Under the pieces are notes generated by a model that saw only the letters and a program-made list of their open reading frames with translations, was not told the origin of the DNA and made no database searches. From positions 1 through 59,100 of the forward strand of contig JAUWYL010000004.1 of assembly GCA_030615855.1 (NCBI GenBank): a stretch of 59,100 bases of DNA, read 5' to 3'. This DNA is from a bacterium. GTDB lineage: Bacteria > UBP18 > UBA7526. Shown piece after piece: positions 1 through 59,100 of the stretch; positions within the stretch are counted from its first letter, which is position 1, and each line of letters begins with the position of its first letter. A program made the translations under genes and the position numbers.

Positions 1-43
1 CGATGACCACGATTACCGGGAGAATTAAGAGGATGGTAGTCAT
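1..43 (-). CDS. 5' end of a probable membrane protein running off the window (MTTILLILPVIVVI...)
   Basis: ATG at 43 with AAGGAG SD, directly after the mscS stop; hydrophobic open frame to the edge. Confidence 0.55.
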   Translation of the reverse strand, partial: MTTILLILPVIVVI

Positions 44-45
44 GA

Positions 46-867
46 CTACTCCTTTCTCATATGGATTACTCTCTGGGGGAAGGGTATTTCTATTCCCGAT
101 TTGTCGAATTCCTCTTTGACCTTCTTTGTGAGTTCGAAGAAAACATTCCAATAATCTGCCAATTTCACCCAGGGACGGACGATGAGATTGACGCTGGAAT
201 CTCCTAACTCAGTAACTCCCACAAAGGGCTCTGGTTCTTTTAGGATGCGTTTATCTTTTTTTATGACTTTCTTCACCGCATCAATTGCCTTATCCATATC
301 AGAGGAATAACTGATCCCTACTTTAAGTTCCATCCTTCTGGTCTCATATCCCGCATAGTTTATGATGGTATCTCCCCAGACCTTTGAGTTGGGTAAGACG
401 ACTACCTTATTATCCGGGGTTCTTAAAACAGTGGAGAAGACATTGAGTTCCTCAATAAATCCTTTCTCTCCCCCAGCCTGAACGAAGTTCCCCACCTTAA
501 ATGGCTGTCTGATAATGAGTAAGACCCCACTGGCAAAGCTAGCCAAGACATCTTTTAGGGCAAAGCCGATGACAAAACCCGCCACTCCTACTCCAGCTAT
601 CAAGGCAGTAACATTAATCCCTATCTGCCCTAAGGCCATGATGAGAACAAAGATCATAATGGTCCACTTGATAGCGCCTAAGGTAAATTTAATAAGCAGG
701 ACATTATCTCTTACCCGAGAACGCTTCAGGGCTCCCTGGACGATCTTTACTGTTACTTGAGCAATTATATAACCAATAAGCAGAATGGCTAAAGCGGCCA
801 ATAGCCTTCCCCCCATAGGAATAGTGTTCTTCTCTAACCACTCCAGAGTTCGGGCTCGAATATCCAT
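46..867 (-). CDS. mscS: small-conductance mechanosensitive channel, MscS family
   Basis: 3 TM helices, GFALKDVLASFASG pore helix, PFKVG, ending IPFPQR. Confidence 0.92.
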   Translation of the reverse strand: MDIRARTLEWLEKNTIPMGGRLLAALAILLIGYIIAQVTVKIVQGALKRSRVRDNVLLIKFTLGAIKWTIMIFVLIMALGQIGINVTALIAGVGVAGFVIGFALKDVLASFASGVLLIIRQPFKVGNFVQAGGEKGFIEELNVFSTVLRTPDNKVVVLPNSKVWGDTIINYAGYETRRMELKVGISYSSDMDKAIDAVKKVIKKDKRILKEPEPFVGVTELGDSSVNLIVRPWVKLADYWNVFFELTKKVKEEFDKSGIEIPFPQRVIHMRKE

Positions 868-937
868 ATCTTACCTCCTGATTTTAATTTCATATATTAT
901 GACGACGCGCTTTCGCTTGCCTCGTTTAATATGTAAT

Positions 938-966
938 ATTATAACATATATGAATTTTTTTGTCAA
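938..966 (-). promoter_or_regulatory. sigma70 promoter for mscS
   Basis: TTGACA-17 bp-TATAAT with extended -10 TG on the minus strand. Confidence 0.8.
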
Positions 967-1004
967 AAACCCCCGAGCGTATTAAGAAACGATCGGGGGT
1001 TTTT
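965..1004. terminator. intrinsic terminator, bidirectional shape
   Basis: AAAAACCCCCGAGCGT...ACGATCGGGGGTTTTT stem with A/T tails. Confidence 0.75.
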
Positions 1005-1102
1005 AATCTTTAATCACAGATTTGATCTGTGATTTCACTATTACGCCCTGACCGCAATTTTACCCCAAAAGTAACAAGGTTCTTGACGAAGTCAAGGCGT
1101 CC

Positions 1103-1693
1103 TTATTCCGATTTCTTCTCTTCCTTAAAGGGCTCCTTGATAACCTCCTTAGCTCCTGCGATAGTACCCCTTAAGGTATCCCTAACCTTTCTGCCCATTT
1201 CAGCGCCAATAGTTCCCGCAGCCTCAATAGCTCCCTCAATACTATCCTTGGTAACCTTGGCTACATCACCACCAACTTCTCTGGTAGTCTCGATGGCTGC
1301 TTGCACTGCCGTTTTGGCCGCTTCTACCACATCGCCTCCTACCTCAGAGACGCCATTCACCACGCCCTTTACCGCCTCTCTGGCTGTGCTACCAATCTCA
1401 CCACCAACCTCTGCTGCTCCCTTAATGACCCCGACCACTGTTTGCCGCGCGGTCTCGGTAACATTGCGGCCGGTCTCCTTTCCTGCTTTAATAGTACTGA
1501 TCACTGTCTCTTTAGCCACATTAATAATCTCTTGTCCCATATTACCTGTTCCTCTTACTGCAGAAACCAGGGTCTTGCTTACGACGTTGACCAGCTCCAC
1601 CGTTACCTCACCCGCTCCTTTAACCGCAGTCACTAAGGCCTCCTTGATATCGGAGACAATCCTGGTTATCAAACCTTTCCTCTCTTCTTCCAT
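1103..1693 (-). CDS. hypothetical protein with ~7 tandem 22-aa amphipathic helical repeats
   Basis: AGGAG SD; repeats such as AEVGGEIGSTAREAVKGVVNGV / SEVGGDVVEAAKTAVQAAIETT. Confidence 0.8.
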   Translation of the reverse strand: MEEERKGLITRIVSDIKEALVTAVKGAGEVTVELVNVVSKTLVSAVRGTGNMGQEIINVAKETVISTIKAGKETGRNVTETARQTVVGVIKGAAEVGGEIGSTAREAVKGVVNGVSEVGGDVVEAAKTAVQAAIETTREVGGDVAKVTKDSIEGAIEAAGTIGAEMGRKVRDTLRGTIAGAKEVIKEPFKEEKKSE

Positions 1694-1764
1694 AGTTATC
1701 CTCCTTTTACCCTAAAATTTTTCCGTACTACAATCGCTCTTTTTCTCACCTCCTTTTCAAGGAT

Positions 1765-1793
1765 ACTATATCATATCTGCCAGAAAAAGTCAA
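1765..1793 (-). promoter_or_regulatory. putative sigma70 promoter
   Basis: TTGACT-17 bp-TATAGT. Confidence 0.55.
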
Positions 1794-2563
1794 ATAATCT
1801 TCAGGTCTCCCCAGACGCCAAGTTTATCATCCTTAATAATGACTATTCCTTTCAAGTCCTCTATCCCCTTTGCCTTCTCTATCCCTCTCGGGATATCTTC
1901 CTTTTTCTTTATTAGATTTCCAATGGCAGTGGCTGAAGCATCCGCTAAGGAGCAAGATTTAGAGACTGCCACTACGGCATCTGCCTTCCCAAAAGAGAGG
2001 GAATGACCCACGGTCCCAGAAGAGGTGCAGACTCCCAAAGGAGTCTCATCTGGTGATATCTCAAGGGCCAATCTATTAGAAAACTTAGACTTACCAGTAA
2101 AGATCCCAATCCTTCTCTTTCTTAAAGTCTTTAGGAATATATCCCCTCCGTTCTCAACGATGATTTCTTTAGAATACTTCAATAGCTCTTTTCCCACAAA
2201 CTCTGCCATGGCTCCCGCCACAGAGGCAAAGGGGCCCACTCCTGCTTTTAAGGAGGCCTCCTGCATAGTCCTAATAATCTCTGGTGCATTTTTATCTACG
2301 GGAAGAGGTTTTAAACTGTTCTGGAATAAATGATTCTCTCCTATGTAATCCTCAATCTGATTCCTATACTTTAGGATAGCATTGCTCGCTTCATCTTTTA
2401 ATTCCCTATTTACCCCGTTCGGGCTAATCCGTGCTAATCCGTGTTGTAATCCGTGTGAATCCGTGTTTACAGAAATAAAGAGGTCCGTCTCTTTGATCGC
2501 TACCTCAAAGGTGACCAGATCTTCAAGCCTTATTAAGTTCCGATAGAACCGTCTCTCATACAT
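1790..2563 (-). CDS. UPF0280 / ApbE-superfamily protein carrying a 19-aa in-frame repeat insertion
   Basis: GVGPFASVAGAMAE, ENGGDI, CTSSGTVGHSLSFG motifs. Confidence 0.88.
   Translation of the reverse strand: MYERRFYRNLIRLEDLVTFEVAIKETDLFISVNTDSHGLQHGLARISPNGVNRELKDEASNAILKYRNQIEDYIGENHLFQNSLKPLPVDKNAPEIIRTMQEASLKAGVGPFASVAGAMAEFVGKELLKYSKEIIVENGGDIFLKTLRKRRIGIFTGKSKFSNRLALEISPDETPLGVCTSSGTVGHSLSFGKADAVVAVSKSCSLADASATAIGNLIKKKEDIPRGIEKAKGIEDLKGIVIIKDDKLGVWGDLKII
2413..2465. mobile_element. 53-bp composite insert (CCCCG end plus 4x ATCCGTG) flanked by TTTA direct repeats, in frame in UPF0280
   Basis: TTTA at 2409-2412 and 2466-2469; removing 57 bp restores ISVNREL. Confidence 0.7.
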
Positions 2564-2618
2564 TCTGCCCTCGAAAATATAGAAACAGTGGTTAACTGTA
2601 AACCCCGTATTATTTTGC

Positions 2619-3920
2619 TTAGAATTTATATTTAAACCCCGTGGAGATCAGATGCTTTGTGGTGTCCCTTCTCTGGGGAGAGGGATGATCATAGTTCTTG
2701 ACCAATAGTTCATACTTTGCCTTCAGGGTCAGATCTTTGGTTACCTTACCACTCCAGGAGAGACGGAGGATATTCTGATGATTATCCCGGGAAGGGTCTC
2801 TTAGATAGTCCTGATTCTTATGGGTATACTTTATTAGATAAAGGGTGGCCACCCTTGGTCGGAACCGGAACTCTATAGATGGGGAGAGCACCCGATAATC
2901 GTTTACCTCCACATTCTCATAGTCCTTATCCTTAATGGTTATTAGTCCCTTAAGAGTAATCTTCTTTGTCGCTTTAACCTTGAGGCCTGGGGTATAATAC
3001 TGGGCTATGGAATCCTTATTCCGGTCAACAGAATAATAGTAATCCTTATCATCGAATTTATACTTGAAGAAGGGCTCATATTTCTTGCTAATGGGCTGGG
3101 TATACTTTATATAACCCTTGTGGAACCGATAGGCATCCCCCTCTTCCTCTGTCTCCTGAAAGGGGATGTCCTCGTCTAAGGAGGTGGCCCTATGTCCTCT
3201 GGTAAGGCTTAAGTCAATGATAGGCAGAAAGGTCTTTTTCTTGTGGTATTTAAAGCCTGCGGTGAGAGACTCCTTCCAGAAGTCCTTTCTCTGGGGAGCG
3301 GTGTGTTTATAATCCTTATATAATGCCCGGGCCCTTCCTTTTAAAATCAAACAATCGATGAATCCCTTCCTGGCAGAGAGAGCAAAGATATGTAGCTGAT
3401 TATCCTTAACAGGGTTATTGGGAAAGTCCTGATGTTTATAACTATACTTTAGACTATAACTTTCCTTTGGCCTGGGCTTTATTCCTAGTTCTATGGAAGG
3501 AGAGAGGGTGAGGTTATCATCTATACCGCCATGGGTATAGTTCTTGTCTTTTATTTCTAACTTTAATTTCAAAGTATAGATATCGGTTAATTTATACTTC
3601 AGGCTGGGAATGAGGTAGTGGGCGTGGCTATCTCTGTTTCTATTTGGGCCACTATAATCCCTTATAAAGTATTTATACTTGAAAGAGGTCTCTCCCCTCT
3701 TGAATGGCTGGATAATCTTTAGATAGCCCTTATCATACCGATAGACTAAGTCCTCATTCTCCCGGCCCAAAAGATCGACATCCTCATCCAGGTCAGTGAA
3801 CCTATACCCTCTCTCAAAGCCCCCACTCACTGTAGGTTTTTTCTTTTCTTCTGCCCAGGCCTTACCAGAAAAGACAACAATTAAACTAAGGATTACTGGG
3901 AGGATAGCGACATTCTTCAT
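2619..3920 (-). CDS. outer-membrane beta-barrel protein with two ~200-aa internal repeats
   Basis: signal peptide ending AWA, Tyr/Lys-rich alternating strands, C-terminal Phe; start MKNVA preferred because TTGCGT-17-TAGAAT overlaps the ATG at 3938. Confidence 0.75.
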   Translation of the reverse strand: MKNVAILPVILSLIVVFSGKAWAEEKKKPTVSGGFERGYRFTDLDEDVDLLGRENEDLVYRYDKGYLKIIQPFKRGETSFKYKYFIRDYSGPNRNRDSHAHYLIPSLKYKLTDIYTLKLKLEIKDKNYTHGGIDDNLTLSPSIELGIKPRPKESYSLKYSYKHQDFPNNPVKDNQLHIFALSARKGFIDCLILKGRARALYKDYKHTAPQRKDFWKESLTAGFKYHKKKTFLPIIDLSLTRGHRATSLDEDIPFQETEEEGDAYRFHKGYIKYTQPISKKYEPFFKYKFDDKDYYYSVDRNKDSIAQYYTPGLKVKATKKITLKGLITIKDKDYENVEVNDYRVLSPSIEFRFRPRVATLYLIKYTHKNQDYLRDPSRDNHQNILRLSWSGKVTKDLTLKAKYELLVKNYDHPSPQRRDTTKHLISTGFKYKF

Positions 3921-3956
3921 ATTGCTAAATTCTATCATACTTTTTCCTTAAACGCA

Positions 3957-3981
3957 AAAGCCCCAATTCTAACGGGGCTTT
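3957..3981 (-). terminator. putative terminator of the cob operon
   Basis: AAAGCCCC-9 nt-GGGGCTTT just after cobD. Confidence 0.6.
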
Positions 3982-3999
3982 CTTGTTTAAAAACAGTTT

Positions 4000-5073
4000 T
4001 TAAAGGATTTTAGAGAGGGAGTTAATTAAACGAAGGCTTTTCTTGCGAGTTCTTACTGCGATACGGATGTATTTATTATTTAAGGAGTGAAAGAAGGAGC
4101 AGTCTCGAATGAGAATATGCTTCTGGATCAGTTCCTCTCGAAGTTTTTTAGAGCCCATTCTATCGGTCAATCGGCAGAGTATAAAGTTGGTGACTGAGGG
4201 ATAGGGTTTCAGGCCATCGATTTTAGATAATCCATGATAGAGAAACTTTCTCTCTTTCGAGACAAGGCTCTTTGTTTTTTTAATATATTCTTTATCTTTC
4301 AGGGCCGCTATTCCTGCTATCTGAGCAAGGGCATTGACGCTCCAGTATTCCTTATGAATCTTCATCCTTTTTAGAAGATCCTTATTCCCTATTCCATAAC
4401 CAATCCTTATTCCGGGAAGGGCAAAGAATTTTGTTAAAGATTTGATTATAAACAAATTATTCTTTTTAACTGCTTCCTGAATTAAAGTCTCTTCTTTTTC
4501 ATTTTCAACGAAGTCCATGAATACCTCGTCTACGACAACAAAAATTCTCTTTTTTCGGGCGATGCCGATTATCTTCAGTAGGTCGGCTTTATTTATAAGT
4601 TGGCCCGTGGGATTGTTTGGATTGCATAAGAAAAGCAAATCCATTTTATCCAAATCTTTCAATAATTTTTCTACATCTAACCTAAAGTTGTCTTTGAATT
4701 TTAAGGGGAAAAACCGTATCCTACATCCCACGCTTTTTAAGGCAAATTCATACTCGCTAAAAGTGGGAACCACGATTAATGCTCTCTTTGGCCTAAGAGT
4801 GCGGCAGATGAGATAGATAAGTTCTACTGCCCCATTTCCGGCAATAACATTTGCTGGACTAACCTTTAGATATTTAGAGAGTTCTTTTCTTAGATTTATT
4901 GTCTCCGGGTCAGGATAACGAGCAATTCTATCTAAATTTTCTTTCAAGGCTTTGATTACTCTTGGAGAAGGACCTAGAGGATTGATATTGGCACTGAAGT
5001 CTATTATCTTCTCTTCTCTTAATCCATATTGTCTGGCAATCTCTTCTACATTCCCCCCGTGAACATGTTTCAT
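4000..5073 (-). CDS. cobD: L-threonine-O-3-phosphate decarboxylase
   Basis: HGGN, DFSANINPLG, CNPNNPTG, DE.F, SLTKFFALPGIRIGY; cob context. Confidence 0.92.
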   Translation of the reverse strand: MKHVHGGNVEEIARQYGLREEKIIDFSANINPLGPSPRVIKALKENLDRIARYPDPETINLRKELSKYLKVSPANVIAGNGAVELIYLICRTLRPKRALIVVPTFSEYEFALKSVGCRIRFFPLKFKDNFRLDVEKLLKDLDKMDLLFLCNPNNPTGQLINKADLLKIIGIARKKRIFVVVDEVFMDFVENEKEETLIQEAVKKNNLFIIKSLTKFFALPGIRIGYGIGNKDLLKRMKIHKEYWSVNALAQIAGIAALKDKEYIKKTKSLVSKERKFLYHGLSKIDGLKPYPSVTNFILCRLTDRMGSKKLREELIQKHILIRDCSFFHSLNNKYIRIAVRTRKKSLRLINSLSKIL

Positions 5074-5179
5074 TTTCTCTCCCTATCATTTGTTGCACTC
5101 GTTGTCCGATCGGACACAACTTGCAACAATTTACTCTATCCTCTTCTAAAAAATATCCTGCAGTATCGGAACTCGAATA

Positions 5180-5258
5180 AAAACCACGAGATTAATGCAG
5201 ATTAACACAGAGAAAGTTTTCAAAATCTTGTGAGAATCTGGTGAAAATCTGTGGTTTT
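5180..5258. repeat. inverted tandem-repeat array (about 10-bp units, CAGATT / AATCTG arms)
   Basis: AAAACCACGAGATT...AATCTGTGGTTTT. Confidence 0.75.
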
Positions 5259-5263
5259 AGTGA

Positions 5264-6187
5264 TTATTTTGAGATTATTTGTAAGCCATCGTTCACTATT
5301 TTTGTTTTGTAGAAAACTTTGCCAATTCCCCTGCCCTGTAAGGAGTTCTTCAGTTCTTTAAAATCGACTTCATTTGGTTCAGCCAGAATGCCTACTACGG
5401 TTCCGCTGTGGGCGATGTTTATTCCTAAAGCCCCGGCCTCTTGGGAGATCTCCCATATTCTATCAAGAGCAGGCTTATAGAGGATTCTCTGGTTACTGAA
5501 GGCGCTAATCGTTGCTCCTTTGGCAATCGATCTTGGATTCTTTCCCTTTATCCCTTCTTCCACTAACTTTAAGGCTTCTTTTATTTCTCCTTCTCTCTGC
5601 CGATTGATTTCAGTCAAATCCTTCTTATTGAACTCTAAGGTATCAACTCTCCCCCCCAGATCGATAACAAGTATCTCCATATCTGGTGCTTTCCCTAAGA
5701 ATTTGAAGAGGGCGCCGTTTCTATGATCGAAGATGGTTATTCCTTCAAATAAGGTTCCATCCGTGGGCTCGATGGATAGGGCAATCTTAGCAATTTCTTG
5801 GAGAGATATCTCTTTGCGTTTTTCAGTTTCAGCCTGAGGCTGATCCGCCTTTGGCGGAAAATTTTGCGCTTTGGCGGTTGCAAGAGAGGTGGCTCCAATG
5901 TCTGCGGTAGAAGAAGCCATTCCCTTCCCCAAAGGTATTTTAGAATCAATCTCAAAATTCGCTCCAAGATTTTCTTTGCCGAAGAATTTTAAAGTCTTTT
6001 TAATTGCTTCTCTCGTCTTCCACTTATCAGGAGGGCCAATTATCTTACCCCTGTCATTCAAGACAATTCTCACCTGTGAATATAGATTTATGGGGCAAGA
6101 GATATGAAAACTTTCTCCATTGAGCGTTCCCTGAACCAATTCCCCGCAGGAGCCAGGTGCCTTTGCTATACCTATGAGAGAAGCCAT
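5264..6187 (-). CDS. pduX: L-threonine kinase (GHMP family) with an in-frame palindromic insertion
   Basis: PGSCGELVQG, PLGKGMASSTAD, IEPTDG, AHSGTVVG. Confidence 0.9.
   Translation of the reverse strand: MASLIGIAKAPGSCGELVQGTLNGESFHISCPINLYSQVRIVLNDRGKIIGPPDKWKTREAIKKTLKFFGKENLGANFEIDSKIPLGKGMASSTADIGATSLATAKAQNFPPKADQPQAETEKRKEISLQEIAKIALSIEPTDGTLFEGITIFDHRNGALFKFLGKAPDMEILVIDLGGRVDTLEFNKKDLTEINRQREGEIKEALKLVEEGIKGKNPRSIAKGATISAFSNQRILYKPALDRIWEISQEAGALGINIAHSGTVVGILAEPNEVDFKELKNSLQGRGIGKVFYKTKIVNDGLQIISK
5827..5860. repeat. REP-like double hairpin inside pduX
   Basis: TCAGCC-TGA-GGCTGA followed by TCCGCC-TTT-GGCGGA; encodes FPPKADQPQAE. Confidence 0.75.
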
Positions 6188-7134
6188 CTAACAAAAACCC
6201 CCAAGATTAGAGTGAGAACAGATGTTAGATACATTAGATTGCTGGATTCTTTGATATGGATTGGAGAAAGTTTTCTTTTGGGGCTGCCTAAATATGGCTT
6301 TACCGTCTTTTTGCCCCGATAATAATTTACTCCACCCAATCTAATCCGCAGGGCTCCAGCCATCGCCCCCTGGGGAAGAGCGGCATTTGGGCTATGATAC
6401 TTGCTTCCGTCTCTAAACATAACATGGAAGGCACTCCTCCCATCTTTCCTAAACAAGAACGCTCCCAGTGAGATCAATACCCCTCCTAAGCGAGCAGGAA
6501 TGTAGTTAGCGATATCATCTAATTTCGCTCCTGCCCAACCAAAGTCCTTATATTTTTTGTTTTGATACCCAATCATGGAGTCTAAAGTATTTATCGCTTT
6601 ATAAGCAAAGGCCAAGGGAACACCGCCTAAGAAGAGATAGCATAGAGGAGCTACTACACCGTCTATGGTGCTCTCTGCTATAGACTCCACTACCCCTCGA
6701 ATTATTCCCTTTTTCCTTAGATCTTTAGTATCCCTTCCTACAATTTGAGAAAGTCTCTTCCGGGCCGACTTAAGGTTCTTCTTCGCTAATGCTTGATAGA
6801 CCCTTTCTCCTCCCTGAGCAAGTCCTCTTATAGAAAGAGTGGTAAAAGCGCCCCAGATGGTCACAATTAAACCCAGAACGGGGTGCAGCTCATAGGCTAT
6901 TTTAATAACTGTCCAGGCAATTAAGAAACTTCCTCCCACAACAATAACCGCTAAAATAACCCCGGCAATCTTTTTACGATTTAATTCTTTGCCGTAAACG
7001 GTAAACCGTAAACTGTAAACCTTTCTTTCCAAAAATGAAATGGCTTTTCCCATCCAAACCACAGGATGGCCCAGCCACTCGGGATCCCCCAAGGTTAAAT
7101 CCATGATATAGGCGATAACATATTCCAAGCCCAC
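6172..7134 (-). CDS. cbiB: adenosylcobinamide-phosphate synthase
   Basis: D..LGDP...HPV, IVGRDT, ES..DGVVAP, YKAINTLDSMIGY, SPNA. Confidence 0.93.
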   Translation of the reverse strand: MGLEYVIAYIMDLTLGDPEWLGHPVVWMGKAISFLERKVYSLRFTVYGKELNRKKIAGVILAVIVVGGSFLIAWTVIKIAYELHPVLGLIVTIWGAFTTLSIRGLAQGGERVYQALAKKNLKSARKRLSQIVGRDTKDLRKKGIIRGVVESIAESTIDGVVAPLCYLFLGGVPLAFAYKAINTLDSMIGYQNKKYKDFGWAGAKLDDIANYIPARLGGVLISLGAFLFRKDGRSAFHVMFRDGSKYHSPNAALPQGAMAGALRIRLGGVNYYRGKKTVKPYLGSPKRKLSPIHIKESSNLMYLTSVLTLILGVFVRWLLS

Positions 7135-7143
7135 GGTAACTCC

Positions 7144-7737
7144 TTACTTTAAAGTAAAGACAAGGGAGACTTCCATCTGGAGAGAGGAACTGGCTATTTC
7201 CTTTGGATGGGGTGGGAAGGGGGAGGCTCTTTTTATGGTAGCGATTGCTTCCTGGTCTAAAATTTTAGATCCTGAGGAACGTATTAATTTAATCTCTTGA
7301 CCCTTACCATTAGCTAAAATTACGAATTCAAGATGGGCAATCCCTTCAATACCTTGCTTCTTCGCCCACTCAGGATATCTTTTCACCTCTTCTATTTTCT
7401 GTTTGACCATATCCTGATAGCGGAGCATGGCTTCGTCGGCTGGGTTTAAGACCTCCACTCTTTCTGTGACCGGCTGGGGACTTACTTCTTCTAATGCTAC
7501 CTCCTTAGCCTGTTTTTCAGGCTCTGCTTTCTCTATTACTTCTTTTATCTTCTTTTCCTCACCCATCCTCTCTATTTTAGGTAGAAGTGAAGGTTTCTCT
7601 ATCTCTATCTGGAGAGTAAGTTCTTTGGGCTTCTCAAGCTTGGGCGAGTTGATATTAAATGAGGGCATACCTAAAAAGAAACCATGGCTAATAAGGGAAA
7701 TTATAAATGTAGTTCTAATTACTCTATCTTTTAACAT
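7144..7737 (-). CDS. tonB: TonB energy transducer
   Basis: N-terminal TM with SxxxH, YPEWAKKQGIEG, SSG..ILD. Confidence 0.88.
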   Translation of the reverse strand: MLKDRVIRTTFIISLISHGFFLGMPSFNINSPKLEKPKELTLQIEIEKPSLLPKIERMGEEKKIKEVIEKAEPEKQAKEVALEEVSPQPVTERVEVLNPADEAMLRYQDMVKQKIEEVKRYPEWAKKQGIEGIAHLEFVILANGKGQEIKLIRSSGSKILDQEAIATIKRASPFPPHPKEIASSSLQMEVSLVFTLK

Positions 7738-8137
7738 CTTCTTCTAATTTAGTAGAGATTATTAACCTCTCGGCCTCAGCCTGTCTGGCAAGGTCCATAA
7801 CCTTAACCGCCAAGCCTAAGTCTATCTTCTCGTCAGCCTTGATAATTACGGTCTTCTTCTCGGTCTTTACTATCTCCATCTTTAATTGCTTAAGAAGGTT
7901 TTCTAAGGTTACCAGTTTTTCATTTAGATATAGGTTACTATCTTCTGTGATAGAGATAATAATATCTTCCTCGGCATGTAGTTTGGCAGTAGCCGCAGAA
8001 GGAAGGGTAATCTTTATCCCTGGTTGAGTAACAAAATGAGAAGAGAGCATGAAGAAAATCAGAAGGAGAAAGACGACATCTATTAAGGGAGCGATATTGA
8101 GGCGAGTGCTAACTCTTCTTCGTCCTTCAAATTCCAT
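7724..8137 (-). CDS. exbD: ExbD/TolR biopolymer transport protein
   Basis: NIAPLIDVVFLLLIFFM. Confidence 0.92.
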   Translation of the reverse strand: MEFEGRRRVSTRLNIAPLIDVVFLLLIFFMLSSHFVTQPGIKITLPSAATAKLHAEEDIIISITEDSNLYLNEKLVTLENLLKQLKMEIVKTEKKTVIIKADEKIDLGLAVKVMDLARQAEAERLIISTKLEEDVKR

Positions 8138-8783
8138 AGTTCTTATTCCCTTTTATCTTTTTCGCTTCGACTGGAACTGATTTTGTTCCTAGGAACTCGA
8201 GGAGTTCTGATGCTACCTCTTTCATCCAAGAAGACATATTGTCAATCTTGCCTTCAAAATAGTGATAGGCAACCAAGGTAGGTATAGCCACAGTCAACCC
8301 GGCGGCAGTGGTAAGAAGTGCTTCCCAGATACCACCAGCAAGCACACTGGCATCTACTCTGCCGCCCAATTCCTGGATCTTTACAAAGGCCTTAATCATC
8401 CCCACAACAGTGCCCAAAAGACCTATGAGGGGAGTGATGTTGCCAATAGTAGCCAGGCCTCTTAGATGCTTTTCTAAACCCCTCACTTCCCAGGAGCCCA
8501 CGCGAGAGATTGATTTTTCCTGGACCGCAGCATCTTTTTTATGGTTCTGAATGCCACAGGCCAAGATGCGTGCTATTGGGGCTCGGGTTTTTTGACACAG
8601 GTCCAGGGCCTCTCTAACCTTCTTTTTTTGGAGAAGATTTCTTATGGATGCGAAAAACTCAGGAATATTTATCCTTATTTGATGGAAGTGATAGAGTCTT
8701 TCCAGAATAACGGCTACGGATATTACCGAACAGAGAAGAATGGGCCACATCAAGACCCCACCTTTTACCATAATGTCAAACAT
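8127..8783 (-). CDS. exbB: ExbB/TolQ proton channel
   Basis: PLIGLLGTVVGMI, GIWEALLTTAAGL.VAIP. Confidence 0.92.
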   Translation of the reverse strand: MFDIMVKGGVLMWPILLCSVISVAVILERLYHFHQIRINIPEFFASIRNLLQKKKVREALDLCQKTRAPIARILACGIQNHKKDAAVQEKSISRVGSWEVRGLEKHLRGLATIGNITPLIGLLGTVVGMIKAFVKIQELGGRVDASVLAGGIWEALLTTAAGLTVAIPTLVAYHYFEGKIDNMSSWMKEVASELLEFLGTKSVPVEAKKIKGNKNYGI

Positions 8784-8832
8784 AATACAGCCTCCTTTCC
8801 ATTTGAGTTAGGTAAGTTGAGTATGCTGAATT

Positions 8833-9000
8833 GGGGAATCGGTGAAGCGGCGAATCGGAGACTATTTTTCGTTCCCCGTGTCACCGTTTCACCCTTTCCC
8901 CGTTTCTTGAAATCTGCGGTCATTGCTTGATATTCATGCTCTCTCGGATGCCAGCGAAGCGCATCCGGCATCTGCGTTTTGATCTGCGATTATCTGCGTC
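8833..9000. repeat. stacked repeat elements: 8-bp inverted array, a hairpin, and an ATCTGCG array
   Basis: GGGGAATC/GGTGAAGC/GGCGAATC versus TTCCCCGT/TCACCGTT/TCCCCGTT; CGGATG...CATCCG; 3x ATCTGCG at 8970-8998. Confidence 0.65.
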
Positions 9001-10902
9001 TTAGAACTTTATCTTCATTCCCACTATCCCCGTCCTTCGGGGCATGGGATAGTGCTCTCTCATCTCATAGTTGGTATTGAAAACGTTGTTAATCCCAGCA
9101 AACCAGGTGAAATACTTCTTAGTGTATTCTACCCTGAGGTTGGTCAGGAAATAACGAGGGAGTTCTCTTGCTTTTGTATTGGCTTTATTAACGAAGCGAG
9201 AGTCAACGAACTCCTCTTCTATCCGAGCAAGAAGCCCAAATTTAGACTTATACTCTAAGTAGGCATTGGCCTTATGTATCGGCAGATAGGTAAGATGGTT
9301 GTTGTAATTAACTCCTACTGTCTTATTCCTCGTCTCTAACCAGGTATAGCCTATGCCACTTGATAAATACTTGCCCATCTTGGCCTTCAGTTCTGATTCT
9401 ATCCCCCAGATTAAGGCTTTTTCTACGTTCGTCGGATTCCAGGTGTTGTCTCCATCCTCATCCGCCCAAATGATGAGGTCTTCCACTTCCCTTCTGAAGA
9501 AGGTCAGTTTTCCTAATAGATTCTTGGTGAAAACCTGGTCTATTCCCCCTTCATAGGCCCAGGCCTTCTCTGGCTTCAAATCAGGGTTTCCTACCCCCAT
9601 CCCAGGATCATTGGCATAGAGGTCAGATAGGGTAGGGGCCCGGAAGGCTTTCCCTCCAGAGGCCCTCAAGGTAGTCTTCTTCGTCACCTTATAGAGGATG
9701 CTTGCTTTAGGAGAGCCCTCTGTGCCAAAGGCCGGATGGTAATCCCATCTGCTTCCTATGGTAAAGGTTAGAGGCTTGCATATCTTTATCTCATCCTGAA
9801 TCCAATAGGCCTGGGTGGTCAGATCATGCTTAATATCCGGTCTCACCCCCGATTGTATAGAGTCTAACCCATCCTCATGAAGGTCAGTCCCAAGAGTAAT
9901 CTTATTTCTCTTCCCAATCTCTATGGAGTACTCTGCCTCCCCTCCCAAGACATCCATTCTATGAAAGGAGGGCGCTTTGGTATGGGTGATATTTTTTAAT
10001 TTCTCTTCCCTTCCGTAGGCCTTCAAAGAGAGGTTGGATCGCTCACCTAACTTTGCTTTCCATCCCAGGCTTCCCCAAACCCGGTGCTTATGATTTCTAT
10101 CGTCATAATCCGGCGTAGTTTTCTTATCCGGATTTCCATGCTCCCCATTATAGTATCCACCCTCAAGGATGAATTTTGACCAACCAGCCAGATCATAAGT
10201 CAATTTTCCAAAGATGGCATGGGCGTCATAATCGCTGTTAGGCCGATGTCCCTGGGATTGATACTGCCCACCAGAGAGGAGGTAGCCAAACTTCTTTATC
10301 TTTGCCCCATGGGCAAACTTATTAATGAAGGTATTATGCGTAGCATAGGATGTTTCATAACTAAAGGTAGGCTTCTTGGGCGGCTTCTTGGTAATGATAT
10401 TTATCACCCCACCCATGGCACCCGAGCCATAAAGAGCAGATCCCGGACCTCTCACCACTTCTACTCTTTCAATATGTTCCAGAAGAGGGAATTCGCCAAA
10501 ATCTACATAGCCATATTGGATACAGTTCATCCTCTGACCATCGATCAAGACCAAAACCTGTTTCGATGAAGAACCACGCATACTCACCGTGGTAGAAGCC
10601 CCCATGGCTCCGTAACTATCTACCTTAACCCCGGTCTCCCTCTCTATTACTTCTCCGATGTTTCTCGCTCCACTCTTTGCAATCTCTTCTTTGGTAATGA
10701 TGGTAGTGTGGAGAGATACATCTCCCAGGAGTTTGGGGGTTCTGGTGGGAGTGATAACTACCTCTCCTAAGTCAAAGATTTCTTCCTGCCTGCCCTCAGC
10801 CGCGTAGGCAGGAGTGAACAGTGAACAGTGAACAGTGAACAGTGAAGCCAGGATGCCGCTTAGTGCTGATAATAAAACTATTAAACCTCTTTTCCCTTTC
10901 AT
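9001..10902 (-). CDS. btuB: TonB-dependent cobalamin receptor
   Basis: EVVIT TonB box, VLIDG, IERVEVVRGPGSALYGSGAMGGVINIITK plug, C-terminal F, upstream B12 riboswitch. Confidence 0.9.
   Translation of the reverse strand: MKGKRGLIVLLSALSGILASLFTVHCSLFTPAYAAEGRQEEIFDLGEVVITPTRTPKLLGDVSLHTTIITKEEIAKSGARNIGEVIERETGVKVDSYGAMGASTTVSMRGSSSKQVLVLIDGQRMNCIQYGYVDFGEFPLLEHIERVEVVRGPGSALYGSGAMGGVINIITKKPPKKPTFSYETSYATHNTFINKFAHGAKIKKFGYLLSGGQYQSQGHRPNSDYDAHAIFGKLTYDLAGWSKFILEGGYYNGEHGNPDKKTTPDYDDRNHKHRVWGSLGWKAKLGERSNLSLKAYGREEKLKNITHTKAPSFHRMDVLGGEAEYSIEIGKRNKITLGTDLHEDGLDSIQSGVRPDIKHDLTTQAYWIQDEIKICKPLTFTIGSRWDYHPAFGTEGSPKASILYKVTKKTTLRASGGKAFRAPTLSDLYANDPGMGVGNPDLKPEKAWAYEGGIDQVFTKNLLGKLTFFRREVEDLIIWADEDGDNTWNPTNVEKALIWGIESELKAKMGKYLSSGIGYTWLETRNKTVGVNYNNHLTYLPIHKANAYLEYKSKFGLLARIEEEFVDSRFVNKANTKARELPRYFLTNLRVEYTKKYFTWFAGINNVFNTNYEMREHYPMPRRTGIVGMKIKF
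10813..10846. repeat. perfect heptamer tract (AGTGAAC)4 plus AGTGAA in the btuB signal peptide
   Basis: read directly. Confidence 0.9.
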
Positions 10903-10943
10903 TTCTTACCTCCTCTTCCCTCCGAAGAGAGATAACGTTTTTG

Positions 10944-11120
10944 GTAGATAGCCAGGTCTCCTGACTTCCCGCACCTTTGGTTAACCTTCCCTCCCGATTC
11001 AAATCGAGAAGTGGTATTATTGCTCTAAAGCATATACCAAAGGCGCAACCTTCTAAAAAGATGCGGATTACAGTGGCGGGGCCATTCCGGATTTTAACCG
11101 GATTCCCTTAGGCTATCTAC
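10944..11120 (-). ncRNA. cobalamin riboswitch upstream of btuB
   Basis: P1 GTAGATAGCC/GGCTATCTAC, AGGGAA, GCCCCGCCACTGTAA, GGGAAGG, B12 box AAGTCAGGAGACCTGG. Confidence 0.92.
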
Positions 11121-11144
11121 TCTTTTCCTTCACCTCCTCTCCAT

Positions 11145-11206
11145 ACACGGATTTCCTTTTACTGCCTATTGTTAATGCATATTTGACACGGATTATCGCA
11201 GATAAA
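11145..11206. repeat. 62-bp dispersed element; second copy at 40259-40320
   Basis: ungapped match, about 48/62 by manual count. Confidence 0.75.
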
Positions 11207-11207
11207 A

Positions 11208-12008
11208 TCAAACTTGTTTTCTTTTATTCCTACCAGATACTAAGAAGACGTGGGGCTTGAAAGAAACCGGGCTTTTTTCTACTACTACTAATGTTTTATA
11301 AACCTTCTCGATATTCTGATAGGTTAGAATCTCTTGAGGTGAACCCTCCTGAAATACTCTCCCCTCTTTTAAGAGGATTAGTCTCTCACAATACTCTGCT
11401 GCTAAGTTGAGATCATGGGATACCATGAGAACGGTCAAATTTCTCTTCTGGTTCAAGTTCTTAATCAGATTTAGGATCTCTACCTGATGATTGATGTCTA
11501 AATGGGCGGTTGGTTCATCAAGGAGGAGGATCTCCGGCTCCTGGGCTAAGGCCTGAGCAATTACCGTCCTCTGCCTCTCCCCTCCGCTTAAATCCTCCAA
11601 ATTCCTCTCCTCCAATCCTAAGGTGTCTGTCTCCTCCATAACCCCTCGAACTACTTTTAAATCCTCTTCGCTTTCTAATAGTTGGAATCTTCTCAAGTAG
11701 GGGGTGCGACCTAAGAGAATAAAATCTCTTACAGAATAAGAAAAGAAGAGTTCCTGCATCCTCTGAGGAACAATAGCCATCCTCTTGGCTAATTCCCTAT
11801 ATTTAATCTCATCTAACCCTCTTTCCTCTAAAGTCACCCTTCCCTTCCAGGGCTTGAGTATCTTACTGATTACTCTTAGAAGAGTCGTCTTGCCGCTTCC
11901 ATTGGGCCCGATCACCCCTAAAAAATCTCCCTTTTTAATGGTAAAGCTAATATCATTCAGGATGGCTTTTGTATTATATCCTGTGGTCACTTTCTCTAAT
12001 TTGAGCAT
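11208..12008 (-). CDS. btuD: cobalamin/Fe-siderophore ABC transporter ATPase
   Basis: GPNGSGKT, LSGGERQR, LLLDEPT, SHDLN. Confidence 0.88.
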   Translation of the reverse strand: MLKLEKVTTGYNTKAILNDISFTIKKGDFLGVIGPNGSGKTTLLRVISKILKPWKGRVTLEERGLDEIKYRELAKRMAIVPQRMQELFFSYSVRDFILLGRTPYLRRFQLLESEEDLKVVRGVMEETDTLGLEERNLEDLSGGERQRTVIAQALAQEPEILLLDEPTAHLDINHQVEILNLIKNLNQKRNLTVLMVSHDLNLAAEYCERLILLKEGRVFQEGSPQEILTYQNIEKVYKTLVVVEKSPVSFKPHVFLVSGRNKRKQV

Positions 12009-12009
12009 C

Positions 12010-13005
12010 TCATTTCCCCAACTTTAGTCTCTTCTTGGTAAGAAAATAGATGAAGAGCGAGCCACCAAGAATCCCAGTAATTACTCCCACGGGGAGTTCC
12101 AGGGGAGAGATGATAGTTCTCGCTAAGGTATCGCTGGCGATTAGAAATATCCCTCCTGCCAGACAGGAAGTAGGAAGGAGGATCCTATGGTCTGGACCGA
12201 CGAAGAGGCGCATGAAGTGAGGAACAAGTAATCCTACAAAACCGATTATTCCCGATACCGAGACCGCTACTCCAGCGATTAAAGAACCTAAGATGAATAG
12301 GGTTCTCTTCGTCCTTTCAATATTTACTCCCAGATGCAGGGCCTCCTCCTCTCCTAAAGATAGGACATTCAGGTCCCGACTAAAAAGGAAAGAGATGGCT
12401 ATTCCGACCAAGATAATGAGTGAGACTAACTTTATAAGGGGAAAATTGGACTCTTCCAGGCTCCCCATAATCCAGAATAATATTCCGTGCAATTGATGTT
12501 CCCGAGATAAGGACATGATGAGAAGGATGATGGCAGAGGCAATGAAGCTTATCATCACCCCGGTCAGTAAGAGCATAGATATTCTAAGATATCCTTGCCT
12601 CCGGGCAATGAAATAGACCAGGGAAACGGCTCCCAGGGCTCCCAGGAATCCCGCTAAGGGGAGGATTCTGAAGCCAGCAATAATGGATAAGCTTACTCCT
12701 AAGGCCGCTCCCCCAGAGACCCCTAAGGTATAGGGCGAAACTAAGGGATTCCTAAACATCCCCTGGAAAATGACCCCGGTAACACTTAAAGCTCCGCCCA
12801 CAATCAGGGCTAAAATAATACGTGGGAGCCGGATATCAAAGAGAATAGAATATTCAATGCTTTTCTCTCCAGAAATAATCAAGGGAATAATCTTTTTAAA
12901 AGGAATCCCGGCTGAGCCCATGCTTAAAGAGAATAGTCCCACAACTAAAAGGAGCCCCATCAAGGCCAATATCCAGATAATCCAGCGGATCAATTTCTTA
13001 TCCAT
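12010..13005 (-). CDS. btuC: cobalamin ABC permease (FecCD/BtuC)
   Basis: IRLPR, FRNPL..P..LGVS.GA, GIIGFVGL.VPH. Confidence 0.9.
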   Translation of the reverse strand: MDKKLIRWIIWILALMGLLLVVGLFSLSMGSAGIPFKKIIPLIISGEKSIEYSILFDIRLPRIILALIVGGALSVTGVIFQGMFRNPLVSPYTLGVSGGAALGVSLSIIAGFRILPLAGFLGALGAVSLVYFIARRQGYLRISMLLLTGVMISFIASAIILLIMSLSREHQLHGILFWIMGSLEESNFPLIKLVSLIILVGIAISFLFSRDLNVLSLGEEEALHLGVNIERTKRTLFILGSLIAGVAVSVSGIIGFVGLLVPHFMRLFVGPDHRILLPTSCLAGGIFLIASDTLARTIISPLELPVGVITGILGGSLFIYFLTKKRLKLGK

Positions 13006-13522
13006 CTATTCCTTTCCGTTCTTTTATTCCTTGATCAAAAGGATGTTTAATTTTTCTTATTTCGCTTACTAAATCAGCCCTTTCAATCAGCCACTGCGGT
13101 GCTCCTCTTCCAGTGAAAACGATCTCCAGCCCTTCGGGTTTCTTTTCCAGGAATCTCAAGATCTCCTTTTTCCCAAGATAACCTTCCCGCAAAACAATGT
13201 TCATTTCGTCAAGGATGAGCAAATCGTAATCCTTTTGGAATGTTCCTTCGATGAAAGAAAGTGCCTTCAAACACTTCTTTCTCCCTTTCTCAAAGCCCAT
13301 CTTCTTGTAAGAATGGAGTTTTACAGGAATAAGATCATGGACCTCAATGCCCAGTCTTTTTAAAACCTTGCCCTGTCCTTGTTCGAAGATATCCCGGGGT
13401 TTAAAGAAAGTAATAAAACAAACCTTAAAGTTATAGGCAATAGCCCGAACAGCTAACCCCAGGCTGGCGGTAGTCTTTCCCTTACCATTCCCGTAGTAGA
13501 CCTCAATCAGCCCTTTCTCCAT
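12998..13522 (-). CDS. cobO: ATP:corrinoid adenosyltransferase (CobA/CobO/BtuR)
   Basis: GNGKGKTT, ILDE, TGRGAP, ADLVSE...KHPF. Confidence 0.92.
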   Translation of the reverse strand: MEKGLIEVYYGNGKGKTTASLGLAVRAIAYNFKVCFITFFKPRDIFEQGQGKVLKRLGIEVHDLIPVKLHSYKKMGFEKGRKKCLKALSFIEGTFQKDYDLLILDEMNIVLREGYLGKKEILRFLEKKPEGLEIVFTGRGAPQWLIERADLVSEIRKIKHPFDQGIKERKGIDG

Positions 13523-13523
13523 C

Positions 13524-14372
13524 TCAATCCCCTTTCTTTGGGTGAAGGAATTCCGCTATCTCCTCCAGGGCCTCAACGAAACTTACCGGTGTGGGACTAC
13601 AGGTCTTATTAGAATCAATGATATATATTCTGTCATTCTTGACTGCATCCAGGGTCTTAAACTTCCTCCAAACTTTTTTCTCTTCTTCGCCCACAATGCC
13701 CATGGTTACGATGATAATTACTTCAGGGTTTTGCCTGATAACATCTTCCCGGCTGTAAAGTCCACTCTTCGCTCCGCGAGCAATGTTTATCCCGCCGCCG
13801 AGAGCGATGAGATCTTGAATAAACGAATCTTTGATTATCGTAAATAATGGCCTTGCTCCTATCTGAACGAAAACTTTTGGCTTGGGCAGGCCTTTAATCC
13901 CTTTACTGATGGAATCTATCTTATTTTTCATCTGGCAAACTATCTCTTCCGCTTCAGCTTCTCTTCCAACAATCCTCCCTAATTCCATAAACTGCTCACA
14001 GATCTGGGAAAAATTCTTGTTCTCATAGAGGGGGAAAGAAATGACCCTCATGCCCAGAGATTTCAGTTTTTCAATCTGCCCAGGATCGGTTAAAGATGTA
14101 GCCAGTATTAAATCTGGTTTGAGAATCAGTATCTTTTCCAGGTCCACTTTAATTACTGTGCCCACCTTTTCTTTTTCCTTAGCTTCAGGGGGGCGGTCGC
14201 AATATACGGTTGTGCCCACAATTCTATCCTCCATTTCCAAGAGATAGAGTTCTTCAGTTATGGCGGGACTTAAGGAGACAATCCTCTGGGGCGATTCACC
14301 TCTTGTTTGTGAGATTAGGAGAAGAGAAATAGATAAAATTAGGATTAAAATACTTATCCCCTTAATTTTCAC
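13524..14372 (-). CDS. btuF: cobalamin-binding periplasmic protein
   Basis: RIVSLSPAITE, VG.T.YCD.P, NPEVII, AVKNDRIY. Confidence 0.88.
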   Translation of the reverse strand: MKIKGISILILILSISLLLISQTRGESPQRIVSLSPAITEELYLLEMEDRIVGTTVYCDRPPEAKEKEKVGTVIKVDLEKILILKPDLILATSLTDPGQIEKLKSLGMRVISFPLYENKNFSQICEQFMELGRIVGREAEAEEIVCQMKNKIDSISKGIKGLPKPKVFVQIGARPLFTIIKDSFIQDLIALGGGINIARGAKSGLYSREDVIRQNPEVIIIVTMGIVGEEEKKVWRKFKTLDAVKNDRIYIIDSNKTCSPTPVSFVEALEEIAEFLHPKKGD

Positions 14373-14384
14373 TTTAAGTCTCCA

Positions 14385-15245
14385 TTAGGAGGTTAGAATC
14401 TGGTTCATGGTGAGATACTGCATATCCCAGTCCTTGATAATCAATTTAGATATTTCATCGATTCTCTTAAAATCCTCTAATAGCTCATCTGAGCGAACCT
14501 CTATACACTTATAGGGATCGGGCTTATAGGCAGTGTTAGTGGTATAAAATTCGACATGGTCTAAGTAGCTTCTGGCAACATTGAAGGCCTTTAACATCTT
14601 CTTTTCGGTCGGTCTTCTTTTTGAAATGTTATTCTTCACATATTCGGGTGAGAATTGGTATATTTTATAAGTTATACCTTTATTAATCTTACTTAAAAAT
14701 CTTGCTATCTCTTCAATCTCACCAAAGTCTATGACGTCTGGAATGAATATTGTTCGCACATAAAAATTTAGACCATATCTATTTAATATCTCTACCGCTT
14801 TTAATACCTTAGCATTGCTTTCACCAGTGTACCATTTATGAATTTTATCGTGGTATGCTTTCAGGTCTAATTTAATATAATTCACATCTAAAGACCTTAG
14901 CTCTTTAACTAAGTCTTTACCGAGCAGATGGCCATTGGTTGAGATACCAATTTTACTCACCTGGAGTTCTCTTAATTGGCGGATTAGAGAAAGTAGGTAA
15001 TCGGTATTCATCGTTGGCTCGCCACCTGTAAATTGAACATCCTCGATCATTTCGCCATAGATGAACTGGCAAGACTTAATAAGTAGATTGAGAAGTTCCT
15101 CAACTGACAGGGCTCTGCCCACTTCTTGCTTGGCGATGGCAAAGCATCCTCGGCAATCAAAATTACAGCCGGATAGATTGATCTTCACTTTTCTCTTGGG
15201 GCTTACCACAAATGTTAAGAATGGCACTCTTCTGCATAAGGTCAT
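14385..15245 (-). CDS. radical SAM protein of unknown function (activase-like)
   Basis: CNFDCRGC, TGGEP, STNG, LDLKA. Confidence 0.85.
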   Translation of the reverse strand: MTLCRRVPFLTFVVSPKRKVKINLSGCNFDCRGCFAIAKQEVGRALSVEELLNLLIKSCQFIYGEMIEDVQFTGGEPTMNTDYLLSLIRQLRELQVSKIGISTNGHLLGKDLVKELRSLDVNYIKLDLKAYHDKIHKWYTGESNAKVLKAVEILNRYGLNFYVRTIFIPDVIDFGEIEEIARFLSKINKGITYKIYQFSPEYVKNNISKRRPTEKKMLKAFNVARSYLDHVEFYTTNTAYKPDPYKCIEVRSDELLEDFKRIDEISKLIIKDWDMQYLTMNQILTS

Positions 15246-15977
15246 TTAGTACCTTCCATTTTGTTTCAAAATGGCTTCCTTTACAGCAGAGGTCACCGCT
15301 CTCGCCATCAATTCTCCGGCCTTAGTATGCCCACCCACATAGCTTATTCTTGGGCCATTGCCTGATACGATTACAATATTATCGGTTCCTGTGCCCGTGG
15401 CCTGAATTTCAGGACTATACGAACTCCTTATATCCATATCTTGGAAGGCTATTACTTTGGACTCAGTTATAGTAATTATGCTTCTCGACATGGCACCATC
15501 CGTGAGTGATGCATTGGTCAAAACTATTATATTGACGGTACCGAGGCGCTCGAATTTGCCTTCCTCCTTCTCCACACTTCCCGCTTTGTCTACTCCCACC
15601 CTCTGGGCGTTAGATTTCGCTCCCGCGGTAACGCAGGCATAGACCCTGAAGTCTTCGTATTCTTCCCTCTTGATGGAAAGGTTATCCATATCTGCGCCCG
15701 TAAACAACATGGCTACATCACCGGGCTCGAGTTTTAAATCAGCACAGATTCTTTCCTCATATTCCTTCCTATTTTGATGAACGAAGTCCCAGAGCTCAGG
15801 GGGATTGTAGTGATTAGCCACGTATCGCACTTTCTTAAATCCTTCCAAGGTGCTCAAGGCCTTTCTTCTCTCGGCAAAGAAGATGAGAAAGGTTTTTACT
15901 TCAGTCTCTTTAAAGCGATGATAGATTATCTGCGCTTTTATATCTTCCAAATCCAAAACAATCTCTTTACTTCTCAT
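15246..15977 (-). CDS. cbiZ: adenosylcobinamide amidohydrolase
   Basis: FTGADM, TAG..NA, GTVNI, TE.K, ATGTGTD, GGHTK.GEL. Confidence 0.88.
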   Translation of the reverse strand: MRSKEIVLDLEDIKAQIIYHRFKETEVKTFLIFFAERRKALSTLEGFKKVRYVANHYNPPELWDFVHQNRKEYEERICADLKLEPGDVAMLFTGADMDNLSIKREEYEDFRVYACVTAGAKSNAQRVGVDKAGSVEKEEGKFERLGTVNIIVLTNASLTDGAMSRSIITITESKVIAFQDMDIRSSYSPEIQATGTGTDNIVIVSGNGPRISYVGGHTKAGELMARAVTSAVKEAILKQNGRY

Positions 15978-16632
15978 TTTTAGGGATAACCTCCAAGAAC
16001 CAATGTTTGTTTTTAAACACTTTTCTGCCGGTTGTAAACTTTACAGGCTCTCTAAAAATTGGCTCATCAAAGACAAAGGTATGGTATTCACCTTTCTCTC
16101 CACAGAGATCGATATTGCCTAATCTCTTCAGGTCTTTTATGAATTCTTCATCTATTCTACGGCCCAGCCACTCTTTGCCTAATAAATCAGCCTTAGTGGC
16201 TACCACAATGGCTTTGAAACCAGCTCGGATAAATTCTTTCAGTAATCTCTCCCGATCTTTTCCCCATAAAGGTAATACTGGTTTAATTTCTATCTCTCTA
16301 CAAACTCTTTCTATCCAATCCCGGTGTTCCTGAAGGTCGATATCACCGAAAATACCTATCTCAACACCCTCCTTTTTCAACTCTGAAACTGTTCTTTTAA
16401 ACACCTTTTCATAACTTTCCCAAGTAGTCTTCCTTTGGATGATGGGGATGCCCATGGCATCCGATTGGGCCCTCAAAAGAGCTGAGCTAAGTCCGTGGGA
16501 GCGAGAACGTTTACCATCCTCTGATACCATATTTACAAGATATTCGACCTTAAGGTTCTTGTTCTGCATCGCTCTATAACAGGCTAAAGATGTTTCCTTG
16601 CCTCCACTCCAGGAAACAAATGCCTTTTCCAT
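15967..16632 (-). CDS. DUF71 / Dph6-like ATP-dependent amide ligase
   Basis: SWSGGKET PP-loop, FGDI, PLW, CGEKGEYHTFV. Confidence 0.9.
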   Translation of the reverse strand: MEKAFVSWSGGKETSLACYRAMQNKNLKVEYLVNMVSEDGKRSRSHGLSSALLRAQSDAMGIPIIQRKTTWESYEKVFKRTVSELKKEGVEIGIFGDIDLQEHRDWIERVCREIEIKPVLPLWGKDRERLLKEFIRAGFKAIVVATKADLLGKEWLGRRIDEEFIKDLKRLGNIDLCGEKGEYHTFVFDEPIFREPVKFTTGRKVFKNKHWFLEVIPKNEK

Positions 16633-17592
16633 TTACATCCGCCAGTCCAAAACATTTCCGCAAATCTGGCAATGAAAGCTATTTAAATTCATCCCCGCCC
16701 CGCAGCCTGGACAGGTTTTCTGATTATTTTTAGGTTCAGTAATTTCTCCCACTTCCTTTTTGTAAATCTCATAATAGTAGAGATGCTCCTTATTCATAAA
16801 CTTCACTGGATATCGCCTGTTTTTATGTTCAAACTCTTCATCCGGGATCTTTGAGGTAATAATCTCTCTTAATTTTCTCATACCCGAGCCATACTCCAAG
16901 GGTCTCTTATCCTGCCAGATAATCTTAGCAGGCAACATCTTCTTAAAAGCCTTGCGCAAAATCCATTTTCCCCATAAATTTCCGTTTTCTTCTTTAATCT
17001 TAAGTTCTACGGGTATCTTGAGGGAAAAGTCGATAAATTCTTTGTCCAGAAAGGGCTGTTTGACCTTAATATTAAAAAAACTACCCAACTCATTAGAACT
17101 AAATTGTAGCGAAGAAGATATTTTTTTAATGTATTTATCCAAATTTTCTATATCCTTCACCCCGCTCGTGCTTGCACGGGCGGGGTTCATGAAATCATAG
17201 CCGGCAAAGAGCTCATCGCTTCCATCGCCAGTCATTATCTCTTCCATTCCCATCCCCTTTGCTAATTTTAGGCCAAAGTAAACAACCAGGTCATTGGGGA
17301 TTGCCGGATCAAAGCTCTTAAGGATCCTTATTACATCTGGAATAGAATCTATCGCTTCATCTATACTCACCCTTCTGTGATAATGCTTTAGTTTTAAATT
17401 CTTGGCCACTAATCCAGCATATGAGATATCCTCTCCAAAGGATTCCAGGCTGACCGTGATGGCCTTCATATTGGGATTTAAAACCGCTAAGATACTGGTA
17501 TCCAATCCTCCAGAAAAGAGTAGCCCCTCTGCAGAATTCCGCCTGACAGCCTCTCTCAATTTTTTTCTTAGTTCGCTAGAGACTACTTTCAC
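16633..17592 (-). CDS. asparagine-synthase-like ligase domain, no glutaminase domain, C-terminal Zn ribbon
   Basis: LLFSGGLDTS, TGDGSDELFAGY, PFLD, KWILR, CPGC...CQIC. Confidence 0.85.
   Translation of the reverse strand: MKVVSSELRKKLREAVRRNSAEGLLFSGGLDTSILAVLNPNMKAITVSLESFGEDISYAGLVAKNLKLKHYHRRVSIDEAIDSIPDVIRILKSFDPAIPNDLVVYFGLKLAKGMGMEEIMTGDGSDELFAGYDFMNPARASTSGVKDIENLDKYIKKISSSLQFSSNELGSFFNIKVKQPFLDKEFIDFSLKIPVELKIKEENGNLWGKWILRKAFKKMLPAKIIWQDKRPLEYGSGMRKLREIITSKIPDEEFEHKNRRYPVKFMNKEHLYYYEIYKKEVGEITEPKNNQKTCPGCGAGMNLNSFHCQICGNVLDWRM
17160..17185. mobile_element. 26-bp CCCCG...CGGGG palindrome flanked by TTCA direct repeats, in frame
   Basis: TTCA|CCCCGCTCGTGCTTGCACGGGCGGGG|TTCA. Confidence 0.8.
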
Positions 17593-18341
17593 AGAATTCC
17601 CTTGGTGAGATTAAAAAGTAAGAAAAGAATGAATAGGGTTCCCACTTCAATTATCTCGTTTACTGCTCCTAGGGTATCACCCGTCATTCCTCCAATCCTT
17701 TTAGAAATAAATCTCGTCAAAAGAAGGGTCAGAGCTAGAATGAAGAGGAATAGTTCCAGGCCCAAGATCTTTAAGAAACCTCCAGTAATTATTAAGGCAA
17801 TTAAACTGGCAACAATTAGCTCTTTTCTTCCACAATAATCAAGAAACGCCTTTCCTGTTCCTTTCTTCCGAGCATAAATAGATAAAGAAGAAGCGACCAC
17901 CATAGCCCATCTTCCCATAACAGGAAAGAGAAGTAGGGCCCCCCTCTTTATTTCTAAAGGCATCTCGTGGAGCAGGACTAACTTGAGCATTATTAAAGAG
18001 ACTACTCCCACTATGCCAAAAGCGCCCACCCGGCTATCCCTCATAATTTTTAGAATCTCTTCCTTCGTTTTTCCTCCAGAGAGTCCATCAATAGTATCGA
18101 TAAAGCCATCGATATGTAAGGCCCCGGTTAGAATGATTAAAGCAATGATAGTTAAGGCATCTGCTACTAAGGGAGCTAAAAGAATAGAGAATCCCCAGTT
18201 GACTAGAACTAAAATCCCACCTAAAATCAATCCCACAATCGGGAAATAGGCCATGGACTTTCCCAGTCTCTTCTCATCTTTAGGATATTTACCCACAGGA
18301 ACTCGAGTTAAAAATCGAAGAGCGATTAACAAATTTATCAT
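17589..18341 (-). CDS. cobS: cobalamin (5'-phosphate) synthase
   Basis: FLTRVP, TGALHIDGFIDTIDG, MRDSRVGAFG, GG.TGD.LGA. Confidence 0.95.
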   Translation of the reverse strand: MINLLIALRFLTRVPVGKYPKDEKRLGKSMAYFPIVGLILGGILVLVNWGFSILLAPLVADALTIIALIILTGALHIDGFIDTIDGLSGGKTKEEILKIMRDSRVGAFGIVGVVSLIMLKLVLLHEMPLEIKRGALLLFPVMGRWAMVVASSLSIYARKKGTGKAFLDYCGRKELIVASLIALIITGGFLKILGLELFLFILALTLLLTRFISKRIGGMTGDTLGAVNEIIEVGTLFILFLLFNLTKGIL

Positions 18342-19405
18342 TTTTCCTCTATACTTTTCGAGACTTCAGCAGATTCGAAGGTTGCCATCTCGGTCAATAT
18401 CTTCACTCCGACCTCAATGAGACTAATCCCTAAACAAGCGCCGGTTCCTTCGCCCAAGCGCATATCCAAGTCTAGCAAAGGTCGTAATCTCATCCTTTCC
18501 AAGATAGCCCTATGGCCTACCTCAACTGAAGAGTGGCTAGCGAAGATATAATCTTTTACTTTGGGTTCTAATTCGAAGGCGATCAATGCTCCAGCAGTAA
18601 CGATGAAACCATCAGTAACCACTGGTATCCTGTGAGCTGCTGCTGCCAGAAAGGAACCGGCCAATCCTCCGATCTCGAAGCCCCCTACCTTGGCCAAGAC
18701 ATCTATGGGATCCTTTGGATTAGGTCTATTTAATTTGATAGCCCTCTTTATTACCTTTATCTTATTTTCAAATATTCCATCATTTATTCCTGTTCCCCGA
18801 CCAGTAACCTCTTCTACTGGCCTACCAGTAATGACTGCCGTGACAGCGCTTGAGGGCGTAGTATTCCCTATCCCCATGTCTCCTAAGCCCAGGATGTCGA
18901 TTCCCTTCTTATACTCTTCCTCAAATACCTCTATTCCGGCCTCAATAGACTCTATTGCCTCTTCCCTGGTCATGGCCGGCCCCTTGGCCATATTCTTTGT
19001 CCCATACTCTATCTTTTTAATTTTTAATTTTTCATTTTTCATTTTTAATTCGCTAGCTACCCCCATATCTACAACTATTACTCTTGCTCCTATATGGCGG
19101 GCTAAGACATTTATTCCCGCTCTTCCCCGTATGAAGTTATAGACCATCTGGGGGGTTACTTCTTGGGGGAAGGCGCTTACTCCTTCTTTAACTACTCCAT
19201 GGTCTCCGGCCATAGTGAAGATAACTTTGTTCTTAAAGGAAGGGTTCTTTTCCCCAGTAATTCCTACTACTTTCTTGGCCAATTCTTCTAACCTTCCCAG
19301 AGAATCTTGTGGCTTAGTCAGATTATCTAGTCTCTTTTGAGCCTCTACCATTAGTTTCTTATCAACTGGCCCTATTCTTTTGATTATTTCTTCAATCCTT
19401 CCCAT
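18338..19405 (-). CDS. cobT: nicotinate-nucleotide:DMB phosphoribosyltransferase
   Basis: LTKP..SLG.LE, DHGV, MGIGNTT, RLGEGTGA. Confidence 0.95.
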   Translation of the reverse strand: MGRIEEIIKRIGPVDKKLMVEAQKRLDNLTKPQDSLGRLEELAKKVVGITGEKNPSFKNKVIFTMAGDHGVVKEGVSAFPQEVTPQMVYNFIRGRAGINVLARHIGARVIVVDMGVASELKMKNEKLKIKKIEYGTKNMAKGPAMTREEAIESIEAGIEVFEEEYKKGIDILGLGDMGIGNTTPSSAVTAVITGRPVEEVTGRGTGINDGIFENKIKVIKRAIKLNRPNPKDPIDVLAKVGGFEIGGLAGSFLAAAAHRIPVVTDGFIVTAGALIAFELEPKVKDYIFASHSSVEVGHRAILERMRLRPLLDLDMRLGEGTGACLGISLIEVGVKILTEMATFESAEVSKSIEEK

Positions 19406-19410
19406 TTACA

Positions 19411-19926
19411 TCACCCCTTCACTTTTACTGGAATTCCAGATACCACCAGATAGACTTCATCTGCTGCCTGGGCGACTATCTGGTTTGCTCTGCCTGCTAT
19501 ATCTCTAAACCTTCGGGCTAATTTGTTATCCGGTATAATCCCCATTCCTACTTCGTTAGAGACTATCAAAACGGTTGCCTTAATCTCTCTTATTTTGTTT
19601 ACCAGTTGCCTAATTTCTTTTAAAACATCCTTTCTACCGCTCAATAATAAATTAGAAATTAAGAGGGTGAGGCAGTCTAAGAGAATGACCTCACTCTTTT
19701 CTGCTATTCGGGATAATACTTCAGTAATATTCTTCTCCTTCTCTACTGTTCTCCAGTGAGAAGGACGATTCTTTCGATGAATCTTTATCCGCAGTTCCAT
19801 CTCCTTATCTCTTGCTTGGGCAGTAGCAATATAGGTCACTTTCTTACTTAACCTATTGGCCAACTTCTGGGCGAAAGTGCTCTTGCCGCTCCTCGCTCCT
19901 CCAGTAATGAATATTAACCTTCCCAT
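19411..19926 (-). CDS. cobU: bifunctional adenosylcobinamide kinase / guanylyltransferase
   Basis: TGGARSGKS, YIATA, RI..HR..RP, SNEVG.G. Confidence 0.95.
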   Translation of the reverse strand: MGRLIFITGGARSGKSTFAQKLANRLSKKVTYIATAQARDKEMELRIKIHRKNRPSHWRTVEKEKNITEVLSRIAEKSEVILLDCLTLLISNLLLSGRKDVLKEIRQLVNKIREIKATVLIVSNEVGMGIIPDNKLARRFRDIAGRANQIVAQAADEVYLVVSGIPVKVKG

Positions 19927-20006
19927 CTTTACCTCGCTTCGCTCGGAGTTAACAGTTTACAGTTAAAATTAAAAATGAAAGATTAAAAGATTTTTATTCG
20001 TGTCAT

Positions 20007-20046
20007 AAAAAAATCCTCAAGGCCTTCTTGAAGGAACCTTGAGAAT
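20007..20046 (-). terminator. riboswitch-associated intrinsic terminator
   Basis: CTCAAGG...CCTTGAG stem followed by a U7 run on the minus strand. Confidence 0.7.
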
Positions 20047-20087
20047 AAAAAAAGTACTTCAACCTTCCCTCGAAGGCCAGTTACTTC

Positions 20088-20268
20088 AGTATCCAGTGAG
20101 GTTTCCTGGCTCTCCCGCACCTTTGGCTAACCTTCCCTCCCGACTTAAAGCGAGAAGTGGTATTATTGCTTCCGAGCATATGCCAAAGGCACAACCTTTT
20201 AAAAAGGTGCAGGATTACAGTGGCGGGGCCACTCCGGTTTCTCACCGGATTCCCTCCACCTGGATACT
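20088..20268 (-). ncRNA. cobalamin riboswitch at the head of the cob operon
   Basis: P1 AGTATCCAG/CTGGATACT, AGGGAA, GCCCCGCCACTGTAA, GGGAAGG, AGCCAGGAAACCT. Confidence 0.92.
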
Positions 20269-20291
20269 TACTAGATTTAGTTACTAAATCT

Positions 20292-20320
20292 AGTTTAACC
20301 TATTATTTCTCGTTTGTCAA
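20292..20320 (-). promoter_or_regulatory. sigma70 promoter of the cob operon
   Basis: TTGACA-17 bp-TAAACT just upstream of the riboswitch. Confidence 0.7.
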
Positions 20321-20932
20321 ATTTTTTATTGGGTGGGAGGTATTATTCTGGAGCAAAACCTCTGCTTCATTGCTTTGATACTCGATAATGGAGATTCCTC
20401 CATTACTGGTGATCGTCTTCCACCAATCGTCAAGTCCCAAACCCAAGGCATCCATGAGGATGATACGAATCGGCCCCCCATGGGTGACAATGGCTACCCT
20501 TTGATTGGGGTAAGTGCTAATAATTTTCTTTATTGTAGTCCTGGTACGTTCTGCTAATTCCTGGATGCTTTCTCCCCCGGGAATCTTAATCTTAGAGGGC
20601 TCTCTCTCCCATTCATCAAGAAGCCCTCTCCACTTCCTTTGAATTTCGTCATGCGTCTTCCCTTCCCAATCACCGAAGTCGATCTCCCTTAACTGGGGAA
20701 GGATATTTATCTTCAAGGAGTGATAACGATTTATAGCCTTTGCTGTATACTCTGTTCTTTTTAGGTCGCTGGAGTAAATGGCATCTAAGGGTTCGTTTCT
20801 TAACCTCAGGGCGATCTTCTCTGTCTGCCTCTTCCCCTTTCTTGTCAAGGGCGTATCCCTATGCCCCTGATACCTTCTATCCCTATTGTAAGGCGTTTCT
20901 CCATGTCTTATCAAAATTAAGGTAGTGCTCAT
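20303..20932 (-). CDS. cobC: alpha-ribazole phosphatase (histidine phosphatase)
   Basis: RHGET, SSDLKR, EIDFGDWEG, THGG; adjacent to the cob operon. Confidence 0.8.
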   Translation of the reverse strand: MSTTLILIRHGETPYNRDRRYQGHRDTPLTRKGKRQTEKIALRLRNEPLDAIYSSDLKRTEYTAKAINRYHSLKINILPQLREIDFGDWEGKTHDEIQRKWRGLLDEWEREPSKIKIPGGESIQELAERTRTTIKKIISTYPNQRVAIVTHGGPIRIILMDALGLGLDDWWKTITSNGGISIIEYQSNEAEVLLQNNTSHPIKNLTNEK

Positions 20933-21810
20933 AGCTTCGCCTTTGCTTCCTTCAATTTTTCTACGATCTCATAGGGGGCCTTCACTCTTCCCAAGCGTAT
21001 CTCTCCTTTGGCCTTTCCATGGCAGTCACTTCCCCCGGTAACTAAGAGACCATACTTCTTCGCCAGACTTATGTAATAACGAGCGACAGAAGGAGGGTTT
21101 ATGACATCATAGGCTTCCAGGCCCATAAGACCATTCTTTACCAATTGTGGGATGAGCTCATCGACCTTTGTCCCTGCAGGGTGGGCAAGAACTGGGATTC
21201 CACCTGCTTTCAAGATGATATCTATAGCCTCAGAAGGCCTCAGTTTATACTTAGGAACAGAGACTGGGCCTCCGCTTCCCAAATACCTCCAGGCGCCCTC
21301 AGGAATATTTGAAGCATATTCTTTCTCTACTAGAACCTGAGCGATGTGAGGTTTACCGATGGAGCCCTTTCCGGCGATCTCTTCCACCCTTCCGAAGTCA
21401 ATTTCCATTCCTAAACTTTTTAGCCTTTTGACCATCTCCTTTGCTCTCTCATATCTCGCTTTCCTGAAAAGGGCTAGTTTCTTCTGGAATTCTTCATCCT
21501 CACAATCAATATAGTAGCCCAGGATGTGAACCTCCTTCTTCCCGTAATCGCTGGAAAGCTCCACCCCAGGCACTACCTCTAATCGGTACTTAGAGGCTGT
21601 CCTCTGGGCTATCTCGATTCCATCTGTGACATCATGGTCCGTTATCCCTATCGCTACCAATCCCTCTTTGTGAGCGTACTCTATTACTTCTTTGGGAGTA
21701 AGTGCTCCATCTGAGATGGTGGTATGAATGTGAAGGTCAACCCCGCCCCTTTTACTTTGGGGTATTTCTTTAAAGTAGAAAGGGGCGGGGTCAACGTATT
21801 TTTCGGGCAT
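20929..21810 (-). CDS. PHP-domain phosphoesterase with an 18-aa in-frame insertion
   Basis: DLHIHT..SDG, ITDHD, GVE, AHP, TGGSDCHG. Confidence 0.9.
   Translation of the reverse strand: MPEKYVDPAPFYFKEIPQSKRGGVDLHIHTTISDGALTPKEVIEYAHKEGLVAIGITDHDVTDGIEIAQRTASKYRLEVVPGVELSSDYGKKEVHILGYYIDCEDEEFQKKLALFRKARYERAKEMVKRLKSLGMEIDFGRVEEIAGKGSIGKPHIAQVLVEKEYASNIPEGAWRYLGSGGPVSVPKYKLRPSEAIDIILKAGGIPVLAHPAGTKVDELIPQLVKNGLMGLEAYDVINPPSVARYYISLAKKYGLLVTGGSDCHGKAKGEIRLGRVKAPYEIVEKLKEAKAKL
21741..21790. mobile_element. 50-bp CCCCG...CGGGG element flanked by TCAA direct repeats, in frame
   Basis: excising 54 bp restores MPEKYVDLHIHT. Confidence 0.85.
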
Positions 21811-21825
21811 AATATTTTCTTATAG

Positions 21826-21985
21826 AGAATTTCCAATATCCCCGCCGAAGGCGAGGCTCGCCAAGGGCGGCAATACCCAATTTCCAATGATTTCGGATTG
21901 ATCATTTGGCATTTAAGTAGTTTGGTCCGACCATCCGTTTTTACCGGATGGACGGATAGAAATTGGAAATTAGCAATTAGAAATT
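21826..21985. repeat. inverted heptamer array (AATTTCC / GGAAATT) with two nested hairpins
   Basis: CCGCCGAAGGCG...GGCGG at 21842-21870 and TCCGACCATCCG...CGGATGGACGGA at 21926-21956. Confidence 0.7.
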
Positions 21986-22010
21986 CGCTGTTTCTCCTTT
22001 TCTTACCTGC

Positions 22011-22430
22011 TCACTTTCTTAGTTTCTTATTTTTTTCGTGGGCTATTCTATCGAGGAGGGCATTGACGAACTGGCTCGACTTCTCTGTGGAAAATTTCTT
22101 GGCTAATTCTACCGCTTCATTCAGACTTACCTTAACGGGGATATCCGGGCAGTAAAGAATCTCGTAGGCTCCTAAGCGCAGGATATTTCTATCCACAGTG
22201 GGCATCCTCTTCATCTCCCAGTGTTCGGCATAGCAAGCTATCTTTTCATCAATGGCCTTGATATTCTCCCAAGTGCCCTCGACTAATCTATTGGCAAAGT
22301 CCTTTATCTCTCTTGGGTGTCTGTGGAGAAACCAAAAGGTCTCTAAGGCTTCTTTTAGATTCTCCTGGCCACTATCCAGCTGGAAGAGAATCTGTAAAGC
22401 CAGCTCTCTCGCTTTTCGGCGTCTACCCAT
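22011..22430 (-). CDS. nusB: transcription antitermination factor
   Basis: RRKARELALQILFQ, DRNILR, NEAVELAKKF, FVNALLD. Confidence 0.96.
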   Translation of the reverse strand: MGRRRKARELALQILFQLDSGQENLKEALETFWFLHRHPREIKDFANRLVEGTWENIKAIDEKIACYAEHWEMKRMPTVDRNILRLGAYEILYCPDIPVKVSLNEAVELAKKFSTEKSSQFVNALLDRIAHEKNKKLRK

Positions 22431-22444
22431 CAATTTCTCCCGTG

Positions 22445-22543
22445 GTTACTAACAGTTAATATCAGTTAATAGTGGTTAATATCAGTTACTCTATTCACTG
22501 CAACTGATTTTAATCGTTGATAACATTTTTAACCGATATTAAC
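22445..22543. repeat. inverted 10-bp array (CAGTTAATAT / AACTGAT)
   Basis: read directly. Confidence 0.7.
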
Positions 22544-22555
22544 TTTTTTTCGTTC

Positions 22556-23026
22556 TTACTTTTTCAGTTGGGCGAAGAGGTCTGCCATCTCGATGGCGGT
22601 GATGGCTGCATCCCGTCCTCTATTGCCTTCCTTTGTTCCTGCTCTCTCAATGGCCTGCTCTATGGAGTCTGCAGTGATTACTCCAAAGATGACAGGAACT
22701 CCGGTAGCAAGGCTGGTAGAGGCCACCCCCTTTGCCACCTCACTTGCCACATACTCAAAGTGGGGGGTAGTTCCCCGGATGATGGCCCCAAGACAGATCA
22801 CGGCATCAAACTTTTTGCTCTTGGCCAGCCTGCTTGCTGCATAGGGAATCTCAAAGGAGCCCGACACCCTGGCCACGGTAATATCTTTCTCATCTGCTCC
22901 ATGGCGCAAAAGGCCATCCAGCGCTCCTTCTAAGAGTCGCTCGCTGACAAACTCGTTGAACCTGGCTACTACTATACCAAATCTTTTCCCTTTTGCCAAG
23001 ACTTTTCCTTCATAGGTCTTTGTCAT
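22556..23026 (-). CDS. ribH: 6,7-dimethyl-8-ribityllumazine synthase
   Basis: ARFNE, GSFEIP, IRG.TPHFEYV. Confidence 0.96.
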
Positions 23027-23043
23027 TTTTCTCACCTCCTTCT

Positions 23044-23212
23044 AACACAGATTTACACAGATAGATTATAGATTACAGGATGCACTTCGTTAGCATCCTA
23101 GAGAGCATAAATAGTTAAGCATTGTCACAGATCACAGATAATTGCTAATTTTGCATTTTTATTTTGCATTGATTCTACTTTTTTACTTTCCTACTTTCCT
23201 ACTCTCCTACTT
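23044..23212. repeat. stacked arrays (ACAGAT, TTTTGCA, CTACTTT units)
   Basis: read directly; the last part recurs at ~46620 and ~47330. Confidence 0.65.
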
Positions 23213-23213
23213 T

Positions 23214-24419
23214 TTACTTATCCAGTTTTAGAATGTGTCCTAATTTTTCCTTCTTCGTCTTTAGATACTTTTTGCTTATTCTCATTGTTTTAATTTCGAT
23301 GGGGACTCTCTTTATTATTTTCAAACCATATCCCTCCAGGCCCACGATCTTCCTTGGATTATTGGTTAAAAGTCTAATGCTCTTAAGTCCCAGGTCCACT
23401 AAGATCTGGGCTCCGATCCCATAATCCCTCAAGTCTGGCTTGAATCCCAGTTCGATATTTGCCTCTATGGTATCCTTTCCCTCATCCTGTAAGCGATAAG
23501 CTCTCAACTTATTTATTAAACCAATCCCCCTTCCCTCCTGATGCATGTAGAGTAATACCCCGCACTTCTCTCTTGCTATGGCTTTCAACGCTGCCTCAAG
23601 CTGTGCCCCGCAATCGCATCTCAGGGATCTGAAGACATCGCCCGTCAGGCATCTAGAATGAACCCGAACCAGGACATCCTTCCTTTTCTTAATATCCCCC
23701 ATAACCAAGGCAATGTGATGCTCTCTATCCAGGATGCTCTCATATAATATTCCTCGGAAATCTCCATATTGAGTGGGTAGTTCAAAGTCAACGATCCTTT
23801 TCACCAATTTTTCTTTTCTCCGGCGGAATTCAATTAAATCGGCGATAGTCACAATCTTCAGGTTATGTTTTTTAGCGAGTCCTCTTAGCTCCGGTAATCG
23901 GGCCATGGTCCCATCGGAAGCCAAGATCTCACAGATTACTCCCGCAGGATATAGTCCGGCCAATCTTGCTAAGTCCACTGCTGCCTCAGTATGGCCGGCC
24001 CGGGCCAGGACCCCTCCCTCCCTATAGCGCAGAGGAAGGACATGCCCCGGTCGGGCGAGATCCTCTGATTTTGTTTTGGGATTTAAGACCGTTCTTATGG
24101 TTGTTGCTCGATCATGAGCCGAGATGCCAGTAGTGGTTCCCTCCTTAGCGTCTATGGATACCGTGAAGGCTGTTCCCAAGAGACTAGTGTTCTCCGGCTC
24201 CATTAATGAGATATTGAGTTCCTCTAGTCTTTCTCCAATGATGGGAAGGCAGATTAATCCCCGGGCATATTTTGCCATGAAGTTAATCGTCTTTGGAGTC
24301 ACCTTCTCTGCCGCCAGGACAAGGTCCCCCTCGTTCTCCCGGCTTTCATCATCTAAGACGATGATCATCTTCCCTTTTCTAATCTCTCTTATTGCTTCCT
24401 CTATTGAATCGAACTTCAT
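23214..24419 (-). CDS. ribBA: bifunctional DHBP synthase / GTP cyclohydrolase II
   Basis: [25 protein letters not shown]...RCDCG, EGRGIGL, TNNP. Confidence 0.96.
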
Positions 24420-24424
24420 TCCTT

Positions 24425-25069
24425 TCACCTCGTGTAACCGTGTTTTTTCAAGAAATCTAAAGTAATGCTTTTCTCTTCCTTTATCGTTTTAAAAACATAT
24501 TTCCCGATTATGTCTGCCTCAAGATTGACCTTATCCCCCACCCTTTTAAGGCCCAGGGTAGTCACTTCTAAGGTATGAGGAATGATGGAGACGCTGAATC
24601 TATTTTTGTTAAAATCAACAATGGTCAGACTTATTCCATCTAGGGTGATGGAACCTTTAGGGATGATATAGTTCATAATTTCATTTGGGGCTTCAATCTC
24701 AAAGAGGAAAGTATCTCCTTCCTTAATTCTCTTTCTTATAATTCCCACCCCATCGATATGCCCAGTAACGAAATGGCCTCCCAATCTTTCACCCATCTTT
24801 AAGGCCCTCTCTAAATTCACCTTCTCTCCAATCCTTAACTCCCCAAGACTTGTTCTTCTCAATGTCTCTGCCCCAACATCTATTTTAAACTGGCTAACTG
24901 GCAAACTGGCTAACTGGCTAACCGTCAAACATACCCCATTCACCGAAATACTATCTCCCTTCTTCGTGTCTTTTATCACTTCTTTACCAGAGATGGTAAG
25001 TTCCATAGATTTCGCTCTTCTCTTGATACTTTTAACTGTTCCCATCTCTTCTATCAATCCAGTAAACAT
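24425..25069 (-). CDS. ribE: riboflavin synthase (alpha chain)
   Basis: [25 protein letters not shown]. Confidence 0.96.
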
Positions 25070-25123
25070 TTCTTTCTCCTGCTTATTTAGGGGGCTGTTG
25101 GTTTACCGTTAACGGTTAACGGT

Positions 25124-26236
25124 TCACGGTAAACGATTAGCTACGTATCCTTCTATGAGCACATCCTCTTCAAATCTTTTGACGCTAATATCTTTTAATT
25201 TTATGGCGTCTTTTATTCTTTCTATTCCTCCCCCTTCTACTGGAGTAAGTGCTTCTTCTCCTCCGATTATTTTGGAGGCGATAAAGAACAGAACCTTATC
25301 CACTAGACTATTCTCCAAGAATGAGGCATTGATCTTTCCCCCTCCCTCAACCAAGAGGCTGGTTACCTCTAATTCCCCAAGTTTTTTCAATAATTTTTTC
25401 AAATTAACCTTTTTATCTCTATCCTTAATAATTAAAACCTTGACTCCCTTCTTTCTTAATGCTTCTATCTTCCTCTTTAATGCAAACTTTGTCGTAGCAA
25501 TAATCGTTGGGGCCTTTTTATTTAAAACTCTCGCCCTTAGAGGAATCCTTGCCTTGCTATCTACAACAATGCGTATAGGATTTCTAACTGGGATCCTGGA
25601 TCCTGGATCCTGGATCCTGGATGTTAATCTCGGATTATCTTTCAAGACCGTCTCTATACCGACTAAAATAGCGTCTACTTCTCTTCTCAATTTATGAACA
25701 TACTTCCGTGATTTCTCATTCGTAATCCACTTGGAATCCCCAGTCTTAGTAGCGATCTTTCCGTCTAAGCTCATGGCGGTCTTCAGGATAACGAATGGCT
25801 TCTTGGTAGTAATGTATTTAGTATAGGCTTCGTTTATCTTCTTCGCTTCTTCTTCCAAAACCCCTACCTTTACCTCTATTCCTGCTTTTCTTAGTTTTTT
25901 AACTCCTCTACCACAATTCAGGGGATTAGGGTCGATCATGGCTATTACTACTTCCTTTATCCTAGAAGAGATTATCCTTTTGGTACAGGGTGGGGTTCTT
26001 CCGAAATGGGCGCAGGGCTCTAAATTAAGATATAGAGTAGCACCTCTTGCTCTTTCTCCCGCCATATTCAGGGCGTTAATCTCTGCGTGAGGTTCCCCTG
26101 CCCTTCTATGACACCCCCTTCCAATAATTCTATTATCTTTAACAATAACCGCCCCCACTAAGGGATTGGGAGAGGTCCTTCCCTTCGCCTTAATTGCTAA
26201 CCTTAGAGCCAATCTCATATACTTTTTATTGTTCAT
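25124..26236 (-). CDS. ribD: riboflavin deaminase/reductase
   Basis: PNPLVG, HAE, LEPC.H.GRTPPC, SLDGKIA, VEGGG. Confidence 0.96.
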   Translation of the reverse strand: MNNKKYMRLALRLAIKAKGRTSPNPLVGAVIVKDNRIIGRGCHRRAGEPHAEINALNMAGERARGATLYLNLEPCAHFGRTPPCTKRIISSRIKEVVIAMIDPNPLNCGRGVKKLRKAGIEVKVGVLEEEAKKINEAYTKYITTKKPFVILKTAMSLDGKIATKTGDSKWITNEKSRKYVHKLRREVDAILVGIETVLKDNPRLTSRIQDPGSRIPVRNPIRIVVDSKARIPLRARVLNKKAPTIIATTKFALKRKIEALRKKGVKVLIIKDRDKKVNLKKLLKKLGELEVTSLLVEGGGKINASFLENSLVDKVLFFIASKIIGGEEALTPVEGGGIERIKDAIKLKDISVKRFEEDVLIEGYVANRLP

Positions 26237-26331
26237 ATTTACCTGCTTGCCCCGTAGCATCCCGTAGGGATTGGTATGGGATCTGCCAGTCAGCCAGTTG
26301 TTTTTTTATTTGCGATGATTCGCGTACAAAG

Positions 26332-26362
26332 AAAAAGCCCCGAAGACTTCTCTTCGGGGCTT
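26332..26362 (-). terminator. FMN riboswitch terminator
   Basis: AAGCCCCGAAGA-GAAG-TCTTCGGGGCTTTTT; its 5' arm is complementary to aptamer 5' TCTTCGGGG (antiterminator). Confidence 0.85.
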
Positions 26363-26402
26363 ATTTCGCGCTTTGACGGAAATTTTGCGTTTTCGCGTTT
26401 AC

Positions 26403-26546
26403 AATCTTCTCCCGTCCGGACTAGACCGTCGGCACCGGAATCGCACCGGTTCAATCCGGACATAACCATATCCAGACTCGCGGGCTTCCTGCCTATCGGC
26501 AGGCAGGTTACCGCCGATCGAGGAATTCCACCTCACCCCGAAGATT
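26403..26546 (-). ncRNA. FMN riboswitch (RFN element)
   Basis: ATCTTCGGGG...AATTCC...GGCGGT...AGCCCGCGA...CCGGTG.GATTCCGG.GCCGACGG...AGTCCGGA.GGGAGAAGAT. Confidence 0.95.
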
Positions 26547-26548
26547 CA

Positions 26549-26573
26549 CCCCGCTCCTCCATGAGGGGCGGGG
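26549..26573. mobile_element. 25-bp CCCCG...CGGGG element flanked by TTCA direct repeats
   Basis: TTCA|CCCCGCTCCTCCATGAGGGGCGGGG|TTCA. Confidence 0.8.
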
Positions 26574-26599
26574 TTCAGCCAATATTCAATTACAAAATT

Positions 26600-26628
26600 A
26601 GATTAACACAAATAATCTCAGTTGTCAA
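26600..26628 (-). promoter_or_regulatory. sigma70 promoter of the rib operon
   Basis: TTGACA-17 bp-TAATCT. Confidence 0.7.
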
Positions 26629-26649
26629 ATTATATTTTTATTCGCGCTC

Positions 26650-29600
26650 TTATTCTTTTGCTTTCATTCGCGATGATTTGCGTCTCTGTCTCTCGATCTC
26701 CTCCTGGGCAAACTTAACCGAGACCAGCTTCGATACCCCGGATTCCTCCATGGTCACTCCATACATGGTATCCGAGGCCTCGATGGTTCCCCGATTGTGA
26801 GTAACGATAATGAACTGTGACTTTTTGGCAAATTCTACCAACACCCGGGTAAATCTACTGATGTTCGCTTCATCCAGGGCGGCGTCGATCTCATCTAGGA
26901 CACAGAAGGGAGAGGGCTTGACCATGAAGATACCAAATAATAGAGCGATGGCCGTCAGGGCCTTCTCCCCTCCAGATAAGAGGGAAATACTTTTCAAAGT
27001 CCTTCCTGGCGGTCGAGCCTTGATCTCTATTCCTGATTCTAAGATATTCCGCTCATCCAATAGGACTAGGTCCGCCTTCCCTCCTTCGAATAGTCTAGTG
27101 AATACCATATTGAAATTCTCTCGTATTTGTTCAAAGGTTTTGGAGAAGAGGCTTCTCGTTGTCTTATTGATCTTAGCAATGGCCTCTTTAAGAGAAGTGG
27201 CGGCTTCTTCCAGGTCCTTCTTCTGGCCAGTCAAGAAGTTATACCTCTCCTCAAGTTCCTTATGCTCCTCCATGGCCACTAAGTTCACCGGTCCCATGGC
27301 CTCCATCTTCTCTTTCAACTCTCTTATCCTTACTCTATAGCCTTCCCTATCTTCTATCTCCTGTATCTGATAATCCCTTTCAATCTCTTCTAGGGAAACC
27401 CCATAATCCTCTCTCACTCTGCGAGAAAGGTTCTCCAATTCGAGGTTGAGCTCCCGGCCCTGGAAAGTTAATTCATTAAACTGACCCTGAAATCTTTCGC
27501 CTAAGGTCCTGACCTCTCTCAATTCCTCCTCTCCTTTAGATACTTCGCCAGCAATTTCTTCCTTTTTCTTTTTTAGGTCTTCAAGTTCTTTTTCTGCCTC
27601 TTCGCTTTCTCTCGATAATTCCTTCTGCCTATCTTCCTCTTTGGCGATTAAATCTCCAATCTCTTCCTTTCTCGTTCCTCCCTCATCGACCTCTTCTTGG
27701 CGGGCCTTGATCGACTGGACGAGGTCGTTTAAATTCTCCCTCATGCGCCCCAGACTTTCTCGAAATCCAGTCTCCTTCTCTACCAAGGAAGCGATAGAGA
27801 TCTTAAGTGCCGTCACCTCACTACTATTTTTACTAATCTCTTTTTCCCTTTCCCCAATCTCTTCCTTTAACTTAGCCGTCCTCTCCTGGGTCCCAATCTC
27901 CTTCTCCTTGAGATTTTCTAACTGGGCCTCCAGTTCTTCCCTCTTCTTGGTTAGTTCCTCCCCCTCTTTATCCAGTTCCTCGGCTTCTGTCTTTAAGAGC
28001 GAGAGGTCTTTCTTTATCCTCTCTCCTTGAGAGTTGATGCTTGCTAAGTCCCTTTCCTTAAAATTTATCTCCAGTTCCTCTTTCTTGATATCGGAATCGA
28101 TGTTTGCCACTCTTTTTCCAATCTCGAGCAACCTCTTCTCTAGATTAGCCCTATCCTTCTCTAACTTCTTAAGGTTCTCGTTCAGGGCCTTGAGCTCTCT
28201 GGCGAGTCCTTCTTTCTCCCTCTCTTTCCCCAGCAAGCGCCTCAGAGAACCACCAGTAATTTCCCCCTGAGGAGTAACTATCTCTCCTTCGAGGGTAACT
28301 ACTCTGATATCTCCCCTTGCCTGCCTGCTGATTTCAAAGGCCGCCTTAAGGTCTTCTACCACCAAGGCATTTCCTAAGAGATACTCTATAATCGGCTGAT
28401 ATCTTGCTTCATACTTGACGAGGCCAGAAGCAAGGCCAATGGCTCCCTTCTCCTTTATCAGAGAAGAGGGATTCAATCTTCTACCTGGCTTAATGGCCTT
28501 TAAGGGAAGGAAGGAGGCCCTTCCCAGACTCCTGGCTTTCAGATACTCCACGGCCTCTTGGGCGGCCTTCACATCCCGGATAACAATATCCTGTATCCTC
28601 TCCCCCAAGGCAGCTTCGATGGCCTTCTCATATTCTGGGGAGGTCTGGATTAGATCTATTACCACTCCCTCGATGCCCGATAGTCTATCCCGGGCAAGGA
28701 GAACCTCTCTCACTCCGCCATAGTAACCTCCAAGCCCTTCTTGTAGGAATTCTAAATGGGAGGTCTTCTTCGTTATCTGGGCCTTCAATCCATCGATCTT
28801 TTCCTCTAGGGCGTGAAGCCCTTCTCCATCTCTCTTCTCCTCTTCTAAGAGACTCTTCTTCTCCTCCTCGAGCCCAGAGATTCTTTTCCTGTGGTCTTGG
28901 ATGCTCTTCTTTATCTCCCTCGTTTTTCCCCCAACATCCTTCGATTCCTTCTCAACCCTCGTCTTCTCAGTTAAAAGTCTCTCCTTCCTGATATCAACAT
29001 TCCTCTGCCCGGTCTCTAGATATCTCAGGTCATTTCTGGTGCTGGCTGTTTTGGAGAGGGTCTCGATGATTTCATTCTTCAGGATCTCCAAGGCCTCTAT
29101 AGCCTTTTCTAACTCCTCATTAAGTCCTTTAAAGGATTGCTCTTTCTCCTTTGCTTTCGCAGTTTCTTCTTCAATCTGGGTGGCAAGGGTTTTTAATTCC
29201 TCTTCCCTTCTCCCTATCGCTTGCTCTAAACCCTTTTCTTTTTCCTTAAAGGCCTCTATCTCCTTTCTTCTTCTTGCCTTCTCTCCTTCAACTCCTTCTT
29301 CCCTTTCCTGATAGGTAGCAATCCTGTCCTTCGACCTCTCAATATCGCTTGCTATTTTGAATACCTTCTGGTGGATTTCGTAGAGGTTTCTCTCTATCTC
29401 CCTTGCTCCTTTCTCGATCTCTTTTGAGGCCTTCTCCTTTTCTTCTATCCTCTTTCCTAAGGATTCCCTCGAATCCTCTAACTTAGTAGTCTCCTCCAAA
29501 GAGGTTTCCTTTCTCTTCTTCAATTCCCGAAATTTAATTATCCCAAGGTTTAGGTCCAGATCCTTTAATTCATCCTTTAACTTCTGATACCTCTCTGCTT

Positions 29601-30231
29601 TACCCACCTGTCTCTTGAGAGAATTGATCTGGCGCCTCACCTCTCCAATAACATCCTCTAAGCGCAGGAGGTTCTCCTGAGTGGCCTCTAACTTCCTGAG
29701 GGTCTCTTCTCTCCGGTGCTTATACTTTGAGATCCCGGCCGCTTCCTCAAACAAAAATCTCCTATCCTCTGGCTTGGAAGATAGGATGAGTTCAATCTTC
29801 CCCTGCTCGATCAGGGAGTAGGTGCTGGAGCCCAAGCCAGTATCCATAAAGAGTTCCTGGATATCCTTGAGCCTCACTGGTGCCTTGTTGATATAGTATT
29901 CACTCTCCCCACTCTGAAAGAGCCTTCTGGTGATGGTGACCTCAGTAAACTCAATGGGGAGTTTCTTATCCTCATTGGTCACTGTTAGGGAGACCTCTGC
30001 CATACCCAGGGGCTTCCGGGCTTCGGAACCAGAGAATATGATATCCTCCATCTTACTCAAGCGCAGGGCAGTTGGCCGCTGCTCACCTAAGGTCCACCTG
30101 ATGGCATCCGAGATATTCGACTTTCCACACCCATTGGGACCCACGATGGCGGTGAGGCCAGGTTCGAACTCTAACTTGGTCTCATCAGCAAAGGACTTAA
30201 ACCCCTGCATGACCAGATTCTTGAAGTACAT
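26650..30231 (-). CDS. smc: chromosome segregation protein SMC
   Basis: GFKSF, GPNGCGKSN, coiled coils with hinge, LSGGEK, LDEID. Confidence 0.97.
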   Translation of the reverse strand: MYFKNLVMQGFKSFADETKLEFEPGLTAIVGPNGCGKSNISDAIRWTLGEQRPTALRLSKMEDIIFSGSEARKPLGMAEVSLTVTNEDKKLPIEFTEVTITRRLFQSGESEYYINKAPVRLKDIQELFMDTGLGSSTYSLIEQGKIELILSSKPEDRRFLFEEAAGISKYKHRREETLRKLEATQENLLRLEDVIGEVRRQINSLKRQVGKAERYQKLKDELKDLDLNLGIIKFRELKKRKETSLEETTKLEDSRESLGKRIEEKEKASKEIEKGAREIERNLYEIHQKVFKIASDIERSKDRIATYQEREEGVEGEKARRRKEIEAFKEKEKGLEQAIGRREEELKTLATQIEEETAKAKEKEQSFKGLNEELEKAIEALEILKNEIIETLSKTASTRNDLRYLETGQRNVDIRKERLLTEKTRVEKESKDVGGKTREIKKSIQDHRKRISGLEEEKKSLLEEEKRDGEGLHALEEKIDGLKAQITKKTSHLEFLQEGLGGYYGGVREVLLARDRLSGIEGVVIDLIQTSPEYEKAIEAALGERIQDIVIRDVKAAQEAVEYLKARSLGRASFLPLKAIKPGRRLNPSSLIKEKGAIGLASGLVKYEARYQPIIEYLLGNALVVEDLKAAFEISRQARGDIRVVTLEGEIVTPQGEITGGSLRRLLGKEREKEGLARELKALNENLKKLEKDRANLEKRLLEIGKRVANIDSDIKKEELEINFKERDLASINSQGERIKKDLSLLKTEAEELDKEGEELTKKREELEAQLENLKEKEIGTQERTAKLKEEIGEREKEISKNSSEVTALKISIASLVEKETGFRESLGRMRENLNDLVQSIKARQEEVDEGGTRKEEIGDLIAKEEDRQKELSRESEEAEKELEDLKKKKEEIAGEVSKGEEELREVRTLGERFQGQFNELTFQGRELNLELENLSRRVREDYGVSLEEIERDYQIQEIEDREGYRVRIRELKEKMEAMGPVNLVAMEEHKELEERYNFLTGQKKDLEEAATSLKEAIAKINKTTRSLFSKTFEQIRENFNMVFTRLFEGGKADLVLLDERNILESGIEIKARPPGRTLKSISLLSGGEKALTAIALLFGIFMVKPSPFCVLDEIDAALDEANISRFTRVLVEFAKKSQFIIVTHNRGTIEASDTMYGVTMEESGVSKLVSVKFAQEEIERQRRKSSRMKAKE

Positions 30232-30242
30232 TCTTCTCTCCG

Positions 30243-30312
30243 GAATATCAGAGTATCAGGATACCAGGTTATCAGGAACTTCCCGATAACCTGATTACCC
30301 GATCACCTGATT
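30243..30312. repeat. inverted 8-bp array (TATCAGG / CCTGAT) in the smc leader
   Basis: read directly. Confidence 0.75.
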
Positions 30313-30313
30313 C

Positions 30314-30342
30314 AATATATCACATTTTCGTCTAAAAAGCAA
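30314..30342 (-). promoter_or_regulatory. putative smc promoter
   Basis: TTGCTT-17 bp-TATATT with TG. Confidence 0.45.
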
Positions 30343-30399
30343 CAAAAAATGCCCTTCTCCCGATTGTATTCAGGATTCCTGGGCACTTTTCAAAATATA

Positions 30400-30449
30400 C
30401 CCCGCACCTTTTGCTATTCAATTCCTTCTCTTTACTTAAAGGTGCGGGG
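30400..30449. mobile_element. 50-bp CCCCGCACCTTT...AAAGGTGCGGGG element supplying the stop codon of the CPBP-like paralogue
   Basis: 12-bp terminal inverted repeats; flanks TATA/TTCA are not an exact duplication. Confidence 0.7.
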
Positions 30450-32129
30450 TTCAGTGCTTCTCAGTCTCTTTCTAAGATAGGCAGCGAGTAATAGAATGAG
30501 AGGTAAGACGGCTAAAACAAGTATGATTACCCCATGGATTATGAAATAAGGATGTTTGAAAGTAACCAGATACCAGCCGTTTGATAATAGAAGGATAAAG
30601 TAAATAGAAAAGAGATAGCAGAGGATATTGAAGCGGAAGTAATGAACAATGAAGAGGATCGTTACTCCCAAACCTAAGAGAGAAAGGCCACTCCTTATCA
30701 TTCCTTCAGAAAAGCTCTTTGCCTCACTAGCAGCTCCTAGAAGAGAAAGAAGAATGAAGGTTAAAATAACCCACCTCCATCTTTTCAAGAACTTCTTGAG
30801 TAAGAGAATGAAGAGAAGGAAGGCTGCTCCTCCCCATAGGGCGGCTCCCCAGGCCTTTCCCCAGGAAGCGAGAGAAGGGATGAAGGTCTGGAGAATACCC
30901 GTGGGAAGTTGGGAATGGGCCCTTAATGAAGAAGTGAGATATCTTTGGGTTATCCAGCCAATTGGAAGGGAATAGATCCCCAAAGCTCCAAATATCAAAT
31001 ATCCTACCAGGCAGCCATCGATATACTCTCGAGATAGCCAGTTGCTGGGCTTTAATTTTTTGAACCAAGTAGTGAGCGGCTCTATTTTAGGAAAGACCTC
31101 TCTCCACAGGGATTCTACAACAGAGAGTAGAACGCAAGAGAAAAGGAACCCAGATACAATACCAGTTAAATTCCATATGATTCGCCGGGTAACGAATACC
31201 GGTAAATCCTTCGCTGTCGAGTAATGAGAGAAGAAAGTGGGTAGGCCGTTTAGTAGACCTATTATCTTCCAAGCAGCCAATATTCCAGCTAAGATTAAGA
31301 CCAATCTCCATCTGATATCCCTTCTCGTAAACTTTATGAAAAATAAAACAATTGCAGTAATCGCTAAGGTGATAAAAAAGAGGACCATTAGTCCACCGAT
31401 GATCGCCTTCCTAATGCCTGCTTTTCTCTCTTCCCTGATAAACTCCTCTGGAGTCTTGAAGAAGTAGTGATAACCGAATAATCTGTCTCCTTTTACCCTC
31501 AGTTTTAATCTAAATCTTCCCTCCCCTATCTCGGGCTCCTCCTTCTCATAAAGGAAGATATGGTCTCTTCTATTCTTCTGCTTCTCAGAATCGGTCTTAA
31601 TCAACCTAAATTCTGATAGATCAAATCTCCCTTCTTCCTTAGTGGATTTCTCTGCGATTGCTCTCGCTACCTTGGGAGAGAGGTTAGCACCCGGGGCATC
31701 CTCTTCTATGGGGTGCCAGAGACCACAGACCCTTCCTTCAGGGTCGATCCAGACATTTATCTCTTCCTTCTCTAATGGCCTATACCACCTCGCTCTCCAT
31801 CTCCAGAAGGGAAGTTGCTCAGTGAATATCTGGTTGGTCTTCTTCATCCCCACCTGGCGAAGAACATAGGTTTCTGCCCAGACTCCGGCTCCCCGAGTGG
31901 TAAAGTAGGTTACAGAGCGATAATCCTCCAAGGAAAGGCCCAAGCCCTCTAAGTATTCTTTAGAGACTTTTTTTGCCTGATAACGAGTAGTGGCCAGATG
32001 AAGGGTCTCACCAAAATCCTGAACCTCGGGAAGGATAGCGAAGAAGGAGAGAAGGTATAGAGTTATTCCTATAACTGCCAGTCCAACCAGGATTAGTATA
32101 TTCCTTCTCGACAGGGGCTTATATTTCAT
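30432..32129 (-). CDS. membrane protein, paralogue of the adjacent CPBP protease lacking its catalytic motifs
   Basis: shares W.WRARW..PL.KEE...DP.GRV and EDA.GANLS; no EExxxR / H / HxxxN. Confidence 0.75.
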   Translation of the reverse strand: MKYKPLSRRNILILVGLAVIGITLYLLSFFAILPEVQDFGETLHLATTRYQAKKVSKEYLEGLGLSLEDYRSVTYFTTRGAGVWAETYVLRQVGMKKTNQIFTEQLPFWRWRARWYRPLEKEEINVWIDPEGRVCGLWHPIEEDAPGANLSPKVARAIAEKSTKEEGRFDLSEFRLIKTDSEKQKNRRDHIFLYEKEEPEIGEGRFRLKLRVKGDRLFGYHYFFKTPEEFIREERKAGIRKAIIGGLMVLFFITLAITAIVLFFIKFTRRDIRWRLVLILAGILAAWKIIGLLNGLPTFFSHYSTAKDLPVFVTRRIIWNLTGIVSGFLFSCVLLSVVESLWREVFPKIEPLTTWFKKLKPSNWLSREYIDGCLVGYLIFGALGIYSLPIGWITQRYLTSSLRAHSQLPTGILQTFIPSLASWGKAWGAALWGGAAFLLFILLLKKFLKRWRWVILTFILLSLLGAASEAKSFSEGMIRSGLSLLGLGVTILFIVHYFRFNILCYLFSIYFILLLSNGWYLVTFKHPYFIIHGVIILVLAVLPLILLLAAYLRKRLRSTEPRTFK

Positions 32130-33739
32130 TTCTTCCTCCTTAACAACCTAATGACAACGGGGATGATGGGTAGAAGGGCTAATCCTACCACTACCAGGCC
32201 AGAGATAAAGAAGTAGGGGCTCTTGGAGCGCAAGAGGGGTAGACTCACTATCAGGGCATTTATAACATAATGGGCAATGAGGACAGAGAATAATCCAAAC
32301 CTCAAGAAGACTATCCCAAAGATGATCCCGGCAATGGTTAATTCCAATCCTCTGATGTAGATGGGCTCCACAGCGTAGAGACAATGCAAGAAACCCCAGA
32401 TGATGGCGGGAATAATTACTGCTAGATAGATTTTCTTTAAATATTTCTTTAAAAAGGAGATGGCAAAGAGGCGAAAGAAGAACTCTTCATCTACTGCTGC
32501 CATGACTCCTACAGTTAGAGGATAGATCCAGGGAAGGGCGGTGGAGATGATATTATCATAGGGGCTGTGGGCTGGAGCCCAGGCACCCAGGTATCTCTTA
32601 CCAAAGAGGTAGAATACCACTAAATAGCCCAAGAAGGCAAAACCAATAGAATAACCAACTAAGGAGGCTTTGGTAAATTCAGGAGATAGTATATTCCTCC
32701 ATCTAAAGCTCTTAATCAAGGGGGTCTTTTGGGGGAAGACCTCACGATATAGGGATTCACCGCTGGAACCGATAAACCAGAGGTAGAGACCACCCAGGCC
32801 GGTGATGATAAGAGCACTAAAAATCCATTTAATGATCTCATTCGATAAGGTCACTTTAGTAGAGAAGTACGATCTTACTAAAGAGAGAGAATTGATCTGA
32901 GCGGTCAGGATCAGGAATGCTGCCAGAGAGGCCAAGACCAGGGCCCATCTCCATCTTATATCATTTGCCCTGAGTTTGAACATAAAGACCAGGATTAATC
33001 CAATGAATAATAGTCCCTGAAGAGACCCGGCGATCTGAGAGAGAAGGCCAGCCCGGGAACGTGTTTTCCTATAATCCCTCCTAAACTTCTCAGGAACCTT
33101 CAGGTATTCTGTGAAGGAATCTACTCTATTCCCCTGGACACTTACTGTTAAGCGATAGGTGGCATCCCCTATCTTAAAATCCTTTCTCTTCCAGTTAAAG
33201 TAATGGTCTGTTCGGTTCTTCCTCTTCTCCTTTGAGACTTCTACAAGTTCATATTCTGCGAGATTAAAGTCTTTCTCTTCAGTCAGGAATATTCGGGCAA
33301 GTTTCAGAGCCTGAGGTTTTGAAAGATTCGCCCCCTTAGCGTCTTCTAAGAGAAGATGGCTATATCTAACCACTCTCCCCCCAGGATCAAGGCAAACCCT
33401 AAACTCCTCCTTCTGCAGGGGCTTGAACCATCTCGCCCTCCAGTACCAGACGCTCACCTCTTTTCTCATCAACCTATTGGCCTCTTTTAATCCAATGGTC
33501 TTCTCCATATAGATCTGGGCATAGTAGTCGTGAGAGAAGATGATGGTTTCCTGATAGTCCTTCAGGTCAAATCCCCGGGAGGTTACAAACTTTCGAGCAT
33601 TTTCTAAGGCTTGTGGTCGAGATATTTTGAAGTCTAAAGAGGCGGTAGGAAAGACAGAATCGTAGAGAGCAATAAAGGCCCCCAACCCGGCCAATCCAAT
33701 TAAGATAATAACTGAGACAATTAAAATTTCTTTTTTCAT
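32126..33739 (-). CDS. CPBP (CAAX/Abi) family intramembrane protease with a large extracytoplasmic domain
   Basis: EEFFFR, WGFLH, HYVIN motifs; start uncertain (33739 or 33796). Confidence 0.85.
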   Translation of the reverse strand: MKKEILIVSVIILIGLAGLGAFIALYDSVFPTASLDFKISRPQALENARKFVTSRGFDLKDYQETIIFSHDYYAQIYMEKTIGLKEANRLMRKEVSVWYWRARWFKPLQKEEFRVCLDPGGRVVRYSHLLLEDAKGANLSKPQALKLARIFLTEEKDFNLAEYELVEVSKEKRKNRTDHYFNWKRKDFKIGDATYRLTVSVQGNRVDSFTEYLKVPEKFRRDYRKTRSRAGLLSQIAGSLQGLLFIGLILVFMFKLRANDIRWRWALVLASLAAFLILTAQINSLSLVRSYFSTKVTLSNEIIKWIFSALIITGLGGLYLWFIGSSGESLYREVFPQKTPLIKSFRWRNILSPEFTKASLVGYSIGFAFLGYLVVFYLFGKRYLGAWAPAHSPYDNIISTALPWIYPLTVGVMAAVDEEFFFRLFAISFLKKYLKKIYLAVIIPAIIWGFLHCLYAVEPIYIRGLELTIAGIIFGIVFLRFGLFSVLIAHYVINALIVSLPLLRSKSPYFFISGLVVVGLALLPIIPVVIRLLRRKK

Positions 33740-33785
33740 AAAAAATGCCTTTCTAAGCAATGGATCTTTATTCTTCCTTTTAAAT

Positions 33786-34982
33786 TTACCTGCCAAGGAC
33801 TTCTTTGAACTTCTTTATTAAGGCTGGCATTACCTCAAACAGGTCTCCCACAATGCCATAGGTGGCGACATTGAATATTGGTGCCTCAGGGTCCTTATTG
33901 ATGACCACGATGATATCTGAGGACTGCATGCCAGCCAGGTGCTGAATCTGGCCCGATATTCCGCAGGCGATGTAGATTTTGGGGCAGACCGTCTTTCCCG
34001 TCTGGCCCACCTGATGGGCATAGGGAATCCATCCGGCATCGACCGTGGCCCTTGAGGCCCCCACCGCTCCTCCCAAGGTCTTGGCCAGTTCTTCAATGAT
34101 TTTGAAATTCTCCGGTGCTCCCAATCCCCTTCCTCCAGAGACGATGATGTCCGCCTCCTCCAAGAGAACCGTCTCCTCCATCCTCTCCACCATCTTGATT
34201 ACCTCTGTCCTCAGGGGGATTCTCTTGGGATCGACTTCTATTCTAATTATCTCTCCACCCTTTCTATTCTCATCAAAAGGGGCCTCCTTCATCACCTTAT
34301 GCCTTACGGTAGCCATCTGGGGCCGGTGGTTGGGGCAGATGATGGTGGCCATGATGTTCCCCCCAAAGGCGGGCCTGGTCTGGAGTAAGATATTCTTCTC
34401 CTTGTCGATGTCCAATCCAGTGCAGTCTGCGGTAAGTCCGGTCTCTAAACGAGTGGCTACCTTAGGAATGAGAGATCTTCCGATGGAGGTTGCTCCGGCC
34501 AAGATGATCTCTGGCTTATATTCACTGACCAGATCAACTAGAACATCGGCATAGGAGTCATCTCTGAAGTCCTTCAGTTTCTCATGGTCCACAAGATAGA
34601 CCTTATCTGCTCCATGGCTAATAAGTTCCTGGGCTTCTTTATTTATCTTTTCTCCCAGTAAAACAGCAGAGAGTTCCACCTTTAACTGATCAGCGAGTTT
34701 CCTTCCTTTGCCCAGGAGCTCATAGACTACGCTCTGTATCCTTCCATTCCTTTGCTCAGCGAAGACCCACACTCCCTTATATTTATCGAGGCCAGCCATT
34801 TTAACTTCTTTCTTGGTAAGTTCTATGGCCTTAAAGGGACAGGAGCCAACGCATGCTCCGCAGAGGGTGCAGTTATCTTTAATGATTGCTTTCTTATCAA
34901 TAACTTCTATGGCACCATAGGGGCAGCTGGGAATACATTTCTCACAGCCGGTGCACTTATCGGTTATCTTAATCTCGATCAT
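33786..34982 (-). CDS. etfA: electron transfer flavoprotein alpha with an N-terminal 2x[4Fe-4S] ferredoxin domain
   Basis: two CxxCxxCxxxCP motifs; QVGQTG, GISGQIQH; upstream MTDTTD extension is repeat-derived. Confidence 0.93.
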   Translation of the reverse strand: MIEIKITDKCTGCEKCIPSCPYGAIEVIDKKAIIKDNCTLCGACVGSCPFKAIELTKKEVKMAGLDKYKGVWVFAEQRNGRIQSVVYELLGKGRKLADQLKVELSAVLLGEKINKEAQELISHGADKVYLVDHEKLKDFRDDSYADVLVDLVSEYKPEIILAGATSIGRSLIPKVATRLETGLTADCTGLDIDKEKNILLQTRPAFGGNIMATIICPNHRPQMATVRHKVMKEAPFDENRKGGEIIRIEVDPKRIPLRTEVIKMVERMEETVLLEEADIIVSGGRGLGAPENFKIIEELAKTLGGAVGASRATVDAGWIPYAHQVGQTGKTVCPKIYIACGISGQIQHLAGMQSSDIIVVINKDPEAPIFNVATYGIVGDLFEVMPALIKKFKEVLGR

Positions 34983-34994
34983 GCTTTCACCATT

Positions 34995-35072
34995 ATCCGT
35001 CTGAGCCGTCGAATCCGTCGTATCCGTCATTAAATGGACGGACTGACGGACAGACGGACTGACGGAAAGACG
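34995..35072. repeat. inverted CCGTC / GACGG array; second copy at 57181-57249
   Basis: shared GCCGTCGAATCCGTCGT and GACGGACTGACGG.CAGACGGACTGA. Confidence 0.8.
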
Positions 35073-35078
35073 TAGGTT

Positions 35079-35864
35079 TTATACGATTTTTGTCTCCCTC
35101 AGCTTTTCTACTAACTTCGCTGCCTGCTCAGGAGGCGTTCCTTCTATTGTCTCCCCTTTTCCTCTCGGCTGAGGAGTAAATATCTTAATCACCTGAGTAG
35201 GTGAACCCTGTAATCCAATCCTATCCTCTTCGGCTTCTAAGTCTTTGGCACTCCAGGTAATTATTTGAGCATTCTTCGCTTTTAACTTGCCCTTTAAAGA
35301 AGGCATCCTCGGCTCATTAATCTCCTTCACCACAGTAATTAATGCTGGAAGAGGCATTCTGATTACCTCATATCCTTCCTCCATCAATCTCTCGACCTGG
35401 ACATAATCATCCTTAATCTCTTCAATCTTCTTTACATAGGTGACATGGGGGATATTCAGTTTCTCCGCGATCCCTGGTCCCACCTGGGCGGTATCCCCAT
35501 CCATGGCCTGTTTTCCGCAGATGATGAGATCGAACTTCCCTATCTTTTTAATCCCTTCAGCTAAGGTATAGGAGGTGGCTAAGGTATCCGCACCCGCAAA
35601 GGCCCTATCGGATAATAAGACCCCTTCATCCACTCCTAAGGATATGGCCTCCCTCAGAGCATCCTCTACCTGAGGAGGGCCCATGGATATCACGGTAACC
35701 TTCCCTTGATACTTCTCCTTTAGCCTCACCCCTTCCTCAATGGCATAGGTATCGAAGGGATTGATGATGGAAGGGACCCCCTCCCTTATCAGGGTATTTG
35801 TCTTAGGATCAATCTTGATGTCCGCAGTATCCGGTACCTGTTTGATACAGACAATGATTTCCAT
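35079..35864 (-). CDS. etfB: electron transfer flavoprotein beta
   Basis: KQVPD, NPFD, DRAFAGADTLATS, GKQA.DGDTAQVGP. Confidence 0.95.
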   Translation of the reverse strand: MEIIVCIKQVPDTADIKIDPKTNTLIREGVPSIINPFDTYAIEEGVRLKEKYQGKVTVISMGPPQVEDALREAISLGVDEGVLLSDRAFAGADTLATSYTLAEGIKKIGKFDLIICGKQAMDGDTAQVGPGIAEKLNIPHVTYVKKIEEIKDDYVQVERLMEEGYEVIRMPLPALITVVKEINEPRMPSLKGKLKAKNAQIITWSAKDLEAEEDRIGLQGSPTQVIKIFTPQPRGKGETIEGTPPEQAAKLVEKLRETKIV

Positions 35865-35932
35865 AAAATTTCCTCTAACACCTTTAGGCTTTATATCATT
35901 CGCTCATTCGTGCGAATGTTTCCAAGATTAGA

Positions 35933-36703
35933 TTAGGGTGTTGTCTCTATTATTTGGCCTTTGCAGTTTCTTATGCCCCCGATAAGGAATACAATATAAA
36001 CGGCGATGTATAACAATCCAAAGAGAGGGATTTTGAGGCCGGCGAGATTAAAGATGGTGGCCAGTAGGACGGGTGGGGTAAGGGCAAAGAGTGAGATATT
36101 GAAAAGGTTTTCATACTTCAGGTTCGCTTTAATGGCAGTATTTATTATTAAAGCGATGAGACTAAATAATAATATATGGATTAGTTTGGCAACTATGAAA
36201 TAAGGAAAGAGGCTTACAAGTAGAATAGGGAAGGCGAAGCGAGAGAAAGTCTTCTTCCATCTCTCCATTGCCTCCTTATTCACGGTAAAGGACTTTATCT
36301 TTGAGAGGTCATACTCTCTGGTCTCAATCTCACTCTGCCTATGGATTAATTTATTCTTGGTAAGGAGAATCCCCTGCTTGTAAGAAGGATCTACGGTGGT
36401 TATCTTTCCTGTGGTATCAATAATGAATATAAAATACTTCTCTTCGATGGTGAAGGGCTCCTGAGCATCTGTGGAGACTATTCCATTCTCTATTCTTATC
36501 TCTGGTAATCTATCCCCTAACTCCTTACTCACCTCATCCATTCCCTGAATTAGGGTGGTGCTAAATTTCATAGAGAGAATGAGGGTAATAAGAAAGATGA
36601 AGAGAAAGAAGTAGCCAATACTCTTTGATACCTTCTGAAAGGCAACCTCCTTATAGAACCTAAAGTTTGTTGTACTCCTCCAGAGGTTGATGAAGAACTT
36701 CAT
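35933..36703 (-). CDS. DUF1189-like membrane protein
   Basis: TM, then LPEIRIENG / IIDTTG domain, then 3 TM with ALTP. Confidence 0.65.
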   Translation of the reverse strand: MKFFINLWRSTTNFRFYKEVAFQKVSKSIGYFFLFIFLITLILSMKFSTTLIQGMDEVSKELGDRLPEIRIENGIVSTDAQEPFTIEEKYFIFIIDTTGKITTVDPSYKQGILLTKNKLIHRQSEIETREYDLSKIKSFTVNKEAMERWKKTFSRFAFPILLVSLFPYFIVAKLIHILLFSLIALIINTAIKANLKYENLFNISLFALTPPVLLATIFNLAGLKIPLFGLLYIAVYIVFLIGGIRNCKGQIIETTP

Positions 36704-37866
36704 TTCTTCTTCCTCCTTTTGGCTGCTTCTTTGATCAATGCCAAGGCAATGATATTGCGTTGAATCTGGTTTGTTCCCTCGTAGATCTGGGTGATCTTGG
36801 CATCCCTCATCATCTTCTCTACCGGGTACTCCTTCATATAACCATAGCCCCCAAATATCTGAACAGCATCTGTGGTGACCTTCATAGCCATATCACTGGC
36901 GAAGAGCTTACTCATAGCACTTGGCCTGGCAATATCCTTACACCCCTTATCCACCATCCGGGCTACCGCATAGACTAAGGCACGAGCGGCCTCTATCTGG
37001 GTGGCCATATCGGCTAACATATGCTGTATCCCTTGAAAGGAGGATATGGGATGGCCAAACTGCACCCTTTCTCGGGCATAATCTATGGCCCTATCCAGTG
37101 CTCCCTGGGCAATGCCCACTGCCTGAGCACCGATACCCGGCCGAGAAGAGTCAAAGGTCTTCATGGCCACAATAAATCCCCCCCCCTCCTTTCCAATTAA
37201 ATTTTCTTTGGGAACTTTACAATCACTAAAGACCAGTTCCCTGGTTGCTGAAGCCCGAATCCCCATCTTATCCTCTTCCTTCCCAAAGGTGAATCCTTCT
37301 GTTCCCTTCTCAACGATGAGGGCGCTTGCTCCCCGCGCCCCTTTCTTCTTATCGGTCATAGCGATGATGGTATAGATCTCTGCCTCTCCCCCATTAGTAA
37401 TGAAACACTTTGTTCCATTCAGAACGTAATGGTCTCCATCCTTGACTGCCGTAGTCTGGATGGCACCGGCATCGGATCCGGCTTCTGGCTCTGTTATGGC
37501 GAAGGCGGTTAACTTCTTACCGCTTGCGATATCCGATAAATACTTCTTCTTCTGCTCCTCTGTTCCATATAATAGGATGGGAAAGGCCCCTAAGGCGCTT
37601 GCCGCATAACTTACCGCCACTCCGCTACATGCCCTGGATAATTCCTCAGTCACTAAACAGAGTTCGAATACCCCTCCTCCCAGCCCACCATACTCCTCAG
37701 GCAAGAAGACCCGAAAGAGGTCGGATTGGGCCAAGACCTTTATTATCTCCCATGGAAACTCCCCCTTCTCATCCAGTTCCTGGGCCTTAGGTGCAATTTT
37801 CTCCTCTGCGATTTTCCTCGCTAAGTCCCGAATCATGACCTGCTCTTCAGTCAAGAAGTATTCCAT
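36700..37866 (-). CDS. bcd: acyl-CoA (butyryl-CoA-type) dehydrogenase
   Basis: TEPEAGSD, NGTK.FITN, R.QFG, GGYGY, IYEGTNQIQ. Confidence 0.88.
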   Translation of the reverse strand: MEYFLTEEQVMIRDLARKIAEEKIAPKAQELDEKGEFPWEIIKVLAQSDLFRVFLPEEYGGLGGGVFELCLVTEELSRACSGVAVSYAASALGAFPILLYGTEEQKKKYLSDIASGKKLTAFAITEPEAGSDAGAIQTTAVKDGDHYVLNGTKCFITNGGEAEIYTIIAMTDKKKGARGASALIVEKGTEGFTFGKEEDKMGIRASATRELVFSDCKVPKENLIGKEGGGFIVAMKTFDSSRPGIGAQAVGIAQGALDRAIDYARERVQFGHPISSFQGIQHMLADMATQIEAARALVYAVARMVDKGCKDIARPSAMSKLFASDMAMKVTTDAVQIFGGYGYMKEYPVEKMMRDAKITQIYEGTNQIQRNIIALALIKEAAKRRKKK

Positions 37867-37886
37867 CTAAACCTCCCTTCGGTCGG

Positions 37887-38012
37887 AGTGAACAGTGATC
37901 AGTGAACTGTGAACGGTGATCGATGAACAGAAATTTTGCATTTTGCACTAATCTCCGTTTCACCCCTTCACCGATTCTCACTTTCTCACCTGCTCACTTT
38001 CTCACTTTCCAT
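37887..38012. repeat. stacked arrays (AGTGAAC, TTTTGCA, TTCTCAC units) overlapping the rnc end
   Basis: read directly. Confidence 0.7.
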
Positions 38013-38663
38013 TTTTACCAGGGCTTGCTGGGCGGCCTTTTGTTCGGCCTCCTTCTTACTCTTCCCTTTGCCCTTTCCTATAGTTCTCTTGCCCAGCCTG
38101 GCCTCTACAGTAAAGACCTTCCTATGCTGGGGGCCCCTTTGGCCAATGACCTTATAACTCGGCTTTCTCTTGAACCCGTCCTGAATGATCTCCTGCAACA
38201 GGCCCTTATAGTCCTGAAGATACTTCTCCTTGACCAGAAAATTAATCTCTTCACCAAATTCCCTTAAAATAAAATGGCGGGCTGCTCCCAGCCCGCGATC
38301 TAGGTAAAGGGCACCGATTATTGCCTCTAAGGCGTCGGAAAGGATAGAGGAACGATACCTTCCCCCCGCCCTTTCCTCCCCCTTGCCTAAGAGGAGATGC
38401 TTCCCTACTCCCAAAATCTTAGCCCGCTTTGTCAATATTGGTTCACTGACTACAATGCCCTTTAACTTGGATAGCTCCCCAGAGGAGTACTCAGGATATT
38501 TTCGATAGAGATAATCACTGATTACCAGACCTAAGACGGCATCCCCCAAGAACTCCAGCTCTTCGTTATCCTTTGAATCCTTCAGTCTATTCTCGTTAAT
38601 GTATGATCTGTGAGTCAGGGCCTCTCTGAGGAGTCCTCGATTCCTTATTCCAAAGCTTATCAC
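37986..38663 (-). CDS. rnc: ribonuclease III, N-terminal helix apparently short
   Basis: [25 protein letters not shown], dsRBD. Confidence 0.95.
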
Positions 38664-39904
38664 TTTTCAAGTTTCTTAATGATTAAGACCGCATTGTGGC
38701 CCCCGAAGCCGAAGGAGTTGGACATAGCCACCTTAACCTCCTTCTTCCTGGCCTGGTTGGGGACGAAGTCCAGACCCTGACACTCGGGATCAGGATATTT
38801 GTAATTCATGGTAGGAGGGATAATTCCTTTCTCCAAGGCCAGAAGGCAGGCAATGAGTTCCACTCCTCCTGCAGCTCCCAGGAGGTGGCCGGTCATGGAC
38901 TTGGTAGAACTTACCGGAATTTTTTTAGCATACTCTCCAAAGATCTTCTTAATGGCCATGGTCTCGTACTTATCGTTCAAGGAAGTCGAGGTCCCATGGG
39001 CATTGATGTACTCCACCTCTTCTGGTTTCATCTTAGCATCATCTAAAGCCATCTGCATGGCATTTGCCGCACCCTCTCCTTCTGGCGCGGGAGCGGTCAT
39101 ATGATAGGCATCACCGCTCATCCCATAGCCTACCACCTCAGCATAGACCTTCGCTCCTCGACTTTTAGCGTGTTCCAGGGATTCTAAGATTATTATCCCT
39201 GCTCCTTCTGCCATAATGAAGCCATCCCTCTCCTTATCAAAGGGTCGGCTCGCCTTATGAGGATCATCATTCCTTGTGGATAGGGCCTTCATGGAACAGA
39301 AGCCAGCCAGGCCCAAAGGCGTTATGGCGCCTTCTGTTCCACCAGTGATCATGACCTCCGCATCCCCTCTCTGGATGATCTTATAAGAGTCTCCCAGGGC
39401 ATGAGCAGCACTGGCGCAGGCAGTAACTACCGCACTATTAGGGCCCTTCAATCCATACTTTATGGAGACCAGGCCAGAAGCCATATCGATGATGAGCATG
39501 GGAATGAGGAAGGGGGAGACCCTCCTGGGACCCTTCTCCAGGAGCACCTTATGCTCTTTCTCAATGGTCCCCAGGCCACCGATGCCAGAGCCAAGCAAGA
39601 CCCCGATCCTCTTAGTATCCTCTTTAGATAGGTCTAATTTTGAATCTCGAATGGTCTCAGAAGTCGCTGCCATGGCAAACTGGGCGAACCTATCCATCCT
39701 CCTCGCTTCCTTCTTATCGATATACTTCTCTGGCTCAAAGCCCTTTACCTCTCCCGCTATCTGGGAAGTGAACTGGCTGGCGTCAAAGAGGGTTATCTTC
39801 TCTATTCCCGATTTACCCTGGGAAAGGGCCTCCCAGTACTCCGGGACATTATTCCCAATGGAAGTAATAGCTCCTATTCCAGTTATGACTACCCTTCTCT
39901 CCAT
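38660..39904 (-). CDS. fabF: beta-ketoacyl-ACP synthase II
   Basis: [26 protein letters not shown]. Confidence 0.97.
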
Positions 39905-39915
39905 ATTCCCTCCTT

Positions 39916-39999
39916 AACGCGAATAGTCGCGAATCTATAAGGCTGATTAAGCAATGTTTTAGCGCGAATAGTCGCGAATTTATTCGTGTTGGTTCGTGT
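39916..39999. repeat. inverted CGCGAAT / ATTCGTG array
   Basis: CGCGAATAGTCGCGAAT present twice. Confidence 0.7.
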
Positions 40000-40000
40000 C

Positions 40001-40240
40001 TTACTCTTTTTTGGTATGCTTCTTGATATACTCTATGGCCGCTGTTACCTTGGTGATCTTCTCTGCATCCTCATCTGGAATCTCGATGTCAAACTCTTCT
40101 TCTAAAGCCATGACCAATTCCACAGTATCAAGGGAGTCTGCTCCTAGATCATCGATGAAGGATGCCTCATTCGTCACCTCTTCGGCATTCACTCCTAACT
40201 GATCGACAATGATCTGCTTTACCTTCTCCTCAATCGCCAT
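40001..40240 (-). CDS. acpP: acyl carrier protein
   Basis: [12 protein letters not shown]. Confidence 0.97.
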
Positions 40241-40258
40241 TTCTCTCCACCTCCTTTA

Positions 40259-40424
40259 ACACGGATTTCTTTGTATCGCTTACTGCGAATGCTTATTTGA
40301 CGCAGATTAGCACGGATAAATCTTGGACACGGATTGTGAGTATGTCTACTACATGGGCAAAATACCACGAATTATCATAGATAAATCCGTGCCTATCCGT
40401 GTTGTAATCCGTGATTATCCGTGT
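40259..40424. repeat. complete inverted array (CACGGAT / ATCCGTG arms)
   Basis: left arm matches 11145-11206; right arm matches 2426-2466. Confidence 0.85.
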
Positions 40425-41162
40425 CTATAGCATGCCGCCATCTACCTTTACCACTTCTCCGGTGATATAGCTGGCATCGCCGCTGGCTAAAAAAACTACC
40501 AGGTTGGCAACATCTTTCACTTCCCCTAGTCTCTTTAAGGGAATCTGACTGGTCAATCTTTCCTTTATCTCGTCGCCCAAGGCCTCGGTCATCTTAGTCT
40601 TTATGAAACCGGGGGCGATGGCATTAACATTTATTCCCCGAGAGGCGAGTTCCTTTGCTGCTGATTTGGTCAGGCCAATAATTCCGGCTTTGGAAGCGGC
40701 GTAGTTTGCCTGACCGGGATTCCCCATTATTCCTACTACAGAGGCGATGTTGATTATCCTGCCCGACCTGGCCTTCATCATGGGCCGAGCAACAACCTTT
40801 AAACAATTAAAAGTGCCTTTTAAATTAATATCCAAGACCTGATCCCACTCCTCTTCACTCATACGCAGGATGAGGTTGTCCCGGGTAATTCCCGCATTGT
40901 TTACTAATATATCAATTTTAGTGAATTTGTCAAGTGCTTTTTTCACCATCTCTTCCACTTCACTTACCTTAGAGACATCGGCCCTCAAAATGAGAATTTT
41001 TCTTCCCAATTTTTCTATTTCGGTTGCCACTTCCTTTAAGTTCTCCAGATTAATGTCACAGGCCACAATATCTGCTCCTTCTTTAGCCAGAGCAAGGGCG
41101 ATGGCTTTGCCGATCCCTCTTCCTCCTCCAGTAACCAGGGCCACCTTATTTTCTAATCGCAT
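40425..41162 (-). CDS. fabG: 3-oxoacyl-ACP reductase
   Basis: TGGGRGIG, NNAGITRD, YAASK. Confidence 0.96.
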   Translation of the reverse strand: MRLENKVALVTGGGRGIGKAIALALAKEGADIVACDINLENLKEVATEIEKLGRKILILRADVSKVSEVEEMVKKALDKFTKIDILVNNAGITRDNLILRMSEEEWDQVLDINLKGTFNCLKVVARPMMKARSGRIINIASVVGIMGNPGQANYAASKAGIIGLTKSAAKELASRGINVNAIAPGFIKTKMTEALGDEIKERLTSQIPLKRLGEVKDVANLVVFLASGDASYITGEVVKVDGGML

Positions 41163-41166
41163 CTCT

Positions 41167-42102
41167 TTATTCCCCCAATGCCTTTATCGTTTTCTCCAGG
41201 CTTGCCTTATCTTCGACATTGAGAACCCTTACTTCTCTGTTTATTCTCTTCAAAAGGCCGCTTAGAACTTTCCCCGGACCAACTTCAATAAAGGTATCAA
41301 AGCCATCTCCAATTATTCTCTTCATAGAATTTTCCCAACGGACAATCCCACATACCTGATCGATGAGAGCTTTCTTTATACTTCCCGCATCTCTAACATA
41401 ATCAGCGCTTACATTGGCCACTAAAGGAATTTTAGGGTCAACAAAATCAGTCCTCTCAATCTCCTGGGTTAACTTCTCTTTTGCAGACTCCATCAAGGGA
41501 GAGTGCCAGGCACCAGAGACCTTCAGAGGAATGGCCCTCTTCGCTCCCGCCTCTTCTGCCATTTTAACCGCTTCATCGATTCCTCTCTTCTCACCCGAGA
41601 TAACCACCTGGCCAGGGGAATTCAGATTGGCGATGACTATTATCCCAACAGAAGAGGCTTTCTCACATATCTTTTCCACTCTGCTAATATCCAATCCGAT
41701 GATGGCTGCCATTCCACCGGGATGTTCTGTTGCTGCCTGGTGCATAAACTCCCCTCTCTTCCTCACCAATCTTAATCCATTTTCAAAGTCTATTGCTCCA
41801 CTGGCTACTAAGGCAGAGTATTCACCGAGACTGTGTCCAGCAGTAACCTTTGGGGCTATCCCTTTCTCCTTCAATACTTTATAACATGCTACATTTACCG
41901 TAAATATTGCTGGCTGAGCATTTATAGTCTCCTTTAACTCCTCCCCTGGGCCTTCAAAGATTAGTCTTGTTAGATCTATTCCCAAGACCTCATCTGCTCT
42001 CTGGAATACTTCCTTTGTTTTAGGGAAGTTGTCATATAGTTCCTTCCCCATCCCCACTTCCTGTGAACCCTGACCCGGAAATAGAAACGCCAGCTTAGCC
42101 AT
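41167..42102 (-). CDS. fabD: malonyl-CoA:ACP transacylase
   Basis: FPGQGSQ, GHSLGEY. Confidence 0.97.
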   Translation of the reverse strand: MAKLAFLFPGQGSQEVGMGKELYDNFPKTKEVFQRADEVLGIDLTRLIFEGPGEELKETINAQPAIFTVNVACYKVLKEKGIAPKVTAGHSLGEYSALVASGAIDFENGLRLVRKRGEFMHQAATEHPGGMAAIIGLDISRVEKICEKASSVGIIVIANLNSPGQVVISGEKRGIDEAVKMAEEAGAKRAIPLKVSGAWHSPLMESAKEKLTQEIERTDFVDPKIPLVANVSADYVRDAGSIKKALIDQVCGIVRWENSMKRIIGDGFDTFIEVGPGKVLSGLLKRINREVRVLNVEDKASLEKTIKALGE

Positions 42103-42185
42103 GAAACCCCCCTAATTGTCCAAAGTCCTCGACTATAGATTATATTATTGAAAGATTACGGTAACGAAGCCCGTATCAGATGGCA

Positions 42186-42332
42186 ATATTAAAAATCAAA
42201 ATGCAAAAATTAAAATGACAATGTAAAATGAGGCAGTAAAATCAAAAATGAAAATGGAAAATTACAATGCAAAATGTAAAATTTTGAATCTTAATCTGTA
42301 ATTTTGATATTTAATCTTTAATATTTAATTTC
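42186..42332. repeat. AT-rich inverted array (AAAATG / ATTTT units)
   Basis: read directly. Confidence 0.7.
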
Positions 42333-42385
42333 TTTACCGCAACCGAATGGCTTCTTATTTAATACACAATATGTAACGATATTTC

Positions 42386-43366
42386 CTACCACCTCATAAC
42401 GCAGGAAGCCCAGGTAAAACCGCCACCGAAGGCCACTAAAATAATCAGGTCTCCCTTCTTTATTCTTCCCTTCTTCACCGCCTCATCCAGGGCAAGGGGA
42501 ATGGAAGCCGCAGAGGTATTACCATATCTATCGAGATTAATGTAGACCTTCTCTGAAGGAAGACCCAGCCTCTTGGCCACGGCATTGATGATCCTCGCGT
42601 TTGCCTGATGGGTGATGAGAAGGGAGAGCTCCTCTGCTTTTACTCCTGCCCTCTTCATTCCTTCCAAAGCAGCCTCTTGCATGGACTGTACCGCAATCTT
42701 GAAGACCTTATTCCCCTCCATCTTCATGTAATGGAGTCTTTTGTCTATGGAATCATGGGTGGCTAAAATGCGTGAACCCCCAGCCGGTATCCGGAGGAGG
42801 TCCCAGTTTCCTCCATCTGCCCTTAAGTAACTGGAGAGGATCCCCTGGCCCTCTTCAGCCGGTTTCAATACCGCGGCCCCTGCCCCATCACCGAAGAGAA
42901 TGCAGGTAGTACGATCCTCCCAGTCCGTGATCTTGGATAGGACCTCAGAGGCAATGACCAGGACGGTATCATACTCTCCAGAAGCGATGAAACCTCGGGC
43001 AATAGAGAGGCCATAGATGAAACCAGAGCAGGCAGCCTCCAGATCAAAGGCCGCTGCCTTCTTTGCTCCCAATCTATCCTGGATGAGGCAAGCAGTAGCG
43101 GGGAAGACGAAATCTGGAGTAACGGTAGCGACGATAATTAAGTCCAGTTCCTCTGAGTTTACCTTAGCATCTTCCAGGGCTCTTCTGGCTGCTTCAAGAG
43201 CAAGATCCGAGGCCGCTGTTTTATCATCTGCGATATGGCGTTCCCTTATCCCCGTTCTCGCTATAATCCATTCGTTAGAGGTATCGACCATCTTCTCCAG
43301 GTCTTCATTGGTCAGAATCCTCGGTGGAGCATAAGAGCCAACACCGACAATTTTAGCCGACCTCAT
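42386..43366 (-). CDS. fabH: beta-ketoacyl-ACP synthase III
   Basis: AACSGF, HQAN, GNTSAAS. Confidence 0.97.
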   Translation of the reverse strand: MRSAKIVGVGSYAPPRILTNEDLEKMVDTSNEWIIARTGIRERHIADDKTAASDLALEAARRALEDAKVNSEELDLIIVATVTPDFVFPATACLIQDRLGAKKAAAFDLEAACSGFIYGLSIARGFIASGEYDTVLVIASEVLSKITDWEDRTTCILFGDGAGAAVLKPAEEGQGILSSYLRADGGNWDLLRIPAGGSRILATHDSIDKRLHYMKMEGNKVFKIAVQSMQEAALEGMKRAGVKAEELSLLITHQANARIINAVAKRLGLPSEKVYINLDRYGNTSAASIPLALDEAVKKGRIKKGDLIILVAFGGGFTWASCVMRW

Positions 43367-44361
43367 ATCTTCTCTCCTTTAATGTCCTCTATAATGTGGG
43401 CATTCACTTTATGGTTAATGAATTCACCCGCTACCCTGAGAGCATTCTTTATTGCCAAGCTAGGGGCCCCGCCATGGGTTATAATGCATACCCCATTGAT
43501 CCCCAAGAGTGGCGCCCCTCCATACTCCGAGTAATCAAACCTCTTCTTCAATGCCCGGTAGGCCCCCATTGATAGTAGGGCACCAAGTTTGCGCAAAAAA
43601 TTCTTGGTGATTTCTTTCTTAAGCATTCCCTGTATGGTCTCTGCCAGGCTTTCCCCAGTTTTCAAAACAATATTGCCGATAAAGCCATCGCAGACGATGA
43701 CATCCACAGAGCCATTAAAGATATCCCTTCCCTCAACATTTCCAATAAAGTTTAGAGAAGTTTTTGCTAACAGGTCGTAGGTGGCCTTTGTTAACTCATT
43801 TCCCTTAATCCTCTCTTTTCCTACATTTAAAAGACCTACCTTTGGTTTTTCTATTCCTAAGATCTCTTTAGCATAGGTATTCCCCATGATGGCGAACTGG
43901 AGAAGATGCTGGGGTTTACAGTCCACATTCGCTCCCACATCGGTCAGTATTGAGACCCCGTATATGTGAGGTGTTAAGATGGCAATGGCTGGCCTCTCAA
44001 TCCCCTCCAATGTTCCCAAGACGACCTTAGTAGCCACCATGGCCGCCCCGGTATTCCCAGCAGAGACGATGGCCTGTGCCTTCCTCTCTTTCACTAACCT
44101 GGCAGCTACCATAATGGAGGAGTCCTTTTTCTCACGTAGAGCACTGGTGGGCAGCTCACCCATCTCCACTACCTGAGAGGCATGAATAATAGAAAGGGAG
44201 AGTCCTTTAGCAGGATATTTGGCTAACTCCTTCTTTACTTTCTCTTCATCCCCGACCAAGATTACTTCTAAATCCTTGTATTCTCTTAGAGCCTGGATGG
44301 CTCCCTCAACTATTATTCCCGGAGCCCTATCCCCTCCCATGGCATCCAGGGCAACCCTCAC
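43363..44361 (-). CDS. plsX: phosphate acyltransferase
   Basis: DAMGGD, SAGNTGA, DVGAN, CDGF.GN. Confidence 0.97.
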   Translation of the reverse strand: MRVALDAMGGDRAPGIIVEGAIQALREYKDLEVILVGDEEKVKKELAKYPAKGLSLSIIHASQVVEMGELPTSALREKKDSSIMVAARLVKERKAQAIVSAGNTGAAMVATKVVLGTLEGIERPAIAILTPHIYGVSILTDVGANVDCKPQHLLQFAIMGNTYAKEILGIEKPKVGLLNVGKERIKGNELTKATYDLLAKTSLNFIGNVEGRDIFNGSVDVIVCDGFIGNIVLKTGESLAETIQGMLKKEITKNFLRKLGALLSMGAYRALKKRFDYSEYGGAPLLGINGVCIITHGGAPSLAIKNALRVAGEFINHKVNAHIIEDIKGEKI

Positions 44362-44678
44362 TTCTTCTCCTTCTTCTTGGGAGGGATGATCTCCCTTCCC
44401 TCATAGTAGCCGCACTCTGGACATACCCTATGGGGAAGTTTTGGAGCCCCACACTGAGGACAGCGGGATAGGTTAGGGCTTTTTATCTTCCACTGCGCCC
44501 TCCTCTTATCCCTTCTTGATTTGGAATGCCTCCTCTTGGGCAGCTGTAAAACAATAACCATGCCTTTGAGAAGCGCCATTTCGCTCAAAGGCTTCTCTTT
44601 AAAGGCGAAGATAACTATTCCCACCAGCAGCAACAGTGTGCCCGCTAGAATTACTCTAAAGACTTTTCCCTTCTCCAT
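44358..44678 (-). CDS. rpmF: 50S ribosomal protein bL32 (Zn-ribbon type) with an unusual hydrophobic N-terminal extension; start uncertain
   Basis: PKRRHSKSRRDKRR, CPQC...HRVCPECG. Confidence 0.9.
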   Translation of the reverse strand: MEKGKVFRVILAGTLLLLVGIVIFAFKEKPLSEMALLKGMVIVLQLPKRRHSKSRRDKRRAQWKIKSPNLSRCPQCGAPKLPHRVCPECGYYEGREIIPPKKKEKK

Positions 44679-44704
44679 ATTCGTTCCTTTTAAATCGCCT
44701 TGTC

Positions 44705-44732
44705 ATTCTACCAAAACGAAAGAATTTGTCAA
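44705..44732 (-). promoter_or_regulatory. sigma70 promoter of rpmF-plsX-fab
   Basis: TTGACA-16 bp-TAGAAT. Confidence 0.7.
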
Positions 44733-44764
44733 GTTTTGTTACGAGATTTTTGAAAAAAGGATGC

Positions 44765-44845
44765 AAACGGATTGTGGCGGATGCAGACGGAAATTCTTCT
44801 TTGACGATTTGTCCGTTTGAATCCGCTTAAATCTGTCTGAATCCA
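44765..44845. repeat. inverted 10-bp array (CGGAT / ATCCG)
   Basis: read directly. Confidence 0.7.
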
Positions 44846-44865
44846 TGACTTTTTTAGAGCTCTCG

Positions 44866-45858
44866 TTATTGGGCCTGGAGAGAAGTAATGGCTACCAGAT
44901 TGATGATATCCTCGACGCTACAGCCTCGGGAGAGATCATTCACCGGTTTTGCCAGTCCCTGCAAGATAGGGCCGATGGCCTGAGCACCGGTCAATCTCTG
45001 GACCAACTTATAACCAATATTTGCAGAGTTTAAATCGGGAAAGATTAAAACATTTGCCTTTCCCGCGATAGGACTCTTGGGAGCCTTTTGAGTTGCCACC
45101 TCTGGGATCAAAGCAGCATCTGCCTGTAGCTCCCCATCGACCAAAAGCCCTGGCGCTTTCTCTTTGACTATTTCTGTTGCTTTTCTCACCTTATCTATTA
45201 ATTTATGGCTAGCACTTCCCTTTGTGGAAAAAGAGAGCATAGCCACTCTCGGTTCGCACCCCATTAAATCCTTTGCCGTCTTGGCTGAAGCGATAGCAAT
45301 ATCTGCTAATTCCTCTTCATTCGGATTGGGAAGGATGGCACAATCAGCGAAGATTAATGTCCCATTCTCTCCAAATTTCTCATCCTTTAAAATCATAAGA
45401 AAGGAACTCGATGCCTTCTTCACTCCGGGGGCGGTCTTTATGATCTGTAGGGCAGGCCCTATGGTCTCTGCCGTAGTATGGATTGCTCCGGATATTGAAC
45501 CATCTGCCTCGCCCTTCTTAACCATCATTGTCCCATAGAAAAGAGGCTCCTTCATAACAGAAAGAGCCTCATCCTTGCTTATTCCCTTCTCTTTTCTAAG
45601 TTCGCAATAAGTGTTTGCGTAATCCTCTAATCTCTCTGATTTCTCTGGCTCAATAATCCTTGCTTTTCCAATATCTACTTTTAGAGATTGGGCTATATCT
45701 TTTATCTTTGATCCCTCTCCCAGAAGGATTGTCTCTGCTATGCCCTCCTTTAGAATCTCTGCCGTTGCTTTAATGGTTCTCTCTTCCTCACCTTCAGGAA
45801 GGACAATCCTCTTAGGACTCTTTCTTGCCTTCTCCCTAATCTCTTCCAATAAATCCAT
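44866..45858 (-). CDS. pta: phosphate acetyltransferase
   Basis: IVLPEG, FADCA, MLSFSTKGS, DGELQADAA, PVNDLSRGC. Confidence 0.96.
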   Translation of the reverse strand: MDLLEEIREKARKSPKRIVLPEGEEERTIKATAEILKEGIAETILLGEGSKIKDIAQSLKVDIGKARIIEPEKSERLEDYANTYCELRKEKGISKDEALSVMKEPLFYGTMMVKKGEADGSISGAIHTTAETIGPALQIIKTAPGVKKASSSFLMILKDEKFGENGTLIFADCAILPNPNEEELADIAIASAKTAKDLMGCEPRVAMLSFSTKGSASHKLIDKVRKATEIVKEKAPGLLVDGELQADAALIPEVATQKAPKSPIAGKANVLIFPDLNSANIGYKLVQRLTGAQAIGPILQGLAKPVNDLSRGCSVEDIINLVAITSLQAQ

Positions 45859-45874
45859 TATCTACCCCAATCCG

Positions 45875-46027
45875 AAACAAGCACAAATAACCAAACACCA
45901 AGGAACAAATCCATTAAATTTCTAATTACTAATTTCCAATTTCTAACAAAATGTTCAATTCTTCAATGTCAAATGTCTAACTTGGCTTATTGGAAATTGG
46001 AAATTGGATATTGGGTATTGGAAATTC
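45875..46027. repeat. inverted heptamer array (AATTTCC / TTGGAAA)
   Basis: read directly; same family as 21826-21985. Confidence 0.75.
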
Positions 46028-46081
46028 TCTATTTAGTTATTGTATCTTGACATTTATTCGTCATTTTCCAGCTATTGCTCA

Positions 46082-46564
46082 TTACTTAGTTAATTTCTCC
46101 TTCAACCTCTCCTCTATCACCTTGGGAACCAACTCACATAATGAGCCACCGAAACTCACCACTTCCTTAATCATGCTTGAGGAGAGATAGGAATATTTGG
46201 CAGAGGGCATCATGAATACCGTCTCGATCTCCTTATTCAACTTCCTATTCATCAATGCCATCTGAAACTCATACTCGAAGTCGGAGATGGCCCTCAAGCC
46301 TCGGATAATGACCTTTGCTCCAATCTTCTTGGCATAATTGACCAATAGTTCATCAAAGCTATCGATCTTTACATTCTTAAGATCTTTAGTAGCCTCTTTT
46401 AACATATCAATCCTCTCCTCCACGCTGAAGAGGGGCTTCTCCTCTGGATTCTTCACTACCGCCACTACTAGTTCATCCACAATTCTTAAGGCACGCTTTA
46501 TCAGATCAATATGACCATTGGTTACTGGATCGAAACTTCCCGGATAAACAGCAATCTTCTTCAT
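46082..46564 (-). CDS. coaD: phosphopantetheine adenylyltransferase
   Basis: YPGSFDPVTNGH, RGLR..SDFEYE. Confidence 0.97.
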   Translation of the reverse strand: MKKIAVYPGSFDPVTNGHIDLIKRALRIVDELVVAVVKNPEEKPLFSVEERIDMLKEATKDLKNVKIDSFDELLVNYAKKIGAKVIIRGLRAISDFEYEFQMALMNRKLNKEIETVFMMPSAKYSYLSSSMIKEVVSFGGSLCELVPKVIEERLKEKLTK

Positions 46565-46582
46565 AAGGCCTCCCACTCTCCT

Positions 46583-46680
46583 TCATTGAACTTTGAACAT
46601 TTTACATTGAACATTAAAATCCATTTTGCATTTTACATTTTTCACTAATCTACTCTCCTACTTTCCTACTCTCCTACTAT
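46583..46680. repeat. ACATTGA / TTTTGCA / CTACTCT arrays; related copy at 47240-47371
   Basis: read directly. Confidence 0.7.
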
Positions 46681-47226
46681 CTTTTTATAAAAAGTAAGAA
46701 CCGTATCTCCGTATCTCTCTTGCCTAATCTGAATTAGTGAGCCAATTTCCTTATCTAAATTAAGGGATTTATGATGTTCGGCAATGACTAAAGTAGTAAT
46801 TTTCAATATATCACTTTTTGCCAGTGCTTGCAAGGTATTTTTTACTAATCTACTTTCGTAAGGTGGATCCAGAAATATGATATCAAATCTCTTCTTTTCC
46901 TTGCTCAGATTACCGATTGCTTTCAGGACATTATTTCGAGGGATCTTAAGACCCTCTTCAGGATGCAAGAAGCCTAAATTGGTACGGATTAATCTTATCG
47001 CAGAAGGATGATTATCAATAAAGATGACCTCTTTCGCCCCCCGGCTTAAGGCCTCAATCCCGATCTGCCCGCTTCCCGCATATAAGTCAAGAAAGCTCGC
47101 GCCAACTACCCTATTGCCCAAGATATTAAATAGTGCCTCCTTCACCCGCATAGGGGTAGGCCTCATCTTAACGCTCTTCAGAGTCTTCAGCCTTCTTCCC
47201 CTAAACTCTCCCCCAATTATTCTCAT
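46666..47226 (-). CDS. rsmD: 16S rRNA m2G966 methyltransferase
   Basis: MRIIGG, RPT, LDLYAGSG, DPPY, YGDT. Confidence 0.95.
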   Translation of the reverse strand: MRIIGGEFRGRRLKTLKSVKMRPTPMRVKEALFNILGNRVVGASFLDLYAGSGQIGIEALSRGAKEVIFIDNHPSAIRLIRTNLGFLHPEEGLKIPRNNVLKAIGNLSKEKKRFDIIFLDPPYESRLVKNTLQALAKSDILKITTLVIAEHHKSLNLDKEIGSLIQIRQERYGDTVLTFYKKIVGE

Positions 47227-47239
47227 CTTCTCCTCTTAT

Positions 47240-47371
47240 ATTTTACATTGAGCATTGAACATTTAACAATGAACATTTTGCATTGAACATTGAACATTTT
47301 GCATTTTGCCTGTCTGCCGACAAGGCAGGCACTTTGCATTTTTCATTGATCTATTTTCCCCTTTCCTACTC
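47240..47371. repeat. heptamer array with a nested GCCTGTCT...AGGCAGGC hairpin (47308-47330)
   Basis: read directly. Confidence 0.7.
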
Positions 47372-47382
47372 ATAACCCCTGA

Positions 47383-48846
47383 TTAAAGAGACTGAAGAAT
47401 AGTAGCCAAGTTACAATCGGCACAACCTACCTCTTCATTTCCACAGTAGTTGTTAAATATCTGATAGAGAGCCTGCTGGTGCCGGGCGCTATTTATCTTC
47501 TTTCTGCCGAAGAGATGGTGGGTGACAAACTTAGTAATGCGATCATTTCCTGAAGAGGGTTGGGAGGTATAGATGCGGTGCAATATTCCTTCCAGCCCTC
47601 GATCCTTCTTCTTTCGGGCATAGGCAAGCATGGCTGGGATGAGGGCGTTAATGAGAATGATAACTGCCCGCTCCCTTCCGATAAGTCTCACTGGTCTCTT
47701 CTTCCTCCTGCCTCCCCAGCTATAACGGTAGTTCCAGTAATTATCCTCTTCTGGATTAAAGACCCTTAATAGATATTGAAGTAACGCTTCCTGATTGACA
47801 ATAACTTTCTTAAAGAAACTAAAGATATTTCTATTGGAGTACCTGGCTAAGAAATGGCTCATTCCTGCTATCCTCCGGCTGGGAAGGTTGGCCGGCCTCG
47901 TCTGTAGGGGCCTCCATCCCCGGGACTCTATTACGCGAGTCTGGAATTTTTTAGGTATCTTTTCCCAAAGTTCTTTTACCACCTGAAGATACCTTATACT
48001 CTCCCGGTCATATCCTCTTTGAGGCTTTTCGGGAAGTAATCCGGAGACTCCAAAGAGGAATGCCTGAAGGCTTTTCACCTTCTCTTTAGCGGTTACTTTC
48101 TGCATTATACCTCGAATATCCTTAATAGTCGCTTTTTGGGCTAACTCCAGAAACTCTCCCTTTAATCCCCTATATCCTAGGCCAATCATAATCTCTTCAT
48201 AGAGGGACTCTTCCCAGCCAACGCTATCTGCCCTTTTTCTAAAGTATTCTGCTTTCTTCAAAATACGGGCATCCCCCGCTAAGTCGAGAAATTGGGTTAT
48301 GCTCTCTGGATCTACCTCTTTGATCTCTAGATAACAGGGGCCAAAATCAGCGCTACTGGCTAAGGGATACTTCTCTGGACTTATACTTTCTTTAAGTGTC
48401 TCTAAGTCATTAGAGAGATAAGAAGAAAGGATTAGCTGAGGTATTTTTCTACCTTTTATATCTCGAATAGATTTTTTATTTCTATCATCCCAGAGGGCGA
48501 TATGGAGGATTATCTTGTCATAGCGGGGGTCTTTGTGGTGACCGTGACCTTTCCAGTCCGAGGTATAGACGTGGGCCTCGATCTCACCTTTCAATCGTTT
48601 CCCTTCTATCTCTATCTCTGCCTGGCAAAAGTCGGCTCCTTCCCCAGTATTCCACCATCCAGGTGAGATAATCTTTATTCTTTTACCACCTAAGGTCTTG
48701 AGCCTATTCTTCTTGATTAACTGGTCCAGCCAGATGCACCTCACCAGCCTCTCTCTAACTCTCTCCGGTGCCTTTTCTCTTACCAGTAGTACTTCATCCC
48801 ACAAGTGGTAATAACGATCAGAAAAACAATGCCCCTCTTCTCCCAT
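47383..48846 (-). CDS. DUF2851-family protein
   Basis: PGWWN..GADF, G.IE.H...W..HGH..DP.Y...ILH, RPAN.P, C-terminal cysteines. Confidence 0.8.
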   Translation of the reverse strand: MGEEGHCFSDRYYHLWDEVLLVREKAPERVRERLVRCIWLDQLIKKNRLKTLGGKRIKIISPGWWNTGEGADFCQAEIEIEGKRLKGEIEAHVYTSDWKGHGHHKDPRYDKIILHIALWDDRNKKSIRDIKGRKIPQLILSSYLSNDLETLKESISPEKYPLASSADFGPCYLEIKEVDPESITQFLDLAGDARILKKAEYFRKRADSVGWEESLYEEIMIGLGYRGLKGEFLELAQKATIKDIRGIMQKVTAKEKVKSLQAFLFGVSGLLPEKPQRGYDRESIRYLQVVKELWEKIPKKFQTRVIESRGWRPLQTRPANLPSRRIAGMSHFLARYSNRNIFSFFKKVIVNQEALLQYLLRVFNPEEDNYWNYRYSWGGRRKKRPVRLIGRERAVIILINALIPAMLAYARKKKDRGLEGILHRIYTSQPSSGNDRITKFVTHHLFGRKKINSARHQQALYQIFNNYCGNEEVGCADCNLATILQSL

Positions 48847-48875
48847 CTCACTATTCTTCCTAATAGTTTCTTATT

Positions 48876-49055
48876 CCCCGTAAAGTCGCTACGCTTCCAC
48901 GGGGCCCTGTACCATATGGTTCAGGACGGGGTAGACCGCGTCCTTTCTTTATTCGCGACCATTCGCGGTGTTTTTTCATTCGCGTTTATTCGCGTTTTCG
49001 CGATGATTCGCGTTCTCGTATTTTCGCTCCGTGCCATTCGCGTTGATTCGTGTTC
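48876..49055. repeat. CCCCG/CGGGG hairpins followed by an ATTCGCG array
   Basis: read directly. Confidence 0.7.
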
Positions 49056-51117
49056 AGCTGATCTCCAATCCTCCTTTGAATTTTGAGAGGAGGCTCTTTC
49101 TTATTAGTCTATGCTCTGGTTTTTTTAGATTGGGATCTTTCTTTATGAAGGTAAAGGCTTCTTGGCGGGCGGTTTCTAAAAGTCTCTGATCTCTTAAGAG
49201 ATTGGCGATTTTTAAGTCCGGTAGGCCATGCTGTCTGGTTCCGAAGAATTCACCCGGCCCCCGAAGTTCCAGATCCTCCTCTGCGATCTGGAAGCCATCC
49301 CCAGTCTCGGTCATGACTTTTATTCTTCTCTTGCCTTCAAATGTCCGAGGAATGGCGAACATCAAACAGTAGGACTGGTATTCTCCCCTTCCAATGCGGC
49401 CTCTCAACTGATGGAGTTGGGCCAGTCCAAAGCGCTGGGCATCCTCAATAAGCATGATAGAGGCATTGGAGATGTCGATCCCCACCTCAATGACCGTGGT
49501 GGAGACTAAGATATTCATCTTTTTATTCTTAAAATCGGTCATTATTCTCTCTTTCTCATCACCAGGCATCTGACCGTGGATGAGTCCCACTCTGAAATTA
49601 GGAAAGACCTCTTCTTGAAGGTGCTTCTGCATCTCGGTGGCTGCCTTTAACTCTTCCATCTTCTCTGATTCTGAGACTAAAGGATAGACGATATATGCCT
49701 GGCGTCCCTTCTTTATCTCATTCTCAATGAAGAGGTAGATATTCCTTCTCTGGCTCTGGGGAACCCAGTAAGTAGTGATTCCTTTTCTTCCCGGGGGCAT
49801 CTCATCCAGGACAGATATATTGAGGTCTCCATAGACAGTAAGGGCTAAGGTTCTTGGTATGGGGGTAGCGGTCATGACTAAGACATCGGGGGTCAGGCCC
49901 TTCTTTCGCAAGGTTGCCCTCTGTAATACCCCGAACTTATGCTGCTCATCGATAATGATTAGCCCCAGTTTGGCGAACTTCGCTGCCTCCTGAACCAAGG
50001 TATGGGTTCCAATGATGATGTCGACCTTTCCTTCCTCTACCTTTTTGCGGATCCTCTTCTTTTCCTTCTCACGCGTGCTCCCAATCAATAGTTCTATCCT
50101 TATCTTAAGAGGGATAAGAAGTTGCTGCAGGGTGAGATAATGCTGTTGGGCCAGGATCTCTGTAGGAGCCATGATCGCCCCCTGATAGCCATCTTCTATC
50201 GCTTTTAGTAGAGCATAGACAGCAACTACAGTCTTTCCGCTCCCCACATCTCCCTGAAGGAGTCTGTTCATAGGTTTATCTTGCTGCATATCGGAAATAA
50301 TCTCACCGATTACCCTTCTCTGAGCAGAGGTGAGTTCAAAGGGCAGGAGTTGGGAGAACTTCCCAATAAGCTCCCCAGGCTTCCTATACCTTATTCCCTT
50401 TCCCACCTCTTCTATTTTTTTCTTCCGTAGAGCAATTCCTAATTGTAGTAGAAAGAATTCATCGAAGACCAGCCTCTTCCGGGCATCCTGATAATTCCTT
50501 CTTATTCTTGGAAAATGGATACTATTTATTGCCTGCGAAATTCTTATTAGTTTATTCCTCCTTCTGATGTCAAGGGGCAAGGGCTCGGGCAAGGAAGAGG
50601 CATATTCATCAAGGACTCTTTTAACAATGGTCCTTAGGTACTTTTGGTTTATTCCCTCTGTCAGGTTATATACCGGAACAATCCTCAAGGTATTAAGTAA
50701 TTCCTTTTCTTCTTCAATTATCTCATAGGCAAAGTTCTTTATCTCTGTCTTCTTATACTTCTTCTCCACTGTTCCGCTTATGGCTATCTTCGTCCCTTCC
50801 TTTAGATATTCTATTAGATAAGGCTGATTATACCAGTCGGCATAGGCGATCCCGGTCCCATCATCAATGGCCACCTTAATGATCTCCAAACCTTTTCTGG
50901 GTCTAATAACACTCCTTACCTTAATTACTCCCGTTATAGTGGCATACTCCCCATCCAAGAGGCCTGCGATGGGCTTGGGGCGACTGCGATCAGAATGAGT
51001 CCGGGGAAAGTAATATAAGAGGTCCTCAATGGTCTCGATTCCCAATCTATTCAGGATGCGTACCCTCTTGGGGCCCACCCCTTTTACATATTGAACAGAA
51101 TCGGATAGTTTGGTCAT
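49054..51117 (-). CDS. recG: ATP-dependent DNA helicase RecG
   Basis: QGDVGSGKT, DEQH, MTATPIPR, QLRGR.GR; upstream ORF extension is repeat-derived. Confidence 0.97.
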   Translation of the reverse strand: MTKLSDSVQYVKGVGPKRVRILNRLGIETIEDLLYYFPRTHSDRSRPKPIAGLLDGEYATITGVIKVRSVIRPRKGLEIIKVAIDDGTGIAYADWYNQPYLIEYLKEGTKIAISGTVEKKYKKTEIKNFAYEIIEEEKELLNTLRIVPVYNLTEGINQKYLRTIVKRVLDEYASSLPEPLPLDIRRRNKLIRISQAINSIHFPRIRRNYQDARKRLVFDEFFLLQLGIALRKKKIEEVGKGIRYRKPGELIGKFSQLLPFELTSAQRRVIGEIISDMQQDKPMNRLLQGDVGSGKTVVAVYALLKAIEDGYQGAIMAPTEILAQQHYLTLQQLLIPLKIRIELLIGSTREKEKKRIRKKVEEGKVDIIIGTHTLVQEAAKFAKLGLIIIDEQHKFGVLQRATLRKKGLTPDVLVMTATPIPRTLALTVYGDLNISVLDEMPPGRKGITTYWVPQSQRRNIYLFIENEIKKGRQAYIVYPLVSESEKMEELKAATEMQKHLQEEVFPNFRVGLIHGQMPGDEKERIMTDFKNKKMNILVSTTVIEVGIDISNASIMLIEDAQRFGLAQLHQLRGRIGRGEYQSYCLMFAIPRTFEGKRRIKVMTETGDGFQIAEEDLELRGPGEFFGTRQHGLPDLKIANLLRDQRLLETARQEAFTFIKKDPNLKKPEHRLIRKSLLSKFKGGLEIS

Positions 51118-51178
51118 GGCTTGCCTCATTACAAGTGTAGAAGTAACCAGTAACCAGCGAACAGTAACCAGTAAAAAC

Positions 51179-51296
51179 ATAGAATATCAGTATATCAGAA
51201 CATCAGAATGAGAATTCAGAAGGTCAGAATATCAGATTTTGTCTGATTTCTGATAACTGACCCTTTTTATCTGGTATTCTGATTATCTGGTACTCT
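51179..51296. repeat. inverted ATCAGA / TCTGAT array; inverted second copy at 52388-52610
   Basis: 51179-51228 is the reverse complement of 52561-52610 at 45/50. Confidence 0.8.
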
Positions 51297-51334
51297 TTTA
51301 TTTTTACTGTAAACTGTAAACTATGAGAAATTGC

Positions 51335-51363
51335 TTGCAAAAGTTTTTCTTTTATGTTAGTAT
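51335..51363 (+). promoter_or_regulatory. rpmB promoter
   Basis: TTGCAA-17 bp-TAGTAT with TG. Confidence 0.6.
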
Positions 51364-51384
51364 TCTTTATGCGGGGGGGGTACC

Positions 51385-51573
51385 ATGAAAGTCTGTGCAA
51401 TATGTGGAAAAGGAATAAGATCAGGTCATAAGATCAGTCATGCCCATAAGTTATCTAAGAGGAAATGGCATCCCAATATCCAGAGAGTAAAGGTAATTAT
51501 GGGTGGTACGGTCAAGAGAATCTATGTCTGCACCAAATGTCTCAAGAGCGGAAAAGTAAAGAAAGCCATCTAA
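51385..51573 (+). CDS. rpmB: 50S ribosomal protein bL28
   Basis: CAICGK...SHAH...R.W.PNIQ...CTKC. Confidence 0.96.
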   Translation: MKVCAICGKGIRSGHKISHAHKLSKRKWHPNIQRVKVIMGGTVKRIYVCTKCLKSGKVKKAI

Positions 51574-51664
51574 GACGCGAATTGCAACCGCCGAGACGCA
51601 AAATTTAACTGAAAAACGCAAAAAAGAAAAGGACGTGAATTAACACAACTGAAATTAAAAGATT

Positions 51665-51865
51665 CTATTTATTTTTTAGAAGATTGTTTAAATCCTCAAT
51701 TATTTTTTGAGGATTGACATCGTTAATCCTGGCGATGGCCTCAATAGTTTCTGTCAAGGCTCCCATAGTAAGAATATGCTCCAAGCCATATTTAGTAAAT
51801 ACTCCCCTTGCTTCAGGATGCATCTCCAAGGCTTCGCCAATTAGGGTATATTTAGTAACTCTCAT
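51665..51865 (-). CDS. DUF1858-like small protein
   Basis: TK...I.E.L..HPE...VF.KYGL...ETIE. Confidence 0.65.
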   Translation of the reverse strand: MRVTKYTLIGEALEMHPEARGVFTKYGLEHILTMGALTETIEAIARINDVNPQKIIEDLNNLLKNK

Positions 51866-51867
51866 CT

Positions 51868-52368
51868 TTAGAAAATTCTTACTAAGACTAAGATTATCAT
51901 TACTATTGCTAAGATAATCTTGGTGAGGATGCCGCCAATCCTGCCCGTGAAGGTTCCCCAGCCTGCTCGCAATGCCTGAGCAGGTTTTTTCTTTACTATT
52001 AGTTCCATAAGAAAGGCGCCAGAGAAGGCGCCGATTAATAGTCCAATCACTGAACCGACAAGAGGAAGAATTCCCGTTCCCACTATCCCGCCTAAAATTC
52101 CTCCTATAATCGCTCCAATAATTCCTGCCCGAGAAGCCCCAAACTTCTTCGCTCCAAATATTCCAGCAAAGTACTCCATCAATTCTCCAAAGAGAGCGAT
52201 TCCTAAGAGAATCCAGATTAGGGCTTGGGTAATCTGGGCGAAGTGGGTAATTATCCCATATATGAGACTCGCTAAAAAAATGACGAATGTTCCCGGAATA
52301 CCAAAGGGAATGACAATCAGGGCAGCAACTAAGATAATGATGAAGATAACGATTCCTGCGGTATGCAT
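51868..52368 (-). CDS. DUF456-family membrane protein
   Basis: PG, GAKKFGAS..G..GA..G; start uncertain. Confidence 0.8.
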   Translation of the reverse strand: MHTAGIVIFIIILVAALIVIPFGIPGTFVIFLASLIYGIITHFAQITQALIWILLGIALFGELMEYFAGIFGAKKFGASRAGIIGAIIGGILGGIVGTGILPLVGSVIGLLIGAFSGAFLMELIVKKKPAQALRAGWGTFTGRIGGILTKIILAIVMIILVLVRIF

Positions 52369-52387
52369 ACTTTCTTCCAAATTGGTA

Positions 52388-52610
52388 GTAGAATATCAGA
52401 TGGAGAAGGAAGGCCAGCTATCAGAGAGGCCAGAATACCAGGATGAGGGTGAGTTGTGGGTTATGAGTCGGGTTGTGGGGGTGAGGGTGGGGAACATATC
52501 CCCATCCACACAACACACTACCCGACACACTACTCACTACCCATCCTTACCCTTAATTAATCTGACCTTCTGAATTCTCGTTCTGATGTTCTGATGTTCT
52601 GATGCTCTAT
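52388..52610. repeat. ATCAGA/TCTGAT element with a heptamer hairpin array nested in its loop (~52447-52545)
   Basis: GAGTTGT/GGGTTAT versus CACAACA/CACTACC arms. Confidence 0.75.
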
Positions 52611-52613
52611 TTC

Positions 52614-54854
52614 TTATCTTCTTGCTCTCTTCTGCCAGGCAACGAGGATGGGGCTGGCGACAAAGATGGAGGAATAGGTTCCTACGATAATCCCTACTAA
52701 AAGGGCAAAGGCGAAGTCATGGATTACCTCTCCTCCCAGAAAGAAGAGACATAGAACAACGACCAGGGTGGTTAGCGAAGTGAGAAGCGTCCGGGAAAGG
52801 GTCTCGTTTATACTAATATTAACCATAACCTCATAAGGTTCTTTTCTCAATATCTTGGTATTCCTGCGTATTCGATCAAAGACCACAATAGTATCATTCA
52901 ATGAATAGCCCACGATGGTCAATAAGGCAGCAATGATGGGTAGGGAGAACTCCTTTCCCGTTAGAGAGAAAGCACCGATGGTAATCAAGACATCATGGAA
53001 TAAAGCAATTATGGCAGCGATGGCGAATTTTAACTCAAACCTCCAGGCAATATAGATGAGTATCCCGATCAGAGCCCATAACAGAGCAAGGAGGGCTGCC
53101 TTTCTTAGGTCCTTACCCACCTCCGGGCCTACCATCTCCCGTCGCTGGACCTCTTCTAATTTAAAGGCCTGGGAAAACTTACTTACAATAGTAGTAGCAG
53201 CATCTTTAGTGCTTCTGATGATCATTCCCTTGCCAGTATCGAACTGCTGGATGGTACTTGCTCCCAGTCCGATCTCGGATAGGGCTCTCCTTCCCTCATC
53301 CGCATTAATGGGAGAGGTGAATTTTAATTGCACTAAGCTCCCTCCCCTGAAATCGATACCAAAGTTCTTCTTTATTCCCAATAATTTATCCTCTCCCTTG
53401 GTCACAAAAGAAACCAGCCCAACAACAATTAGAAGGATGGAAAAAGCAAAAGCAATCTTGCGCCTATTTATGAAGTCTATTCTGGTGGGGCCGATGAGGC
53501 TTGCCATGGAGAGTCTCTTAAATCTCCTTCTGCTAGTTAAGAATTCGAAGATAGCACGAGAGACTATAAGGGCAGAGAACATGCTGGCCAGTATCCCAAT
53601 GGATAGCGTAACGGCAAAGCCCTTTACTGGGCCGGTGCCGAACTGGAAGAGAACTAGGGCAGCGATTAATGTGGTGACATTGGCATCCATAATGGTTAAA
53701 AAGGCTTTAGTGTAGCCCCCTTCTACAGAAGCCCGGATCGACTTTCCACTCCTCAGTTCTTCTTTCATTCTCTCAAAGATTAGGACATTGGCATCCACCG
53801 CCATACCGATGGTCAATATGATACCAGCAATTCCCGGAAGGGTAAGGGTGGCACCGAAGCCGGCTAAGGCCGCTAAGAGAAGAAGGAGAGTTAGAAAAAG
53901 AGCGAAGTTAGCGATAAGACCTGAGAAACGATAACAAATAAGCATGAAGAGGGCAACCAGGACCAACCCCAGAATAGCTGCTCTTACCCCCTTATTGATA
54001 GAGTCCAGGCCTAAGGAAGGACCAACCGTCCGCTCCTCGATCTTCTCCACAGAACTGGGTAGGGCACCGCACCTCAAGACTACCGCCAGATCCTTTGCCT
54101 CATCCATGGTGAAGCGACCAGTAATGCGAGCTTCGCCACCCGTTATTTTCTCCCTGATTACTGGGGCAGAATAGACTACATCATCGAGGACAACGGCCAA
54201 TTGTTTTCCTACATGCTTCCCGGTCACCTCCTTGAATATTCCCGCCCCCTTTCTGGTAAACTCTAAAGAGACCTCGGGTCGCGCCTCGTAAATCTCTGGA
54301 GCAGCAGTAGATAATTCCCTTCCCGTTAACGCTGGTTCTTTTTCTACTAAGAAGACCCCCTCTTCCTTGCTTTCTGGAATATAGTATCCCGGGGGTATTT
54401 CATTATTCAGTTTGGTTAATAATTTCTCTTTACTATCTGCCCAATCTTTAACTATCTTGAATTCTAAGAGGGCTGTCTTCCCAATGAGTTCTTTCGCCCT
54501 CTCCGGATCCCTTATTCCAGGAAGCTGAATGATGATCCTATTCTTTCCTTGTCTCTGAATCTTGGGCTCTGCTACCCCAAACTCATCGATCCGATTTCTG
54601 ATAATGGTCAAGGCCTGTTCTACAGCGAGATTAGTATCCTTGGCTGATAAATCTTTAGTATCTACTTCTAAGACAAGATGCATCCCTCCCTGGAGGTCCA
54701 GGCCCAGATGGATGGCTCTATCCCTTAATTCCTTCTCTAATTCCCTCTTTTCTGGACTCAATTTATAATACTTAAGGCTGGGATAGAGTTGCCATAGAGC
54801 AAGGCCGATTACCAAAATAATAGCCAATAGTTTAACGAGTCTATTTCTATTCAT
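52614..54854 (-). CDS. secDF: fused protein translocase subunit SecDF
   Basis: LGLDLQGG, GMAVDANVLIFER, GIDFRGG, GYSLNDTIVVFDRIR. Confidence 0.96.
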   Translation of the reverse strand: MNRNRLVKLLAIILVIGLALWQLYPSLKYYKLSPEKRELEKELRDRAIHLGLDLQGGMHLVLEVDTKDLSAKDTNLAVEQALTIIRNRIDEFGVAEPKIQRQGKNRIIIQLPGIRDPERAKELIGKTALLEFKIVKDWADSKEKLLTKLNNEIPPGYYIPESKEEGVFLVEKEPALTGRELSTAAPEIYEARPEVSLEFTRKGAGIFKEVTGKHVGKQLAVVLDDVVYSAPVIREKITGGEARITGRFTMDEAKDLAVVLRCGALPSSVEKIEERTVGPSLGLDSINKGVRAAILGLVLVALFMLICYRFSGLIANFALFLTLLLLLAALAGFGATLTLPGIAGIILTIGMAVDANVLIFERMKEELRSGKSIRASVEGGYTKAFLTIMDANVTTLIAALVLFQFGTGPVKGFAVTLSIGILASMFSALIVSRAIFEFLTSRRRFKRLSMASLIGPTRIDFINRRKIAFAFSILLIVVGLVSFVTKGEDKLLGIKKNFGIDFRGGSLVQLKFTSPINADEGRRALSEIGLGASTIQQFDTGKGMIIRSTKDAATTIVSKFSQAFKLEEVQRREMVGPEVGKDLRKAALLALLWALIGILIYIAWRFELKFAIAAIIALFHDVLITIGAFSLTGKEFSLPIIAALLTIVGYSLNDTIVVFDRIRRNTKILRKEPYEVMVNISINETLSRTLLTSLTTLVVVLCLFFLGGEVIHDFAFALLVGIIVGTYSSIFVASPILVAWQKRARR

Positions 54855-54869
54855 TCTTCCTTTTTCTGG

Positions 54870-54935
54870 TAAGTATACAAGTTAACAAGGATACAAGTTA
54901 ACCCGAAACTTATCAACTTGTCAACTTGTCAACTA
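54870..54935. repeat. inverted 8-bp array (ACAAGTTA / AACTTGTC)
   Basis: read directly. Confidence 0.75.
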
Positions 54936-54936
54936 T

Positions 54937-55602
54937 TTAGAGGAGTTTCACTCCATTTATTACCAATTTGAAGTCACACTTTAAGACCTTGGCGGCCCTT
55001 CTGCAGATCATCATTCGGGATAAGAAGATCTCAAAGTATTCCATAACCTGAGAGATCTTGGTATCGATGGTCAGTTCCAGGGCGATGGTCTTCTTCCTCT
55101 CGTCCGCTCTAACGAAGGAGTGCTCTGCAGCATAATTCACTCTGTCATGAATATCAAAGGTGGCTATATTGGGATTTCTCACCCGTGACCTATGGACATC
55201 CGATTTATCTGCGATGACTAAGGCAGCTGCCTGAGGGGAAGGGGGTTCTCCAATCTCTTCCTCATGATTCCCCACCGCCCCCATGATGATTGCGATATCC
55301 TTATCCTCCATCCCCATCTCTCCCAGGATACGGGAGGCTAAGATGGCTGCTGCTTGGCCATGGTTCGTCCTTCCCGCCACATTGCCAATATCGTGCAAAT
55401 ACCCGGCGATAGCAGCCAGTTCTGCCTCATCTTTGCTATACCCCAAGCGAAGAAGGATATTGCGAGCGATCTTTGCTGTGAGGTCAGCGTGGCGATGGCC
55501 ATGCTCTGTATATCCTATGGCCTCTAATTGCCTATTTGCTCCCTCCAGATAGGCCTGCACCTTCTCATTCTTTACCACATCATTCAAGGTAATTTTTGGC
55601 AT
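54937..55602 (-). CDS. HD-domain phosphohydrolase
   Basis: GYTEH..RH, LHDIGN, ADKSDVHRSRV. Confidence 0.88.
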   Translation of the reverse strand: MPKITLNDVVKNEKVQAYLEGANRQLEAIGYTEHGHRHADLTAKIARNILLRLGYSKDEAELAAIAGYLHDIGNVAGRTNHGQAAAILASRILGEMGMEDKDIAIIMGAVGNHEEEIGEPPSPQAAALVIADKSDVHRSRVRNPNIATFDIHDRVNYAAEHSFVRADERKKTIALELTIDTKISQVMEYFEIFLSRMMICRRAAKVLKCDFKLVINGVKLL

Positions 55603-55619
55603 AATTCCCTCCGTAGTTC

Positions 55620-55701
55620 AGAGATTATAAGGATTAGTACGGAATAGCAAGGATTAGCAAGGATTTTCCCTTCTCATCCCTTCTAGTCCCTGCTTATCCC
55701 T
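55620..55701. repeat. inverted 10-bp array (AAGGATTAGC / ATCCCT)
   Basis: read directly. Confidence 0.75.
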
Positions 55702-56014
55702 ATCGTTTTTTGCGATAGGCGATGGCGCTCTTGGAAACCTGAATCTCCAGCTTCTCCGCCACCTTTAAGGTGACCACATCCTCTTTGATTCTCACAATGG
55801 TTCCATGGATCCCACCATTGGTCACTACCTCATCTCCCCTCTCCAGATTCTGTAGCATCTCCTTATGCTTCTTCTGCTTTATCTGCTGGGGTCGGATGAG
55901 GAGGAAGTAGAAGATGATGAAGATTAAGATTATGGGAACGAAAGGTCCTAAACCTCCTATTCCACCAGGGGCCGCCCCCTCTGGTCTGGGCGCCATGGCA
56001 TATGCCTGATTCAT
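55700..56014 (-). CDS. yajC: preprotein translocase subunit YajC
   Basis: FYFLLIRPQ, GDEVVT.GGIHG. Confidence 0.96.
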   Translation of the reverse strand: MNQAYAMAPRPEGAAPGGIGGLGPFVPIILIFIIFYFLLIRPQQIKQKKHKEMLQNLERGDEVVTNGGIHGTIVRIKEDVVTLKVAEKLEIQVSKSAIAYRKKR

Positions 56015-57138
56015 TCCACACCTCCTTTCTCAAGTTTAACACCTGGATAGTAATGTTTTAGAATTTCCTTATAATTATAGCCTTTCTCTGCCATCCCTTT
56101 CGCTCCCCACTGGCACATTCCTACTCCATGCCCCCAGCCCTTTCCTTTAAACTCCACCCTTCCCCTCTTCTCTTTCATTTTGAAGAGGGTGCTCCTAATT
56201 AGATTGGGGCCGAGAGCCATCCGAAACTGATTCCCAGAAATAATATGCTTACCAAATTCGTCTTCCACAATCAGTTTCGCTATCCTGCCTGTGCCACCTC
56301 TCTTATAGACCTCTATAGATTCAATCTCACTAATCCCTTTACGACTCAAGGCATTGCTAATCTCTAAAAGGCTCAAATTCTCCTCCCATTCATAGTGAGG
56401 AGAATTTTTACAGTACTTGCATCTGACACTCTTCAGATAGGGTAGTCTTCCGCCCCAGACATTTTCTACATCCGCTGTTTCCCCTCCACAGGTAGCATGA
56501 TAATAGGCCGCTATTGGTTTTTCTTGATAGATAAGTATCTCTCCTTTGGTTTCATCAATGGCCTCGTTAGATCTGGGATCCTCACCCGATAGGCCACCAT
56601 ATACCTGAGAGGTAATAGTGGCGCATAAGTCATAGGGCTTACCAATGTTCTTTAGTTTTTTATTCAGAGCAAAACTTCTGGCAGCTACGGCCTGGGCCTT
56701 TACCGCTTCCTTTGGCCAGGCAGGCGATATCTCATGCTTCATCACTCCCTGAAGATACTCCTCCAAGTCCACCTCATTGATAACTAATAAGGTATCGTTC
56801 CTCTTTCTAACCTCTATCTCTCCTCGATAGGTCCGGTTATTTACTCTTATAAAAGAATCCCCTAAGGGCTTAACCTCCAAGATATCTCCATACTCCTCTG
56901 GCCCATCCATCTTCAATCCAAAGAGGCCAGATTGAATCATATAAATAGCCTCTTCATCTCCAATAGCTACGGCCTCCAATTTTCCAGGGGCAAAGATTTT
57001 AAATCTTCCCGTGGCAGATATTTTTGCAGATGAAGCATCCAGAAGAATAGCCACCCGAATCTTGAAATCGGGACTATCTTTAAAACCCGTTAAGATAAAA
57101 CACGCTATTATTAAAAATAGTAGCAGGGGTTTTTTCAT
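56011..57138 (-). CDS. SpoIID/LytB-domain lytic transglycosylase
   Basis: YRG, EEYL.GV..E, KAQAVAARS, QVY.G, GWGHGVGMCQWGA, YYPG. Confidence 0.9.
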   Translation of the reverse strand: MKKPLLLFLIIACFILTGFKDSPDFKIRVAILLDASSAKISATGRFKIFAPGKLEAVAIGDEEAIYMIQSGLFGLKMDGPEEYGDILEVKPLGDSFIRVNNRTYRGEIEVRKRNDTLLVINEVDLEEYLQGVMKHEISPAWPKEAVKAQAVAARSFALNKKLKNIGKPYDLCATITSQVYGGLSGEDPRSNEAIDETKGEILIYQEKPIAAYYHATCGGETADVENVWGGRLPYLKSVRCKYCKNSPHYEWEENLSLLEISNALSRKGISEIESIEVYKRGGTGRIAKLIVEDEFGKHIISGNQFRMALGPNLIRSTLFKMKEKRGRVEFKGKGWGHGVGMCQWGAKGMAEKGYNYKEILKHYYPGVKLEKGGVE

Positions 57139-57180
57139 TCTCGACATCCTTTGTTCATCACGCAAGATATGCGTTTTTCT

Positions 57181-57249
57181 GTCTTGGCCGTCGAATCCGT
57201 CGTTCGAATCCGTCTATACTACTGACGGACTGACGGGCAGACGGACTGA
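57181..57249. repeat. CCGTC / GACGG inverted array
   Basis: copy of 34995-35072. Confidence 0.8.
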
Positions 57250-57250
57250 T

Positions 57251-59100
57251 TTACCTCTTCTCTAAATGCGCCCTGTATCGCCTTGCTTTATGCATGAAGA
57301 CTTCCAGATTTGTCCTGGTATTTGGATCATGAACTCCATCCATCCTTAAGGTGAGCACCGGTATCTTAAATTCTCGGTGCATCTTCTCCAGCATGTATTG
57401 GAGAATCCCTCCCGGCATACAATAGGAGGGGACGGGGGAGAGTATCCCGTGAATCTTTCTGGATGCGATATAGAGTCGCGCCAGACCGGTTCCCTCCAGG
57501 GCCTCACTATCTGCTGAAAGGTGAAGGTAATGGGAGGCCGCGGCTAACATTTCTTTAGCCTTCGGCTCCGGGAAGAGTAGATGGTGACGGATCTTCTTAG
57601 TGACCTGATGTTCCAGGAATTCCTGGAGGTATTTTAGGGGTTTCAAAATAGGGTGTCTCTTTGCTATGACCTCAAAGGCATAGTTCAGAAAGGAACCAGT
57701 CATAGGCAGGATGACTATACCGCCCAGGGATTCTATTCTTTTGACCATGTATTCATTGCTATGCTCGTGGACTCTGACATAGGCCTCCCCCACAATCCCG
57801 ATATTAACCTTCTCTTCCTTTCTGCCGATAGGAACCCTTTCTATCAGCTTGAAGAGTTTATAGGTTCTGGAGGCCATATTGCCTTCCCGCATCCCTTCCA
57901 GTATTAAATTCATATTCTTTTCAAATGCTCTATCAATGCTGCCGGGAACTAATTCATAGGGCCGCCTCTCCTTGACATATTGTCTAATAACCTCCATGGC
58001 CACCAGGCCTTTCCAGAATCTGGTAAGGAACCTAAACCCCCTTATCTTGCTGATCTTTATTCCCCCATTTACCAGTTCAAATCCCTTCCAATAATTGATG
58101 GTGTCTGGCTCCGGGGTTATTATGGGAACCTCAAAACCCAATTCTCGTAAGGTCTGTTCCTGCAATAAGTAATAGCACTTCTGTCTACAGGAACCATCCG
58201 CCTGCATGTTAAAGAAGGCAATCTTATCTGGATCGCAAGGGTGCCGGAGCACATAGTCTAAGAAATCCCCGGCGGTCTCCCTGGTGGGCAGGCAGGTTTT
58301 GTCCGATATGAATCTATTGGCCAGGGTTAATGTGGCATCTGATGATCGGGGTAAGAGCTCTGCTTCAACCCCTATGAATTTCAGGGCCTCAACCAGGATA
58401 TGGGCATCCTCGTCCATATAGGGGAGGAGCAATTTTCTCTTCCCTGGTTTAGGGGAAGAAGAAACCTCTTTACCTTTAAAACTTAGCTGGTGAATCTTTT
58501 CTATCCTTTCTCTGACACTGTCCAGGAATGCCTCACATCTTGTGCGCAGATGGGCCTGAGCAGTTGTCTTTCCCACCTCAAGGTTTAGAAATGGCTTCCC
58601 TCCCATCCTATTTTTGAAGAATGTGGTGAGAAAGGAGTCTGGGCCACAGGCGAATGTAGAGAAGTAGACGGCGTTCAACCGCGGAGTCTTCCTTATTAGT
58701 TCCGCAGCCCGCAGGATCCTCTGACCATAACTCCAGTTAATTCTACCCTGATAAGTCCCCAAGTCTTGCTCATCCAATGGTAGGAAATCGAGGGGAATAG
58801 GTAGGGCGCCCAGATCCAGAAGCATCCTCGGTAGATCAACATTTATTCCTGGATCACCGATGGTGTAGGATCTACTCACGATGACCAGGGGAAGGGGATA
58901 ATCACCAATATTCTCTAATATTTCTCTTCCCTTCTTCTTTATCGCCTTATTAAAATGGGTGAGGGACGCCAGGCCCTTGCTCAAGGCCCTCCTTACACTC
59001 TTTGGGTTCTGGCCCAGGGTTCTCCCAATCTCCATCATTGCCCTTTCTAGGTTATACCTCTTCTTATGGAAATGGATGGGGACGGTGAGCAACTTCTTGC
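57251..59100 (-). CDS. 3' part of a 2-hydroxyacyl-CoA dehydratase activase-related (DUF2229-type) protein, 5'-truncated by the window
   Basis: R.Y...DPGIN, FACGPDSF, TRCEAF, GIVGE.YVR, CMPG; frame open to the edge. Confidence 0.8.
   Translation of the reverse strand, partial: KKLLTVPIHFHKKRYNLERAMMEIGRTLGQNPKSVRRALSKGLASLTHFNKAIKKKGREILENIGDYPLPLVIVSRSYTIGDPGINVDLPRMLLDLGALPIPLDFLPLDEQDLGTYQGRINWSYGQRILRAAELIRKTPRLNAVYFSTFACGPDSFLTTFFKNRMGGKPFLNLEVGKTTAQAHLRTRCEAFLDSVRERIEKIHQLSFKGKEVSSSPKPGKRKLLLPYMDEDAHILVEALKFIGVEAELLPRSSDATLTLANRFISDKTCLPTRETAGDFLDYVLRHPCDPDKIAFFNMQADGSCRQKCYYLLQEQTLRELGFEVPIITPEPDTINYWKGFELVNGGIKISKIRGFRFLTRFWKGLVAMEVIRQYVKERRPYELVPGSIDRAFEKNMNLILEGMREGNMASRTYKLFKLIERVPIGRKEEKVNIGIVGEAYVRVHEHSNEYMVKRIESLGGIVILPMTGSFLNYAFEVIAKRHPILKPLKYLQEFLEHQVTKKIRHHLLFPEPKAKEMLAAASHYLHLSADSEALEGTGLARLYIASRKIHGILSPVPSYCMPGGILQYMLEKMHREFKIPVLTLRMDGVHDPNTRTNLEVFMHKARRYRAHLEKR

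Follow-up and report, generated by a model that had tools for sequence, protein, structure and literature searches.

The rpmF gene, encoding ribosomal protein bL32, lies on the minus strand of the window, by which we mean the whole 59,100-nucleotide stretch of DNA that was analysed, and heads an rpmF-plsX-fabH-fabD-fabG cluster, in agreement with the lipid-synthesis operon described in the first-pass annotation. The genes rsmD and coaD lie upstream, and a pta gene stands in place of yceD upstream of rpmF. A tblastn search of the protein against the whole genome of the window finds this single rpmF locus. The features considered below are as follows.

44705..44732, minus strand: sigma-70-type promoter TTGACA-16-TAGAAT with a TG-extended -10 box; 11 of 12 positions match
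44685..44689, minus strand: Shine-Dalgarno (SD) sequence AAGGA, 6 nt 5' of the ATG
44358..44678, minus strand: long form of the rpmF open reading frame, 106 aa
44676..44678, minus strand: Met1 ATG of the long bL32; at the aligned position 5 copies have ATG, and L034 has GTG
44655..44675, minus strand: basic N-terminal tip E2-R8, net positive, with 2 to 4 K/R before the hydrophobic run in every long form
44601..44654, minus strand: hydrophobic helix V9-F26, uncharged and transmembrane-like (Kyte-Doolittle, AF2, conservation, dN/dS 0.45)
44541..44600, minus strand: linker K27-L46 from the helix to the bL32 core, KEK..LL.GM(V/A)(I/V)ILQ(L/V); conserved, dN/dS 0.10
44562..44592, minus strand: inverted repeat GCCTTTGAG/CTCAAAGGC in linker codons, seen in the window and without covariation over 6 copies
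44577..44579, minus strand: internal ATG Met34, with a weak SD; V, I, T or G in some clusters
44559..44561, minus strand: internal ATG Met40, candidate alternative start, with AAAGG 1 nt away; Met in 22 of 23 long forms
44361..44540, minus strand: bL32 core P47-K106, with the PKRRHSKSRRDKRR tail and the four-Cys zinc ribbon C73/C76/C86/C89, by profile matches
44358..44360, minus strand: rpmF stop TGA, overlapping the plsX GTG start (GTGA)
43363..44361, minus strand: plsX, next in the operon, then fabH, fabD and fabG, by profile matches

The core of the encoded protein is that of canonical bL32. PF01783 (Ribosomal_L32p; 97.3 bits against a cut-off of 21.3) and TIGR01031 (NCBIfam rpmF_bact; 88.9 bits against a cut-off of 22.6) both match it, at residues 47-98 only, and the gene shares with canonical members the usual operon order and the four-Cys ribbon, whose C73, C76, C86 and C89 never vary among the 23 long forms. 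It departs from them in that the normal start is lost, 46 conserved residues are added and the upstream yceD is missing. The added residues stand ahead of Pro47, reach about 44 residues beyond a canonical M-A-V-P start, and run from the basic tip through a hydrophobic helix of 18 uncharged residues to a linker of 20 residues. The first-pass annotation had recognised this in-frame extension and its hydrophobic run, but gave about 43 residues for the one and 21 for the other, the latter count including Arg8. At the canonical M-x-x-PKRR position, codons 44-46 read TTA CAG CTG, so that no start codon is present there, a point on which the earlier reading was right; the nearest Met lies 7 residues upstream of the P-K-(R/K) motif and has no usable SD, while the initiator normally lies 2-6 residues before it.

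The bL32 N-terminus, probably buried in the subunit, is constrained elsewhere. One review table places bL32 at the tunnel near the peptidyl-transferase centre (PMC9409020). All 37 matching sequences of solved bL32 align from query residue 45 onwards (45 or 46 in 36 of them, 49 in one), and each has its N-terminus 1-5 residues before the residue so aligned. Among 16 rpmF frames read outside the family, 15 begin M-x-x-P and one V-A-V-P, and the other phyla sampled have the canonical bL32 start. Looking for extended bL32 elsewhere, we found 13 non-family loci with long tblastn matches, of which six have a canonical M-A-x-P start; at the other seven the displayed frame is a separate upstream open reading frame (YceD-like in Myxococcota) and not the rpmF start. 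A search for longer bL32 proteins turned up nothing beyond a single YceD-bL32 fusion and a partial call of an rpmF-plsX fusion, and the ESM Atlas returned only ordinary bL32 clusters, at 0.88.

The upstream start is well marked. Its promoter consists of TTGACA (44732-44727), a 16-nt spacer and TAGAAT (44710-44705) preceded by TG; it is the sole site in 44200-45000, a region whose shuffled versions average 0.5 sites, and it recurs as TTGACA-N16-TAGAAT at equal distance in each of the six family DNA copies except L034. The spacing of 5-6 nt between SD and ATG or GTG is kept in all six copies, in each of which the Met1 SD pairs more strongly with the anti-SD than do the SDs of the two internal candidate starts (duplexes of -5.6 to -11.6 kcal/mol at Met1 and of -2.3 to -5.5 kcal/mol at the internal sites). 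Open reading frame, promoter, SD and ATG 44678 all lie where the first-pass annotation had placed them. Two RNA runs do not bear on the transcription start: one gave nothing, and the other, with a small share of the stretch, gives two contigs on a relative's plsX (44000-44315) and none on rpmF.

All family relatives with an rpmF match carry the extension in frame, namely four genomes with five gene copies (G002 with two, and G003, G004 and G005); no rpmF match was found in G001, which is 75% complete. A further 22 metagenomic protein clusters of 102-141 aa share the extended architecture in frame, and the extension is conserved in 23 of 23 long forms. Its frame is free of stops in all six DNA copies while the other two frames contain several each, its indels are multiples of three only, and the third codon position is its most variable. 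Pooled over 15 pairs, the extension has a dN/dS of 0.24 (range 0.13-0.40); its helix gives 0.45, its linker 0.10 and the core 0.09, values that derive from six related, and hence non-independent, copies of one family. Within the helix G20 is invariant and G13, seven residues away, nearly so; within the linker L44 and Q45 are invariant, and K27, E28, K29, L31, L36, L37, G39, M40, I43 and L46 are conserved in at least 90%.

These patterns bear directly on whether the upstream frame is protein at all. It could be open by chance or serve as a 5' leader, the long reading frame being an annotation-style artefact; gene callers often over-extend reading frames, and three of the clusters (P0002, P0005 and P0014) are indeed called from still further upstream. 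The dN/dS of 0.24, the variable third positions, the frame-preserving indels, the confinement of stops to the other two frames, the conserved SD and start codon and the absence of any alternative start with an SD all speak against it. We give an untranslated leader almost no credence, and consider it already close to refuted. Judged from sequence, the extension is coding, translated from the upstream SD-ATG and under purifying selection across the lineage, so that the retention in frame on which the first-pass annotation had made its proposal depend is borne out; and the sole rpmF of a whole uncultured bacterial lineage has, on the same kind of evidence, lost its normal start and gained an N-terminal extension.

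A translated extension would still leave room for a second start within it, with ribosomal bL32 made from Met40 (or Met34) and the 106-residue form a second isoform, possibly with a membrane or regulatory role. Met40 is present in all long forms except P0021, which has Leu; a start there would place the N-terminus 7 residues before Pro47, compared with up to 6 in the solved bL32 chains of 59-60 residues, and about one residue beyond that of Deinococcus or Thermus bL32; and the inverted repeat lies just 5' of it. Against this, the sole SD-like sequence is the AAAGG 1 nt from ATG 44561, whose duplex is weak in all six copies (-3.2 to -4.5 kcal/mol), and Met34 is not conserved. Nor is Met40 singled out by conservation, because its neighbours G39, I43, L44, Q45 and L46 are equally conserved, and an in-frame internal start within a well-translated reading frame would probably be blocked by elongating ribosomes. 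We regard internal initiation as unlikely.

Both internal ATGs, at 44579 and 44561, and the inverted repeat at 44592-44562 are present as first described, but the suggestion that a leader or hairpin controls an internal start finds no support, given the lack of covariation, ordinary RNA stability, weak or misplaced internal SDs and internal ATGs that are not universal. As a conserved regulator the hairpin was rejected as unsupported, on the small sample of six sequences: 85.2% of its cells are paired over the six copies, yet 407 of 500 column shuffles reach that figure, and a single compensatory change is seen. The 176-nt RNA of leader and extension is not unusually stable either (z = +1.0), with 175 of 200 shuffles folding at least as well.

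The hydrophobic segment is of a kind foreign to canonical bL32. The Kyte-Doolittle maximum over 19 residues is 2.67 here; 22 of 23 long forms fall within 1.96-2.89, the exception being P0012 at 1.76, in which a 35-residue insertion splits the helix, and two canonical bL32 reach -0.25 and -0.08. AF2 places a helix at residues 2-28, with block-mean pLDDT of 71-89, and a second at 30-44 at low confidence, in a model that is weak overall (mean pLDDT 63.9, pTM 0.22). The helix is thus predicted to be transmembrane-grade, long and hydrophobic enough to span a bilayer. Its orientation is harder to read. By inspection the N-terminal flank carries a net charge of +2 to +4 and is positive in all long forms, the KEK flank carries about +1, and 20 residues further on comes a very basic tail. 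Under the positive-inside rule a positive N-terminal flank favours an N-in orientation; the local charge rule and the basic domain point to opposite orientations.

A positive n-region followed by an h-region of 16-18 residues is also what a Sec-type signal peptide would present, in which case signal peptidase I would cut off residues 1-25, the last of them small, and the protein would be exported or moonlight outside the cell. By eye, 22 of 23 long forms have A, S or G at position 25, and likewise 22 of 23 have I, V or L at position 23 (T in P0003); the genome encodes a signal peptidase S26 (LepB). An extremely basic mature part blocks Sec export, however, and here PKRRHSKSRRDKRR follows 20 residues past the helix; a polar c-region is absent, and the product of the sole rpmF gene has a fully conserved bL32 core under strong constraint. 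We therefore consider export highly improbable. Other signal types were set aside by eye: a Tat signal, as the RR of some forms is KR, KK or GK elsewhere and so not conserved, and a lipoprotein signal, as the lipobox Cys is absent.

Searches for the origin of the extension returned little beyond the family itself. Of the seven candidates from a word search with residues 1-46, only four are long-form bL32. The sole HMMER match to the same residues among 1.84 billion representatives, P0121, is a 612-residue tandem-repeat protein matching in 10 stretches, and was discarded as spurious. No paralogue was found in the window's genome by tblastn (best other match E = 0.25), and in G013, the nearest non-family genome, rpmF has no small open reading frame ahead of it. 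A crude scan for basic proteins with an N-terminal hydrophobic helix picked out five ordinary secreted-looking reading frames; it is uninformative, because it missed rpmF itself.

Few bacterial ribosomal proteins are made as precursors. The best-known example is bL27 of Firmicutes, whose N-terminal propeptide is cleaved by the cysteine protease Prp; the bL27 N-terminal tail reaches the interior of the large subunit, its N-terminal extension must come off, and the propeptide is short and non-hydrophobic, with its dedicated protease encoded adjacent. The present case resembles bL27 in being a bacterial large-subunit protein made with an N-terminal extension. It differs in the protein concerned, in the hydrophobic nature and 46-residue length of the extension and in the protease, there being no match to Peptidase_Prp (PF04327) in the window's genome (93.6% complete) in a search whose control was positive in 3 of 14 reference genomes.

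A closer precedent is mitochondrial bL32m (MrpL32), the only bL32 precursor that we found in the literature, which in the coverage searched (most subscription journals lie outside it) describes no such bacterial bL32. It requires removal of its N-terminal part by the m-AAA protease before it can assemble, the protease degrading inwards until the zinc motif halts it and leaving a mature N-terminus about 35 residues away (PMC5438985, PMC8847149); unprocessed bL32m is missing from translating ribosomes (PMC7595625); and this maturation is conserved in yeast, animals and plants and linked to human disease (PMC5438985, PMC8847149, PMC7595625). The long bL32 belongs to the same protein family, with the same four-Cys zinc ribbon and a long non-canonical N-terminal region, and shares its compartment with an FtsH-family membrane protease. 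The differences are equally clear: the bL32m extension is described as an unstructured import presequence on a nuclear-encoded protein, 71 residues long in yeast, whereas here a bacterial gene, for which import does not arise, encodes a basic tip, a membrane-grade hydrophobic helix and a conserved linker. Processing of the bacterial protein would follow by analogy.

On this analogy we favour, with about an even chance of being right, a pro-bL32 that loses its hydrophobic front before it assembles, with FtsH as the simplest agent, after the model of bL32m. The sole rpmF would be translated from SD-ATG 44678 into a 106-residue pre-protein; its pro-segment would hold new bL32 at or in the membrane, or otherwise mark it, and would be cut off by proteolysis ahead of entry into the 50S subunit. 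The membrane-bound AAA protease FtsH is the simplest candidate, and the window's genome encodes it (contig C19; Peptidase_M41, 239.9 bits). Applying the mitochondrial ruler of about 35 residues before C73 would set the mature N-terminus near residues 38-40 (G-M-V-I-V-L-Q-L-P-K-R-R), and residues from there onward would be as conserved as the core because they are part of the mature protein. That the linker is as conserved as the core counts against cleavage in so far as a disposable pro-segment need not be; it would fit, on the other hand, if the linker belongs to the mature protein. Two further difficulties concern topology, since an N-in orientation would leave just 8 cytosolic residues for FtsH to grip, and bL32 itself would end up on the wrong face of the membrane. 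Of the membrane-tethered precursor proposed in the first-pass annotation, then, the coding, conserved and hydrophobic extension of predicted transmembrane grade stands, and we infer the remainder, that is membrane association or insertion, cleavage and maturation, the protease and the cleavage position.

In the six family genomes we also observed that Ffh, FtsY and the small SRP RNA were not found, using five models; tblastn on the window's genome likewise found no SRP components. YidC, also missing from the window's genome, does turn up in 4 of the 6, and gaps in the assemblies are therefore not enough to account for the SRP result. The nearest non-family genome, without SRP54-domain and SRP_SPB matches, and 5 of 35 other-family genomes unmatched for SRP_SPB suggest that SRP loss is untied to the extension, or that the search misses some cases.

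The same SRP result invites a different use for the helix, namely that it is never removed but ties the 50S subunit permanently to the cytoplasmic membrane, replacing SRP-dependent targeting in the manner of mitoribosome tethering. The bL32 C-terminal domain is a docking site for SRP RNA where the tunnel opens (PMC5694952). In the long forms, the linker is as constrained as the core, and the Gly13/Gly20 pattern suggests specific packing of the helix. The likeness to mitochondria applies to this alternative only: mL45 is named as a mitoribosome membrane tether (PMC11452305) and SRP is reported missing from most mitochondria (PMC8321541), so that mL45/Mba1 would offer a precedent for a large-subunit protein near the tunnel exit that fixes an SRP-less ribosome to the membrane, although those are unrelated proteins and peripheral tethers rather than an N-terminal helix on bL32. 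The geometry is unfavourable, the extension being N-terminal whereas the exit-side part is the C-terminal domain, with bL32 placed at the tunnel near the peptidyl-transferase centre in the one review table cited above (PMC9409020). Elsewhere bL32 N-termini differ by few residues; unprocessed bL32m is, as noted above, kept out of translating mitoribosomes (PMC7595625); the nearest non-family genome pairs its lack of SRP matches with a canonical bL32 start; and the helix of P0012 is split. A permanent ribosome-membrane tie in a lineage in which SRP was found in none of six genomes strikes us as a long shot.

If pro-bL32 is indeed cleaved, regulating how bL32 enters the ribosome through an N-terminal extension would not be a purely organellar invention, the lineage would offer a simple bacterial system for bL32 maturation by an FtsH-family protease that stalls at the zinc ribbon, and ribosome production would be physically linked to the membrane from the head of a lipid-synthesis operon. 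Were the anchor retained instead, it would represent a new mode of ribosome-membrane attachment and a free-standing bacterial parallel to the mitochondrial ribosome, which is tethered to its membrane and does without SRP. That SRP is apparently missing from these genomes adds interest to both outcomes.

The missing yceD, finally, is real, as had been noticed at the outset, but it does not diagnose the lineage. YceD (PF02620) had no match in the 93.6% complete genome of the window, nor in the six family genomes, and its loss was considered as a cause of the extension; this was rejected, as 9 of 35 other-family genomes are unmatched too. In all nine the bL32 match sets in close to the canonical start (at query residue 36 or beyond), and in two of them that start was read directly.

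The rpmF gene occupies 106 codons of the minus strand, and the promoter, Shine-Dalgarno (SD) sequence and start codon were borne out at the positions that the first-pass annotation had reported:

Features of the rpmF locus
44732..44705, minus strand: near-consensus promoter TTGACA-16-TAGAAT with TG ahead of the -10 element (sequence scan)
44689-44685, minus strand: SD sequence AAGGA, six bases ahead of the ATG
44678, minus strand: start ATG of the long bL32, preceded by the SD
44678..44358, minus strand: rpmF ORF, 106 codons (ORF reading)

The promoter is the sole such site in 44200-45000, where shuffled sequences lead us to expect 0.5. bL32 profile matches are confined to residues 47-98 (Pfam Ribosomal_L32p, 97.3 bits; NCBIfam rpmF_bact, 88.9 bits); the core is that of an ordinary bL32, with which the protein agrees in every point of membership except its start position. 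The codons at the usual start are TTA CAG CTG, confirming that no start codon lies there, and the internal ATGs (44579 and 44561) and a 9-bp inverted repeat (44592-44562) had also been located correctly. The rpmF stop codon and the GTG start codon of plsX overlap; fabH, fabD and fabG come after plsX, and pta, coaD and rsmD lie upstream (minus-strand order rsmD-coaD-pta-rpmF-plsX; upstream genes at 44866-45858, 46082-46576 and 46666-47226). This resembles the rsmD-coaD...rpmF neighbourhood of Bacillus, in which yceD immediately precedes rpmF, except that pta sits here in the place of yceD. Between pta and the promoter, the stretch 44733-44865 contains a short repeat element, and four other contigs of the genome carry parts of it at 86-96% identity. 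In this intergenic stretch the metagenome contigs end or diverge, with loose ends at 44750-44792. A tblastn search of the window's whole genome returned rpmF at a single locus and nothing paralogous to the extension.

We found bL32 in 39 of the 41 genomes searched. Within the family, G002 (two copies on two contigs), G003, G004 and G005 match query residues 1-106 or 8-106 at 78-87% identity without stops, and G001 (75% complete) gave no rpmF match; all non-family genomes compared are related only at the level of the same domain, leaving the family isolated among them. The two G002 copies differ, are both long-form and are each followed by plsX, which looks like the co-binning of two strains or species rather than a duplication. 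An SD (AAAGGAG or AAGGA) lies 5-6 bases from the ATG (GTG in one copy) in all six family DNA copies, and the promoter recurs in five; the G003 copy, which lacks it, follows a pta that looks truncated or frame-shifted, in a record with masked or unknown residues. Every indel in the family alignment is a multiple of three, and no copy has a stop in the extension frame, against several in each of the other two frames.

Selection on long-form rpmF (pooled Nei-Gojobori dN/dS, 15 non-independent pairs of related family DNA copies)
Extension: 0.24 (pair range 0.13-0.40)
Hydrophobic helix: 0.45
Linker: 0.10
bL32 core: 0.09

The direction of these ratios is unambiguous despite the kinship of the pairs. 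Judged by the reading frame and substitution pattern, the extension is translated and constrained, with the linker held as tightly as the ribosomal core; relatives thus keep it in frame under purifying selection, a check proposed in the first-pass annotation, and that it should be untranslated is very improbable.

A search of a 5.8-billion-protein collection gave 421 matches, of which the best 120 were considered. Among these, 22 clusters (P0001-P0022) of 102-141 aa align over 66-100% of the query, and the other 98 are 58-89 aa long with coverage of at most 59%. All 22 clusters share one architecture, namely Met, two to four Lys/Arg, a hydrophobic run, K-E-K, a variable short stretch, an LL motif and the core; Gly20 of the run is invariant and Gly13, seven residues away, nearly so, and the linker motif LL-x-G-M-(V/A)-(I/V)-I-L-Q-(L/V) runs straight into PKRRHSK in every one. 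Elsewhere among bacteria the bL32 N-terminus differs by no more than a few residues: the 37 matching solved bL32 sequences all align from query residue 45 onward (45 or 46 in 36, 49 in one), with only 1-5 residues ahead of that point, and of 16 real non-family frames displayed by a motif scan, which omitted eight further loci with an unmatched motif and from which one spurious match was discarded, 15 begin M-x-x-P and one V-A-V-P, probably a GTG start. On inspection of their loci, the apparently longer matches in Myxococcota, Thermoactinomycetes and others resolved into canonical starts or separate upstream ORFs, not extensions. Searches with the extension sequence detected no relatives outside long-form bL32s. 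Two further entries are P0122, named 'PlsX, partial', in which long-form rpmF in fact reads through into plsX, and P0123, of another lineage, in which YceD and bL32 are fused in 223 residues.

Anti-SD pairing, computed with a generic motif that may not be the host's own (the 3' end of the genome's 16S rRNA was not found), is strongest at the upstream start in 6/6 copies (-5.6 to -11.6 kcal/mol, 5-6 nt spacing), compared with -2.3 to -5.5 kcal/mol at Met34 and -3.2 to -4.5 kcal/mol at Met40. Some clusters have V, I, T or G in place of Met34, and P0021 has Leu in place of Met40. Initiation at Met40 would give the N-terminal length of a Deinococcus-type bL32, but this codon is without start signals, its sole SD-like AAAGG standing one base from the ATG, and we consider such a start unlikely. 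The suggestion of a leader or hairpin controlling an internal start found no support either: the inverted repeat is paired in 85% of cells across the six copies, yet 407 of 500 column shuffles do likewise, with one compensatory change, and the fold stability of the leader and extension RNA is unremarkable (z = +1.0). Since the upstream SD is strongest, the internal methionines are not universal and the hairpin lacks support, we take the 106-residue chain to be the main product. YceD, noted earlier as missing ahead of rpmF, was not found in any of the six family genomes searched, but it is also unmatched in 9/35 other-family genomes, so this lineage is not alone in lacking it.

The hydrophobic stretch noted earlier is real but shorter than the 21 residues given, since Arg8 falls inside it; the residues without charge extend from V9 to F26, 18 in all. 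Its Kyte-Doolittle 19-residue maximum is 2.67, within the 1.96-2.89 of 22 of the 23 long forms and compared with about zero in two canonical bL32s. The remaining form, P0012 (141 aa, one metagenomic contig), scores 1.76 and carries an in-frame 35-residue basic insertion, which may be a small mobile insertion, splitting the run mid-helix; if this gene works, an interrupted helix is tolerated. AlphaFold2, run on a 23-sequence alignment, predicted helices at 2-28, 30-44 and 51-65, with a block-mean pLDDT of 71-89 over 2-28 in a model of low overall confidence (mean pLDDT 63.9, pTM 0.22). By eye, a positive n-region and A, S or G at position 25 in 22/23 forms resemble a Sec signal, but the polar c-region is missing and an extremely basic domain comes next, making export as a Sec substrate hardly credible.

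A retained anchor would instead tether ribosomes to the membrane. PMC5694952 has SRP RNA docking on the C-terminal domain of bL32 at the tunnel exit, so the state of SRP bears on this reading. In the six family genomes (53-94% complete), SRP_SPB (PF02978), TIGR00959 (ffh) and the small SRP RNA (RF00169, the only RNA model used) were unmatched, the SRP54 GTPase domain (PF00448) gave P-loop-level matches of 15-24 bits and TIGR00064 (ftsY) at most 18 bits. A tblastn search of the window's genome with six open frames, drawn from the Ffh/FtsY loci of three other bacteria, gave no E-value below 0.009; two of the six frames lack the SRP54 match itself, which leaves four effective Ffh or FtsY queries. 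This genome has SecY and SecA; YidC is missing but present in 4/6 family genomes, so that a loss through incompleteness is recovered in relatives, whereas the SRP genes are not. SRP_SPB is also unmatched in 5/35 other-family genomes, among them G013 (1.2 Mb, 100% complete, AT-rich), which has the nearest non-family bL32. G013 has no YceD or SRP54-domain match either, yet its rpmF starts canonically and immediately precedes plsX. This may be another lineage with a small genome in which SRP is not recognisable; either SRP loss is untied to the extension or the search misses some true genes. G013 argues against a retained anchor, which we regard as distinctly improbable.

The basic N-terminal tail of bL32 runs into rRNA, and bL27 of Firmicutes carries a propeptide, a looser likeness from which the extension differs in its membrane-grade helix and in a genome where Prp was not found. 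The closest working likeness is the mitochondrial bL32m precursor, although the extension, unlike bL32m, has such a helix, in a free-living-type bacterial genome. One review table puts bL32 at the tunnel, close to the peptidyl-transferase centre (PMC9409020); bL32m must shed its N-terminal region before assembly, depending on the m-AAA protease in yeast, mammals, plants and flies (PMC5438985, PMC8847149, PMC7595625); this FtsH-family protease digests the precursor from its N-terminal end until halted by the folded zinc motif, so that ~35 residues remain ahead of the domain (PMC5438985, PMC8847149); and unprocessed bL32m is absent from translating ribosomes (PMC7595625). By this analogy, we give an even chance to a pro-bL32 that loses its hydrophobic front before assembly, the probability left over from the named readings going to other mechanisms. 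The long bL32 would be made from the upstream start and its front cut off ahead of ribosome assembly; we infer every step beyond synthesis. The window's genome encodes FtsH, signal peptidase I and an RseP-type M50 protease, with no Prp or rhomboid found, and FtsH would be the most economical candidate. A 35-residue ruler back from Cys73 would set the mature N-terminus near residues 38-40, placing the invariant G-M-V-I-x-L-Q-L in the mature tail and explaining its conservation. Of the membrane-tethered precursor proposed earlier, the conserved coding extension and its membrane-grade hydrophobicity stand; tethering and processing we infer. Ribosomal proteins made as precursors were already known; a hydrophobic precursor-type extension on a bacterial bL32, of which we found no description in literature coverage excluding most subscription journals, appears to be new, and as an observation it is well supported. 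Topology is a real difficulty for the pro-segment, since the positive N-flank predicts an N-in orientation with only eight cytosolic N-terminal residues and bL32 outside; instead of truly spanning the membrane, the helix may therefore be peripheral, fold against helix 30-44 as a hairpin or serve as a hydrophobic tag for recognition.
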